A stretch of DNA of 64,000 nt, taken from assembly GCF_000150275.1 (NCBI RefSeq), contig NW_002060955.1, positions 21,240 to 85,239 on the forward strand. The letters run 5' to 3'. Below the pieces are notes generated by a model. That model saw nothing but the letters and a program-made list of their open reading frames with translations, did no database searches and was not told where the DNA came from. Positions 1 to 64,000 of the stretch are shown here, one piece after another. The stretch comes from Trichoplax adhaerens (taxonomy: Eukaryota; Animalia; Placozoa). Both the position numbers and the translations under genes were made by a program. Every line of letters begins with the position of its first letter. Position 1 is the stretch's first letter.

Positions 1-1783
1 AACTTGACTGACATTTAATAAAATTTTAAAACCCTTTGAAAAACATAATAAGTTAATTATAGGAGTAGAATTTAGACTCTTGTCTAAAATTGATCTACCG
101 CCTATATAAATAGTATAATTGAAGGTGATGTCATACATTCCTATGATAAGTCCAGTACTTCGAAAGTAAGAGTCTTATTCAAGTTCTTGATGATAATAAT
201 TAGCACACCTTTATCTAGTCAGCTTCAGTCAAACTATCATAAATTGATCATAAATACATTATTATTAATTACAAAGTATTAAGACGAAGAAGTAAATAAT
301 TATTTCAAGTACTATATGATACTTAAGCCGTATACGTTCTGATATTTAGGCCAATAAAACTTTTCATAACGTTATATCCTAAGGCACTACAAATTATATA
401 AATTATACCTTAATTCTCAAGAAGATATCCACCTATTATAACATAATTTGGCTTCCATTGAAATATATTTTTTACCGCCAAAAGAATCGTTTTCTATATT
501 TACGTATAGCTTAGTGACCTTAATTTTAGAAACCTCATCATGCATATCTTCTGAAATTCTCTTATAAAGCGTTTTATGGCAGTAGTATGTTAGCTAACCA
601 AATCGTTTCCCAAAAACATTGTCCGCTACTCGAATCATGGAGATCATAACTTATATTAAAGCACGTATTGAACAGTTGAAATACCCCTTACATTTCGAAA
701 ATTATTGTGGTATTAGCTGAGTCATAAATGATAAAAACTGACTACTAATACATTTGAAAAATGTTATTATATGCATATTGCCTATTATAAAATTTCATTT
801 CTTATCCCGAAGAGATAAATGTGTCAGCATTGGATGAAGCAATATCTTAATGCGTACCAAAAACATCAAATAATTTTAATGACTTAGGATAGCCAACTGA
901 GTTGACTTAAATACTGCATTCTTCAATGTAACGCTACTACAGCAATACATATGTACTGTAGCATACTACGTCAACCAAATAGGTGACCAAAATAGCTGAC
1001 GATATCTATCACTTATATGATTTACGATTAAAATAAGTAAGACGTAGCATTGAATTAGACTATTATTCATCCCATACATTACTAGCATTCATTGCAACCA
1101 TTTTATAGAGAGATAATGACTTTTATTGATGTCAAAACAGGTCAAAATAAGCAATACACTACTCGAGCAACAATTGATTACATATTTAATTTGTTTCCAA
1201 TTTGCAAAGTCTTATAGAGCAATTGAAATATTCTACCATTCCATGATGGCAATAAATTTAGCACTGTTTCTGGCCAAGGTAAAGTCAACTCTTAAATAAC
1301 GCTTCCGTTAATTGATAATGATTTTATTATTAAATGCTAATTAAATTAGATAAAATCAGATTTTTTTAGACATTTTACTTGTTGATTTGAGCACCCAAAG
1401 GTAACTTAGGACCACAGATATAGATATTAATTGTAACATTCAATCACATTGATCGTCTGCACCTTTTCGAAAAACAGCAATGACGTGATAATCGACCACC
1501 TTCTACAGAGCTATCAGCCAATTATATACAATATGCTTAACTTGTCACTGATAATGGATTATTAATTAAATTAATTACGTATAATGCCGTTTTTGTATTG
1601 CATTTTTCTTTAAAAGTATCGATCCATTGCGCCTTTTGAGCCTTTCTACGTTTTATATGTTGAATAAGAGTTAACTTTTCAATTTGAAATATGCTACAAA
1701 GTATCTTTACCATCTTCTAAAATGGCTGGTTCAAATTGGAAATAACTGACATTTAATTCTGTTAAAAAAATTCAGGAAATGTC

Positions 1784-4133
1784 ATGTCGATTAAATCGAA
1801 AAGCCTAAGAAGATTTACAATTCGACTTGCCAGAGAAGAAAGCGTTTTTTATCCCGGAGAAACAATCTCTGGCAGGGTCACCATAGTTTTGGTATCGCCT
1901 ATAAATGTTAGCAATGTACGTTTGCGATTTTATGGTAGAGCTAGAGTCAGTATTGCAAAAGCTGGTCAGGAGGAATCGACTTATGATGAACAACTGTATG
2001 TAGATAAATCAGCCATTCTATTCGGCAAAGGTATGCACTTTTCTTAATCATTAAGCTTTACTAGTTATTAATAATTTTAAATTTTCGCTTTTAATAAATC
2101 TATCTAATATTTAAACGTCCTCCTTATCTAATTAATCATCATTACAGATAAAATGACAAGATCGATTCGCGCTTCAAAATTGAGCGAAGGTCGTTATGAT
2201 TTTGAATTCAATTTTCCATTACCAAGTAGTGGCTTACCATCATCATTTGAAGATGGAAATGGTAGTAGTATACGGTATATTATTGATTGCTGGATTGAAA
2301 TACCCAAAAAGCAAACGCGAATAGCTAGAAAAGCAGTAACCATATTAGAAACTATAGATACAAAGTTACCACAATTTAGTGTAAGGATTATATTTTATTT
2401 ACTTCGAATCTAATTCTTGGGCTTAATATCAACAAAGCTTACTTATTAAATGTATTAAAACTCATAGAATTATATAGCCTATTATACAAATAATAAGTTT
2501 AAGTGCACGAACTTCTAGAACACTTACAAAGAATACTTATTTATAATTAATATATGTTTTCCGCATATAACTAGGAGCCATCTATTCCGATTGAGATAGA
2601 GAAAAAATTCGGTTGTTTTTGTATCAATTCGGGAATGATTTCGTTTGCATGCAAACTAGCTAGAAAATGTTACTGCCCTGGAGAGAATGTTGTTCTTCAA
2701 TTAGACATCGAAAATGGCTTGCCGCAAAATTTAACCTCCATAAAAGTGAAACTAGTTAGAAAGTTATACATGCGTGCACATGGTAAGACTTGCTAGAATT
2801 TTTTTATAGAATCAATCGAAATGAAACATCTTATCGTATCGTACTCCTTGATGTTGCTGTATCTTGATTCTAATCATTATAAAAAAAACAATTATAACCA
2901 TGCTACTTCTAAATTATTTAACTCTTTCATAGGCAATAGTACCATGAGTCGAAAGGAATACATTAGCAAAGATCTACTTTGTCATATCAATTATCACGAT
3001 AAATATTCATCTCCGATTAATGCCTTTGTAATGCCATGTATATCCCCCACCAATTTAATTTCTCGTCTTATTCAAGTAGAATATTTATTAGAGGTAGGTG
3101 CCTTAGTCCTGCTAATAAGAACTTTAAAAATTAGAGCTTTCAATTCCTGACTTTGAAGGAGATTAGATACGCTATTTTTTACGAATATAGAGATAAAATT
3201 ATCGTTTCTTATCCTTAAGCTTTCATTATTCTACAGGTAAATGTAAATGTTAACCGAAGATCAACGTTAGCCGTAGTATTGCCAATAATAGTTGGGACTA
3301 TTTTGCCTAATATAATGACAATAGCAGAAACTAAATTAGATACAAGTGGTCAACCGGCAATTGTCATTTGCTCCCCTGTTACAGTTACCCTACCGCGTGA
3401 ATATAGCTTCAGTAACCGAACTTCACTTAAGCATAATACCGTCGAGAGAAAGATTTCCAATAGCTCTGGAGATACTATTAAAATTTCCTTAGACGATATG
3501 AAGATTACAAAATCTGAAGAAGTAGTAAATTCAAATTCAAATGAAGAAGTAGTAAAATCAAATGAAGAAGAGAAGGAAATTTCTAGTTTCGTCGTAGGTA
3601 AGCACGAACCAAACATATTCGCCAACGCGGAGGGAGAGACTGAGAGTAATCTAGCGTCTCCTATGGTTGGTCGTTCAGGTAAGAATAACGAAATTATGAT
3701 TTATGAATCGTTAGACCTTGAAATTGACCATCATTGTGTTGTTAGATACGATATTTATGCTAATAATAGCGTATAATCTGTATCGTAATAAGATACAGAA
3801 GGAAGTATTTGTTGCCTATGGCAGTAATCAATTCTCTAAAATTGGCTCTATGCAAAATAATTGAGATCTTGCTTGATTCAAGACAGGCAAAATGATATTT
3901 ACGATAGTAAATCTAAGTGAAACTTGATTTCGATCATTTTAGTGGTTCTCAAGAATAAATTGTCATTGAAATTGAATGATGCGGATAATACGGATAGTAC
4001 GGAGCCTTCTAACTTTGCCCCATGCATTGATGGACCAATAAGTACTGTAGAAGAAGACGATATCAATTGTGTCTTCATTGGCAATACTCAATTTATTCCT
4101 CGTTATAGTTATGCTTGGCAGCCTGAAGTATGA
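1784..4133 (+). CDS. Alpha-arrestin (ARRDC/TXNIP-like) gene 1, 6 coding exons, about 466-493 aa
   Basis: Exons 1784-2030, 2148-2380, 2575-2782, 2933-3093, 3237-3678 (alternative donor after 3597) and 3943-4133. All introns are GT-AG and phase-compatible (1,0,1,0,1). Arrestin-N motifs VFYPGETISGRV, GRYDFEFNFPLP and LPSSFEDG..SIRY; arrestin-C motifs CYCPGE, ISPTN, IQVEYLLE and LPIIVGT. The last junction is the least certain, and an unspliced form would stop at 3776. Confidence 0.9.
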
Positions 4134-7100
4134 TCTTGAAACCTGTGCCGTAGTCCAATAAATTTCTTCATATGTTAGGTAATTAATAACAAAGTATCTA
4201 TCTAACAGTAAGTAACCATAATTATATGATTATTGTTCTAATAATTCCTTTTCACCTGCACATGCAGTTATAATTTCAATATTCTCCAATAGATCCTAGA
4301 TCACATCGTTATGAATTGTTTAGATAAATTCGGTATATATAACATGTATTCCGGGATTGACCTAATATATGCAGTACAGCACATCCTACACTTCTACCGT
4401 TAGCGTTGAAAGTTGTAGTCTCTACGATTTATATTAGAGCATGCTTCCAGTTATTCATCATTTTATACGTGAATCATTGATAACTAAACAATTATGGTTA
4501 CATAAAGTTGAAATAGTCTCTAATTTGCTGAAGAAGTTATCAGTTTCTAAAAAAATATGCGTATGATGCAAACAGCATTATAGTAATATTTTCACAGCTT
4601 TTCAAGCTAATTGTCGCGACCTCGATATAATAAATTGCTTGTACTTATCTAGATTAGCACAGCTTTTCTATCTTAAAGCGCTACAACTTAGTAATGTCTT
4701 TCTCTATCGTATAAGAGTGTTATACAGTATCGTTGGCATAGCTGAAGTGCTTGAACCATGCAAAGGCGCTAGATAAGTTAATTTGGATGATACAGTATTT
4801 AAGAGGAAGTTTGACTTTGTTAGAGCAGATTTTAACATGTTCTTAAGTAAAGACAGAGGATTAAAATAATTGCAAATAATGCGTTGTTGTGAGTTTGAGC
4901 TATATTACGTTTATGCTTCCGCAAACCGGACCCAATTCATAACATTAACTAATAAAGTAAATATGAAATTAAAATAGCCTTACACATGCAAATTCTTATA
5001 TATTTATATGTAAAGTAAGTCCGTGAAGAAGTAATCATGCAAAATAAAATAAATCATTGTAATTACGTCTATATGATTTATGTTTATCGAAAAGTTTCAA
5101 TACAAGATTTATCACGATCTTGTAGAACCATTGACGAGCTACGAAACGAATGCATTTAACTATTGAAAACGATTTTAAAGAATATCTACCGTCTATTGAA
5201 CTAGAATTATTGGTGCAAGTAATCCAAGTACAGCACCACAGTACAGTTTGTCTAACGAGTTCATGCAATAAATTAGACTATTAATTATTATTATTATTAT
5301 TAATTTAACTTTATTTATTAGCATGCATAAATGTCATTTTCCAATATACATAATAATCGTCAGTTTGCAGTCTTCTTACCTGTACCTTATACAAATTACG
5401 GCAGATTTATACTATAGTAATTGCAGTAATATTTAATTTTAGCTTGGACCGCAGGCCTATGATAGTACTTAGCTTATTGGTCAATGTGTACATTAACACG
5501 AGTATTTGTTCAGCTTTCACTATCTACCACTTCCACCAGCAAGATACTACCAACACTAGCAGAAATCGAAATTCTTTAATAATACTTCAATACTATGTAG
5601 CGATAATTCTATAATTAGTAAATGACGATTCCATTTGCTTGATTACTGCGATGGCGAACTGCTGTGTGTTAAAGAAGCTTGGTGATAAATAGCCATATTC
5701 TTCTGTATCTGTTCACTAATCATTCTGATTATGATACGTTATAAATCCGCTCTGCACAAATGCTCTCTACTTTCCAAATCAGCTCTACACCACAAACTAG
5801 AACCAATCTTTAAGTTTACAATATTTAGGGAATCATTTGAGTCTTATCACTTATCACTTCTGCACTCAACTAGATAGTTTGCTTTTATGCTTAAGTCTAA
5901 ATTTAGAGAATAATCTTTATTAGGTACTTGTGTACTATATGTGCTATATTACAAGCTACTAATGATCAGATCAGTAGCCTACTTGCTCCTCAAGATCTGT
6001 AGGCAAGGAATTTATACTCAATCGCTTACTTAATATAATAGGAATGATAGACATTGCATCTAGTTTCTATTATACATGGTCAAATTGTAGCATTATTTAA
6101 GAATAATTTAGGGTAAAATATGTAAATTACTTTCAGTGAATAAACAGACAAGAAATCACTCTGCAACCAATTAATTTCAACTATAATTTAAAATTGCAAT
6201 CATGGTGTTATACAGTATGTAGTTCATCCTAACAAGTATCACTATGTTTAAAAGAGTTTTTAAAATATTAAAAAAGAACAACATTTCTTGTAAATCTGCA
6301 TTTTCTTGCATTGATTTGGTTAACTTAACTGTATTAAGGGGCTGTCTGCTACCTTCAGTCTATCACTATCTAACCTACTGTAATAAAATCGACGACTTCA
6401 ATATGCACAGTTGATTGAAAGGTTAGTTCTCACTACTCAATCCTATCTTGTCAAATTAAGTCACAAGATCAAGCTAAATTGAATATTGAAAAAATATGAA
6501 AACAAAAAATAGCATTTGTTGTAAAGCTTCACTCTAAAACATAGTCTAGGGTTCATCGAACAGTACCAAGAACTAACTACCTTCGGTTTACAGCTGTCGA
6601 CCTTGTTACAAGAAGTCTACAATCGATAGAACATATTATACACGTTCAAAGCAATTTGCAACATCATGCAAGTATTTCGCTCTGCGTACGCCATAAGAAC
6701 AGTAAATATACACTCCATTGAACTTAGCATCGAATACAACTTGCTTCGTAATTGCATGCTATGTATGTTGCTGTAATCGGACATGGCATTAGATTGAAGA
6801 TTGTTAGCCATGTTGAAAATATGATGTACAGGAGCGAAGCTTACTCGATTTATCCTAAGCCATAGTACCGGATAACTATAGCATAGATTTGAAATGAGGA
6901 TACCTTAAACTACAGGATATTCGAGAACAGATGGCAATGAACAGTATCGAACAGTTTTCCTTCACTTTTATACACTGTCTAGGTCCATGTATATCGTAGG
7001 AATATATGTGCAAAGTAGTCTCCTAAATGGACAATTGCAGTTGATTAAAGACCACTCACTGTATAAAATACTGAACAGACTATCACGGCCTACAAGGAGG

Positions 7101-7676
7101 ATCTAAAAGTCCATGGCTCTACTGATTATTTTACTGTCCTGTAATGAAAGACAATCCATCGCGATCGAATGGTGACGAAGTACAGCACATAAACGACTAC
7201 AGAACTATAGCTCAGTGTTGATTTAGCTCAACTCGTTCAGCTGGCTAGTAGATCAGTTAAGAATCGAATTCGTTGTAGGGAAAGTAAGTATGTGCTAGTT
7301 TAAAGAATGGTGCAATAAAAGTATCCTATTTTAGAATACCCTCGAGCACAGTACTAATCGGACTAGCGCAGCTAATGAACCAATTTTCCAACAGAGTTTC
7401 CAAGATCCTAATACGGTGTGCAAGCACTCTTGATGCTAGAGGTAAAAGTAGATATGGAACTCCTATACTTGGGCATGACTAGTTTAGCATACTGTGGCTA
7501 AAGGAAATAGGCATACATAGAAATACTGCAGCTCTTATTACCGTCATCTATTGTAAATAATTCGCCTTCGTATATGTTGCTAATTATGACCTGAAGAATT
7601 GCAACATAAAGTAGAATATTGCTATTCTGATTGCAACCTTAAAAGTTACGATAAGTTTGCAAGCAGGCGACTTTAG

Positions 7677-8658
7677 GGTGCTCAGTAGTTCTTTCTAAAG
7701 TCTTCTTGGTATTGTAGTTTTAAAAATTCTGCTAGAGTACGTCGATGTGAGTGCTTGTGATCGCTTCTACTCTATGCTGTTGTAAATTATTATCATCAAG
7801 CAAAGTAATCAGTTCTTTCTAAAAGTCTTCCTAGTATTGTAGTTTTAAAATTCTGCTACAGCATGTCGATGATCGTGCTTGTGATTGCTTCTACAGTAGT
7901 CTATTCAGTTATAAATTATTATCATCAAGCAAGGTACTCAGTAGTTCTTTCTTAAAGTCCTCCTGATAGTTTTAAAAATTCGGCTCGAGTATGTCGATTA
8001 TCGTGCTGGTGAATGCTTCCATCTTATGCTTTTGTAAATTATTATCCTAAAGCAAGGTACTCAGTAGTTTAAAAATTCTGCTACAGTATGTCGATGATCG
8101 TGCTAGTGATGGCTTCTACTCTATTTTGTTGTAAATTATTATCATCAAGCAAGGTACTCAGTAGTTCTTTCTAAAAGTCTTCCTGGTCCTGTAATTTTAA
8201 AAATTCTGTTACAGTATGCGGATGATCGTGCTTGTGATGGCTTCTATTCTATTCTGTTGTAAATTATTATCATCAAGCAAGGTACTCAGTGGTTCTTTCT
8301 AACAGTCTTCCAGGTACTGTAGTTTTAAAAATTTTGCTAGAGTATGCGGATGATCGTACTTGTGATCCGTTTTCTCTATGCTGTTGTAAATCATTATCAT
8401 CAAGAAAGGTACTCAGTAGTTCTTTCTAAAAGTCTTCCTGGTACTGTAGTTTTTAAAATTGTGCTAAAGTATGTCGATGATCGTGCTTGTGATCGCTTCT
8501 ACATGATGCTGTTGTAAATCATTATCATCAAGCAAGGTACTCAGTAGTTCTTTCTGAATGTCTTCCAGGTACTGTCGTTTAAAAAATTCTGCTAGAGTAT
8601 GCAGATGATCTTATTTGAGAACGGTTCTATTCCATTCTGTAGTAAATGATTATCATCA
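7677..8658. repeat. Tandem minisatellite, about 128-bp unit, 8 diverged copies
   Basis: Unit GGTACTCAGTAGTTCTTTCT...ATTATCATCAAGCAA starts at about 7677, 7804, 7933, 8056 (internally deleted, 97 bp), 8153, 8281, 8408 and 8536. Confidence 0.95.
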
Positions 8659-9142
8659 TGCAAATCCTATCGTAATGATGGTCTTGATCAACAGCATAGA
8701 GTAGCAGACTCTCTCTCCAATCGAAGAATCTACGTGTAGAAAGTCAGTAGCATGATATCTATCCTGTTTCAAAATCAAGCAACTATCCTCATTCTGTAGA
8801 CCAGCCACCGAAAGGGTCGCAAACATGGCAATGTTTGGCCCCGCTTGTTCTACTTCGTCCTTGTAGCCAGATATTTCCAAGCTTGCAATATTATGCAAAT
8901 GCATGGTGTATTACTAATTAATTGATGATCTTTGATCGAACTTGATGATTTCTTCATTATACTAACACTATTGCTGAAGACAACATGATTACCATATTGT
9001 CCAAGATGGCCATCCCTAAACAATAGAACAGTAGGAGATCCTGACTAGGACTACTCCATTCGCCATATTAGGTAATTACTGGGCGAATAATTCATCACTC
9101 TACTATACAGTGTGCAATACTACAGTAGACTTAAGTTGGGAG

Positions 9143-9150
9143 TATAAAAA
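9143..9150 (+). promoter_or_regulatory. Putative TATA box of the CARD gene
   Basis: TATAAAAA followed by GGG. A candidate 5'-UTR intron at 9232-9343 (G|GTACTA...TTTATAG|) ends 18 nt before the ATG at 9362. Confidence 0.4.
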
Positions 9151-9361
9151 GGGAAGAAAAATTATTAATAGTAGCATCATGACTGAGGTCTGCAAATTTT
9201 CTGCATAGTTTATGTTGATAAAATTCGGAAGGTACTATCGCTGTTTGTAGTCGTTGTTTTCGATGAACAGCACTTTAGGATGTATTTTGGTGCTGTAGCA
9301 TAATGTTTAATAACATTATGCTTCTTAATTGCTTCATTTATAGACGACAAAAAAGAGAAAG

Positions 9362-9868
9362 ATGGATTCACGTCAGAGAAATACAATTATCAAGCATTTC
9401 ACCTTAATATGCCACAACATTCCGACACAGAGATCGCTAGAAAACTTTAGTCAGTTAATCAATGATGATAATCGGCGTTACTTGGATCTATTGCCCAATG
9501 ATTACCAAAAGAAAGAAACATTGTTAAACATAATCTTGCAAACGGAACGAAATAATATTTTTCAAGAATTACTTGATTTTCTATGGCAATTTAATGCTAC
9601 TGAAGGCAATTTAGGAGAGATCGTTGCAAGAACGTACAAAAATGAATTAATTCAAGTAGTTAATTGGCAGAAAAGCAGCGAGGTAAACCTTAGAAGGCAT
9701 ACTAAGACTGTGTATCGCAGCGTTAGGGAAATGCAAGATATCCTTACATCGATCCATGATCAAGGTATTTCATATTCAAAAATAGATCTTCCAGTATCAC
9801 CTACACTACCTACAATACAGCCAATAAATAAGATCTTTTTCATTCAGCAATTCAACTTCATTAAGTGA
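9362..9868 (+). CDS. CARD (death-fold) domain protein, Apaf-1-CARD-like N-terminus; standalone ORF or first coding exon
   Basis: 168-aa ORF. Residues 1 to about 92 (MDSRQRNTIIKHFTLICHNIPTQ...PNDYQKKETLLNIILQTERNN...LLDFL...NLGEIV) align by eye with the Apaf-1 CARD pattern recalled from memory (MDAKARNCLLQH...DIKT...PTQQQRAAMLIKMILKKDND). Internal donor-like sites follow 9682, 9764 and 9864. Confidence 0.7.
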   Translation: MDSRQRNTIIKHFTLICHNIPTQRSLENFSQLINDDNRRYLDLLPNDYQKKETLLNIILQTERNNIFQELLDFLWQFNATEGNLGEIVARTYKNELIQVVNWQKSSEVNLRRHTKTVYRSVREMQDILTSIHDQGISYSKIDLPVSPTLPTIQPINKIFFIQQFNFIK

Positions 9869-9874
9869 ATGTAC

Positions 9875-10316
9875 TCCTCTATCTTATGAAGAGTAGCTAC
9901 TGTTATCCAACTTAAAATTATACACTTAGCCATGATGTAGCCTATGGGAAGTAGTCCATTCTACTGCGTTAGTGTTGCATAATAATCCTCTATCTTATGA
10001 AGAGTAGCTACTGTTATCCAACTTAAAATTATACACTTAGCCATGATGTAGCCTACGTGAAGTAGTCCATTCTACTGCGTTAGTGTTGCATAATAATCCT
10101 CTATCTTATGAAGAGTAGCTACTGTTATCCAACTTAAAATTATACACTTAGCCATGATGTAGCCTACGGGAAGTAGTCCATTCTACTGCGTTAGTGTTGC
10201 ATAATAATCCTCTATCTTATGAAGAGTAGCTACTGTTATCCAACTTAAAACTTTACACTTAGCCATGATGTAGCCTATGGGAAGTAGTCAATTCTACTGC
10301 GTTAGTGTTACATAAT
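9875..10316. repeat. Tandem repeat, 111-bp unit x4, near-identical
   Basis: TCCTCTATCTTATGAAGAG... starts at 9875, 9986, 10097 and 10208, with only a few substitutions. It begins 7 nt after the CARD ORF stop. Confidence 0.97.
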
Positions 10317-10624
10317 ACAGCACTATGTTAACATGATACAGCGACATTGATCATCATTCTATGTGATCTGATAAAACATTTTTTTCTTCATGTAATCACT
10401 TGAAATGACCCATGCTCTCTATAGAAATAGCCAAGGTAATAACAGTAATTCAATTCAACCTCTTTCGTTATCATCACTGCAAGCAAAGTTTGACATAAAT
10501 TGTTATTATAAATAGCTGTAGATTAACCTTCATTGATAGGAAATTTCTTTCATTACTTGTGTACATCGAGTAAACCTATGAAATCTTTGCCATGTTTACT
10601 AAATATATACGTCATGTACTGTAG

Positions 10625-13600
10625 ATGCACGAACAAGTTGGCGATAAAATTACTTTCGTCCTGTCGGTAAGGAATGTCTCTTATTCGAGATTCGTCATTT
10701 CTCCTCGCAGTTTATACGTACTATGTCGCAGATTAAGTAGTAAATCATTTCAATTAGCCGCAATTGATTCAAATTTCTATTCAGTCGAGTAATAATGTCT
10801 GATTGCAACTAATATAGAACCTGACTTCAAAATCGACACCTCAAGAAATATACGACGCTGCTCGAATTGCAAGGTGTTTAGGCTATTTCGTAATTCTACA
10901 GCTAGTAATTAATAAACTATTCGTGGCTAGGAATTATAGCAATTAATCTATTTACAACGACAGGGCCATCATGGCAATAACTTCTATACCAGACCCAGTT
11001 ATGAGGTGCATTATCATTTTGACTGACTGTGTATGTCATGCCAACTTATTAACACTGTCATTTCCTGACTTGAAATAGATCTCAATTGGTAATTAAACTA
11101 GTTCGCTGTCTTATTCGGTCTGATAGGTATGATTTAATATTTATCGTTATGTTATAGCGAATAGATTCAATATAATTATTGTAACATCAGTGTTATTAAT
11201 TATTGTTGAACTATAAATATAAAAATAGCTCGAATCCAGAAGTTCAAGTAGAACTTTGCAGAGCTTTAAATTCATTATTAGAAAAGGACTATCGTACCTT
11301 TAAAGATGAAGGTTTTTGCAAAATTGAAATTTTTCTTAATATCTTTTACTAAAGATTTAAAAAGCATATAAATTTTGTGCTATAATACTGTCAGGTGGAG
11401 TCACAGAAAGTATTGAATTATTGTCTTCGCCCTATCCTGAGGTAGCATACCATGCTTGTGATTTGTTTACTAAGATCGCACCGTTCGTTTTCCTCGAAGA
11501 TGTCACCTTTGCCAATACTCTCTATTCTACTCTCCAAGCCTATCGACATGATGTAATTTGTAATATGTTTAAGCGGTCTAGCATTATGCGTCCATGTTAA
11601 CATGCAATCTATAATGCATACTCCGACTAACCATTGATTTTTATTACAATGCAGATGAATTTCATTAAACTGATCAGTAAAATTTTAGCTATCATGATTC
11701 ACGGTATAGGAAGTCCAATACAGCCCCAATATCTTGTTCCTGTAAATCCAATCATTAAAATTTAGAGAATAAATTCATATAGTAGTTCTTCAATTGCAAC
11801 ATTAATTCAATAACTCATATTTTATAGCTTTATCCGGTATTTAACGATTTGATTTGGTACAATGATAGAGAGGTGAGGAATTTATAAACTCTTACTACCT
11901 TGGTAACGTACTTGCCTGTCGCTGAATAATAATAATAATAGACTCTTTGATGTAGGTTATCGTAAACGTTTGCAAATCTTTCGTCGATATATTCGATGAC
12001 TCGGAGACGGACACTAACGATTTTTTATCGGTATATTTCTCTGGATAAAATTTTACAAATTTAACTTTTATTTAAATTTCCGTAATAAATAGTATAATTT
12101 AATGACAGAAAGCCGATACTTCTGATTTAACTCAAAATGTCAATTTTAATTTTTGTTTAGCATATTTTAAACTATGGTTGGTTGCCTTATATAGTCCCTC
12201 TTGTTGCTTCATCTTCAAAAGAGTTATCGGTTAACTAGGATTACATTGTCGATAGTTAATGTAAAATTGAATTTTACAATAAATTATAATAAAGTTGCTT
12301 GTTTTAATGTAAAGGAAACTTCTCTAACTGCTCTCATGAACCTCACTTATACGCCCAGATGGCGTAGAACTACCACCGAAGCTACTAGTAGATGCATAAA
12401 GGTATACGCCTACCCATAGAACACCTGCACTGAGCCTTACTGCCATTATGTAGCTTTAATAACTAAAGATACTTCGAAGATAGACACACTGAGACTGATT
12501 AATACTTTACGTTTGTAGACTGTTGTAGATTTGAAAGTGCTTGAATATCTTAAGCCACATTTTTGTGGTAACTGCGGAGTAACCTACCTTTGGGTAAGTA
12601 TCGAACTTCAATTTAGTTATTCGTTGTTACAAAACAATAAGCAAAAGAGAACTTTATTTGATTGCTGTGCATTTGGATTTAATCGTAGCAAAATATTTCT
12701 TATTAGGTATCATTATCATTACTGATTAATATATCTCTGAGTGACTTTCGACAAGTAAGATAAACATTTACATCATGATGAATTGGTTCATATGTTTAAA
12801 CTTCATAAATGCTAATCTTCTTGCACTTGGAACTTATTTAGAGTATATTTGATGCAAAATTACTGAAAAGAGTTTTGCAAATCTTAGTACAGGTAAGATT
12901 TTAGTTCGTTAACAATCAACCCACGCGCCATAGCAATTTTTTGAGTTTCGTATCAATATAAATTATCACGTTAGCCAAAGGATCTCGATATTGAAAGAAG
13001 ATCTTTTACAATCATCAGCGGCATTATTGATGGCGGTGATGTCAGTCAGGTATATTTACAAACAATGTAATTTTTTTCATCACTTCATGCTGAGATCTTT
13101 AATATTTTAAGTCAACTCAATCATTTGGTACAATAATAAATAATATCAACAATTTATTAGAATGTATACCTAGCCAAAATTGGAGTGGTAACAGCATTAT
13201 GTAATTATATGCGAAAGCAATTACAACTACACGTGGTAAAGTATTAAATTGCAAAATACAATTTACAAAGATAAAACTTTAAAATATTATGGTGGTAAAT
13301 CATTTATTTGAACAGACAGCAGATCGATGCTCCTCAGCGATTGTAAAGCATTTCGAGGTATTCTGCAACAGATGAAAAGCTTTTCAATTATACTGAATCT
13401 AAAAATACAATTATATAGCAATCAATTCTTCTAGAGTGTTAGTTGAAACATGACTTGATGTATTTTATTTTTAAAATCGTTGTTAGCATTTCAAATTTTT
13501 ATGATTACATGTCTTCTCTACGGGTATACTGTCCTCGCTGATTGAATTGTAACTGCTATAGCTAAAAATTTTTAGAATAATACTCTTTTTAAATTATGCA

Positions 13601-13941
13601 ATGTCAATATTGGGTCATAATCTGCTTGATATTTTAGTATTCTCTTCAACTAATGCTTATTAGGTCATTAAAGATACACCTATATATTCTACATTGCGAC
13701 AAGAAATGAAAGAGGATGGTTGTAAGTGTCAATCTTGAATAGCATCTAATCTTCGTTATCGTCTTAATTTATACCCTGCTCGTCAATAATATAACAGCAG
13801 AAACTAGTAATTTGATGTTCTGTTCTTTATCATAACTCATTAAAAGCTTTAGAAAAAATTCGATACATAATAAAGATGAGTTCGAAAGCAAGTATTCGAG
13901 CGCGTTTACAGGGACTCCACGCTGAATTAGCTTCAAATTAA
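10625..13941 (+). CDS. Divergent importin-alpha (karyopherin-alpha)-like armadillo-repeat protein, 20 exons, 463 aa; 5' end uncertain
   Basis: Exons 10625-10666, 10818-10873, 10964-11005, 11079-11126, 11229-11311, 11395-11552, 11655-11741, 11828-11872, 11956-12030, 12161-12229, 12315-12401, 12519-12593, 12707-12754, 12842-12892, 12975-13049, 13161-13235, 13316-13357, 13443-13523, 13664-13721 and 13847-13941. All introns are GT-AG (73-151 nt) and the 1392 nt join into one open frame. The peptides are collinear with importin-alpha ARMs as recalled: LTSKSTPQEIYDAARIAR, NPEVQVELCRALNSL, GGVTESIELLSSPYPEVAYHAC, LYPVFNDLIWYNDREVIVNVC, ETSLTALMNLT, SIFDAKLLKRVLQIL, IISGIIDGGDVSQNVYLAKIGVVTALC, EDGSLEKI. 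Confidence 0.85.
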
Positions 13942-14220
13942 ACGTATACATCTGGTACGATATGTAGGCACTTTACTACGTTAAATCCTAATGCAAAGAT
14001 TTGAAAACCGAAGCCGATTAATCCTATGTATGATTGAATTTTGAATATTTAGGCCAAGGTAAACTTGTTTAAGTGCATACGTTTATGATATCTTGTACAA
14101 AGACCAATTTGAACAAATGGCTAGGATTTCATGCCGAAATGTAACATGAATATTTAGTGTTGCAATTAACATTAGATATAATATATTAAAGCTTACAGGC
14201 TACCTGTAGAGCGGCTGTCT

Positions 14221-16536
14221 CTATAATGTATTAGAAATTATAATCGGGAATTTTAATTGTAAAGTTTTGGAAGATGGAATATTTACAAATATCTAGAAGA
14301 GATAGATTATATAAAATTAATTGATTATTTTAGTATGAAAATAAAAGCTAGTATTGACGAACATGAAGATATTTGATATAGACTATAAATTACCCAGCGA
14401 TACAAATTCTTGGTGTTGAACAATTGATATTACATTAATTATTTTACCTTCAAATAGTACTCCACTTTCAAAATATCCACCTTTGTATTGGTTGGGGACA
14501 CATCGGGTACTGTAATTACATGATCATTCCAGATCGCCCTTCCATTTGGTCGAATGGCTTCTCCAGAGGTAGATAAGCAATATACAACCTTATCTCTGTA
14601 ATAACGACCTTATAGCAAGATATACGAAGTGATTTTTGCGTAAAATGATAGGTGCACTACCCGTATATATATAATTCTAATAATTCGGTCAATCCAGTTA
14701 GAACAAACCTTCTGCTTCCCGATTGATAGTTTGCACGAATCCGGCCCAAATACCTGATAACGTTAGATTTGTGCCATTTTCCACTTGCGATGTAATAATT
14801 TTAATATCTTGACCTATTCTACATGCTGTTCGATCAATCTGTGCCCTTAGCAGCAAAGGGCCCGACTTACAACAAAAGCAACAGAGTGTTTTTTCAGTCT
14901 CCACCATTTCTGAAGGCGCCTGGACGAAAATTTATTTACGATTACAAACTGAAGAAGTTATCAAAATCACCGTAAGAATTATTAAAGAAAGGAAATATAG
15001 CTATGCTTGCAGTAATCTAAGATTGCTCTCGGATTGCCAAAATAAGTAGTAAAAATCACTTTATGCATATCTTAACAGTGATCGCATAAAGTCAAGAAGA
15101 ATCTGTAAACGTACTAAAAATAAAACGGTATCCTATCAAAAACTATGAGATCTTATAATTTCATTCTATTTAAGAATTAAGAGATAAGCTTGAAAGTAAT
15201 TACGGTATCCTATCGAAATTATGAGATCTTACAATTTCATTCTATTTAAGAATTAAGAAATATGCCCTTGCATTTATGTATGCAAATTTAATAGTACGGT
15301 TTGCAATATTTATTAGTATCATAACATGTGAAAGATGAAGCTAGTCACTGCTGCAAGTAATGATTATAAAGTGGTTTCTTTTTCATTTGAGTGTACATCA
15401 GAGTAGAAATAGAATGCCATATTTTAAAGATCGAAAAATGCAGAAACTGGTTATCTAAATCACTCCCAAATATGTACAAAGCAAACTAACTGATAATGAC
15501 AGTCACTTCCGTATAAGACCCGTGATCATAGATTAAAACCTCTGCGATTTTCTCGACTGTTGTTTAAGGCTAATATTTAAAAAATGTTTGCTTATCGTTT
15601 GTTTCAAGATATATCTTCGCGATTTAATAAGCATAATGTTTAGATGAAACTTTATAACTCTTGACATTGCATACTATTAAATTATCTATGACAAGAAATA
15701 TCTTAACTCAATTTAAGACCATCGCTAACTTACCATGAGATGACTAAGACGTGAAGGCATAGTTTCATGATAGAGGAATATTTTCTTAAATTTAACCTTC
15801 CTAGTCATAGATTCATGCGATATTAAATAAGATTTAATCATGTAACGAATGCTATTGCCATATAAACCCTCGAAGGTAGATGGTAGTTGGATTTTCGGCA
15901 ATTGAAAAGCGAAGGTAAAGTTGTATTTTCCAGGAAATAGAACTCCTGGGTTTTCCACTGTTTCAGTATCTAAACCGATGTTCAAGATAAATTAATAAAT
16001 AGTCAGTTAGGCTGGAACAGATAAAGTAAATCAGAATTTTCCACTTCAAATTAAAGAAATAGAAGAGACAAAGTTCGTATTGTGATCAGGAATGATCGAA
16101 ATATTAAAAATAGTATTTCGCTTCTAAAAATTTTTACAGAAAGGTGGTACCTCGTTCAAAGCGATAATTTATATTGAGCAATTCTCATCTACTGATTTGC
16201 AGACATTAAAATAATGAACAGGCTTAAAATTACTACTATAAATGTTAACTAAGGAAATGACCCAAGTAAAAGATTACCGGTACTTAACATACCTTCTGTA
16301 CTTGCGGTGATCATGGAATCAATAATATTACGCTTACTGTAAGCGTATCTCAAATCGTTTGTAGGTCCATACTGAATTTGAGTCTTCGCTCTGCCATGAA
16401 TTCGAACTTGAATACATTGAATTGTTAACGGATTTTTCAATTCTAAATGAATATGTCCAGATACAATATCACGAGCATGATAGATTTCTTGTAAATCATC
16501 GAGAAATATATAATAGGATAGAATTGTTTGAGGCAT
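14221..16536 (-). CDS. Alpha-arrestin gene 2 (inverted, no C-terminal tail), 5 exons, 307 aa
   Basis: Exons 16536-16293, 15969-15734, 14919-14709, 14608-14448 and 14292-14221, GT-AG with phases 1,0,1,0. Motifs GKYNFTFAFQLP, LPSTFEG..GNSIRY, LCCFCCKSGP, VSPTN, LKVEYYLK and FPIIISNTL*. Confidence 0.9.
15125..15258. repeat. Direct duplication (77-bp period, 2 copies) in intron 2 of arrestin gene 2
   Basis: ACGGTATCCTATC...TGAGATCTTA.AATTTCATTCTATTTAAGAATTAAGA at 15125 and 15202. Confidence 0.85.
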
Positions 16537-19500
16537 AATAATTGTTTAAAAAAATTTGTAGCACCAAATCAAAATGCGGTTTTGGCCTTTTAATGAGCGA
16601 TGGTCAGTTACACTTATTTTGCTATTCTTGTGCAATCTTGTACAAAGAGTAAGCTAATATCTATGCTTGTAAACAAGTTTACCAGAATCTTTGCTAAAGT
16701 AGAGGCATATAACCTTTCTGTTGCTGTACAGGTTTATTGCTAAATACGTCAGCGTCAAAATTTACACATCTTAAGGTTTAAATTCGATGAGAAAAAAAGT
16801 TTAAAATTAGCAGGATATATAAATTGAGGATGGATCTTTGATTGCACGATATTTGATAATATTACCAATTTATAATTGAAATGGTTATCATTATTAGATC
16901 TACAGCGAACAGAAGATTCATACGAATGGTAATGATTTAAACATATTGTATACTTAATTTAATTTACTACCATGTACAGTGTGTGTTTATGTAATTGCTT
17001 TGAACAGGCACACTCTATTTCGTATGTTCGCTAAAATATTATATGGCTTGTAAGAGCAATCCAATAGAAAAGGCCTTTCATTATATAAATTATACAACTG
17101 CTTAAGAGACTGCGTGGAAAACAATATGTTTAATGTTCGCAAGGAATGTTGTTATCAATTTAATTGGATTTAGTGAAAACTGGCGTAGTGATATTAATAA
17201 CAAAGCATTCGTTTTCGGATTATTACAGTACTCGCATGTGATAAAATAACGTAACTCATATCTTCTTTACATTTCTTAGCATTAGATGGTAGTTAATTTG
17301 TTTACCCCACATAAGACCAGAGACTTTCCGTTTTAAGGCTACTCATTAATTTAATTAATGAAATTGTTTCTGTTGGCTTTTAAGTTTCTGTAGAGTTATC
17401 TTTAACGCATCATCAGTAAGTCTATAACGTAGGATCTGATATATTTTCATACACCATGTTTCCAAAGGCCATTGTGGGTCAAAGTAATCGAATGGTGCCT
17501 AAGTTACGGATTTACAACGAAAACATTTTAATCTATTTACGGTATGATCTGACGCGTTTAGTTCCATATTTCATCTATCTTAATAATTAATTAACCGTTA
17601 GAGATTGTTAATACCACAAAAAAGTGTAAACGCAACCCTAACAGGCTTTAGGCTAAGACTACTGATTATGATTTTACAAAACATGAAGTAAACTTTAGTT
17701 GACCTTTGCAGATAGCATTTAGTAAAAGAAGTCGATTAGAGTCCATAGGTTATCGATATTAACCAAGACGAGACCTACTTAGAAGAATAAGCGACTGATT
17801 CAGAATCTCTGCTTTATTTTAATTTTGCTAATTTGTACGTATATGAAACAAGCAACTAAATTTACTAGTATGCTCGATTGCATTCTAAGACTTGAAACTG
17901 AAATCAATGTAAAGTATAACAAAAACCTGATGGTGCGATTTTTATTGTTCTCGTATTACAGAACTACATAATCGTATGTAACAGATATTAGAAAATTCGA
18001 GTTTTTCTAGTATATTTTATCGATTTATAAAGCATAAAGTACAATAATGGCGCGATACGAGGTGTAGTTTGTCGAAATTAGAGAAAATATTTTTTGATAT
18101 AGGTTTAATTATATACTTTAGCTGATTACAACTGACGATTATTATAGTTTATCTGCCTTATCATGTATGCAACGATGATTCTACATAGATATGAGTATCC
18201 GAGGTTAAGCAGCAGGCACAGTAATCTATCAGACAGCAAACTCTGCCGAAAAGATATTGTTCTGAGTTATATAAATCTCCAAATCTCAGATTAATTTTTT
18301 AATTTTCAAAATTTTATACGTAATGAACATCTTAGACTGTGGTATAATATTTCCTTTACGAGTTCGTTAATTAGGATTAAAACTAATCCTAATAGTGTTT
18401 GAAACAGTATCCGCAGTACTAGAGCTAGAACATTAAGTAGAGCAAAAGTGCTGATTAAAGTATACACACCAGTTCACGTAGGCTGTGGAGTGAATAATCT
18501 AGTTACAAACATTAATGAAATTTTCTTTACAAGTGTATCGCGTAAAATCAAGCCGTAATGAGTCGAGCTGATAATTGCTACTTCTGGACTATAAGCCGCT
18601 AAGAAGTAACCTTTATACTGCCGTAAATATTAGTTGAAAGCTTTTTCTTACTATAAATAATATTCAAGGTACTATATAAAGATGAAAATTTTAACTACGG
18701 TGCATCTCAGGGGCGAATTTAATCAACTTATTTTTTATTAAATTTTCTATAGCTTATTGTATAATAATAACCATAAAGTATGGAATGGAAAATGATGAGA
18801 ATTTTTTTAAAATTTGGGAAATGGAAACAAGAACATGCTGATTATTCTAGCTACAATATTATTTCTAGATAGCAAACACTGGCTATATGAATCAAATCTT
18901 ACTACAGCTATGTTTTATCTCAAATTTACGCGGCGTCGTTTTCAGAAAAAGGTTACAAAGACGTAGAGGGACTACAAAAGGCAGAGAAGTACACTCTTAA
19001 ATACAAAATATATCTTTAAGTGTAAGCTCGCGTGTCTTAATTACTATTCGACGTTAGGAAGATCTGTCACCTTTGCCTCGAAAGAAGTTGAAGATATCGA
19101 AAAAGGTCTTAGCTATAGCCGCGATACATCAGATCTTACTATTTACTAGTTTACAGTATTAAGGGATCGACTAGGTAGCATGGCTATTGTATGTCGATCC
19201 ATTCATTTATTCTGTATAAGATGTTAGCGATTAATTGTATTTATAAATATTTATTTCGCAATGTTTTCGATTTCTGTCAAATTGTATGTAGCATGACAGA
19301 TTAACGATTATCAAAACCATCTCGAAACATACCGTAATTGATGGTACTATTTTGTATCAGTGTCTATAACATTAGCTCTAGGGCATATTTTTGTATAGAA
19401 AGTCATTAGAAATATCAAAACATACTATATGATCATAAACTAAATGTCAACAATCGCATCTAACTCCATCACGTGCCTATGATCGATATAAATTGATTCC

Positions 19501-20335
19501 ATGACAGTTGTGGCTCCACCTGTTGTTATGGAAACGTTATATTTGCTTTACATGATTCTATTTTATTAATTTTAGCATAAATTAAGCCATAATCAAAGCT
19601 GAATGATGTACTGTTCTACATTGACGTTAGCTATTTGTAATAGTGGTAAACTATCAGATGTAAATAAATCGGGCAAAATTTAAGAAAGATATTGCATGCT
19701 CTATGAGGTTTATAAAAGTAGAAATGTTACACAAAATGACATTAAAAATAAGGAATATGAGTACATTTAGATCATGCGGCACTTGCAACAAAGACTCATT
19801 GCATACATTAACGAATTGAGGTGTCTGTTCACATCTGGTACAAGTTTAAGTAATAGTAGACAATTCATATTCTAAATTTATTCAATTAAACTATGGACTA
19901 CCCAACAATGTGTATACTCATAATAGAATGTAAATTGAAATTACGGTTAATCATTATTCATTAATACAAACATTTACTTTATCTAATGACTAAATAACTG
20001 CATATTTTGTATTGTGATTATCTATTGACAGTTCTATGAATCATTCTATTCCATTTGTTCTTGCGTAACGAAGATTGCAAGGGAATCAATAGGTGCATAG
20101 TAACAAATAACAAAACCTATATGATTACGCTTAGACTCTTTCATGAATATTCCCCATTACATGAAGATAGTATAAAACCTCTATAGATCAATTTTTTATC
20201 ATACATCACAACATAGACAATCTTGAATGAAATTTAATGATGTTAAATGTGGATTTTACCTTCTTTGAAAGCTAAAACTACCTTAAAATAAATCATCTGA
20301 AGCATGAGTATTGTGATATAGAACTTGAATCCAAC

Positions 20336-23300
20336 ATGACGGTGAAAATAAAGAGCTACACGATTAATTTTTCTAAGAATCAAAAAGCCTATTTCCCCGG
20401 ACAAACAATATCTGGTGTTGTAACTATCGTACTGACTGAATCAACTCGAATTAAATCCATAAAAATTGGCATTTTTGGAGAAGCCAAGACTCGAATTGCT
20501 TACAAATCTGGTGATGATACTAAAACCGCTTATCAGAACCAAAAATTTCTGGAACATGTTGTGACTGCTTTTACTAGTGGTAAGTTATTTTTCGACACTT
20601 TTTTTTCAAAAATTTATACTATAACTTTCCTTATAACTATCCTTAAGCTACTTTCAGTTTGCTTCTATTTTGCCATAGTACAACATTTTTCGATGGCTTA
20701 TTAATTTTGTATTGACTATTATTTTCTTAAGTTAAGGTATAGCAGATTATATCTCTGAAATTTTTTATTAATGAGACTGTAATACCAACCTGATCTAACT
20801 ATTTTGTAGATATGAGTATGCTTTAGTGAAAATTTAAAGACACTGAATTAAATCTGTAAATGTACGCTATTCGAAATGGAATTAAGATATTGTTTCATTT
20901 ACATTCTTGCTTGATCGTAGAAATGGGTAATCAATTGTAAATCTATCTGTACTAATTTCTCATTAATATTTGATTTTACAATAAGATTAGAAGTTACAAA
21001 TTATCTAAATTCTTAATTACTTTATGTATTGACCGTATAGATTAAATTTTGATACGGTTTAGCTTACATAAATTGCCATTTTGTAATGTGTTGAAATGGC
21101 AACATAGTATTAGACCAGAATTATATTTATTCTGATACCATGAAAGCAAGTAATTTCGATTCCATTCAACAGAGACCTTAAACATCTGTCTTCTGAAATG
21201 TTTACTAGATCGTAACGACAAGAATCTTGAGAATCATCTTTTACTTGCTGGACAATATCGTTATCCATTCGCATTTCGGTTACCAACGTCTGATATTCTT
21301 CCATCAACTTTTGAGTCTATCCAACCGGGCAACTCTATTCGTTATTTAGTCGAATCATGGATAGAGTTACCGCTTAGAGTGCCCCCAATATGCAAGAAAC
21401 CATTCACATTTCTTCAAGTAATTGATTGTAATGCACCTAACTTTGTGGTAAGTTATTTCAAAAGTAAAATTATATTTAACAATTGCTATCCATAATTACC
21501 TAAAATTTTTTCATTCACTAATACCAACAATGATACTACTTAGTCATTATTACCTACTAGTAAGTCATTGTCAGTTTAGATAATGAAGCTCTAAAATTCT
21601 TAATATTAACTATATCAAACTGTTGAGAGTAATTTACACCAGCTTACTAAGATTATAGAAAAGCGATTACTAGTTTATCATGCAATTTATGAAAGCAATT
21701 TTTACATGTTAGCAGTAGTCATATTTATTTATGATGTGAATCATTCTTTCCATAACGTTATAAATTAGGAACCTCCGCTACCGCTAGAGAATGAAAAAAG
21801 CATATGTTGTTGGTGTTGCCAGTCAGGACCACTTATTATTCGAGCAGCAATCGACAAAAAAGCTTTTGTGCCTGGGGAAAAAGTAACTCTATTAACAGCT
21901 GAAATTGAAAATTATACAGACAGAAATATGAATGGAATAGCAATTTCCTTACTACAAATGGTTACTCGAAGAGCGAAAGGTATATTATCTACAGTATTAT
22001 TGAATGAAGTAATAGCTAATTAGTTAATTAAAGATTAGTGGAAATACCTGAATATGCGTATTTATTGCATAATAGCGTTGTTGAGATGTATTTAAATTTT
22101 ATGCCGAATTAGTAATTAATGCGAATTATTGTTAGGTCATGTTCGCGTGGAACAGAAATCTTACGCTTCCTTAGCACAATCCGAAACTATTAAACAGGGT
22201 TGCAGCTTTACTTGGAATGATAAAAGTATCACTATTCCTTGTCTACCCCCTACAAACTCATTATCAAATATTTTGAAAGTAGAATACTTCATAAAGGTTA
22301 AATTTGTCGAAATATATCTTTAAATTATTAAACGTAATTTGAATGGTTTAACATCAAATTATCGAACTATTAAAAAAGTGATAGAATATTTCATTTCTCA
22401 GGAAAAATTTAAGATTAACTTCAAACTTGTTATTATAATACCATATGTATAGGTTGAAGTGATAGTTCCTTTTGGGTTAAATTTAGAAGTTCGATTTTCA
22501 ATCGAAATAGGAACAATTCCCAGACGTGAATTGTTAAATAGTGTCGATAAACATGAGCAGCAACCCACAGAAGATGATTCAAAGGAGCAACAAAATTCTG
22601 CGAAGACTGATAATCCAGCATTGGATCTCTCTTTACCCGAAGCACAGAAGATTAGTGTCTTACCTCGACTTAGTGAGTTAAGTCCAGAGACAAACGAGAG
22701 ACGTTCAACGATTTCATTCAAACGTCTACCGCCGATAGAATCATCAGTTTCTGCACCGGGCTCAAGAAAATCTTCTATTGGTTAGTAAAAGCAATATCTT
22801 AATTTATACCAAAAAGATTAAAAGAAAATTAGCTACAGCTTTTGTTTAATCATTAAAAATCAATCTATTTCCCTTCTATATGAATTTGGTGTAATAAAAT
22901 CCCATCTTCTATCTTTAATTCGAACGCAAACACATTACTTCTCTATACTTTAATGCATTTGTTACTGTGAAATATCAAATCTATAATACGCTCAAGGGAT
23001 ATTGATAAAAAAAGCATGCGTAATCCAAGCTAAATTTCTATTTATCAAAATCTGTGGATACCTTGCAATAATATAATTTATGTTCTATCTCGAAAACAAT
23101 TAAAAGATGAAAAAATCTTTTCAAATTTCACGGTTATATTCTATTCTCTATTTCCTCCCTTTTTGAAATCATTTTAATTCTAGTAGCTATATCTATATTA
23201 TATTGTATGAGAAACCTGTAGTACAATAGAATAGAGAAGGATATGCTTTCAAATCCTAGTCAAAGAGTTTCACTTTTCGAAATTTTGTACCAATAATAAA

Positions 23301-23761
23301 CTGAACTGGTATAGTACAGTAAACTACGAGAGAAATACTAGAGAAGTACCAGTTACTTCATAAGGTAGATATAAAACTGAATAAGAATTTTACTTCAAAT
23401 TCTCAGTATTTGATAGCTTATGCAGAAGCCACAATAATAACTAAAATACGATAAAAAATATTGTTCGCTTTAAATAACCTAAGATGTTGCATATTTTTAA
23501 TAAAATTTAAGGTATTGTAAAGAAGAAGGATAAAATATAATAATAGAAAATTTTTATCATTATTTATAAATAGATGCTACACATGAACAACAACAAGAAC
23601 TTGCTGATACCGTTACAAACTTAAGTCTTCCTAATAGAAATTGTGTTGAAGGTCATGTTGATTTAAAGACTGAAAGATTTCCCGACTGTGAATTAGTTGG
23701 TGATTCTTCTTATACTCCGCAGTATCCATATTACAATCCGGTAAAATCACATAAAGTCTAA
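20336..23761 (+). CDS. Alpha-arrestin gene 3, 6 exons, 456 aa
   Basis: Exons 20336-20579, 21209-21447, 21769-21979, 22136-22296, 22453-22780 and 23574-23761, phase-compatible GT-AG. Motifs AYFPGQTISG, GQYRYPFAFRLP, LPSTFE, ICCWCCQSGP, LPPTN, ILKVEYFIK and IEIGTIP; ends YTPQYPYYNPVKSHKV. Confidence 0.9.
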
Positions 23762-26119
23762 AAGAAAGGTTTAAATATTATATATTAAAGATGAAGGGTA
23801 ATTTCGCTGATATAGTCAGCCAGATCATTGATATCCTGCTATTGATTTTAGCCTGTGGATACTTTATTGATTGTCTTTGTTTAATCAAATAGTTATTATC
23901 GGATTTAGTACCACTAATACAACTCAAATATGAATCGATTTCGAGAAAGCAATTCCAACTAGCTTACGTTAATACTGCTATAATTCAATCAAAATCCTTT
24001 CATCAAGAAAACAGTTATATTGTTTCGTTACTTCCTTATAAAATCCATACGTTTATTCATTTGATTAATTATCTAATAAATTTATACGACAAATAATGAA
24101 TAGAGATGTTTATTAGATTAAAATTGAAAAGATTTAATTTCTATCAATTTTATACCGTTGCTAGAAGATTGATTCTAGGATATAAAATCAGTACAAACGG
24201 AATTCCAGTGTCTTATGTAGTGCTTTAACTTAATCAACTGAATATATTATTATATAATTAATTCAAGACAGAAAATTTTAAATTTACCCGCTATCCATTC
24301 TACATTTTGGTAAAACAAAACTGTATTTAACGATCTATTCAAATAATAGCTAGCTTGTTAGATTAATTATCTTATTCAACATTACCTATAGATTATGCAA
24401 ATTTGTGTACATGAATATTTTGGCAGTTAAGACAGAAGCACTTTCTTGATGCTATACTTCTTTAAAGTATACGAAGTGAATTAAATATATCTGTATTAAA
24501 ATTCTGTGACATTGTTCAAAAAATTTTTAATTTGCAGTTGATATTTGTAAATGACGTTCCAAAGTCAAGTTTATGCTATACTACGTGTTTTCTAAGACAT
24601 ATGTAAATAGCAGTATTAAATTTATATAATGATAATTTTTGTGATTATTAGTACACGTTATGAAAAGAATGATTTCATCTGAATTATTAAACTGGAGTTT
24701 GTAGATTAAATAACTTTACCAGATAGAATTTTTATTGCTCATTACAGCCTAATATCATAGCTTACGGTAGCTTTGGGCTATCCGTTTATGTTATGTTATG
24801 CAGAACTTATCTAAAATAACACTTCATGACAGATGGGAAAAATTGTTTCAGTCAATGATGCACTGAGGTACAAATTGATAATGAAGGATCTTGTACCACA
24901 GAATGACTAAATAAAAACATTGAAGTACGCCATTAAGAGTTTTATTCTTACGATCTCATCTAGTTATTGCTCCTACTAGCTTGATTACACATTCAATGTG
25001 GAAATGAGCTGTTCTACAAAATGGTTTGCCTAAAAATGCAAACATTTTACCAAACAGCCAATACAGGTGCAACTAAGTAATACAGTATCTTGGTTACTAT
25101 TAAATCTAAATTATCGTGAAGGTGATTTCATACGTTACATTTCTCTCCCTATTTTCGAACTACTATACACGTATGTACCATTTGCTTATAAACCCCTTGT
25201 TTTATTCGGTATTCAAATAGATTTATATTTATTATCATTTCTATTTACTAGTACGGATAAAGATGCATATTCCGCTTGTAATCTCCTTCTTTCTAGAGAA
25301 GCTTTTGCTATTTGAGCTATTGCGCGTAATTTGTGTTATTGATAAAAGGTGGTCTATTTGTGTTGCATACCATACGTATTCTGACACAATCACATTTTTG
25401 TGGGTATGGAGATACGCAGTCAAGTCAATCTAAGCTAGTCTTGCAATTAACAGCATGTAGGAGTCAAAATTTATTTTAAAGAGGTTTGGACTACGGAGAG
25501 AGTACCAGTACAACACTACAACACCTTTTAGATGTTCCTCGACTAGCACTCCATTGAAATTATTGAAACCGCTCTGCAACTTCGTTTTGATTATGTTTGT
25601 ATAACGAAGAATGTATAATTCATTTTTAAGCAATCACGCCATCACCGTACTAAACTGCTATGATTAAGTGAACTTCAACACTAAATCAAGAAGTACAGTT
25701 TCTTGTCAATTTTACTGTATTACCTATGTTCGGTTCGTCTAACGTCTACCAAGGACTATCTGATTATCTGAATTATTAGAGTAAAATTCACGTTTGTATA
25801 ATATAATTCGTAACAGAATACTTTTTAGCTAGACAATCACATCTTGCCAGTGCAGACGCAAACAGTTTAAACGATTCTCCGAAAATCTTGGATCGTAATC
25901 TAAGCTATAGTCGGGGCTGCACTACAACTACTAATGTACAATATCAACACCAAGCTTTATCAGATCGACATCATATCGATACAGTAATTTTGTTGATTGC
26001 CCAAAGTGGCCCTGTCGATCCTGTAGCTAAATGGCAGAAAAAGCAATTGCACTCCTATCGCCAGTTTCGAAAGAAAGGATATATTAACTGTGACAGTATG
26101 GATTATTTTACACGCTCGT

Positions 26120-26250
26120 CGAATACAGTACTGTACCTTAGTGGCGCAGCGTATACTTTCCGCACTTCTGTCCAGCAGTTGCATACAGTACAACGTACTG
26201 TAAAGTGGGCAGTATGGTACTGTACTGTACTGCACAGTACTGTACTGGAG
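26120..26250. repeat. Low-complexity TACAG/CTGTA pentamer-rich tract
   Basis: Example: GTACTGTACTGTACTGCACAGTACTGTACTG. It explains the overlapping C/T/V/Y-rich ORFs on both strands. Confidence 0.65.
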
Positions 26251-26976
26251 TTCATAGCACCCATAATGGCATTTTTGTTTTTGACCTCCATCAGGTAGAA
26301 GTCATAGAACCATGGCGGATTTTACTCCACCTGCATGATTAGAACGATCAGAACTGCTGCAGAGGCAAAAGAAATGACTCGTTTTTGCTTGTGTGATAAA
26401 ACAATGTACAGTATACAGTATTGCTAGCAGTTCATTTCATTCAGTATCCAATGATAGACAATCCATTTAACGTTAGTCCGTGACCGATTGCAGCACTGTC
26501 TCTACAGACTGTCAAGTGGACAGTAAACGTATTGGACAAAATGCATCACGTTCTATACAAGACATACAGGCTGGCATGATAGTATACCTTACTATACAGT
26601 ACGGCAATCGGTGACTGTCAGTCCATTATTTGACTTCCAGTCATAGCAATAGTGAAAGGAAGAAAACCCACCAGGATAAACATTTCCTTGCATGGTGGGT
26701 GAGAGTAATAGCAAATCTTTTACATCGCAGCGTTGTCATTTTGTGTTGTAACTGGGATCACTTGCCATTCCATCATTGGGTAACAATCGTCAATGTTATT
26801 TCGTTGTTAACCTTTTAAATTGGCTGAATAAGGACTCCCTTGAGTGGTCCTATTACTATCCTTTCGTTTGCAAAGTTAGACTTCTCGTTGAGGTCGCAAC
26901 AACTACCTCATTACAAAGTGCATTCGAAACTTTTACTCTACAACAACTATACGTTATCGCTATTGGATATATCGGC

Positions 26977-29900
26977 ATGCCAACGATACTGTCTTTCGTA
27001 GTCAATATTGAGAAAGATCCTCCCATCTTCTTTCCTGGTCAAACCGTTGTCGGCACCATCACCTTGATTTTGACCAAAGCAATCAAGCTAAAAGCGGTGA
27101 AGGTGCATATGTACGGTGGTGCTTGCACTCATATACGCTACAAAGATGGTAATGAAACCAAGATATTATATGACGAAGAAAAAGTAATCGATAAAATGGT
27201 AACACTATTTGGTCCAGGTATGTCAATAATGAAGTCTGCTTGTAAATAAGTTATTCTGCCTGTGTATTGAGTGCTGTGAAATGATGCTGATCGCTAAACC
27301 AATAAATAGAATAGGAAAAAACCAATCTTTTACAGCATACGAGTATACGACTTTTTGCTCCTTGTCATGTACGCAACATATTATTTTTTTTTACCGGTAG
27401 TGATGCAATACGGCAAATCTACAGTATTGCTGAAATCGATCATGATTCGTACTTTCAGAGCAATTGGCGTACTTACTGCTTTCAACAAACCGTCTACTAT
27501 CCAGTAAGCATAACTACGAAACACAGGAAGATTGCATGATCGACTCTTTTTATGTTATCACGCACTGACAATGTACATTTACTTTTCAAAACAATTCTCG
27601 TATTTTGTCTATTGATTGCCGCTCTCTTCAACATAAAATAGGTAGTGTTGAAGTTAAAAGTTAGCAGATCATTTTAAAGTTAGAGTTACCAAGAACTTGT
27701 TGTAGTAAGAATCTATATATTCGATAATAGACAGAGCAGACACCCTCTTTCTAAATTTTAGATTGGAGTACATTATCTATTGTTTCATCGTAACGTTAAT
27801 TGGGCTCTGCCACAAAGATAGATGTGAGTGCAGCAAGTATTATGCAGTAGTTAGCTATAGAAACTATTTTTCCTTTAATATAAAGCTTTATCAACGTTTT
27901 GTCTTGAATCGAACGCGCTTTAAACTTGGCCAAATTTAAACTTACATCGATGGCGTCTTAGCCTGATGAGATTACAATATCTCTATCGAAATTATTTTCA
28001 AAGCTTACGTTATGTAAAAGAGCATAGTGTCGCTGATATCCTTTCATCAACATTGACGTATTTACAGTATAAAGGGTATTTTATTTATTCGCCCCCAAAC
28101 ACTAAATAACGAACTTTTTGAAGTATTGCAATATAGATCATCAAAACACTCAGGAAATCCTTTTTCTACAGCAATATCGTTTTATTGCTGTACATTTCTT
28201 GACCAAAATCATTGATCCTTTCCTGTAATGAAGGTCTTGTTCTTATAGCATTGTTTACTATTGTCCAGTTGATGTGTACATTTGTTTTGTATTAATCGCA
28301 TGGAACCGTATAAGCATTAGTTATCATTTATATGGATTATTTTCCGATACTAAACTGAATTACATTGTTAACTGGCATAGCATGAATCCCGTCATCAACA
28401 AATTTCTGCACTAGAACGATTATCACATGCAAGGCGAGCACTACAATTTCATAGTCGGCAATTTACTATGTAATCAATTTCAATCCTATCATAATAACTG
28501 TGTGGCGTGTAACCAATATGGATTCACGAGGCTACACAATACTGCATTATTTGAATGGCCGTATAACGCTGATCGGTTTCGCTGAATTATTTCATTATTG
28601 GTGGCAATGAAATACTGTTATATAAGAAATGCAACGGTACAAAATACTCGTAAATCACTCTTAGCCTTATGATAATTGATGCTCTATTGTGAATGAGCAG
28701 AATACATAACCATTTTCTATGACAGTAGTTCATGCTTCATGCCATTATTTAAACGTTAGCTTAATCACTCTTTACCGGCCACAATTTTCCATGAACTATT
28801 GAACAATTTTAGGGTTGTTAATTCATCTTGCATAGTCCGCGTATCAAAGGCTAATTAAATTTTAGCGATGTGATTCCTGGTGTTATTGTGCTAATGAAGT
28901 CAATTTCGGTAGCAGAACATCTTCAACTGCAAATGTTACTGCATAATTAAAATGACACGTTGCAAAAATTGGATTGATTGATTTTATTGATACATGGCAA
29001 TTTTAAACTGTAATCATGTATCTGTTACGGCTAAAGTCGGTAATGCAGCCATTAGCGATATTGGCTAGCCAGTTTGATTCTAATTCCTGTAAATTAAGGA
29101 TAGTACTCAGCATTAGAAGGGTGAAGGTTTTGGTGTGGACTGTTTACGTATATTATCACCAATGATGACTAGTTACTAAGTTATAATAATATGCATCATT
29201 TACTGGTAAATGCAATGACGATGACGATCCAGTAGAGAAGTGCGAATTCGCGCAAGCACTAATACTCAAAACTTATTGAAGATATAGATTGCATTCTACA
29301 GCCTGAGGTGTTATGCGGTTTTGTAGGAAACAATCTGCGACTAGTAATGCTGCACAATTATGTGGGCCACGTTTTATTCGGCTTCAAAGTTGATTCTACT
29401 TGAACAATCAATAAATCAGAAATGCGATATGGATGTAAATGTAAAACTGTAGTTAGTAAACGGTTTTGCTTTGACTAACTATATTATAATTAACCTTTAA
29501 CGAATAGAGCAACGTGAAAATGAACAGTATCCAGTAATGCCTGAAGGACGCTACGATTACAAATTTAGTTTTAAATTACCGAAAACTAAACTGCCATCGA
29601 CTTATGAAGGTATGAAGGGTAATTATATTCGTTATTTCGTCGAAGCTTCTATTCACGTTCCATGGAAAAAGTACGAACCTAAAGCACGAAAGGCAATTAC
29701 TGTTCTCGAACTCGTAGATTGCAATAGAATCGATCTGAAGGTAATGCAATTTTACTCTCTCAGCCAACTAGTATGAAAAGTACATGTTGTTAAACATATT
29801 TAAAACGATTTTAATTAATAAATGGATGAAGTATTTGCTAGGGTCTTGCCAAAATGTTGTCGACAAACTTTGACTAAATAGATATGTTATTTTATTCGTA

Positions 29901-31397
29901 TACTAATGCCAGGGAGCACCGGAACTTCTCGAAAATGAGGTTGTCTTGTGTTGTTGGTGTTGCGCATCAGGTCCTATAAAATTAACTGGTCGGATTGATA
30001 AAAAGGCTGTGTGCTCAGGTGAAGATCTTGTACTGATAAAAGCTGAAGTTGATAATTGTTCTAGTAGAACGTTACATGGCATCAAAATTGACTTTAAGAA
30101 AATTGTCAGGACAAAGGCCTCGGGTAAGCCACTGCATAGCAAGTATCTTATGAATTAAAGTTATTATGTTAGCGATTCTTGAAAAATATTTACGTAAGGC
30201 GTATACCAGTAATTGAATTTGAAATGGAATAAGGCAATGAATTGCTTTATATATTTAAATGGAATGATAAAATGTTTTTGTCTCCCTCTTCATCATGCTG
30301 CAAAGGCCACAAAAGTATTGATGAGAAATCATACTGTAAGATGTCTTTTGATGAAGCCGTAGAGCCGCATAGAAAGCTTATGTTTGAAAATATCAAGATC
30401 AATATTCCATGTATTGCTCCAACGAATACCTTATCGAAAATTTTGAAAGTAGAATATGTTTTGCGGGTAAGTGATCTACTTAGCAATGCAATAATTCGCG
30501 GAATAGCCAATATTCCTATCAATCCTTAAAGAATAACAAGTATGTATATATATGCTGTAGTAAATATTCTTAATAGGTGTTTCTTAAATGTTATGGCAAT
30601 TATCCTTTATTTAGGTTTATGTAAAGGTTCCGATGGAGCCTAATCTCACTATAGATCTTCCTGTTATTGTTGGAACTATTCCTATTCGTATAAAAACTGG
30701 ATTACCCCGGAATGCAGCCGCCGCAGCTGGCCCCAGTATAAGTAAGTCACCATTGCAAGAATTAGGCCCTTCGCAGTTAGATAATGCAATTACGCCAATA
30801 GCAATGAAACAAACTGCTGTTGCTAAAGAGACTAACGCTAAGCAAGATCCAGCTCCTCCAGTCAACCGAGCTTATCAATCAGTCACAGAAGACTCTTGCA
30901 TTTATTGCGCCGCAGGTAATTAAATGCATGTATTAATGCCTTTATTACAATATACAGGTGCATCTATTTAAATTATGATAGGCATACATGCAATATCATC
31001 ATGTTCTATTATATTTATGGTGTCGTTTATCAGTGTAACTACACGTATTTTTTATCGAATTGTACTTAGGCTATGCACAACTAGGCAACAAATCACAAAA
31101 TCAGCTACAGACATCGCCTTCGAGTAATTCCTTGCACGATACTATCCGCGGTATTGAGAGCTCTTTTATTTCTTAAAAAATTCATAGATCTACTAACTAT
31201 GCGTATTAATCCTATCATTCGTTAAATTTATATTTTTTTTATTTACTATAGATCACTTCGCCGATGCGTCTGATATTCCTCCGCCCACATATGAACCTTG
31301 TATAGATGGCACGGTTGACATCAAAGGTGGAGATGGCGATTACGTTGGTGATACACTTTTTACCCCGTTATATCCAGTTTTTCATCCTGTTACATAA
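26977..31397 (+). CDS. Alpha-arrestin gene 4, 7 exons, 457 aa, with PPxY
   Basis: Exons 26977-27217, 29508-29740, 29913-30123, 30306-30466, 30615-30915, 31070-31150 and 31252-31397. Motifs IFFPGQTVVG, GRYDYKFSFKLP, LPSTYEG..GNYIRY, LCCWCCASGP and DLPVIVGTIP. The last exon reads IPPPTYEPCIDG...FTPLYPVFHPVT*. Confidence 0.93.
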
Positions 31398-33344
31398 TGG
31401 AAGAGATTGCTTATCCTTCGTCTGCAAATTCGTGTTGCAAAATTCAAATACAATCTATCGCAATTCAATTTAAATTACTAGGCTTGGAGTCATTTGAAAA
31501 TTATGAATTTCGTATGGTTGACCATGAAAAAGGAAACTGTTACGCGTAGCGTTCTCGAATTAAATTAATGTTCTTTATGGTCGCTGCTATTTCGGAAAGA
31601 ATTTCCGTTTGTATTCTTGTAAGCAGTGATTCAAGGAAAAGCTTTTTTATTATAGCGGAATATAATGTAGGTAAAGTGATACTAAAAGCCTTTTAATGCA
31701 TATATCTAATACATAAACTTAGAGCCATCCCTCCGATCAAAGTATTTTACGATTTACGCTATATGTATGTTATCATGAAGTGGTAATTAAGTTGTCACAG
31801 ATTATATGAAATACATTGACGGTATTGGTACTGTTTTTGTACAATTTGTCGTGTATATTAAGCTCCAGGTTGCATGTTCTTTACTAAAATTGCCTCAGTA
31901 TTTGTTACTAGTGTCCATTATAAAATTTCTTGTTGCAGGCTAGTGCTGAATGTCTAAAATTGGCACTAATTAATGACTATTGCTCCGCACGGTTATAATT
32001 TGATGCTAGAGACATTTATCAATGTTTTCAACCACTAAATTCTATGGGCATAAGAATTATTACTGCAAGCGTTGACATACTGTACAGTACTAGCTCCGTC
32101 GATACTTACAATATATATAAAATGATACATATCTGTAATGATATAATGTATATCTAATTATACGATTATTGTGTACATGAGTATATTTCACTATTTGAAA
32201 GCATAATTGTTGTTTTTTTACAATATTCACATAGCGTTCTTTTGATTTCATTATATTAATGTTAAGAAAACAGCTGTACAGTGTACAGTACATGCTTTAA
32301 TTTCTGCTAGAAACGATGTTTTGGTTATCATATACAGTATAACCTATGTCATTGTAGACACTACGACAGAAGTAAGAAAACTTAAATATTTGTAACTATG
32401 ATAATAACTGTTGAAAATTTCAATTTGTAATGGAGTAGACTGATGAGACTTTCTTTACTTTGTAAATGCATAACATATTGATGTCGTCATTATTCACAAT
32501 GTAAATGCCTGAATAGTTTTAACTCTTTCGAATTTATGTCATAAAGGCATAAGTATGTTCGTACACCGTATCGTTGTTAGGATTAATTCGTAACGATGAT
32601 TTGGTATTATCGGAGTGATGCTTTGCTTATGATATCGTATTAATTGATTAATTAAAGCGCATTTGTACTGTACTAGAGAGATGTTCGAAATTCTTACATC
32701 TCGATATCTCCATGACAATTACGTACTGCGTGATTCATTGCGTCTAAAAAAGTAGATAGAATTCTTCTCTTCATGGTGTACTCGACGCAATATGAGTACA
32801 TTGTCGACTGTCACGCTACCCCTGTCGCGACGAGTACTGTTATACTTGTATATATATAGATTGTTAGCAACTAGTGAGATACCTAATTTATAAGAGTACT
32901 CCAAGGTCAGATCGTGTTCTGATCATGGTAAATTTTATGTTGTATGCGTGCTCTAACTTATTTTCAAGTAGAGCTTGAAGTCATACTAATATCGATATAA
33001 GAATATACTATACGACAAGTGAAATTGTCTATCCGTATTAATACCCATAGACAAGTATATGCTGTAGCTACTCGCGAATTGATAGGAGTTACGAAAGCGA
33101 GTTACTTTTGAAATAAAGAGAGTTCTAGTTTCGATATTCGTGGAGACTGGTGTCTGCTTAAATGCCATTGGAAGCAGTTTCTATGATACAAAAAGTGATT
33201 GCGATATCAGCATAGGGTACGTGTGCATTACGCCGTAAGTAGAGCTATTCGCCATTCTCGAAGACTGCACAAACAAACACCCTGGTCTGGGCTATAGAAA
33301 TGGAATTGTGGCAGTGTTATATGCTGTATGAGAGTAAAAATATC

Positions 33345-33625
33345 TATGTTAGGATAATTCTGTTAGCCTGTCCTTATTTTAGTTGACTTCTAAGTTATGA
33401 CTCATGAACTATTGAGGACGAGTATATAAACGCAATATAAAGTGTAATAACGTTATCTCTTACACTGAGTGTTTAACGTAAAATACGAAGCGTCCAAGTC
33501 TTTGTGTAGTTTGCTAGTAGAGTAAAAGTGTTCCTAATAGTAAAGAAGTCGTTCCTTGATACGTGGTTCAAGGAATTGACTTATAGATCGTACATTACGT
33601 TATCTTGTTGCAAAGCTGTTTGTGG
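33345..33625 (+). mobile_element. Dispersed repeat, copy A (possible non-autonomous transposon remnant)
   Basis: It matches the reverse complement of about 53972-54203 and about 54515-54565. It contains the internal inverted repeat TTCCTTGA...TCAAGGAA. No TIRs or TSDs were identified. Confidence 0.6.
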
Positions 33626-34130
33626 CAGGAATGTAGATCATAACTGTACATTCTCCATAATCTACAATATGAAAACTGTATGAGTTTTCTTTCTTAATCT
33701 TTCAGATCGTTAGAGTAAGTTTCATTTCATTTGGATGGATTGTGAATAGAATTAAGAATATCCATATTATTAATATCATAAGTGATTGCAATATTAGCCT
33801 ACTGTACGTGTGCATCACACCGTACGTATCACTATCCACCATTCTTGAAGACAGCACAACTACCCTGGTCTGGGCTGTAGAAATGGAATGTAGACCATCA
33901 TTGCACAGTACATTCTCCATAATCTACAGTACAGTATGAAAGCTGTAAGTGTTTACTTTCTTCAGCTTTCAGATCGTTAGAGTAAGTCTCACTTCCTAAG
34001 CACCTTGGTCTGGGCTATTGAAATGGAATGTGGACCTTATTCACTGTATATTCTCCACAATCGACAGTATGAAAGCTGTCAGTGTTTTCTTTCTTAATCT
34101 TTCAGAGCGTTGAAATAAGTTTCATTTCCT
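33625..34130. repeat. Cluster of diverged repeats of about 130 bp (3 copies)
   Basis: GAATGTAGA...CATTCTCCATAATCTAC...TATGAAAGCTGT...TCTTTCAGATCGTTAGAGTAAGT occurs at about 33628, 33886 and 34026. The upstream segment 33804-33895 also resembles 33217-33310. Confidence 0.8.
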
Positions 34131-34267
34131 TGGGAACTAGACCGAGTTATGGGGACAGCTAATTATAGACATGATAGAATTTAGAATGTCAACAAGAATA
34201 ATGATGAATATATGATATAAAATATCGATAAGCGTGATCCTTTTACAAAACTCTGCGCTTTACATTG

Positions 34268-34375
34268 CCGTACTGTACTGCACACTGTACAGTACTGTAT
34301 AGTAGTTTTAGTACAGTATTGTACAGTACATTGTATTCATTTATTCTAGTGTACTGTACACTGTACAGTACAGTG
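34268..34375. repeat. Low-complexity (TACAG/CTGTA)n tract
   Basis: GTACTGTACTGCACACTGTACAGTACTGTATAGTAG...TACAGTACAGT; a similar tract lies at 34815-34922. Confidence 0.8.
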
Positions 34376-34406
34376 CGACGATAGTGCTGACGCACTCACA
34401 CTATTG

Positions 34407-34823
34407 ACAGCTGGTGATCTTGCTGAGTCTTCTCGTCTCAATCATTGACTTGTAGTGTAGAAGTATCTAGAAAAATTTTGAATGGAAAACCTTTCAGAAC
34501 AACTTGGCTGGGCTGGTTCCAGTCTTGTACAGCTGGTGATCTTGCTGAGTCTTCTCGTCTCAGTCATTGACTTGTAGTGTAGAAGTATCTAGAAAACTTG
34601 GAGGTATTCCATCGAATGGAAAACCTTTCAGAACGACTTGGCTGGGCTGATTCCAGTCTTTTAGGACAGTACAGTACAGCTGGTGATCTTGCTGAGTCTT
34701 CTCGTCTCTGTCATTGACTTGTAGTGTAGAAGTATCTAGAAAACTTGGAGGTATTCCATCGAATGGAAAACCTTTCAAAACGACTTGGCTGGGCTGATTC
34801 CAGTCTTTCAGGACAGTACAGTA
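34407..34823. repeat. Tandem repeat, 147-bp unit x3 (first copy shortened to 122 bp)
   Basis: ACAGCTGGTGATCTTGCTGAGTCTTCTCGTCTC... at 34407, 34529 and 34676. Confidence 0.93.
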
Positions 34824-35560
34824 CATTCTATTCTACAGTATAATATTACTGTACTGTACACTGTAATGCTTCCAACCTGTCAGCAAATCCCCTTGTACAG
34901 TACAGCACGTACATACAGTACTATTAGGCTGCGGGTTAGGGTTAGCGGAAGGGAGCTGGTTGTGTTCAGCAGACCGTTGGATTGGGTAAGACGGTGTTAT
35001 TCACTTAATTAATAGCGGTTTTTGACGCCATATTGGGAGATAGCCAAAGGAACACCTAGTTGTCGCTGATATTGGGGCAAAATCCAACTAGTCTAGCCAG
35101 AAGAGCATCGCTTGAAGGGAGATTGCAACCTTGGTTGCGTATTATATCCTACAGACGGTCCGATCTCGTCCATCCAGTTTTTGCACGTAATCTCATTGAA
35201 TACCAGTTTGCTGTTAGGAACAATCGCCACCTCGATCGTAGTACTGTAGATGGGTATTGAATGCTTATTTGTCATCGTGATTGGTTTCGATTTTAGTCTT
35301 AAATAGGAACGACGGGACTGTAGGAGGGAAAAGCTTGGACACAAGTCATTCACTCTGCCATTTCTAATTCAAGATTGTTCAAGGTGAAATTCTATTTTGA
35401 TCGCTAGATTAGCAATCAATACAAGTATACTGCGTGCAATCTCTTTTGCAGCGTAATTTGGCAGCCTACAAGTTTGTTGACACGACGTTGTACAACCATT
35501 TGGACGTTTGCTAGCGTTTACCTGACTACTACACTCATCATTGTACATCTTTTTCCAAGA

Positions 35561-38500
35561 ATGGTCAAAATAGAAATATTCAAAATATCTCTCGTTGATG
35601 ATCAAGAGGTGTTTTATCCTGGACAACCGATTGAAGGTGTTGTTCACCTCCAATTAAATCAACCTCTACAGCTCAAGTTTCTTCGCCTCAAATTATGCGG
35701 CCGTTCACAAAGTAAATTAAAACTCAATCACACTGGTCACGGCACCACCACTCATCGAGATGAAGAACTATTTCATAGCGATGTCATGATACTCATCGGT
35801 AAAGGTAGGTTGTGTAACATCCTTTTGCTTTTGACCATCAAAGTCAAATATCGACTAGACGATTCTACCCTACATTAAGCTAAAATTAAAATCAATTGCC
35901 AACAGCGTTGCTTGCACGAATAGACAGAGTTCATGAACAAGGAAGCTAGAAATCATTCTACTCTACTGTATTCAAGATGCGTTCACTGTTCCATTTTGAC
36001 TTTGTATCATCCGCGATGCAGTATTGGATGACAATGTGAAATTGCAATCGACTTGATCCTAATGCAATCGTACGAATGTACAGTACATGGAATCAATAAT
36101 AGACAAAATCTTCATGTGTACGAGAGAGTTGACCCTTTTTAGACAAATTGGGAAGTACTTCAATCTCTTCAACCTATTCTCTTAGTAAGACGTCAATAGA
36201 ACAGCATGAACTACCGCTTATATTGCCAGCAGTAAGATCAGTTAAATTCTTCCATGTAGGGATAAGGCATGAATTCCGTTTATCAAAAGTAAGATATCAT
36301 CCATTGCAAGGGTAAGCCCACTTCGATACTGTAAATAGTTAAGTCAACAATACTTGACAAAAGTATTCGTTTTCCTTAACCCTTCAAGAATCTACCTTGA
36401 AATCGTTTATCATTTCTTATGAACAATTCCCGACAGCATGGAGGGGCAAACAAATAGTTCAATAGCCGATTTAATGCATACCATGGAGAAATAATGCTAA
36501 ACGACTAAACTCGGTTTGTTGGTCGCTGTCTACCATTGTAAATTATAACGAGTTTTGGAGACCAAGCCTGGTCAGTAATTAATTATGATTGTTATTGGTT
36601 ATGTTCCGATGTTGGACGTATGCTTTTTAAATTATAATAACATGAAACAGTAGCATATCTTGACGTCAGTATTTTTCTATATTAATTTACTGCAAAGTTG
36701 GTGTTCATCATTTAGTGACTTGTATAGCACTTGTCCTAACTGGAGTATAGGATAAGTCGGTCAACATGGAAACAATCGTGCTATCGACGAGTTAGAAACA
36801 TTCCAGTGATTTCAACACACGATCAATTCGATTGAAAAATCCTATTTTCAGGTCTGAAAAATTTCTAAGCCCCTATGCTATGATTGGATACGAATAGATC
36901 AATACTACAATATTACTCTAAGCAAGTTGTTGTGTCAATTGTTCTAGTCTGGCAGTGAGAGCAAAGCAAAACGATCACCACTGTAAAATTGCGATCAGTA
37001 GACAGGTTCTCTTAACTCATTTCTGATAGAATCAATTTCATTAAAATCAAATTATAGCACCATATTTCATTGCCAAAACTGGCGATGGTAGCTGCTATGG
37101 AGGAAAAATAAAGTTCAAAGGTAGTCCATGACAGGTTTAACCAGTTTCCAACGAATTGATTGTCATCGCGATTGCGAATTGTTTTCTTTGTCAGGTTGCA
37201 CAAAAGCGCAAATGCCTAAACGCTACGCCATTGTTTTGTACATCGCAGTATCCAGTCAGTAGAATCAATCCATAAGCAATTCTGCTTGGAGACACTATAA
37301 CCGGTAAATTTCCTGTCGATATCGTCAAAACGATCATATGATTGTGATGCATCCTGGCGCCAATAGAATGCCATTTAAAATAGTATTAACAGTCCCATCG
37401 TGATGGTGGCCTTGAATTCATGAGTGGTTCAATGCCATCATTAGCTACAGTCAATGGAGTGTTGTTGCGCTTGGTTAAATTAGATTGCAGTAGCAGTAGA
37501 GAAATGATGCAGTTGGTGATGACGTAGTTTTGGCCATGACGGTGCATCAATCATTTTAATGTTGATCTATTTTTCAATCTTGTTTGTTTGAGTTGACATA
37601 ATCGATTGCATTTTCTGCATCGTTGATTCCCTTTTTCACTCTTGCTAGAGGACTCTCGATCAGAGATTGGTAAAGCCGTCTCTGGCACTCAACATCATAC
37701 TCTAGTATTCCCTTTTCACTCTTGCTATAGGACTCTCGATCACAGATTGGTAAAGCCATCTCTTGCACGCAAAATCATACTCTAGTATTCGTTTAATTTA
37801 CTCTTGCTAGATGACTCTCGATCACAGATTGGTAAAGCCATCTCTTGCACGCAAAATCATACTCGAGTATTCCCTTTTCACTCTTGCTATAGGACTCTCG
37901 ATCACAGATTGGTAAAGCCATCTCTTGCACTCAAAATCACACTCTAGTATTCCCTTTTCACTCTTGCTATATGACTTTCGATCACAGATTGGTAAAGCCA
38001 TCTCTGGCACTCAAAATCATACTCTAGTATTCGTTTAATTTACAAGAGAAGACAGACAACGTTTGTGTTGCACTCTAAGTTAGCCCTTTATTAAACTTTG
38101 ACGAATAATGACGCAATAACTTCATTGTGTAGATAACAAACGTGGATTGCTATCTTGATATTGGAACTTGAATGGGTTTTATGATTCAACAACGGTAGAA
38201 TATCATCGGGCAGCGAGACTGATTAAATTGGACTATGGGTTATGGAGTACACTTTCATTTCGTTCCTTCAACTGCCAGGTGTGATTTGACGATCAAAATG
38301 AACCCTAACATTAATCAACTGACAAGTAACAGGAATGAATGATTTCATCCAGTCGCATTTTTGGCATTAGCTGCTATATCAAGCGGCAGAGCTAGTACAT
38401 AGAGATACAGTTGATATCGATCTAGAGGTAGTTGCTTTGCATTGTCATAATCAATGCAATACTGGCTGTAAATCAAGTTTTATGACGATATTGAGTAATA

Positions 38501-40238
38501 TAGACCAGTAGAAGCCAATTCAAAACAATAAAATACCAAGAACGAAATGTTATTAAGCTGGATTAGATTGCTTCAACTTGAACGCATAAATGAATAATAA
38601 ACTCTTCTTGCATGTGTATATCCAATCTACCGTTATTGATATTTGTAAATTTCTTTCTCAGAAAATTTCGACAGAAATGAAATTGCTCCCAAAATAGATG
38701 AAGGATCGCATGATTTCCCCTTTCGATTTGTCTTACCAGATGGAAATATACCAGCTTCATATGAGGACAGGAACGGTAACAATATCGGATACTTTGTGGA
38801 AGCACGAATACGAAGACCATGGAAAGTAGATGAAGTTGCGCAGAAAATTTTCAATGTAAAAGAAATTATTGACTGCAACTTACCGGAATACAATGTAAGT
38901 TGCTATGTTTTTGCTCGATTTCGATAACGGAACACATACACTTATTACCACTGATTAAATATTGCAACTTACCGGGTCAATGACCATATGTGCACAACTT
39001 AAAATGTTGAAAGAATAGAGTAGAATTCATCAACTGTATCACTCTTACTAAAACCCTATTAATATTACGATCATCGTTTGCTTGACGACTTCTTTCCAGC
39101 CTACAACCGTGAATTATCTTTTTCTCGCTGTACAGTACAGTAGTGTTAAAACGCAATTGCGTTGTCAAGGATAATTTTAAGAACAAAATATCGTATTCGG
39201 CAAATGACAGCGATTAATTTCCTGTACTTCACAACTATAGGTACAACCGCCTCCTGTTAAAAAGGAATGGAAATTATATAGCCTACTAAATAAGAATAAA
39301 CCCATTATTCTCACTGCTAGTACGGATCGGTTAGCCTACTTCCCTGGAGAAAGGATCGAAATCCTTGATACAAAAGTTGTTAACGGAAGCTCTCGAACTT
39401 TAAACAACGTGAAATTAGAATTTATACAAAAAATTACCTATAAAGCTCGAGGTAATAAGTCGTAAATATTTTGCGGATGCATAAACTATCCTTCAATTTT
39501 ATCACAACTTTATGTTCTGGATCAATTGCTTTACCAATTCTGCTTATTTAAACAATTCTATTTTGCATTTGCAAATTCTATACCATCAGAGCATAAACTC
39601 AGTAGAAGGAAATGTTTTCGTTGTAAAAGTTCTAACCAACCAATCAAGCCTGATGAGGTTTTCGACTGGCCGAATTTGTCAGTAGTAGTACCTGCTGCGT
39701 CACCAACTTTGGATTGCAATACCTTGATTACGGTTAAATATTTCATAAAGGTAATAATTTGTTATATTACTAAACTATAAAATGTAATATATCGTAATTA
39801 ATGTTTCATCGAAATAATAATTACACATATCCTTGCTGGTCATAGATCACCGTTATGGTTCCTTATTCCTTCAACCAATATATTAAACTGCCTGTAATTA
39901 TTGGAACAGTACCCTTGCGATACGATGGGCAATTACCACCAACATATGAAGAGGCCCAAAACGGTAATTGTTGATGACAGATTTATAATTTATTCATTTT
40001 TATTGTAGTTGTACTAGCTAATAAATGAAGGCTAAGAGATTTATTAATCGTGCTCAATTATAACCGCATATTATGTTCATCAGCCGAGAATACTCCTGAT
40101 GCCTCATTACCGAATTATTTTGACTGTGTTGAAAGAAGTATTGGGTACCTCGACTTTGATGTCAGTAATTTATACCGAAATAAAGATAAGGATGAAATGC
40201 TACCTCGTTATCCATCCGTATTCCCAACAGAGGTATAA
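35561..40238 (+). CDS. Alpha-arrestin gene 5, 6 exons, 373 aa, with PPxY and LPxY
   Basis: Exons 35561-35804, 38662-38894, 39241-39451, 39590-39750, 39846-39963 and 40084-40238. Motifs VFYPGQPIEG, GSHDFPFRFVLP, IPASYED, RRPWKVD, AYFPGE, LPVIIGTVP, LPPTYEEA and SLPNY; ends PRYPSVFPTEV*. Confidence 0.93.
37627..38043. repeat. Tandem minisatellite, about 80-bp unit x5, in intron 1 of arrestin gene 5
   Basis: GACTCTCGATCACAGATTGGTAAAGCC-type core at 37651, 37731, 37813, 37893 and 37973. Confidence 0.95.
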
Positions 40239-41739
40239 TTGATTACTATCAAGCTGTTGCTGAGAAAGACTTTCGTCATTGTTTACGTTTAACTCGATAA
40301 TCTGAATAACTCTTCACCTATCTATCCGATATTGTGCAATTTGAGCAAATGCTTATGTTTGCTCGTTTAACCCGATGTTCTTCTGTTATTGTCGTTAAAT
40401 TGTAATGATCTATATCATAATTTTAATATAATGTTGTCTTTATCGTGAAGTGTGTACAAAGTAATGGAAATGCATTCAAATACATATGTTATGTTGTATA
40501 CTGGATTCGTACAAATATAGCTTAATTTGTGTTTTGATCAAATTTAAAGCAATGTATGTATTAGCATTTTAACAGCAACTGGATACACGATTACGGCTAC
40601 TATATTCAATTATTTTGACATTTATCTTGATAATGGTAATTTACGAATTTAATTCACGGTTATTTTGTTAATGCACTTAAAGCCAATGTGGCAAACGATT
40701 CTTTCTGATTGAAAAAGCGAGTGACGTCGATCAGCAAAGATTGCATAGATAAGTCATATAAATCGCGCAAGTGATATTTGTATAGCCGCTTAATACTAAT
40801 GTAATTTTCTTTGTAGCAATTGTATACACTTCGATCGATTCGGTTTATTGAACTGTTAATATTTATATCTCGATTATTTCATATGAAATTGGCTTTGTCA
40901 TGTATGGATATCGCAGTACATTTCATGGTTTCATTTCCAGTACTTTGAAATAAAATAATGCAACATTTTACTAATTTTATGGAATTAAGTAATGTGATCG
41001 ACTGATTGGTTTTTGCTAATGTAATAGGCAGCTAAGTGAAATGTTTCCTTCATTTCAATGCTCACAAACGTAAACTTGTTTCATTACCCAAGTATCAGTG
41101 GTCAGTTTGACTCTCATTTTCAATAATCATAGTGATCCACAGCTAGAAAAATTTATATTTTGACAAAAATTTTTATAGAAGTTGTAACTCTATATGCACT
41201 GTAAGGCAAGGATACCTGAAATAATTGCTGGACTATATAACTCGAAAATAATTTTGTGGCTTCATACAGCTTATTAATTTATCCATGATGATGGTAGTAA
41301 CGCGCTTTAAAAGTATTATGTTAAAGTACAAGTATGTAAGGACAAGATCAGGGAACTGCTAATCAAATTTACTATCGTTTCGTCTCGAGGAAGGCGCATT
41401 CTTAGATTTATCCTTGACAAATCTAAAATGAAAATAAAACAATATATACACAGTTTTAACTTCAGCCAAGTGCCTATATATGCGTACGAGCAAGGAGCCG
41501 CAATTGAAGTGACTCTAACTGAACGGTCAGATAGCAAACCGCAGGGATTTGCATCATGGCTAAAACTCATTTATTACATTGGTTATAAGCTTTACAATTA
41601 TTACTATATCTGATATGCTTCGTATGTTTCTTTCTTTGGTGGTACTATATGTCATAGTTTAAAATGTATATAATCATGATATTAAGATTTGAACAACGGA
41701 AGTCTAATTCTATCTTTTATGTTGCTCACTAGACTATAC

Positions 41740-42008
41740 AATATCATTAGATATTCACAGCAAATTTCGAATAGAAATGATAAACATTGAACTAAAGGTA
41801 TGTATGTATGCAACTTCTAATTTTTGTTTTTCCGAAATATATCCACTAAAAACCTGCTCATTCATTGATTTCTGCATCCTCTAATAGAATAGTTCTTAAA
41901 GTATTATGTTTGAGTAATAAACTGAACAATGATTCATTGGTTACCTCGTCCCATCTTGGATAAATACTGTTAGATCGGAAAGTGGTTATTTTCCGACAGC
42001 TTTCAAAT
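41740..42008 (-). pseudogene. Possible decayed C2-domain exons
   Basis: Exon 42008-41945 (AG|...|GTAACC) reads FESCRKITTFRSNSIYPRWDE. A 91-nt GT-AG intron follows, then VFSGYISEKQKLE from 41853 and, after a frameshift, FNVYHFYSKF. This resembles the C2 pattern T...N..P.W.E.F...L.F.VYD. No full model could be built. Confidence 0.3.
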
Positions 42009-45000
42009 CTGTCAATCTTATCAATTCTTGTATTTACAATCTGATGATTTTAGTGAATTGATTAAGTCGATAATGACTATCCATCTTTTTTTTGCAAAAC
42101 ACTCTTAGTTTAGCGCTTCCTTTATTCTACGACTTAATTAAGGCAATGGTGACATGATTGATGTATATTTGGTACTGTGTAATACTTCATTATTATAAAC
42201 TGTCTATAATAATCCTAAAACTTAATCTACCAATCACATTATTTCAATAAGAATCATAAAATGGACTTCATCTAGATTAAACAATTAGATACCTGTATAA
42301 ATTAATGTTTATTATTGTTATTAATATGAAGACACAGAAAAACATTCCGTGACTTGCATTAAATAGTAAGCCATTAACAATGCAGTGTAATTATAGAATA
42401 ATCCTTCCTTATATTTTTCCGTCTTATTTAATATGTCGCATAAAGTTAAACTTGTGTGATTATCAATAATTCATGATGTTTTATTTCAATATATTTAAGT
42501 ATTTAAGAAGAATGGAGAATAATGTCTTGGTATATTTTGCATCTGCATAATATATTGTACAAGACATTGCAAGTATTTTTTTACAATCACTACTTAATAA
42601 AATTGAACTCAAAAATATCTTGTTGTCTACCGAATATAGGGTATAGAAAACACGCAATTGCTGTAATTAAATTATTCTAAAAGCCCATAATAATTCCTTA
42701 TCATAAAAATGTTAATTATTAGCTTATTACTCAGCCTATCATTGCTATGCTTTAACTATTTTTACACCTTATTAACTTATCATCAGATTCATGAATAAAT
42801 TTACTTTATATCGATGCTCCTCGAATTTACAAGCGTCTATCTGAGAATCTCAACTCTTTAGTTATTTTTTCTACTAGCTTTTCATTTAAGTAATTACTTA
42901 CTTATATTTCTATCTATTCCTATGTACTTGTTTGGTCGATAAGACCATACTTTTTACAAAGTTATGTAAGTAAAATTAATCCATATTTACCAGCCTATAC
43001 GAGAAATTGCTTTGTATTTTAATGTAGCAACATCTCCATACCATAGTTCAGTCCCCATATCTTAGCCGTAGACTTCTGAAGAAGGAGGGATGTCAATAGG
43101 TATAAACAAGCCATTGACAGAATACTGCATGAAGCAGATCAACCTATAAATCTACATTTTACTACGATTACCAGCCTCGATTTGCAACAATACTATTAAT
43201 TCAATACGTCATAATTTTACCTACATGGTATTTATGCTAATAAATTACAGTGATAATAGAGTATGTACGGTGTACAAGTACCGTTGTTATTGCGGTTTTG
43301 GCAAAATGAATATTATTTCGTACTACTGACATTCTCAATTGATCTGAAAGCGTATAGTGCAGCGGTCAAATAATCACGCTTTTATTCTAGATATACAATT
43401 GATTGAACTACAAATTTCAATATAATAATTATTCATTCATAGAGTACTATATAAATTATATTGAATTGCTTTTAACTTCTGTGTACTTCATTCCGTAAAT
43501 CAGGTATGATTTCTTGAGTAATTTACGAACAATTTCCAATGAAGAAGTAATTTAACTGATTTAATATTAAACATTTCCTGTAAATACCATTTATAGGCAT
43601 AATTGATGAGAATTTTAAGCTATACAATAATTTTAGGTAGCAATGCTACTTTGTTTATTGTTCAAATGCTTTTTGCATAGATAATTCAAAAATGAAAACA
43701 AAATTTCGCCATAGAGTCATAGAATTTGATGAATTATTAAAATCACCTAGGAGATAACACAGCTATTCTTTGATAATATTTTCATTAATTGCTATCGCCC
43801 TTTCGGTTATCATCAGCGCAGCTACAGTCAGTTATCCTCGATTAATTTTTACTTCATACACACTTCAGTTTAGCTTAGGCAATCATCAAATATTTGTAAA
43901 ATTTTGTAATTCCATCTTCATTGCATTGCCAACTGAGATATTGATCTAGGTCTAATAATTTAAATTGAAATAAATCTCCTAAAGAGCATACAGTAAACTG
44001 CATGATTAGCCTCCATAATTGCCAATGCTTGGCTGATAACCTTTCTAAAAATAGGTTTTACGTAAGTTAATGAAAGTTATACACAACAGCCACAATTGAA
44101 AACCATTAACAGAATTCTTAAACAAAGAAATCTAGATTGAAAAAATTTGTAATGTAAAATTGTTAAAGATGTATAATGATACCAAATTGGATCCTACTCA
44201 CGTATAGAGTTGCATCAAATAAATAACATTGTCTACATTAGATGAAAACTATTCAAATGGTTGAATAGAGCAACTATAGCTATTATGAAAGTAGTCCCTG
44301 CATGGTCAACGATGACGTTTGAAGAAGAATTATATTGAACTACAAGAATAAGCAACTCTATCACGATAGCTATAAGCATAAAACAAATACATGTTATTAA
44401 ATGAAGAAAACAGAATAAAAATATTATTATATTGTAATCAAGTGGCTTTGTTAATTAAATGAAATATTAAAGCTATTACGTATGGAGTTAGATTACATAA
44501 TCTTATATAATTGCATAAATTAAAAGGAGTATTATCTAAGATAACTAATCCTATTTAAATCGAATAATCACTAAAAAATTAAATGCAATGATAAGATTTA
44601 AAGAATAGATTATACTATCGGTAATGGCTATAAAAACTCAAGAATATCGTGTAAGTTGTCTGTTTACGATAAATAAGCCAATCTTTGATAACTGCTCTCA
44701 CGATAACAATCAGTAACTCCAAGAAGATTTCGTCAGTAAAATTGCAATAAATGCTGCTATAGATTGAACATTTTCTCATATTTTGAAATACTCAATTCTC
44801 AATATCATTTGTCGCGAATTCTAACCCCGCTTTGGATGATATTGATACTATTTTTAAATCTTTAATACATTAGTTTTTAATTTCTTTTGGCTCTATTTTG
44901 ATACGAGCACGATATTTATCTATCAATTATGGATAATAACTATCACAATAATCAATTTTTTAATGCTATTGATTTTATGTCGAGTGTTAGGGAGTTAATA

Positions 45001-48000
45001 GTACCGTAATTTTCTTTCAGTAATAAAAGTTAAATTTCGTTTATGCGCGCGTACGCAACAATGTAACCATAGTATTAATATTCATGATCACAAATGATTA
45101 AAAAATTCCTTTAAGCTAAAGCAATGATGATTTCTATGAAATGGTTAACAAAAGCGTTAAATTATTACCGACATTCATATTAATTAAAAGTGATAGCATC
45201 ATTCTACGATAACGGAAGAGAAACTTATTCTATACCTGAAGCTAACTTGTTAGTTTTGCAAAGAAAGGAAGGAAAATATGTGAGGGTAGACCATAATATT
45301 CTTCTGGCCTTTTAATTAACTAAATTAAATATTATCTTATTAGACATCATCATGTAATCTACCGCTTCTACTCGCTAATGTAAGCAAATACAAATAGAAA
45401 GTAAAGTAAGAATCTATTGTTGAACAGCATTATGCTATTGGCCAACATCGTGAATTCTTTAGCTACTGGTAGTAGTGATACTTAACAGAGGAGTGCAGCT
45501 TTCGAAAAATTTCTAAAATTAATTAAAATCGAATGTCAATGGTTCCTAATGAATACAATCTATTATTGATTTCTTCGCTAAGCATAGAAAAGACATACTA
45601 ACATGCTATAAAGTGAGTACTTTGTATACCATCTGTTGTTCTTAATAAATAGATAACTTAACGTTTTACAGTCATCCATTAAGCACCGGAATCTTGTTAC
45701 AAATTACCACATCTGGCAATGGCGCCAACAATACGGTAGTTATTGTTGCTTGATATCAACGCTACCGCAAATATCGCTTAAGTCTAGGAAACTAATTCCT
45801 GATAATATCGCTCATATTGATTAATTAAATATATTAATTAAATAACTTACAGGCAATTTTGAAGCTATGGCTACCATAAAATCTATCAGGCACTGCGTTG
45901 ATAGTTAAAGTATACTATGTATGCTAATGTTCAGTAAATCACTGTACTCTGTAGATGTAGCACATCATTATAGATGATACTCTGCAGATAGCAGCTCGCT
46001 AGAAATGATATGTAGTAGGATATTAGATTCGCTAAATAGTTAATTGTACCAAATATTATAAAAGAAGCTAATTAACAGTTGCATTATTTTGCAATATAAC
46101 TACATGCATACCAAAATGTTATGCTTAATTATTCAATGAAACATCTATTGAATCTCATAATTAAAAAAAGTCCTAGGAGCCTAGCGGCAATAGGTTTATC
46201 ATTAAATACGATTGACTTATCTGTAGCTCATAATTAAATTTTAACTTACATTATCCTCTTTCATAATTTACACCCTAATCATTTAATAGTCCTAATTACG
46301 TAAGAAATTTACTTACTATAAGAAAGTTCACACTGATAGACTATGAAAATAAATTAAATGCAGACTTTGTGACAAAAACTTTCAAAGTTATGTCATTGAA
46401 GTTTTTTCAGAATCTATAAGTAAATAATCTTTAGATTGTTTCTGCTATGTACATCTAGCTATTTCATCGAATTGCATACTTGCTACCAATCTATTCAGAC
46501 TGCAAGTAATCTACTCAGCTAATATGGGCTAGTGCCGATACTGCACCAAACGGAAGAATTAAAAGTTATGAAAGAAATTCTATTAATACCGCTTTGGGAA
46601 AAAATTTTTACTTTGAAGGAGACATTAAGGTAGCTTTCTAACTTAATACGTGATGCATGTGGGAAGAATATGAAAGATATTTGCAGCTTATTAATTATTT
46701 CGAGCGTTTACTCTGTGTCCTGAAGCATTCGCCTACGTTTGCAGGCTAAGGAAATTTTGCAAATATCGCATGAAAAAGGATAAATCTACATGCAAACAGA
46801 TTTCTATATATTAAAATATTACTTCACTATCTTCAATTACTTTAGGCTTATAGCCTTATTGCATATTAAAAATTGAACATTTACCTTATAACATTTTTAA
46901 ATAATAAAAGATTTTGTAACTGGATCTGGATTAAGATCGAATCATTCATTAATGATTTAAGTAATCATGATATTTTCGATTTTACAATTATTCTTATGAT
47001 AATGCGACTTTACAGAAATTTTGATTGTGATTGATCTTCGTCTTATCCATTTAAATGTGGACACGAAAATCTCACAAAATAAATATGTTTTCTCAAGTAA
47101 GATTATAGTGTAACTAGTATTATCTTAAATACGATTATAGTCTAACTAGTATTATCTCTAATTATTTTTTAAAATGAGGAAGTTGGGAATAATGAGTTAA
47201 ATTCCACTGAGTTACTATTAAATTTGCTTTAATTTTAATGTGGTCTTAGTTCCGTGTACAGTAATAATTAAAATTTATGAAACAGCCAATCAAGAGATGC
47301 AGCCTTAGGGAATGAAATTAATTTAAGATAATGATATAGTGCGCTATCAACCTTCATAATGCTTTACATTGTTCAATTACGCTAAAAATATAACATTTGC
47401 TTTCCTATATGTCATATTCAGTAACAAATATAGATTAAATAACTTTAATTCTTGCTTGGTCATTCAAATTTATCAAAGGATGATTACGTTATAGATAGCA
47501 ACAACTCTAAGGTATTTATTTTACATATTCATGTACTATCCTACAACACTATCTTTAATATACGAAACAGAAGCTGAAAATGCCTGTTTAGCGCATCATC
47601 TGCTATGAAATGGTTTTAAGAAATTATGCGAAGTTGTAAATTTCACTTATATAGAAGCACTACCGTGCGTACCCGGATGGATTTATATTAGTCAAGCCTG
47701 GGAATTGTCCGTAATCCACACAATGAGATCATTTATTTAGGAAAAACCTGGTTTTTAGATGAAACAATTCATTAAAATCGTGTTCTACTAATGAATTTTG
47801 TTTAATGCACAATCGTTTCAAATTTTATGGTCTATAAAGGATTATTATACTCTTACTGCCCCATGTGTCCTGCTAAAAGGAATCAATACCATTTTAAGAT
47901 TTGTTCCGGAAATTATATTTATAGCATTAACATCGTCAGATATGAATAAGGATGAAATGCTATAGCATCTATGGAACAATGGCTTTGATGGTAATAACTG

Positions 48001-48588
48001 ATCTGTATGTAAATTTCAAATGAACATAAAAGTTCGAAAACTGTTAATTTTAAGAAAGAAAAATTATCTTTATTGTAGAAAAATCTAAAATATCTGATAA
48101 TAGTGAAAATATTGATGAATTAGAATATTGATGCCAAAAATTATGGAATGGAATGGGTCTTCTCTAACTATTAAATGCATAACCGGTTAAGGTCTCAAAT
48201 TAGGAAAAAAATTAAATGATGTACAAATTACAGTTAGTCAATAATTATAATTTTAGATATAATCTAATCGAAATAATCTTGTTCATAAGTCTATGAATAA
48301 ATCATGAAAAATAGAACTCAGGAAATGAGATACCCTACAAATGTATGAAGAGGACTAATTGATTTTAAATTATTCGCCTTTGTTTAATTCCCTAGGTATG
48401 TGGATTCCATCAAGTAAAAAATTGACAACTATGTCGCGCTTACCAAATAGGTATAATACATTGCATACCACATACACATGGATAGACATTTTTGATAAAT
48501 AGTTAAATATGTGACAAATAAAAGAAATTTTCTGGGTAAAGAATGCGACTTGCGAGAGCTAGATTCAATATAGAAGAATTAATTTTGA

Positions 48589-48614
48589 TTATATATATAT
48601 ATATACATATATAT
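48589..48614. repeat. (AT)n microsatellite
   Basis: ATTATATATATATATACATATATATG. Confidence 0.7.
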
Positions 48615-50252
48615 GTACGAAACAATCTACCCGTGGAAATGACTAACTTTTACCAATCTTAGTAATATCCGACTTTATTTTTATGCCTTTCAGTTAATAT
48701 TTTTCTTTTCTTTCATTCAAACTGTTATATTTAAGGCTCAATCAATACTAGCTAATAAGACTGAAACAATTGAAACTCTAGGCTTCCGTCTAAACAATAA
48801 TATCATTGTTTTGATGGGAACCAATTTATTTAATTATGCTGTTGCTAGGTAGGTTTATAATGACTGCAATCATCTATAACCAAATCAATCTTGAAAACCG
48901 CCTTTCAATTTAAAAGCTATTCTTATTGATCAAAACATCTTTTCCACTAAACGTTCGTAGTTCTACGTAGATCGTTAAATAAAGAGAAACTGATAATAAT
49001 ATTGCTTATTATCCCTCAATCTTATACATAATGTATTAATTTCAATGGACTATTAAGCTAAATTTATTCTATTGGAAATTAGCAGCCCACGTTACTGGTA
49101 TTCTGCTTCAACAATAACAAAATGATTTTCATACTTGCCTGTGACCCTATAACCTAGGATTGGTTTCACCATTAGGTAAAGCAGAGAATGAAAAGTTTTC
49201 AAATATCAGTTAAATACTGTATATCTGTAATTAATTGGAAAGGAAGGAATACATACATCGGCATTTAAATAATATTATCATCTTTCTAAGTCAACAAATT
49301 TCTCTTGCACAGTAAGTAATTCGGTTTTTTAAAAGTTGGATTTAATTATGTTGTTCAACAATTGCAATGGACCACATTTACTATACGATATTAGGCTAAA
49401 TGCCATTATATTCGATAGAGTATTTTAGTTTTATGAAATTTTTAAGCTATTTCTAACTCGTTATATAAATGTGTCTTATGTTTTTAGCCCATAAATGAAG
49501 TTAACCCTCTTTAATTTACATTGAGACCGAACGATTTTAGCAGCAAGTTTAGGTAGAAAATGTACAGGACTTCAAATTTTAAACATCGATTTGAGATACA
49601 AATTCGTTATTATCATAGAGTATAACCTGATATATATAGCTCTCTGTAGTTAGATACTAGGGTTAATAGACTAGTTCAATCCAATGTCTAGACAAGTTTA
49701 TAATTATTTAATAGTGAATTTGCTAAATGTAACATCGAATTTTAATTAAGCAGAAGTAATATGAAAAATGTAGACAGTTAATGAAGGGTAAGGAATTCAT
49801 TAAATAATAGATCAATGACTAAGCTGCTAGTAATGGTATTCAATAATATTACTTAACTGATTCACATTGTGGTTTCGGTAGATATTGGATATCGTTGAAT
49901 GAAAAACAGAATTTCTTGATGGTCAAGGCCACAGAGATTAGACATTGCAAAAACGTCAAATGAACTTACGGGATAGATTTCATTTTTAAATAGCAAATTA
50001 AAAGCGTCAAATGCCGACTGAAAATTACTCATAATCAAGAAAGTTAATTCGCGATTAGTATTTAAATATCGATCAATTCAATATTGATAATACTGTCAGA
50101 AAGAAATAATTAGCACTCTTTCATTAAAGAGGCCCTGGATTTCAAGAAGCAAAGTATTCATACCTTTATATTCCGTCATCGATAATATATCAAGCATTAA
50201 TCGAAAAAGTTCATTTTAATAATTTATTGCAACAAGAAGGAAGGCAGAAAGT

Positions 50253-53200
50253 ATGGTTAAAATCGATGTACGTGCAATAGTATTTGATTGCGATCAAACA
50301 GTATATTTTCCAGGTCAAGTTATATCTGGCGAAGTTATTTTAGATAGTCCTGGCAATGTTAAATTACGACGTGTTTTAGTTCGTATTTATGGACGCGCAG
50401 AGACTCGTGTAGAAGAAGTAATTAAAAGCAAAATAAGAAGTTGTAAACGCGATCATCGAGATCATTGTAATATTTTGGATTATAATGTAACCGTTTGGGA
50501 AAAAGGTAAGATGAAAGTTACAGTTCATCAAACATCTTGTGATCTTACTTTGAATTTAAGCCAGCACATTTTTCAGCATTTATCTTAAAAGTTTACATAA
50601 ATTATGAACAGTTCATTTGCCTATTTCCATCATTTGAATTTTTTCCTGTGACTTAATTCGGTTTCATTAAATATCATATCAGTTTTTGATGAAATCTACT
50701 ATAATAATCCGCTAACAGAACTATAGCCATTATACTTAATATAAATGGATATTTTTGACTACCACCATTAGAGAAAGAATTTTACTAAATCAAAACTATG
50801 TCATTATCTTTAATAGTATCATTATCTATGTTAAGGGCAAATAGCAATCGATAAAATAGATGAAGTAAGAAATAGGGAATAGTAAGAGATAATTGATCTT
50901 TGTGCGCGATTTTAAAATCGATTTTGTCAACAAAACTGTTTTCAGAAATACCCGTAGTCTTGAACATAAAGAAATCTATTTTATGGTAATATAGGGCAGT
51001 TATGAAGATTACCCAAGAATCTTAAATAAATCGCTACACTTTTACAATTTATAATGAGATTTAGAGCAAAGTAACCTTAACTCTTAATATTAGCGTTTTG
51101 ATGTAAAGCCCACTCCTTTTATCATTTGATATCGCTCTAATCATGTTTAAGTGAAGATTACGTATAAACAAGTCAAGTTTTAACTTATTTAGCTTTTTAT
51201 GCCGCTGATGATAACTTGCAAATTTAAATGTACTAACAATGATGACCTGTTATTAACAAAGTCTGGCTGTCTCCGTCAAGGTTATTTGATTTTAAATCTT
51301 TGTAAAAAGAATAACAACAGTTACTTCTTTTAGATATCGCGTAAATACTACGTGACATGGTCACACTTGCATCTTAAATTCTATTTCCTAATTTTCATGC
51401 TAGTGTAGACAATATTTAGACATTTCATTATATATATAGAAAATCGGATCAAACTATATATACATTCGCATTTTATTTAGCCTTTTTTATAACGTTAAAT
51501 AGCAGTTAATTTTCTATGGTAATTAAGTACAAAATATAGAAACAATTAATGAATTGAAACATTTTTATAGTTGATTATACGCTTAATCCTATACCATTTA
51601 CATTTATAACTTTTCATTCTATAACAGTAACCTTTAGTTGCTATATATTGACTACATTTGATACCCAATAATTTATCAAAGTTTCTTTTTACAGATCAAG
51701 TTGCTATCGTCTTTATTATTTTCTTGCGGCCAATAGGCAACGTTATGCTTTCAAAAGTTTTTAGTATCAGATAATATAATCAAGCATACGTTTGAAATTA
51801 GCCATGCAGGAATTATAAATAATTTTTGGCACTTATTTAAATAATTAAAGCGTTTCTATTGAACTATCAGCAAGTTTTAAACTACCGTTGAAATTGCAAT
51901 TACTTTTCAAAGGAATATAAGCATAAATTAGTCTGCAAACCTATGAGCATATAGTGAACAGTACGCATTGATACAGAATAAATCGAACAAATAATTATCA
52001 TAGAGCATAGCTAGAGAGGAATTTAATCTAGAATAATGAAGTATTAATTTGATATCGAGAAAATATCAGCCTAAGATAACAAAGTCTTAATTCATACTTT
52101 CGATCACTATTTAGTTGTAAGTTATAGATATTGCACTTTGTTGAGAACAAAACTTCTCTTGAGATATGTAACCATAATCGTAAACTATTTAATTTAATTC
52201 TGCATCAATTTCAATTCTTTAGTATGATATTAGATTTACAATAATTTGTTTAACTTCCATTAATGGTACTAGATTGCCATGAGCCAAGTTAGTCAATAAA
52301 AGAAGAGTTATTTCTACATATTAAAAATTTAAAATAATAACATTCTGCTTTGGTTAGGGTAGGAAGTCTATCGCTATCATAATGAATTCTTTGGGATTTA
52401 TATCAGTCGTAGTTTGTAAGATTGCATTCATTTTTATCTTGCCACAATAGCAAATAATGAAGCGACTATTGCTTTCGATGTAATTATCTTAATTTATTTT
52501 CTATACGAGCATATTACTGCATTTAATCTTAATAAGCTTAGCGATTAAAATATTAACAGTATGAAATCATAGACGTATCTAACATGATAGCAGTAATTTC
52601 TGTATAGTATATTGTACACATCGAAGCTGGATTGTCATTCGTATAAAAGTTTTACCCCCGGTAGTCATTCACTCATATCTGTCGTCAATAGTTAAGCTCC
52701 AATCTGATTAATTAGCTTAATTTCTACGAGCACTGCTCATGGTAGGTCATTATTTGTTTTAGAAATCGATCAACTTAAGACGTAGTCAATTATTTATGAC
52801 AGTAATCATCCAAAATTAAGTCATCTTGGTAAATCTTTAACATTAAAGACTATTCCTATCAAATAAAAATTCAACAATTAATTAATTATTTATCATCGCC
52901 GTATTATCACACGATAAATTACAGGAAAAATTAGAATTGTGAACTTTTACCGTTATAATAACACCTAGATCATATTTCAAAATGATTAAGAATTTCCTTC
53001 GAACGAATACTTTATAGTAGCAATATTTCATCCTTAAATAAATCTCATTCACTTCTATTTATATTAGAGATCTATTTTCGTATCACAACAACTAATGTTA
53101 CGTGGTTTAATAAAATTAGATTATTTTTCAACACCGACTTTGCAAATTTTAATTAAATTTTTTTAATAGAAAGCTTCACAGTAAAATTACATATTTTATC

Positions 53201-56200
53201 AAAATATGTGATATATGCTCATTTAAAAAACTACAGCTGTTTTATGCAATTACCTATGAGAAAAGCTTTTTGCTTTTAAGTCATCAGCGATTAATTGTAT
53301 CTTTTAAAGATCTCTACATAAAAGGAAATTGATTAATTACAGAAATGAGTAATTTTCAATTAATGCTTCACAATGTTATTAAATTCAAATTTCTATATTA
53401 CCTTCGAAAACCATTCGCCATCTCAATATAGTGAATACTTACATCGTTTTGCAACAATAGTATCTGATAACATTACTTTATTCAAATTTGAAGGCCTTTG
53501 CAATAATTGAATTTTCATACAAGGTTTTGTTTACTTCGCCACTGTCTGGTCAAAATTTGCAATAATGCATTAAAATGCATAGCACACTACAATTAAACTG
53601 CTATTATTAGACTAGGAGCAGATGGCTGCAAAACTATGTAATTTATTTTTCTTAATCACTGAGCTTTATCTTGGAATTGCTATACCATTACCAAAATTGG
53701 GATTGCTACGCTGGCATTTCGATCCAGTAAATTTATCTAGAATGAAATTTAAACTTTCATGAATAATTATTATATCTAAACTTGAATATAGAAAAATAAT
53801 CTCTATTCTTCATTGAGCACAAAAGCGCTGCGATATTTAAAGTGTTCTGCCATGAAAAGGGATTTCCTACCGGAGATGGGCTAGTACAACATAAATGAAA
53901 ACTAGGAAAGTATTCAAATTTTTAGTTTAATTCAAGGCTCAGAAATACTTTATCTTATGAAAGTGTGAGTGTCACAAAACAGCTTTGCAACAAGATAACG
54001 TAATCTACGATCAATAAGTCAATTCCTTGAACTACGTATCAAGGAACGATATCTGCACTATCACGAGCACTTTTGCTCTACTAGCAGACTACACAAAGAC
54101 TTAAACGCCTCGTATTTTACGTTAAACACTAAGTTGGACAATTCTTCTTTATTTCACGATATACTGCATTTATATACTATTCCTCAATAGTTCATGAGTC
54201 ATAGTTAATACAATTAACATTAGAATCATTTACTGAATTAGATATTAATTTTAGCTACTGCTCTCTTAATGCAGACAACAGTATTTACGAACATAGACAT
54301 GTAATAACTAATACAGAATAGTCAGATTACGATATGTCCTATCACGGAACATTTCCATGATAATTTACAGTCTATCATAAGTAAATTACAATCACAATGA
54401 TTCGAACTGTAAGCAGATGATTTGCATTCCCTATTATAACTATTATAATTTCAGTATGTGTATAAGTGTCACTGTCATAAAAAGTCAGTGCTATATTAAA
54501 ATACAGTATATCCAAATTAGAAGTTAACTAAATAAGGATAGTCTAACAGAATTATCCTAACAAAGTTATTTCTACTGTAATACAGTATTTAACACTGTAA
54601 CAGTGAGCTAAAGTTGCCACTTACTACAATTTAGATCTGTTTTATATATTTATATCAACCAACTATGTCGTAATAAATTAATCCTAGTTCGGCGGTATCT
54701 CACGCCTTATTGTGATAAGTATGAATGTTCTATGGTTTATCGCACTACCATTATCAAATCAAAGGCTGCATGTTATATTGTACATCTATAGAAGGAATTT
54801 GTCATTATACCTTCAAAGTTATATAAAAATATCGGTTAGCTAGGTATCTCTTCTCCGGTTTTTTGTATTAAGATCAAGAGTCGATAACGGCATTTAAAAC
54901 ATACAAACTTCAAATATACTATATTCCGCTAGAAATACCAATTGTAAAATAATTATACTAAATTTACTGCTAGGATTTAAAACATGATCTAGTATTTATC
55001 TATTCAATATGACAGACATCAAATTAATCGACAATGTTGATCGATTTCAGGCATTCACATACAAAATAGTAAATTTTCATTGTTTACTGCATTGATTGTA
55101 ATATCTACTAACTCATTTGAATTATTGGCAGAATCCAGTTTTTCAAATAAGCATTCAAAATCTTTACTATACCTTGCGTGCCATAATAGAGCACCCTGAA
55201 AGCAATTTGCGCTTGAGATATTTAATTATGATTAAATGCTATACAATAATACCATATACAATTAAAATCTTTTTACAAATTAATGGACTTATTTTTATTA
55301 GTTAAAGAATCGCACACTATAATTTTATATCACCTTAAATTGCCATAAATTTTGCCTTTGGTCCTCTGTAGAATATCGTATATTCCCAACTCGACACTAT
55401 ATTCACAATTTCTAGGTTTAGTAATAATTTGTTTATAAAATCCCAGTAATCAGGATTACCACTTCTATAATGTTTATAGTTATGATGATTACAAATAGAT
55501 CAGATAAATGTCTTCAAATTCGATCACACTTTATTTAATAGAGCACAAATATACAATTTGCTACTCTAAAGATTGGATTTAATTGAACGATATCGTAAGA
55601 TATATATGATTTTATTACAATCCTGCCATTCTATTAACTCTATGATATAAACTATAGAATAGGTACGTCAATATAATCATTTTCCAGTAAATTTTAATTT
55701 TTCTAATGGTCTCAGGTAAATACGGTGGCTGTATTTGTATAAGTTACCATTAGCAATATATTTTTCATACACCAAAGTTATCATTAGAATTTTAACTTTG
55801 CGAAATTACAAAGTTTGTTTTCTCATTTTTAATTGTTATGTCTGTTATCACGAAGTTAACCTTAATTTTGAGTACCTATTAACGTAATTTATGCTGTAAC
55901 TGCACTCTTAAATAACTCTAAAATGCTTAATTAATTCTTATTCCTATAGGAGACAAAAAATTATGCAGTGCAAGTTTACTAGCTGGAAGGCATACCTTTT
56001 CATTTAGTTATCAATTGCCAATGAATAATTTACCGAACTCGTATCAAGGCGATAGCAATCATAACATTCGCTACATGGTCATTATATCAGTTGATCAAGG
56101 ATGGAAATTTGAAGATCTTGCCAATAAACCTTTTCATGTTGTTGAGGATATAAGCATTAATCGTTCAACTTTTGTAAGTTTACTTGATAAACAATCTAGC

Positions 56201-57530
56201 TTTCATAACTCAGCATGCTACTTCAATGACATTCTAGTATATATGAAACTAATTTACCGTATTACTTACTGTTAGGAGCGTCCTATTCCGTTGGTATCAG
56301 AAAAACAGATACCCTATTTTCTATGTTGCTCCGGCACAGCTAAATTAACGGCTAGTTTAGAATATTTAGCATGCTATATTGGGGAAGCTATTAATATTCA
56401 AATGATTGAATTGGAAAATAATACGAAGCAAGAAATCACTGGCGTGGCAGTCCGATTAATACGAAATATAACCCATAAAGCTAAAGGTATAGGAATTTTT
56501 GAAGTATTTGCTATCGTTAACTATAATTCTTTTAACAACACGGACTATGCATGGATAATTTATAGTTGCTATTATCTCATTTAAAATATGTTTTACATTA
56601 CTTAGGAGTTGAAAATGTGTCAACTGACGTTTGCTTGATAAAACAGCTGTTTCGAACATTAATGCCAGGCCAAACAATTACATGGACTAACGAATCTCTG
56701 GTTATTACAAAATTGCAACCTACAATTGCTAAATTTGACCTTATATCTATTGGTTACGTATTAGAGGTAAGATATGAAGCTTACAGTTTTATCTAAATAT
56801 TTTGATATAATTATCCAACATTATTATAAAATCCTCACGAAGAAGTCTCAATCTTATATAATCCTACATGACGATAATAAACGACCCTAAATTATTTCGA
56901 TAAATTCGTATAATTGCGTTAGTATATCCTTATATAATGCCAATTGAATTAATAATTATACACAATTAATGAATAAAACTGGCCAAATACGAACTATAGA
57001 TATTAATTAAGGGAATCAGATAGCACCAGCCAGCGCGCTACCTAACTATTGTAATTTCTTGAGGAGTTTAGATCTAGGTAGAACGAAATGGATAATTTAC
57101 GATTAAAACTTGTTGAATATATAATATTCATATTAAATAATGAGTCAGGTAGTTTTAGTCAGTACGCTAGCCAGGTATTGCAACTTCTTGAGTAGCTTAA
57201 ATCTTTGTAGAAAAATTGATCTTGAACAATTAATAACTTCAAAATATTTCTTTCTTCCTTAACTTCATTTAGATTCAAGCATTTCTAAATAAAAATACGA
57301 CACTGTCAGTTGAATTTCCAATAACTATTGGCGATCGACCTGATATTAACCCCCTTCCATCACATAAGAATTCAGTGTCATTTCTGGATTCATCGCTTTA
57401 TGAATTAACTCTACCTGGGGCTGTTACAAGAGATCAAGCTCCAAATGATTTAGAAAGATGTACTATTAGTAGCAATTTATCATCTTTAACAGAGAGTTAT
57501 ACTAGTTATAAAGACCATCTAATGAAATAA
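50253..57530 (+). CDS. Alpha-arrestin gene 6, 5 exons, 368 aa, 5.4-kb first intron, no PY motif
   Basis: Exons 50253-50505, 55950-56173, 56276-56486, 56606-56766 and 57273-57530, phases 1,0,1,0. Motifs VYFPGQVISG, GRHTFSFSYQLP, LPNSYQG..NIRY, FLCCSG, LQPT, IGYVLE and FPITIGD. Confidence 0.88.
53972..54565 (-). mobile_element. Dispersed repeat, copy B (inverted), in intron 1 of arrestin gene 6, interrupted by about 310 extra bp
   Basis: About 53972-54203 is the reverse complement of about 33395-33625, and about 54515-54565 is the reverse complement of about 33345-33395. Confidence 0.6.
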
Positions 57531-60187
57531 TATCACAATGAAAGCTGATCATTACAGTATAATAACTAGCTGTATTTAATTGATAGTAAGTTTAGGACCG
57601 AAATACAGTACGAGACTTGTCAAACTCTTAGTTAAAGACAACATTTTTGCATTTGTATAATATCGCTTAGCAGTATTGTTTAATATTTACGGATCATTCT
57701 TTTATTCGGCATAGACTAAACCATTCGAAACGTTTTGCTACCAGAGTTGAGATACAAATCGAAATAATAATTTTAGACTGATAGTTTCAATATTTCAATT
57801 TACCATAATGTGTATATAAGCATTGTTATCTCCAAATCAAACAAATAGTTGTTGTGTCCCGCTATCCTTCTTCAGAAGTCTGATTTTTTTATAATTATTA
57901 TCATGATTGATTTTTTAACGGGAATTGTACATGTATATCTATTTACTCATGTTCAGAAGAGTTTTTTAAACTTCTGCTTAAATTTTTGGCAATTTTAGGC
58001 CTTATCTACGTTACTCTACACTATAAAGCTAAACTAATAATTAAAATCGAAAAATCTGTAAATAAAATTGGACGCATTCCGATATTCTAGATGGTAAAGT
58101 ATTCAAGGTTTTCTTAGTATAAACCCTATATAACTGCCATGGTAAGAACTTAGGCTTATAAATTATTATTTTTTCTAGATATTGATGGTAATTTTGCGAT
58201 ATTCGAGATTATAGCCTAAGTTTGAAGTTAATAAGTTCGTCTCTTAGCATATTTAATGCCTCTCAACATATCTAGTGAGCATTAATTCCCACATTCAAAT
58301 AACTCTTACAATCTGTAATTGTTACAAGCTAGGATAGGTAGCTAAGCAAGCCAAGCTAGGGTAAGCCCTAAATTGCAACAAGGGTTGAGAGTATTTTCTA
58401 ACCTATACTACCGCTATTTGGAATGCTAGTCAATTGTTATTCCTAAGTAGATAGGTTTTAACACGGCGAGACCTTCAAACTTACTAGAAAGTCATAATCT
58501 AATTAATTATCGGTGAAGCTGACGCTTAGATATGTTTCGGTACCTACAACTGGTTTAACTAGGTCAGTCACCTCGTCCATGAGAAACTAACCAAATTAAT
58601 ACTCTAAACAGCACTTATTTGTACAGATTGGACACAGTCTAATCCTATTAAATTTACTGTATCAGTATTAAATTAATCAATTTTTGATAATAGTTTAGCA
58701 AACACATAGTAGGCTATCCCTACTAAGATATTACTTCTAAACTTAGAAATTGTACTTTGAAGCTTAACAACCTTGGAAGTGATAGATACAATCCAATTTA
58801 ACTAGTTGGTAATTGCTAGCTTAGTCTATCTAATCTTTAAGTAAGAATTACTAACATGTCAACTGTTAACCACTAAACTTACAGTTAAGGAGACCTCAAA
58901 TATTTCTGAGATATAAATATATAAAGAACGTAACGTAGAAATAAAGTACACGCCACGAAGATTACTTTCGTAATAGTAAATTTCATTGAAGCATAAGGAT
59001 CGCTACCGTGTATCATATTAGGATAAATCGCATTAATAAGTATAAAGCATATAAATATCTTTGCAGTAAGGTATTAAATTAAAGAAAAAGCGATTAACTA
59101 ATCTATTTCGCAATAAGACATACGCATTATGATTTTGTAACATTTAACTTTCGCATCAATGTAAATATATAGTACTATAATGTTCTACGATATTTCTTAA
59201 GAATTATAACGCCGATCTCTAAAGACTATTTTCTATGTAATTGGGAATCGAATTTCGGAAGATTGCTGGATCACTTAAAATGCGAATTATATCAGTTAGT
59301 GTAAATTACAGGAAAAGAAAAAAGTTTTCAGCGTATGAGAACTTACTGATCTTAACATTTATAATACACCCGCACATTATTAATTATGATTACTTTCCGC
59401 TGGAACTCTAAATATCTTTTGCTTTATAGCTGGAAAAGCAAGACTCAAAATTTCAAGCAGATATTTGGCCTGAGCTCTAAACTCAGGTTTTAAAATGAAT
59501 AACACTTTTCTCTTTAAGGAAAATAAATGCTGGACGGCCATAAAGATCTCACTACTCAGCACTACCGGTAGCGATAGGTAATTCAAGGAATTCATTGCTT
59601 TAAAATCAAATTTAGTAGAATATTACTTCGTTTTTGGTGTATTATGAATTAGTACGAGGCCTATTTACTAATGTTCGAATATGGATTTGATATGATTTTG
59701 ACTCGCATAATTAATATATTTATCTATAATTTTATATCTAGTCATATGTTTTTTTTAAACTCACGACTCTGTTCAGTACATAAAATAATTAATTGTATCA
59801 ATGATTATCTAATTCCATTCCTTTTAATTCCTTTTCTGAGAACCTTTTAACTTTAAAATAATAAGTAATACAATTTGATCAAGGTGGAAATTTTTCTCTA
59901 ATAGAATTGGTTCTGACCAATGAAGTCTTACATAATGATCGTAAACTAATTTAATTATTGGTTGTACAATTATTTCATTCCCTTGCCAATGGCTTTAGTA
60001 TTATCAATATTCATTTCAGCTCTGCAGACTACTAACGTTCTATACCTTCGTTACTAATTATTTATCGCTCACTGTGCCCTGCAGGTACCTATGTAAGATT
60101 ATGATAGTTGAGTAAACTTGCGTAAGCCTATCTTGTCTATCTGAAATTTTATCTGGAAAAATTTTAGAACGTGATAAACAGTAAATT

Positions 60188-62945
60188 ATGGGTAAGATCA
60201 GAGAGTTTAGCATTCAACTTCATAACAATGCTGCCAGTGTCTACTATCCAGGCCAGATCATTACAGGCATAGTGGTTATGGATCTAATTTCTGCTGTCAA
60301 AATCCGATATATTTGGGTTGAAATCGCTGGAAGATCGGTAACTAAAGTCCCTTTAAGTAATCGAGGAAGTAATCGTAGCCAGTGGCTTGCTGATTTTGTC
60401 ACTCAACGAGATTGTTTCATTGACGAAAAGAAGGTTTTGTGGGACGGAAGTAAGAAAACTATAGATTTTATTAAAAATCTTTTGATTGACATAATTATTT
60501 ATTAATGGATAGCATGAAATATTCATTCGATCTAAAATTCTAAATTTTGAAGTTCCAATTAATAATTAGTAGATATAAACGTAAATATAAGAGTTATTGT
60601 CACAAACCAGCTTCGTGACAAGGATAACGTAAAACAAATCTCTAAATTACTATAGTCTCCGGGATTCAGCATCCCTTAACTACCTCACAAGAATTTAGAC
60701 GCCTTTGCTTCTACGTTAAACTCAACTAGAGAATTGAGAACTACTTTATGCAACTATCTGACGGGCTTATATACCCTTCTACAGCAGCTAACATTCATGA
60801 GTCATCATATAAAAATACTTAGGTGAGAACATCTACTAACTAGTTTTTCACAGTCGAACTACAATATGTCCATTCACAGAATCATTTCAGAGCACATTAC
60901 AGCTCAGCATTAAATTTACTGTAACACATTTTATCATTAGAGTAATTCCTATTGTAAGTAACTAGTTGTAATATAATATCACTATATTATATTAACCAAA
61001 TTTAGATGGCTATTTCTTCACGGTAGTTCGTACCGTGATAGTTATATGCTGATATTAATTTCCCATTTCCTTCATCGGCCGTTGCAGAATGGAAATCGAA
61101 TTCCAGAATTGATTGCAGCATACGTAATACTCGAGATACCTGATTTATAGATAGTAACATAAGATTTCACCATTAGGTCCATCTAATCATATTTAAATTA
61201 GAAACCGTAATTTAACGTAATTTGTGGAAACTGCAGCCTTGTGATTGCATTGCCTTGTTACTTTTAACGTAGCTTTATTCTACGTGTTATGATATTATTG
61301 CAAATATCTTTGCCTTCGTAATTTGATAGCTTTACAAGGTAGAAACATAATGGTCCGTAGATTTTTTGCATGCATTATATATTTAGTCTTCCTAGTTTTT
61401 AAATCCCATTTATAGATTCGAAATTAAAACTCAGCAGTCCGTAATTTATTTCTTGCCTTTATCGTATTTGAATATTTTTTAGCTCTGAATGAAAATCTTT
61501 AATATTGTTAGGAGAAAATATACCTAAAAATTAATTGTATTTCTGTAGTATATGGCTTGGCTTTAACTTAAGTTTATTGCTTGTAGCTCGGAATGAGAAT
61601 CTGCAATTGGGATCTGGGAGACATGAACTGGATTTTGCTTTTCCCTTACCCTGCCATTATTTACCGTCATCATATGAAGGCGGAAAATGTTGCAATATAC
61701 GGTATCTAATCCTTGCTCGGATATGTCGCCCATGGAAAATGGATTACGTAACTAAAACAGCTTTCACAGTGTTAGAAATGGTCGACATTAATAGGCCAGA
61801 ATTGACGGTAAAAGAGCTAAATAATTATTGCACTTAGATCGTACCGTAACAAATAGCGATCGAGAACACTTTCTAGTCTACCACTATAAAGTTAGATGAA
61901 TTTAAAAATGTACCAAATGTTATAGCATTCATCATTAGCATTACGAAAAACTAAAGTAAAATAGCATGATTTTCCAGATCATGTCGTAAAGGTTACCTGT
62001 GTGAACTCTTAACAATATTGGCCATCTTAAATATTATTGAAATTCAGCTCATTATTCCTTATTGTTTTTAGAAATGTCAATTTCGGTATAAACAAGGTGC
62101 TGTATATGCACTTTGGTGGAAATTAAAACAGTTACAGAGCTCAATCATATTGCAGTAAATAAGACTAAACAATGGCAATTTTCGCAACTTATCGTTTAAA
62201 AAGTAACCAATTACTTACGTGCTCATGCGCTAACGTATTAAAAATGCCTAGGAAGTTGATAATACTATAATATTTGGTGTTAAATATTTTCATCGTCCGT
62301 ATGGTAAGATTATAGCAAACTAGCATTAGCCAATATCACCAAATACCCTATTCCATTTGTATTGAAGTATTAATAGAGCCAACTACCAAGCTTTGTATAC
62401 CAGGCTGTACTGTAAACTCTACCTATTACATTATAGGTCAAGTATAATGTTATCCTTCACGGTAACATGCACTCTTCTATGCATTATATTAGTAAGTATC
62501 TACTAAAGTAATATTTGTCTGAATTGATTCTCTATTCCGTAATCACAGTAAAACAAAAGTCATGTATTGATCTTCAAGATATAGAAAATCAATCTAGAAT
62601 ATGGACTACCCGTACAATTCTATTTGTTGCATTACTTTTTCTCAAGTTGATAATACTATGTAGTTGATATAAATCCTAGGCCTAAATTGATTATTCTGAT
62701 GTAACACTTTGGCTAATTTGGTCGTTTATAGCAGCCATCGCCAGAAATCGAGAAGGAGAAAACTATAACTTCTTGTGGCGGCTGTCAATCAGCTAAATAT
62801 TTAAAATTAAATGCATATATTAGACGATGTGGCTACTGTCCAGGCGAACGTATGACATTCACTGCCTCAGTAGAAAATTGTCACAAAATTAGATTATTAT
62901 GTATCCACGCAAAGTTGCAGCAAGTTGTGGAATATTACGCTAAAG
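60188..62945 (+). CDS. Alpha-arrestin gene 7, partial (first 3 coding exons)
   Basis: Exons 60188-60449, 61587-61807 and 62732-62945, phases 1,0,1. Motifs VYYPGQIITG, GRHELDFAFPLP, LPSSYEG..NIRY, RPWKMD and GYCPGE. The remaining exons are not visible because a gap follows. Confidence 0.88.
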
Positions 62946-62992
62946 GTAGGCACAATTTACATTCCGCACTACATTTCTAAATTCCTCTCTTT

Positions 62993-63042
62993 NNNNNNNN
63001 NNNNNNNNNNNNNNNNNNNNNNNNNNNNNNNNNNNNNNNNNN
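62993..63042. other. Assembly gap (50 N)
   Basis: Run of 50 n, probably a placeholder of unknown true size. Confidence 1.
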
Positions 63043-63049
63043 TCGGTAC

Positions 63050-64000
63050 TCACAGGCATCTTTTACATCGCCTTCGGGTTAAAACTGTGTAAATAAGGGG
63101 ATTAGTAGCAGAGTTAACGAAAAAGAGTAAGTAAAATAGACCGGTTAAAGCGTAACCGGCTGGAGTTTTCAAGCTTTTTACTTTTCTGATCTGTCCAATT
63201 CCCAAAACAATTGCTGGCAGCCAACTTAATAAATTGGTAAATGCTATAATGCCTGTTATCAAACCCACAAATTTTTCTGAATTAACGCTATGATGACTAA
63301 TGAATATCCTATTAGATCGACTACGCCGAACTCGATCTATTATTGCAAAGTAAATCGAAATCGTTATAAAATAGGGTATAGGCATAATTAGGTAAGTAGC
63401 ATAATGAATTATCCTCATCACGCTATCTTCCAATCCGCCTGTATAGCATAAATTTGTCCAACCACGAAAATTTTCTGGATCATGATATTGATAAGATCGA
63501 ATAGCCAAAATCAGACCGAGACTACAGCCGAAAATCCATATTATGGCTGTAAGAAACTTAGCTCTTGGGAATGATAATAGCCGACGATATTTCTGCTTTA
63601 CAATGCAAAAGTAGCTGTCGATTGCTATGAGCAGTGTTAAAAGTGCTGGTAAAAAGATAGCTATTGTCGATGAAAACTTTGCTATAAAACATCCTGGATT
63701 TAATAACCAAGAATTATTGTTACCAGTACATGATTTGTTTGAGTAACATAAATGATATTTGGGATATTGGCTATAAACAAGATCAGCTATGCATAATATT
63801 AGTAAATATAATGCACCAAATCCGTCAGCTAAAGCTAAGTTCATTATTAAAAATATATGCACTTTATTCATGCTTTGTGAATAGTATTTTAGCTTCATAC
63901 CGTTACAATAGATAACATATCCATTTGCTAAAATTCCGACGATGCCAAATATCCAAGCAATTATTGCACTTGCAATATAATTAGGTAATATTACCAATTT
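63050..64000 (-). CDS. Rhodopsin-class GPCR with LGR/RXFP-type 7TM core, 5'-truncated at the window edge, intronless in the visible part
   Basis: At least 315 aa with 7 hydrophobic segments. TM1 AN, TM2 FLIMNLALADGFGALYLLILCIAD, ECL1 W...PGC, TM3 IAIDSY (DRY variant), TM6 FTNLLSWLP, TM7 NSATNPLIYT. The frame is open to position 64000. Confidence 0.93.
   Translation of the reverse strand, partial: KLVILPNYIASAIIAWIFGIVGILANGYVIYCNGMKLKYYSQSMNKVHIFLIMNLALADGFGALYLLILCIADLVYSQYPKYHLCYSNKSCTGNNNSWLLNPGCFIAKFSSTIAIFLPALLTLLIAIDSYFCIVKQKYRRLLSFPRAKFLTAIIWIFGCSLGLILAIRSYQYHDPENFRGWTNLCYTGGLEDSVMRIIHYATYLIMPIPYFITISIYFAIIDRVRRSRSNRIFISHHSVNSEKFVGLITGIIAFTNLLSWLPAIVLGIGQIRKVKSLKTPAGYALTGLFYLLFFVNSATNPLIYTVLTRRRCKRCL

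What the first reader, a model, noticed from the sequence alone, without database searches (positions are those of the whole stretch)
9362..13941. Possible CARD-importin-alpha-ARM fusion gene: a death-fold domain in place of the IBB
Seen: the CARD ORF is on the same strand about 750 bp upstream of the ARM gene, whose first exon (10625) begins directly after an acceptor AG. Two in-frame splice routes exist. (a) The phase-0 donor GAG|GTAAAC after 9682, just past the CARD, joins directly to 10625. (b) The phase-1 donor CAAG|GTATTT after 9764 joins an 11-nt micro-exon at 10425-10435 (CTCTCTATAG|AAATAGCCAAG|GTAATA) and then 10625. The only TATA-plus-leader-intron arrangement I noticed lies upstream of the CARD. 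Inference: a CARD plus ARM-sensor protein, possibly a decoy or guard-type innate-immune or apoptotic receptor. I do not know this architecture from characterised proteins.
Basis: partly seen in the sequence, partly recalled or inferred. Interest (0 to 1): 0.9.

Follow-up and report, generated by a model that had tools for sequence, protein, structure and literature searches.

The report
CARD fused to importin-alpha-like ARM protein
In the placozoan Trichoplax adhaerens, one spliced gene joins a divergent caspase-recruitment (CARD) domain, through an 11-base micro-exon, to an importin-alpha-like armadillo solenoid that has lost its importin-beta-binding domain and nearly all its NLS-binding residues; I found no report of this domain combination.

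Summary
RNA contigs from three studies splice 9764 to the 11-nt micro-exon 10425-10435 and then to 10625. It gives a 21-exon, 574-codon ORF (9362-13941).

The window is Trichoplax adhaerens. Two public models, TRIADDRAFT_59941 and the Trichoplax sp. H2 "Importin subunit alpha-1a, partial", already join the two parts. They use route (a), which no laid contig shows, and neither has a CARD among its precomputed Pfam domains.

A contig from a divergent relative keeps the phase-1 donor, an 11-nt micro-exon and identical exon sizes. It has no route (a) donor.

The N-terminal domain fails Pfam CARD, but it matches a profile of 24 Pfam-verified Trichoplax CARD exons end to end (hhalign 95%; shuffles at most 2.3%). 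It models as a CARD with a kinked helix 1.

The ARM part aligns collinearly with the importin-alpha core (E 7e-9; Atlas TM 0.81-0.83). It has no IBB and keeps only one of the five NLS tryptophans.

The gene is single-copy and appears confined to placozoans.

Function is inferred only. The most likely role is a CARD adaptor or sensor with a repurposed ARM groove. The guard or decoy idea is untested.

This is a new domain architecture built from known domains.

The parts
9143..9150 (+). TATA-like box (GTATAAAA) upstream of the transcript
   Evidence: Sequence. The X4 contig starts at 9202, with an Illumina adapter as a loose end at 9196. This fits a 5' end near 9175-9200. Promoter function is inferred only.
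9197..9361 (+).
   Evidence: X4 contig 9202-9371 and X5 contig 9240-9764 are unspliced here. The leader contains five upstream ATGs.
9362..9646 (+). CARD domain, residues 1-95 (first part of exon 1)
   Evidence: hhalign against 24 Pfam-verified Trichoplax CARD exons gives prob 95.4%, E 2e-8 and 89 columns; shuffles reach at most 2.3%. An HMM of those CARDs scores 19.0 bits. AF2 with alignment A3 gives pLDDT 94 and a kinked H1a/H1b. VIA gives Z 10-11 to the caspase-9, Apaf-1, RIG-I and CED-4 CARDs. Pfam CARD itself gives no hit.
9647..9764 (+). Conserved helical linker, residues 96-134 (rest of exon 1); ends at the phase-1 donor CAAG|GTATTT
   Evidence: It lies in the spliced RNA contigs. The VYRSV..M..I...I motif is invariant between the two species. 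It is modelled as a continuation of helix 6. Both public models omit residues 108-134.
9683..9688 (+). Route (a) donor GTAAAC: used by the public gene models, not seen in RNA
   Evidence: No joint from 9682 is listed. There is no GT at the equivalent place in L001.
9765..10424 (+). Intron 1 (660 nt), which holds a 111-bp tandem repeat x4 at 9875-10317
   Evidence: Joint. Tandem repeat. The repeat is found nowhere else in the genome.
10425..10435 (+). 11-nt micro-exon AAATAGCCAAG; it restores the frame (phase 1 to phase 0) and encodes (E)IAK
   Evidence: Its letters lie between the two sides of the joint in X4, X5 and X11 (table 5c). It is unique in the window. L001 has an 11-nt counterpart, AAATTGAGCAG, at 1236-1246 with the same flanks, AG|..|GTAATA.
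10436..10624 (+). Intron 2 (189 nt)
10625..10666 (+). Exon 3 (42 nt); starts with an ATG that is conserved in L001
10818..10873 (+). Exon 4 (56 nt)
   Evidence: Joints; frame.
10964..11005 (+). Exon 5 (42 nt); missing from model P0001
11079..11126 (+). Exon 6 (48 nt)
11229..11311 (+). Exon 7 (83 nt); at the ARM2 NLS site, W is R and N is S
   Evidence: alignment. L001 keeps the W (ELCWALQS).
11395..11552 (+). Exon 8 (158 nt); at the ARM3 site, W is D and N is K
11655..11741 (+). Exon 9 (87 nt); missing from P0001
   Evidence: X5 record 14.
11828..11872 (+). Exon 10 (45 nt)
   Evidence: the joint 11872>11956 is. The acceptor at 11828 is inferred from the frame and from P0004.
11956..12030 (+). 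Exon 11 (75 nt)
12161..12229 (+). Exon 12 (69 nt); missing from P0001
   Evidence: The donor after 12229 is inferred from the frame and from P0004.
12315..12401 (+). Exon 13 (87 nt)
12519..12593 (+). Exon 14 (75 nt); carries the one retained NLS-site tryptophan (ARM7)
12707..12754 (+). Exon 15 (48 nt)
12842..12892 (+). Exon 16 (51 nt)
12975..13049 (+). Exon 17 (75 nt); at the ARM8 site, W is T and N is G
13161..13235 (+). Exon 18 (75 nt)
   Evidence: The donor after 13235 is inferred from the frame and from P0004.
13316..13357 (+). Exon 19 (42 nt)
13664..13721 (+). Exon 20 (58 nt)
   Evidence: P0001 reads through its donor.
13847..13941 (+). Exon 21, coding part; stop codon TAA at 13939-13941
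   Evidence: P0004 ends at the same place.
13955..14052 (+). GT..AG intron in the 3' UTR, starting 13 nt after the stop codon
   Evidence: Joint in X4 and X5; splice sites.

Best explanation
Positions 9362-13941 (+) form one single-copy Trichoplax adhaerens gene of 21 coding exons, encoding a 574-residue protein in three parts.

1. A divergent, placozoan-type CARD (residues 1-95).
2. A conserved helical linker (residues 96-138), whose last four codons are completed by an 11-nt micro-exon.
3. A ten-repeat ARM solenoid derived from importin alpha (about residues 139-574).

The CARD sits where importin alpha carries its IBB domain. The IBB is gone and four of the five NLS-binding tryptophans are replaced, so the protein is very unlikely to act as a nuclear-import adaptor.

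The architecture and the transcript are shown. The mechanism is inferred from what the two domain families do. I propose that the ARM groove binds a non-classical peptide or protein ligand. The CARD would then couple that binding, through homotypic CARD-CARD assembly, to one of the many CARD proteins of placozoans: Apaf-1 paralogues, two CARD-caspases, and CARD-TIR adaptors. On this reading the protein is an adaptor or sensor in a cell-death or innate-immune pathway.

I put the architecture at about 0.9 and the adaptor/sensor mechanism at about 0.4-0.5.
For: Transcript:
- The splice 9764 > micro-exon > 10625 is present in contigs from three RNA studies. A 1696-nt contig carries exon 1 and the ARM exons together.
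- All 21 exons are in frame, 1725 nt, with no internal stop.

Conservation:
- L001, the orthologous contig of a divergent relative, has 44% identity in exon 1.
- It has the same phase-1 donor, an 11-nt micro-exon, and exon sizes of 400(403)/11/42/56/42/48/83/158/87/45.
- dN/dS for exon 1 is 0.38.

CARD:
- hhalign of the two-species N-terminal alignment against 24 Pfam-verified Trichoplax CARD exons gives prob 95.4%, E 2e-8, and runs end to end. Sixty column shuffles reach at most 2.3%.
- An HMM of those CARDs scores 19.0 bits (window) and 26.5 bits (L001).
- Five of the six weak own-genome tblastn hits of the ORF fall on loci that Pfam CARD also hits, four of them above its cut-off.
- The ESM feature neighbours shown are CARD clusters, apart from one without a family (0.86-0.87; a lead only).
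- The AF2 model has pLDDT 94 and a kinked H1. Foldseek and VIA top hits are the Apaf-1, caspase-9, RIG-I and CED-4 CARDs, with Z 10-11 and rmsd 2.1-2.5 over 87-95 residues.

ARM:
- P0004 residues 140-535 align collinearly with importin alpha 21-411, E 7e-9.
- All ten nearest Atlas structures are importin alpha, TM 0.81-0.83.

Other:
- There is no IBB here; IBB exons occur elsewhere in the genome.
- The gene is single-copy.
- Placozoan CARD partners exist (PMC6321704).
Against: - The Pfam CARD model does not hit the ORF even at E 10.
- AF2 without an alignment gave only pLDDT 42.
- The confident AF2 model used an alignment dominated by known CARDs, so the fold search is not independent of the homology call.
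- The RNA evidence consists of assembled contigs, not reads. Isoform ratios, transcript ends and minor forms are therefore not visible. Such forms include route (a), a CARD-only transcript, and an ARM-only transcript starting at the conserved ATG of exon 3.
- There are no functional data at all: no partner, no ligand, no localisation.
Confidence: 0.8

Rival explanations
1. These are two separate genes, a CARD-only gene and an IBB-less ARM gene. The joined RNA would then be an occasional read-through or conjoined transcript with no function of its own.
For: - Exon 3 begins with an ATG that is conserved in both species.
- An AATAAA lies at 9823, just inside intron 1.
- Contigs cannot show transcript ends.
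Against: - The joined form is the one assembled in three independent studies. In X5 it lies on a single 1696-nt contig running from exon 1 into the ARM exons.
- X5 and X11 show no coverage beyond 9764 other than what exon 1 accounts for (table 2).
- The 11-nt frame-restoring micro-exon and the phase-1 donor are conserved in a species whose introns no longer align. The linker between them shows protein-level conservation.
Confidence: 0.05
2. The N-terminal domain is not a CARD. It would be an unrelated small helical bundle that resembles one only by composition and helix pattern.
For: - Pfam CARD, Death, DED and PYRIN models give no hit at E 10.
- phmmer against the PDB gives nothing.
- The single-sequence AF2 model is poor.
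- VIA notes that Z under about 13 can arise between unrelated helical bundles.
Against: - The hhalign score is 46.5, against 11.3 +/- 1.9 for shuffles, and the match is collinear over the full domain.
- The ORF's own weak genome hits land on Pfam-verified CARD exons in five of six cases.
- ESM features point to CARD clusters.
- The CARD-specific break in helix 1 is modelled.
- The 21 best structural matches are all CARDs, apart from one de novo design; death domains appear only from rank 22.
Confidence: 0.07
3. The architecture is the same, but the role is inhibitory or regulatory. The CARD would sequester CARD-caspases or Apaf-1 paralogues, as CARD-only proteins and ARC do. Alternatively it would fold back on the ARM groove as the IBB does in importin alpha. 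The ARM part would mainly set location or stability.
For: - The structural neighbours include ICEBERG and ARC.
- The protein has no oligomerisation module (NB-ARC or NACHT) and no enzymatic domain.
- The position of the CARD mimics that of the auto-inhibitory IBB.
Against: Nothing speaks directly against it. It differs from the best explanation only in the sign of the output. A cis fold-back has no sequence support, because the NLS groove residues that hold the IBB are replaced.
Confidence: 0.2
4. It is a working importin alpha variant, a nuclear-import adaptor with an unusual N-terminus.
For: - The Trichoplax sp. H2 annotation names it "Importin subunit alpha-1a, partial".
- The whole ARM core is collinear with importin alpha.
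Against: - There is no IBB by Pfam in the protein or the locus.
- The W/N pairs of ARM2, 3, 4 and 8 are replaced, and only the ARM7 W is kept (alignment).
- There is no Arm_3 hit.
- IBB exons, as expected of canonical importin-alpha genes, occur elsewhere in the genome.
Confidence: 0.03

Closest known systems
Importin alpha (karyopherin alpha, KPNA family)
   Same: The ARM core is collinear with importin alpha over about 400 residues (E 7e-9 to 1e-6 against many PDB importin alphas). The Atlas model superposes on importin-alpha clusters at TM 0.81-0.83. The alignment begins just after the position of the IBB.
   Different: It has no IBB and no Arm_3 hit. Four of the five NLS-site tryptophans and all five asparagines are replaced. 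A CARD stands at the N-terminus. Divergence is extreme: no relative outside placozoans reached E 1e-3 in two very large protein libraries.
CARDs of Apaf-1 / CED-4 / caspase-9 and the expanded placozoan Apaf-1 family (Kamm et al. 2019, PMC6321704)
   Same: The domain has the same fold and the same length. It shows profile-level homology to the CARD exons of the same genome. One of the CARD exons the ORF weakly matches (C1392:614424) lies 3.6 kb upstream of an NB-ARC exon.
   Different: It scores below the Pfam CARD threshold. No NB-ARC, WD40 or caspase domain follows it; an ARM solenoid does.
Bipartite CARD adaptors and regulators (RAIDD, BCL10, ARC/NOL3, cIAP1; from my own knowledge of these families)
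   Same: They share the logic of one CARD plus one other protein-interaction module, with no enzymatic or nucleotide-binding domain. Several appear among the structural matches.
   Different: None of them, to my knowledge, carries ARM repeats. No paper found in the library describes a CARD-ARM or CARD-importin-alpha protein.
Integrated-decoy immune receptors of plants (concept only; my own knowledge)
   Same: A copy of a host protein that pathogens commonly target is fused to a signalling domain.
   Different: There is no NLR core here, and there is no evidence that this protein meets any pathogen molecule. The NLS groove that a decoy of importin alpha would need is degraded.

Membership tests
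CARD (Pfam PF00619, death-fold superfamily) | Match to the curated Pfam CARD profile above its gathering score | tested here: not met
   hmmscan of the ORF at E up to 10 lists no CARD, Death, DED or PYRIN hit. In the six-frame genome scan with PF00619, none of the 67 matches falls on this locus.
CARD (Pfam PF00619, death-fold superfamily) | Detectable homology to bona fide CARDs over the whole domain | tested here: met
   hhalign A2 vs A1 gives prob 95.4%, E 2e-8, with columns 4-93 against 2-93. Reversed and shuffled controls reach at most 2.3%. An HMM of the Trichoplax CARDs scores 19.0 and 26.5 bits. The ORF's weak own-genome hits coincide with CARD loci.
CARD (Pfam PF00619, death-fold superfamily) | Six-helix antiparallel bundle with helix 1 broken into H1a/H1b | tested here: met
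   The AF2 model (pLDDT 94.2) has helices 3-11, 13-19, 22-28, 35-43, 47-60, 66-74 and 84 onwards. VIA gives Z 10-11 to the caspase-9, Apaf-1, RIG-I and CED-4 CARDs. Caveat: the alignment given to AF2 consisted mostly of known CARDs, and the single-sequence model was poor.
CARD (Pfam PF00619, death-fold superfamily) | Homotypic CARD-CARD binding or filament formation | not testable with these tools
   Needs pull-down, yeast two-hybrid or filament assays with placozoan CARD proteins.
Importin alpha | N-terminal IBB domain (PF01749) that binds importin beta | tested here: not met
   There is no IBB hit in P0004 or P0001. The genome scan finds IBB exons only on contig C1410, not in this locus. A CARD occupies the position.
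Importin alpha | Ten ARM repeats collinear with the family | tested here: met
   Single collinear HMMER alignments, P0004 130-539 against importin alpha residues 18-445 (or 86-488 in full-length numbering), with E 7e-9 to 4e-6. Atlas structure TM 0.81-0.83 over 401-413 residues.
Importin alpha | W-x-x-x-N arrays of the major (ARM2-4) and minor (ARM7-8) NLS sites | tested here: not met
   Read from the alignment to 8g4j_A. ARM2: W>R, N>S. ARM3: W>D, N>K. ARM4: W>K, N>I. ARM7: W kept, N lost. ARM8: W>T, N>G. The alignment has low posterior probability in places. L001 keeps the ARM2 W.
Importin alpha | C-terminal atypical repeat (Arm_3, PF16186; CAS/exportin-binding region) | tested here: inconclusive
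   There is no Arm_3 hit at E 1, but the structural alignment runs to residues 548-549 of P0004.
NLR / Apaf-1-like receptors | Central NB-ARC or NACHT NTPase domain | tested here: not met
   There is no such Pfam hit in the protein. None of the 43 NB-ARC matches in the genome lies on contig C1402, the window's contig.

The most novel reading that the evidence does not exclude
The protein is an animal "integrated decoy". A degenerate copy of the nuclear-import receptor importin alpha would trap a viral, bacterial or symbiont factor that targets importin alpha. Through its CARD it would then nucleate a caspase- or Apaf-1-dependent death or defence response. That would be a guard-type sensor without an NLR core, in one of the simplest animals.
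Probability: 0.08. Interest if true: 0.85.

Novelty: new variant of a known kind. Interest (0 to 1): 0.6.

Why it matters
Death-fold domains are the connectors of animal cell-death and innate-immune signalling. Which modules they are attached to shows what a lineage can sense.

Placozoans lack true TLRs, LRR-type NLRs and RIG-I-like receptors, but they have expanded their Apaf-1 and CARD genes (PMC6321704). A conserved CARD fused to a repurposed importin-alpha solenoid adds an input or adaptor module of a kind not described elsewhere. It gives a concrete, clonable candidate for asking what feeds the placozoan CARD network.

It is also a clear case of domain replacement (IBB to CARD) made possible by an 11-nt micro-exon.

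Finally, it corrects both public gene models. Both omit 31 residues of conserved linker, and TRIADDRAFT_59941 also lacks three exons and the true C-terminus.

Tried and rejected
- Pfam on the ORF gave only sub-threshold noise (GCP_C_terminal, DUF7380). I rejected these as chance.
- phmmer of the ORF against the PDB found nothing meaningful.
- AF2 of the ORF without an alignment gave pLDDT 42, which is unusable.
- A full HMMER scan of 1.84 billion representatives found only the same gene (P0001), one orthologous fragment (P0002) and a repeat protein that matches the translated intron (P0003). No outside relatives were available for a deeper alignment.
- Route (a) is used by both public models, but it is absent from the laid contigs and its donor is absent in L001. 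I reject it as the main form.
- The paralogue search found none: the gene and the intronic 111-bp repeat are both unique in the genome.
- The hit to ARM_ARMC5 (27.7 bits against a cut-off of 79.9), and the ESM feature neighbours ARMC8 and RAP1GDS1, I treat as generic ARM similarity rather than membership.
- The profile A3 against the PDB hits Apaf-1 and other CARDs strongly. The 24 known CARDs drive this, so I do not count it as evidence for the ORF.
- Literature searches for the gene identifiers and for CARD plus armadillo architectures found nothing relevant. Kamm et al. 2019 and its supplements do not list this gene.

Full report
**What is there**

The window is AT-rich eukaryotic DNA (30-35% GC). 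An exact look-up identifies it as Trichoplax adhaerens. The best hit of the ORF is XP_002115973.1 / TRIADDRAFT_59941 / UniProt B3S6V4, an "uncharacterized protein" of 460 aa. The window lies at G000:C1402:21240-85239.

**The fusion is transcribed, by route (b)**

I laid contigs from four public runs on 8800-14300.

Three runs from three different studies (X4, X5, X11; X11 is on record as RNA-Seq) carry spliced contigs. All three show the same joint: 9764, then the letters AAATAGCCA, then 10623/10625 (tables 5 and 5c). The micro-exon AAATAGCCAAG ends in AG, and so does the intron before 10625. The aligner therefore placed the last two letters on the genome. The 11-mer occurs once in the 64-kb window, at 10425.

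One X5 contig of 1696 nt runs from 9240 to 9764 without a break and then through the ARM exons to at least 12399. The fourth run (X7) has only unspliced pieces and looks like DNA.

Route (a), 9682 to 10625, is not among the listed joints. Contigs drop rare variants and nine joints were not shown, so a minor form cannot be excluded.

In X5 and X11, depth in the bin 9720-9903 is fully explained by exon 1 ending at 9764. There is therefore no visible CARD-only read-through form.

**Gene model**

From the joints, with four splice sites filled in by frame and by the public model P0004, I get 21 coding exons from 9362 to 13941. They total 1725 nt, which is 574 codons plus the stop, with GT-AG at every intron and no internal stop.

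I handled the exons one by one, by reference. The script only walked the codons to check phase and stops. Wherever a whole protein was needed, I used the public model P0004. It differs from the RNA-supported form by lacking 31 residues: 27 of exon 1 and 4 completed by the micro-exon.

**The public models already fuse the two parts, but wrongly**

P0001 (T. adhaerens) and P0004 (Trichoplax sp. H2, named "Importin subunit alpha-1a, partial") both join ...NWQKSSE directly to MHEQ..., which is route (a). P0001 also lacks exons 5, 9 and 12 and reads through the donor of exon 20. Neither has a CARD among its precomputed Pfam domains.

So the fusion as such is not new. The true junction and the identity of the N-terminal domain are.

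**Conservation**

The only other relative among 1.84 billion representatives is P0002. Trichoplax has no paralogue, so L001 comes from another species.

L001 is the orthologous locus.
- Exon 1 is 44% identical and ends at a phase-1 donor, AAAG|GTAATC.
- An 11-nt micro-exon, AAATTGAGCAG, lies between AG and GTAATA.
- The next exon again starts with ATG.
- The first ten exon sizes are 400/11/42/56/42/48/83/158/87/45, against 403/11/42/56/42/48/83/158/87/45 in the window.
- There is no GT at the place of the route (a) donor.
- The 27 residues that the public models skip contain the invariant motif VYRSV..M..I...I.
- dN/dS for exon 1 is 0.38, with dS about 1.2, close to saturation.

This argues strongly for one gene under selection in its fused form.

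**Is the N-terminal domain a CARD?**

By the curated test it is not. Pfam gives no CARD, Death, DED or PYRIN hit at E 10, and a six-frame scan of the genome with PF00619 does not pick up this locus.

Four other lines say that it is.

1. The ORF's own weak tblastn hits in the genome (E 0.07 to 5) fall on loci that the Pfam CARD model also hits in five of six cases, four of them above its cut-off.
2. A two-species alignment of the domain (A2), compared with an alignment of 24 Pfam-verified Trichoplax CARD exons (A1), gives hhalign probability 95.4% and E 2e-8. The match covers 89 columns from one end of the domain to the other. The reversed alignment gives 1.2%, and 60 column shuffles give at most 2.3%. 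The score is 46.5 against 11.3 +/- 1.9 for the shuffles. An HMM of A1 scores 19.0 bits on the window and 26.5 bits on L001.
3. ESM feature neighbours are CARD clusters at 0.86-0.87. By the tool's own standards this is only a lead.
4. AF2 with alignment A3 gives pLDDT 94.2. The model has six helices, including the CARD-typical break of helix 1 (3-11 and 13-19), and a sixth helix that runs on through the linker to residue 132.
   - Foldseek puts Apaf-1 CARD first (TM by target 0.69-0.76).
   - VIA gives Z 10-11 and rmsd 2.1-2.5 over 87-95 residues to the caspase-9, Apaf-1, RIG-I and CED-4 CARDs. Death domains appear only lower, at Z 8.9.
   - Caveat: A3 is mostly known CARDs, and the single-sequence model was poor (pLDDT 42). 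Line 4 therefore depends on line 2.

I conclude that it is a divergent CARD, at about 0.9.

**Is the ARM part importin-alpha-like?**

With the complete model P0004, residues 130-539 align in one collinear stretch with dozens of solved importin alphas, at E 7e-9 to 4e-6. Apart from designed armadillo-repeat proteins (and one Maltose-binding-free designed scaffold set, all artificial), no other natural family appears. All ten nearest structural clusters to the Atlas's own MSA-free model of P0004 are importin alpha, at TM 0.81-0.83 over 401-413 residues.

The alignment starts where the IBB-less crystallisation constructs start, so the CARD and linker occupy the place of the IBB. Pfam finds no IBB and no Arm_3. 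IBB exons occur elsewhere in the genome, on C1410.

Reading the W-x-x-x-N sites off the alignment:

| Site | W | N |
|---|---|---|
| ARM2 | replaced by R | replaced by S |
| ARM3 | replaced by D | replaced by K |
| ARM4 | replaced by K | replaced by I |
| ARM7 | kept | lost |
| ARM8 | replaced by T | replaced by G |

L001 still has the ARM2 tryptophan (ELCWALQS). That fits descent from an importin alpha followed by decay of the NLS groove.

**How it probably works (inferred)**

Without an IBB and without the NLS sites, the protein cannot be expected to carry cargo to importin beta. What remains is a peptide-binding solenoid tied by a rigid-looking helix to a homotypic assembly domain.

Placozoans have many possible CARD partners. 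The genome holds at least 35 CARD exons above the Pfam cut-off. Some sit next to NB-ARC exons and two sit next to caspase exons. This agrees with the twelve Apaf-1 homologues, two CARD-caspases and CARD-TIR proteins reported for Trichoplax sp. H2 (PMC6321704).

The most economical mechanism is an adaptor or sensor. The ARM groove binds a ligand, and the CARD recruits or nucleates a CARD partner. An inhibitory, CARD-only-like role is the main alternative.

**Novelty**

I found no paper on this gene, or on any CARD-ARM or CARD-importin protein, in the library. The placozoan immunity survey and its supplements do not list it. No relative outside placozoans reached significance.

I classify it as a new domain architecture built from known domains, restricted to placozoans as far as can be seen.

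**Earlier notes of this scan**

The scan had two other notes on the same stretch. One described a 20-exon importin-alpha-like gene without an IBB or the NLS tryptophans. The other described an Apaf-1-like CARD ORF with no NB-ARC or caspase nearby. Both agree with what I tested.

Noticed in passing
window 9875-10317: A 111-bp tandem repeat, 4.0 copies at 97% identity, lies inside intron 1. It is found nowhere else in the 105-Mb genome. The Trichoplax sp. H2 gene span is about 114 bp shorter (4484 vs 4598 bp), which would fit one copy fewer. I did not check this by alignment.
   Followed up: partly
window 13955-14052: A GT..AG intron is spliced out in X4 and X5 only 13 nt after the stop codon, so the 3' UTR carries an intron. 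The first AATAAA after the stop is at 14340.
   Followed up: partly
window 14293-14449: An X5 contig jumps from 14294 to 14450. The skipped stretch reads CT..AC once the cut is shifted by two, so it is an intron of a minus-strand transcript. In Trichoplax sp. H2 the next gene is a convergent arrestin-domain gene. Its 3' end appears to overlap the 3' UTR of the CARD-ARM gene.
   Followed up: partly
L042 (Trichoplax sp. H2, NOWV01000076.1:17771-42254): The gene sits in a cluster of arrestin-domain (Arrestin_N/Arrestin_C) genes, on both sides and on both strands.
   Followed up: no
window 10625-10627 and L001 1566-1568: Exon 3 starts with an in-frame ATG in both species. This could be a relic of the former start codon, or the start of an ARM-only isoform from a promoter in intron 2. 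There is no RNA evidence either way.
   Followed up: no
window 9197-9361: The unspliced leader seen in the RNA contigs holds five upstream ATGs. One X4 contig ends exactly at the proposed leader-intron acceptor (9342), which hints that spliced and unspliced leaders coexist.
   Followed up: no
G000 contigs C1404:1.69-1.97 Mb, C1397:1.11-1.23 Mb, C1398:76-84 kb: CARD exons in T. adhaerens occur in tandem clusters. There are 67 PF00619 matches, at least 35 of them over the cut-off, and near-identical copies also lie on small unplaced contigs.
   Followed up: no
window 8858-13979 (run X7, organism B): X7 contigs are unspliced and differ from the window at about 20 sites, with one 1-bp insertion (tables 3 and 4). 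They look like DNA of a closely related strain or haplotype under a different organism label.
   Followed up: no

What the first reader, a model, noticed from the sequence alone, without database searches (positions are those of the whole stretch)
10625..13941. Hidden 20-exon importin-alpha-like gene that has lost the IBB domain and the NLS-binding tryptophans
Seen: 20 small exons (42-158 nt) splice into one 463-aa frame, of which the ORF track shows only fragments. Known: importin-alpha binds classical NLSs through W-x-x-x-N arrays in ARM2-4 and ARM7-8, and binds importin-beta through a basic IBB domain. Seen: the equivalent helices here read CRALNS, CDLFTK, SKILAI, CKSFVD, LTALMN, LSLLIN and FTIISG, so no Trp remains and Asn survives in only two. 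No basic IBB-like exon is visible upstream. Inference: an importin-alpha scaffold with an intact frame, repurposed away from classical nuclear import.
Basis: partly seen in the sequence, partly recalled or inferred. Interest (0 to 1): 0.85.

Follow-up and report, generated by a model that had tools for sequence, protein, structure and literature searches.

The report
CARD fused to importin-alpha-derived armadillo domain
This is a real, expressed and conserved gene of the placozoan Trichoplax. A caspase-recruitment domain (CARD) has taken the place of the importin-beta-binding domain on a very diverged importin-alpha body that has lost its nuclear-signal-binding residues. It therefore looks like a nuclear-import adaptor rebuilt as a cell-death or immune adaptor.

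Summary
I find 19 GT-AG exons (10625-13941, 436 aa), not 20 exons and 463 aa. Spliced transcript contigs from three studies support every junction.

Those contigs also join an upstream exon (ATG at 9362) and an 11-nt micro-exon (10425-10435) in frame. The true CDS therefore has 21 exons and 574 aa.

The upstream exon encodes a divergent CARD, not an IBB. Evidence: profile-profile probability 94.9% to Pfam-positive CARDs of the same genome, and best fold matches to NOD1, Apaf-1 and Dark CARDs.

Residues 139-574 descend from importin-alpha:
- They align end to end with ARM1-10 of solved importin-alphas (E about 7e-9).
- The Atlas model matches importin-alpha clusters at TM 0.81-0.83.
- 11 of 17 introns coincide exactly with introns of canonical Trichoplax importin-alpha genes. 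The other six share the phase within 3-12 nt.

The major-site and ARM8 Trp/Asn pairs are all replaced. ARM7 keeps a Trp and an Asn, but at the wrong spacing.

A divergent placozoan contig carries the same layout under purifying selection.

The gene is not hidden: it is TRIADDRAFT_59941, and the H2 orthologue is named "Importin subunit alpha-1a, partial". Both public models are mis-spliced. This scan had already flagged the CARD fusion on this stretch and an IBB-less importin-alpha family elsewhere in the genome. Function is inferred, not shown.

The parts
9202..9361 (+). 5' UTR of exon 1. Transcript contigs begin at 9202 or 9240, and there is an in-frame stop at 9341.
   Evidence: table 8 (X4 record 8, X6 record 14) and an adapter loose end at 9196; for the upstream in-frame stop.
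9362..9764 (+). Coding part of exon 1, aa 1-135: a divergent CARD (about aa 1-95) plus a linker helix. The donor is at 9764|GT, phase 1.
   Evidence: Joint 9764 onward in X4, X6 and X11. hhalign 94.9%, E 4e-8, to Pfam-positive CARDs of the same genome. AF2 model pLDDT 77. Foldseek top hits are RIG-I and Apaf-1 CARDs. VIA top hits are NOD1, Dark and Apaf-1 CARDs, Z 8.4-8.8.
9868..10316 (.). Tandem repeat of about 110 bp inside intron 1. It is not coding for this gene.
   Evidence: Read directly. It lies between donor 9764 and the micro-exon.
10425..10435 (+). 11-nt micro-exon (aa 135-138) that restores phase 0 between the CARD exon and the ARM body.
   Evidence: Nine extra letters between joint sides 9764 and 10623 in X4, X6 and X11 (table 5c). 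They match 10425-10433, flanked by AG and GT.
10625..10666 (+). Exon 3 (aa 139-152), the helix before ARM1.
   Evidence: joint 10666/10818.
10818..10873 (+). Exon 4 (aa 153-171), ARM1.
   Evidence: The intron after it (170, phase 2) coincides exactly with canonical paralogues.
10964..11005 (+). Exon 5 (aa 171-185), the ARM1/2 link.
   Evidence: intron 184.2 is exact. This exon is missing from the public model P0001.
11079..11126 (+). Exon 6 (aa 185-201), ARM2 helices 1-2.
11229..11311 (+). Exon 7 (aa 201-229), ARM2 helix 3. The canonical Trp is R212 and the canonical Asn is S216.
   Evidence: intron 228.1 is exact.
11395..11552 (+). Exon 8 (aa 229-281), ARM3 (Trp replaced by D251, Asn by K255) and the start of ARM4.
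   Evidence: intron 281.0 is exact.
11655..11741 (+). Exon 9 (aa 282-310), ARM4 helix 3. Trp is replaced by K290 and Asn by I294.
   Evidence: (X6 record 14); intron 310.0 is exact.
11828..11872 (+). Exon 10 (aa 311-325), ARM5 helices 1-2.
   Evidence: intron 325.0 is exact.
11956..12030 (+). Exon 11 (aa 326-350), ARM5 helix 3. Trp is replaced by K332.
   Evidence: intron 350.0 is shared exactly with paralogue L025.
12161..12229 (+). Exon 12 (aa 351-373), ARM6 helices 1-2.
   Evidence: intron 373.0 is exact.
12315..12401 (+). Exon 13 (aa 374-402), ARM6 helix 3. N382 is kept, and a 7-aa insertion follows.
12519..12593 (+). Exon 14 (aa 403-427), ARM7. It ends on W427.
12707..12754 (+). Exon 15 (aa 428-443), ARM7 helix 3. 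N435 is kept, 8 residues after W427.
   Evidence: intron 443.0 is exact in all three canonical paralogues.
12842..12892 (+). Exon 16 (aa 444-460), ARM8 helices 1-2.
12975..13049 (+). Exon 17 (aa 461-485), ARM8 helix 3. Trp is replaced by T472 and Asn by G476. The importin-alpha-typical GG motif is kept.
   Evidence: intron 485.0 is exact.
13161..13235 (+). Exon 18 (aa 486-510), ARM9.
13316..13357 (+). Exon 19 (aa 511-524), ARM9 helix 3.
   Evidence: The joint 13357/13664 skips 306 nt, so there is no extra exon.
13664..13721 (+). Exon 20 (aa 525-544), start of ARM10.
   Evidence: The phase-1 intron 543.1 matches canonical genes exactly.
13847..13941 (+). Exon 21 (aa 544-574), ARM10 with an LEKI motif in place of the canonical (I/L)(E/D)KI, then the stop at 13939-13941.
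13954..14051 (+). Intron inside the 3' UTR. The UTR runs on to at least 14297.
   Evidence: Joint 13953/14052, GT..AG, in X4 and X6.

Best explanation
Shown. One single-copy Trichoplax gene (window 9202 to about 14300, + strand, 21 coding exons, 574 aa) encodes three parts:
- an N-terminal divergent CARD (about aa 1-95);
- a helical linker;
- a ten-repeat armadillo solenoid (aa 139-574).
The solenoid descends from an intron-rich importin-alpha gene by DNA-level duplication. The IBB-coding exons have been replaced by a CARD exon plus an 11-nt micro-exon. The Trp/Asn pairs that hold classical NLS peptides in ARM2-4 and ARM8 are all substituted. The gene is transcribed, and its two-part layout is kept under purifying selection in a distant placozoan.

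Inferred. The protein no longer works as an importin-beta-dependent NLS adaptor. The CARD most likely docks it by homotypic CARD-CARD contact onto the expanded placozoan CARD machinery (Apaf-1-like ATPases, CARD-caspases). The remodelled concave groove of the importin-alpha-type solenoid would then bind some extended, non-NLS peptide ligand. On this reading the protein is an adaptor or sensor of death-fold signalling that has no nucleotide-binding module.
For: - Gene model and expression. Spliced contigs from X4, X6 and X11 (three studies) show every junction directly or by length.
- Single copy.
- CARD: the best own-genome matches of exon 1 are Pfam-positive CARDs. hhalign gives 94.9%, E 4e-8. 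The AF2 model shows the split first helix and a six-helix bundle. Foldseek top hits are RIG-I and Apaf-1 CARDs, rmsd 2.4 A over 78 residues. An independent VIA search ranks NOD1, Dark, Apaf-1, ARC, RIG-I, MDA5 and cIAP1 CARDs first.
- Importin-alpha descent: phmmer gives one collinear stretch, aa about 130-539 of P0003, against ARM1-10 at E 7e-9 to 3e-6. The Atlas model matches only importin-alpha clusters, TM 0.81-0.83. 11 of 17 introns are identical in position and phase to canonical paralogues, and the other 6 share the phase within 3-12 nt.
- Loss of IBB and of the W/N pairs. Canonical IBB-bearing genes exist elsewhere in the genome.
- Selection: on contig L007 the orthologous CARD exon has dN 0.43 and dS 1.22. 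ARM exons 3-10 are 55% identical, with pN 0.25 against a saturated pS of 0.75, and the splice sites are kept.
- Context: placozoans have many CARD/NB-ARC genes and CARD-caspases (PMC6321704).
Against: - No binding, localisation or phenotype data exist, so the functional half is inference.
- Pfam's CARD model does not hit exon 1. The fold-search scores are middling for a helical bundle (Foldseek E about 0.2, VIA Z below 9).
- Pfam Arm and Arm_3 stay below threshold on the body.
- ARM7 may retain a Trp and an Asn, and ARM6 an Asn, so some peptide binding of the minor-site type cannot be excluded.
- IBB-less importin-alphas are reported to function in transport in yeast and Drosophila (PMC8645118).
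- My own AF2 run of the whole protein failed (pLDDT 49). The structural match of the body therefore rests on the Atlas model.
Confidence: 0.6

Rival explanations
1. It is still a transport factor. On this view it is an IBB-less importin-alpha that carries a special cargo into or out of the nucleus without importin-beta. It would use the C-terminal repeats or the ARM7 remnant, and the CARD would select CARD-bearing cargo or regulate it.
For: - IBB-less importin-alphas arose repeatedly in Drosophila and are said to be transport-competent (PMC8645118).
- ARM6 and ARM7 keep an Asn, and ARM7 may keep its Trp.
- The ARM10 motif and its intron are kept.
Against: - The whole major site and ARM8 are substituted.
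- Identity to canonical paralogues is only about 21%, whereas those are 45-49% identical to one another.
- The Arm_3 profile gives no hit.
Confidence: 0.17
2. It is a pathogen-effector trap (an integrated-decoy type). The importin-alpha look-alike would bait microbial or viral proteins that target importin-alpha, and the CARD would then trigger caspase activation.
For: - The architecture is a sensor-like repeat domain plus a CARD, without a NOD module.
- Placozoans rely on expanded Apaf-1/CARD systems (PMC6321704).
- Sequence change versus the orthologue is fast, at only 45-55% identity.
Against: - A decoy should keep the NLS groove that effectors bind, and here it is dismantled.
- dN/dS is well below 1, not the signature of an arms race.
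- There is no expression-on-infection data.
Confidence: 0.1
3. It is a CARD-pathway inhibitor or scaffold. The ARM part would serve only for stability or localisation, with no ligand-binding role, as in CARD-only regulators such as ARC.
For: - ARC's CARD is among the best fold matches.
- The groove residues are not conserved with importin-alpha.
Against: 436 residues of solenoid are kept under purifying selection, with helix-3 faces 55% identical between distant placozoans.
Confidence: 0.08
4. There are two separate genes (a CARD-only gene and an ARM-only gene starting at ATG 10625), and read-through contigs merely make them look fused. Or the locus is a decaying pseudogene.
For: - An ATG stands at 10625.
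- ORF 9362-9868 can be read as a stand-alone 168-aa protein, as another first-stage note did.
Against: - Contigs of three studies splice 9764 to the micro-exon to 10625 in frame. None is seen starting at 10625.
- 10625 follows a perfect acceptor.
- The same exon order is kept on L007.
- The frame is intact and dN is below dS.
Confidence: 0.04

Closest known systems
Canonical importin-alpha (KPNA; here the Trichoplax genes at G000:C1410:5915933-5920295, C1411:936002-938304 and C1410:1250066-1254942)
   Same: - Ten collinear ARM repeats.
- The GG motif after ARM8 and the (I/L)(E/D)KI motif of ARM10.
- 11 introns identical in position and phase, and 6 more within 3-12 nt.
   Different: - No IBB; a CARD stands in its place.
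- The W/N pairs of ARM2, 3, 4 and 8 are replaced.
- About 21% identity.
- Pfam Arm and Arm_3 are below threshold.
IBB-less importin-alpha paralogues of Drosophila (alphaKap2A-H, alphaKap4, 5 and 6; PMC8645118)
   Same: They are importin-alpha duplicates that lost the IBB domain and are thought to have left classical importin-beta-dependent import.
   Different: - The fly genes are mostly retrogenes or partly processed copies. This gene keeps essentially all ancestral introns, so it is a DNA-level duplicate.
- The paper reports no new N-terminal domain for the fly genes, whereas this one gained a CARD.
Trichoplax family of importin-alpha-derived genes without IBB and NLS groove (earlier finding s1-742979; compare my loci L026 and L027)
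   Same: Same genome, same descent with the exon layout kept, and the same losses (my own check on this gene; L026 and L027).
   Different: - This gene has no close paralogue by exon-level search.
- It carries a transcript-proven CARD.
- Whether other members carry death-fold domains is open. A Death-domain exon lies just upstream of L027, but I have no RNA proof.
CARD adaptors and CARD-plus-repeat proteins without a NOD module (for example CRADD/RAIDD-like adaptors, ARC, and the Trichoplax CARD-RCC1 gene of earlier finding s1-769138)
   Same: An N-terminal CARD joined to a protein-binding module, with no NB-ARC or NACHT ATPase.
   Different: The partner module is an importin-alpha-type solenoid. 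I found no paper describing that pairing.

Membership tests
Importin-alpha (KPNA) | N-terminal IBB domain (PF01749) | tested here: not met
   There is no IBB hit on exon 1, P0001 or P0003, even at E 10. The genome's IBB exons lie elsewhere.
Importin-alpha (KPNA) | Ten tandem ARM repeats collinear with solved importin-alpha | tested here: met
   A single phmmer stretch of P0003 (aa about 130-539) aligns to chain residues about 20-420, E 7e-9 to 3e-6, and the natural hits shown are all importin-alpha. Atlas model TM is 0.81-0.83.
Importin-alpha (KPNA) | Pfam Arm repeats and the Arm_3 C-terminal repeat above threshold | tested here: not met
   Arm scores 18.4 bits against a cut-off of 20.6, and Arm_3 gives no hit. 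There is no Arm or Arm_3 hit at this locus in the genome scans.
Importin-alpha (KPNA) | W-x-x-x-N ladders of the major (ARM2-4) and minor (ARM7-8) NLS sites | tested here: not met
   The pairs read R212/S216, D251/K255, K290/I294 and T472/G476. ARM7 has W427 and N435 eight residues apart.
Importin-alpha (KPNA) | Descent from an importin-alpha gene (shared exon-intron structure) | tested here: met
   11 of 17 introns match in position and phase, and 6 more share the phase within 3-12 nt beside indels. The comparison is with models I built for L023, L024 and L025.
Importin-alpha (KPNA) | Binds importin-beta and classical NLS cargo | not testable with these tools
   This needs pull-down or ITC with NLS peptides and importin-beta.
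CARD (death-fold superfamily) | Match to Pfam CARD (PF00619) | tested here: not met
   There is no CARD hit on exon 1 at E 10.
CARD (death-fold superfamily) | Profile-level homology to recognised CARDs | tested here: met
   hhalign of exon 1 plus its orthologue against three Pfam-positive CARD exons of the same genome gives probability 94.9%, E 4.2e-8, over 106 columns.
CARD (death-fold superfamily) | Six-helix bundle with a split helix 1, whose nearest solved folds are CARDs | tested here: met
   AF2 pLDDT is 77, with helices 3-11 and 13-19 split. Foldseek gives Apaf-1 CARD at rmsd 2.4 A over 78 residues, probability 0.99. VIA gives Z 8.0-8.8 for the NOD1, Dark, Apaf-1, ARC, RIG-I, MDA5 and cIAP1 CARDs. 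Scores are moderate.
CARD (death-fold superfamily) | Homotypic CARD-CARD binding | not tested
   I claim no partner, so no complex job was sent.
Drosophila-type IBB-less importin-alpha retrogenes | Intron-poor retrocopy origin | tested here: not met
   The gene keeps 20 introns, which match those of the parental-type genes.

The most novel reading that the evidence does not exclude
Placozoans may have turned importin-alpha into a new class of death-fold adaptors. The IBB would have been swapped for a CARD here, and perhaps for a Death domain at a second diverged importin-alpha gene (L027). The peptide-binding solenoid of a transport adaptor would then feed ligands, or sense them, for CARD/DD signalling platforms without any NOD ATPase.
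Probability: 0.25. Interest if true: 0.8.

Novelty: new variant of a known kind. Interest (0 to 1): 0.6.

Why it matters
Importin-alpha is among the most conserved eukaryotic adaptors, and its known derivatives mostly just lose the IBB. Here the IBB is replaced by a CARD and the NLS groove is rebuilt, yet the gene stays under selection in at least two placozoan lineages. That gives a clean, datable example of exon shuffling creating a new signalling architecture. It also adds a candidate non-NOD sensor or adaptor to the unusually large placozoan cell-death toolkit. Finally, it corrects two public gene models, both of which hide the true architecture: one drops four exons, and both miss part of the linker and the micro-exon.

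Tried and rejected
- **Exon-by-exon searches.** Pfam and PDB searches of ten exon translations gave nothing useful. The exons are too short and too diverged.
I looked for it in the 306-nt intron 13358-13663. No in-phase GT-AG exon fits, and transcripts skip the whole interval.
- **Three homologous-protein searches.** The queries were P0001, P0003 residues 114-549, and the two-row alignment A5. They returned only the two public models of this gene, plus two plant U-box proteins at E 0.009-0.4. As a result I obtained no outside importin-alpha sequences by id, built no KPNA tree, and did not recover the annotated protein of L027.
- **Alignment A4.** This was P0003 plus 31 exon pieces. MAFFT stacked the ARM repeats on one another, so I discarded it.
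- **AF2 of P0003 without an alignment.** pLDDT was 49, so I did not use it for fold search.
- **dN/dS between T. adhaerens and Trichoplax sp. H2.** There were only 3 exonic differences (1 synonymous, 2 non-synonymous), which is uninformative.
- I redid the step with coordinates only.
- **The joined 574-aa model.** It was never sent to a search, fold or database tool. It was built only inside scripts, for frame checks and local alignments. The public protein P0003 stood in for it. P0003 is identical over aa 139-574, has two substitutions in the CARD, and lacks aa 108-138.
Full report
**What is in the sequence.**
The window is AT-rich (about 31% G+C) with short GT-AG introns. From 10625 to 13941 on the + strand I could chain 19 exons of 42-158 nt into one open frame of 1311 nt, or 436 aa. 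The only gap large enough for another exon is the 306-nt intron 13358-13663, and no in-phase exon fits there.

**Transcript evidence.**
I found public runs holding this stretch and laid four of them on 8600-14400.
- Runs X4, X6 and X11 come from three different studies, and X11 is on record as RNA. All three carry spliced contigs.
- Fifteen joints are listed. All are GT..AG at my exon borders, including 13357/13664.
- The remaining borders follow from contig length arithmetic in table 8 of that call.
- X7 holds unspliced, genome-like pieces.
- The same contigs show that 10625 is not the start. They run unbroken from 9202/9240 to 9764, then carry nine extra letters, then continue at 10623. The extra letters match an 11-nt micro-exon at 10425-10435 with AG and GT flanks.
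- 403 nt (9362-9764) plus 11 nt equals 414 nt, so the upstream ORF is in frame with the ATG at 10625.
- An in-frame stop at 9341 makes 9362 the first usable ATG.
- The CDS is therefore 21 exons, 1725 nt and 574 aa. A further intron lies in the 3' UTR (13954-14051).

**The gene is already annotated, but wrongly.**
A search of 1.8 billion representatives with the exon-1 translation found only two proteins.
- P0001 is TRIADDRAFT_59941 of Trichoplax adhaerens. This 460-aa model skips four exons and has a wrong 3' end.
- P0003 is the Trichoplax sp. H2 protein named "Importin subunit alpha-1a, partial" (549 aa). It equals my model over aa 139-574. It uses a donor at 9682, so it lacks aa 108-138 and the micro-exon.
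- These names also identify the genome, which earlier notes of this scan had called Trichoplax.
P0003 served as its by-reference stand-in, and the joined translation existed only inside scripts.

**The body is an importin-alpha derivative.**
Exon pieces alone hit nothing. Pfam on P0003 gives only sub-threshold ARM_ARMC5, Arm and HEAT hits, with no IBB and no Arm_3. Three other lines of evidence establish the descent.
- phmmer of P0003 against all PDB chains gives one collinear stretch from about aa 130 to 539 onto residues about 20-420 of IBB-deleted importin-alphas (E 7e-9 to 3e-6). All natural hits among the best 60 shown are importin-alpha; the rest of those 60 are designed ARM proteins. 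The alignment includes the GG motif after ARM8 and the ARM10 motif.
- The ESM Atlas holds P0003 letter for letter (model pTM 0.68). All ten of its nearest structural clusters are importin-alpha, at TM 0.81-0.83 over residues 114-549. By language-model features it looks like a generic ARM protein.
- Gene structure is the strongest evidence. The genome has three canonical importin-alpha genes and at least two diverged ones. I built exon models for the three canonical genes from coordinates and splice sites. I then mapped introns onto a MAFFT alignment.
- Of the 17 introns of this gene between aa 170 and 543, 11 coincide exactly in position and phase with an intron of at least one canonical paralogue.
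- The other six have a same-phase counterpart 3-12 nt away, each next to an alignment gap. No intron in that span lacks such a counterpart.
- By my estimate, chance would give well under one exact match.
- Protein identity to the canonical genes is only about 21%, whereas they are 45-49% identical to one another.
- The gene has no close paralogue by exon-level search.

**What was lost.**
In the alignments the canonical Trp/Asn pairs read as follows.

| Repeat | Canonical Trp position | Canonical Asn position |
|---|---|---|
| ARM2 | R212 | S216 |
| ARM3 | D251 | K255 |
| ARM4 | K290 | I294 |
| ARM8 | T472 | G476 |

- ARM5's Trp is K332. ARM6 keeps N382.
- ARM7 has W427 and N435, but eight residues apart rather than four. 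phmmer places that Trp one position off, and MAFFT places it on the canonical Trp with a four-residue insertion.
The statement that no Trp remains holds for the W-x-x-x-N geometry, with this one caveat.

**What was gained.**
Pfam does not recognise exon 1. Several other tests point to a CARD.
- Its best matches in the same genome, though weak, are three exons that Pfam calls CARD.
- A profile of exon 1 plus its orthologue matches a profile of those CARDs at 94.9% probability, E 4e-8.
- An AF2 model from that small alignment (pLDDT 77) shows a helical bundle with a split first helix, followed by a separate linker helix.
- Foldseek's best hits are the RIG-I tandem CARDs and the Apaf-1 CARD (rmsd 2.4 A over 78 residues, probability 0.99, but E only about 0.2).
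- A Foldseek-independent scan of 48,000 chains ranks the NOD1, Dark, Apaf-1, ARC, RIG-I, MDA5 and cIAP1 CARDs first (Z 8.0-8.8).
- I take the CARD assignment as about 85-90% secure.
There is an upstream exon, but it is a CARD.

**Conservation.**
- T. adhaerens and H2 differ at only 3 of 1725 coding positions, so they are too close for dN/dS.
- P0002 is 45% identical to exon 1. It lies on a 2981-nt Logan contig of run SRR30660616 (L007). That contig also carries, in the same order and strand, recognisable counterparts of exons 3-10 and the start of exon 11, with AG/GT flanks at the same places on the seven exons checked (3, 4 and 6-10). The sequence is not in the T. adhaerens genome, so it comes from a more distant placozoan.
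- For the CARD exon, dN is 0.43 and dS is 1.22.
- For 170 ARM codons, identity is 55% and pN is 0.25, against a saturated pS of 0.75.
- Both halves and their linkage are therefore under purifying selection.
- The orthologue still has the ARM2 Trp and the ARM4 Asn, so the groove was dismantled stepwise.

**How it probably works.**
Shown: the architecture, its expression, its descent and the losses.
Inferred: without an IBB it cannot be handed to importin-beta in the usual way, and without the major-site ladder it should not hold classical NLS peptides.
- A CARD is a homotypic docking module, and placozoans have a dozen or so Apaf-1-like genes and CARD-caspases (PMC6321704).
- I therefore read the protein as a death-fold adaptor or sensor. 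Its importin-alpha-type solenoid would bind a different extended ligand.
- I hold the whole statement at about 0.6. The structural half alone is about 0.9.
- Rivals are listed with their tests: special importin-beta-independent transport, as proposed for the IBB-less importin-alphas of Drosophila (PMC8645118); an effector trap; a passive CARD regulator; and two separate genes.

**Novelty.**
- IBB-less importin-alpha paralogues are known.
- This scan had already noted an IBB-less, groove-less importin-alpha family elsewhere in this genome. It had also flagged a possible CARD fusion on this very stretch.
- I found no paper that names this gene, or that describes a CARD joined to an importin-alpha body.
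- I class it as a new variant of a known kind.

**Not done.**
- A tree with KPNA paralogues: no outside importin-alpha sequences could be fetched by id.
- A confident AF2 model of the body.
- Any binding test.

Noticed in passing
L027 = G000:C1410:1278500-1285000 (+); Death exon at L027:177-467, ARM exons at about L027:1507-4989: This is a second diverged importin-alpha-like gene, 27 kb downstream of a canonical importin-alpha. I saw no IBB exon in the fetched stretch between the Death exon and ARM1. A bona fide Death-domain exon (Pfam Death, E 3e-13) lies 0.85 kb upstream on the same strand. The frame stays open from its phase-1 donor (467) through L027:1323-1390 into the ARM1 exon 1507-1607. 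If these are spliced together, a death-fold domain has replaced the IBB twice.
   Followed up: partly
L026 = G000:C1410:971500-978500 (+): This is a third diverged importin-alpha-like gene. One exon hits Arm at E 7e-16, Arm_3 is only weak, and several helix-3 Trp/Asn positions are changed. I recognised no N-terminal domain.
   Followed up: partly
window 9868-10316: About four copies of a 110-bp tandem repeat sit inside intron 1 of the gene, between the CARD exon and the micro-exon. Another first-stage note read the CARD ORF as a stand-alone gene flanked by arrays.
   Followed up: partly
window 9682 versus 9764, and 10425-10435: The public H2 model splices 9682 to 10625. Contigs of three runs splice 9764 to the 11-nt micro-exon to 10625. 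Either the H2 model is wrong or there are two isoforms that differ by 31 residues of linker.
   Followed up: partly
window 13954-14051: A GT-AG intron lies in the 3' UTR, starting 13 nt after the stop codon. It is seen in two runs.
   Followed up: no
L003 and L004 = G000:C1398:76028-76411 and 83659-84042: Two nearly identical tandem CARD exons (Pfam CARD, about 27 bits) are the closest own-genome relatives of this gene's CARD. I did not look at their genes.
   Followed up: no
L028:8764-11080 (-), the H2 orthologous locus; corresponds to the window just downstream of 14300: The next gene, on the opposite strand, is an arrestin (Arrestin_N and Arrestin_C). This fits the 'arrestin cluster' that other notes mention for this window.
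   Followed up: no
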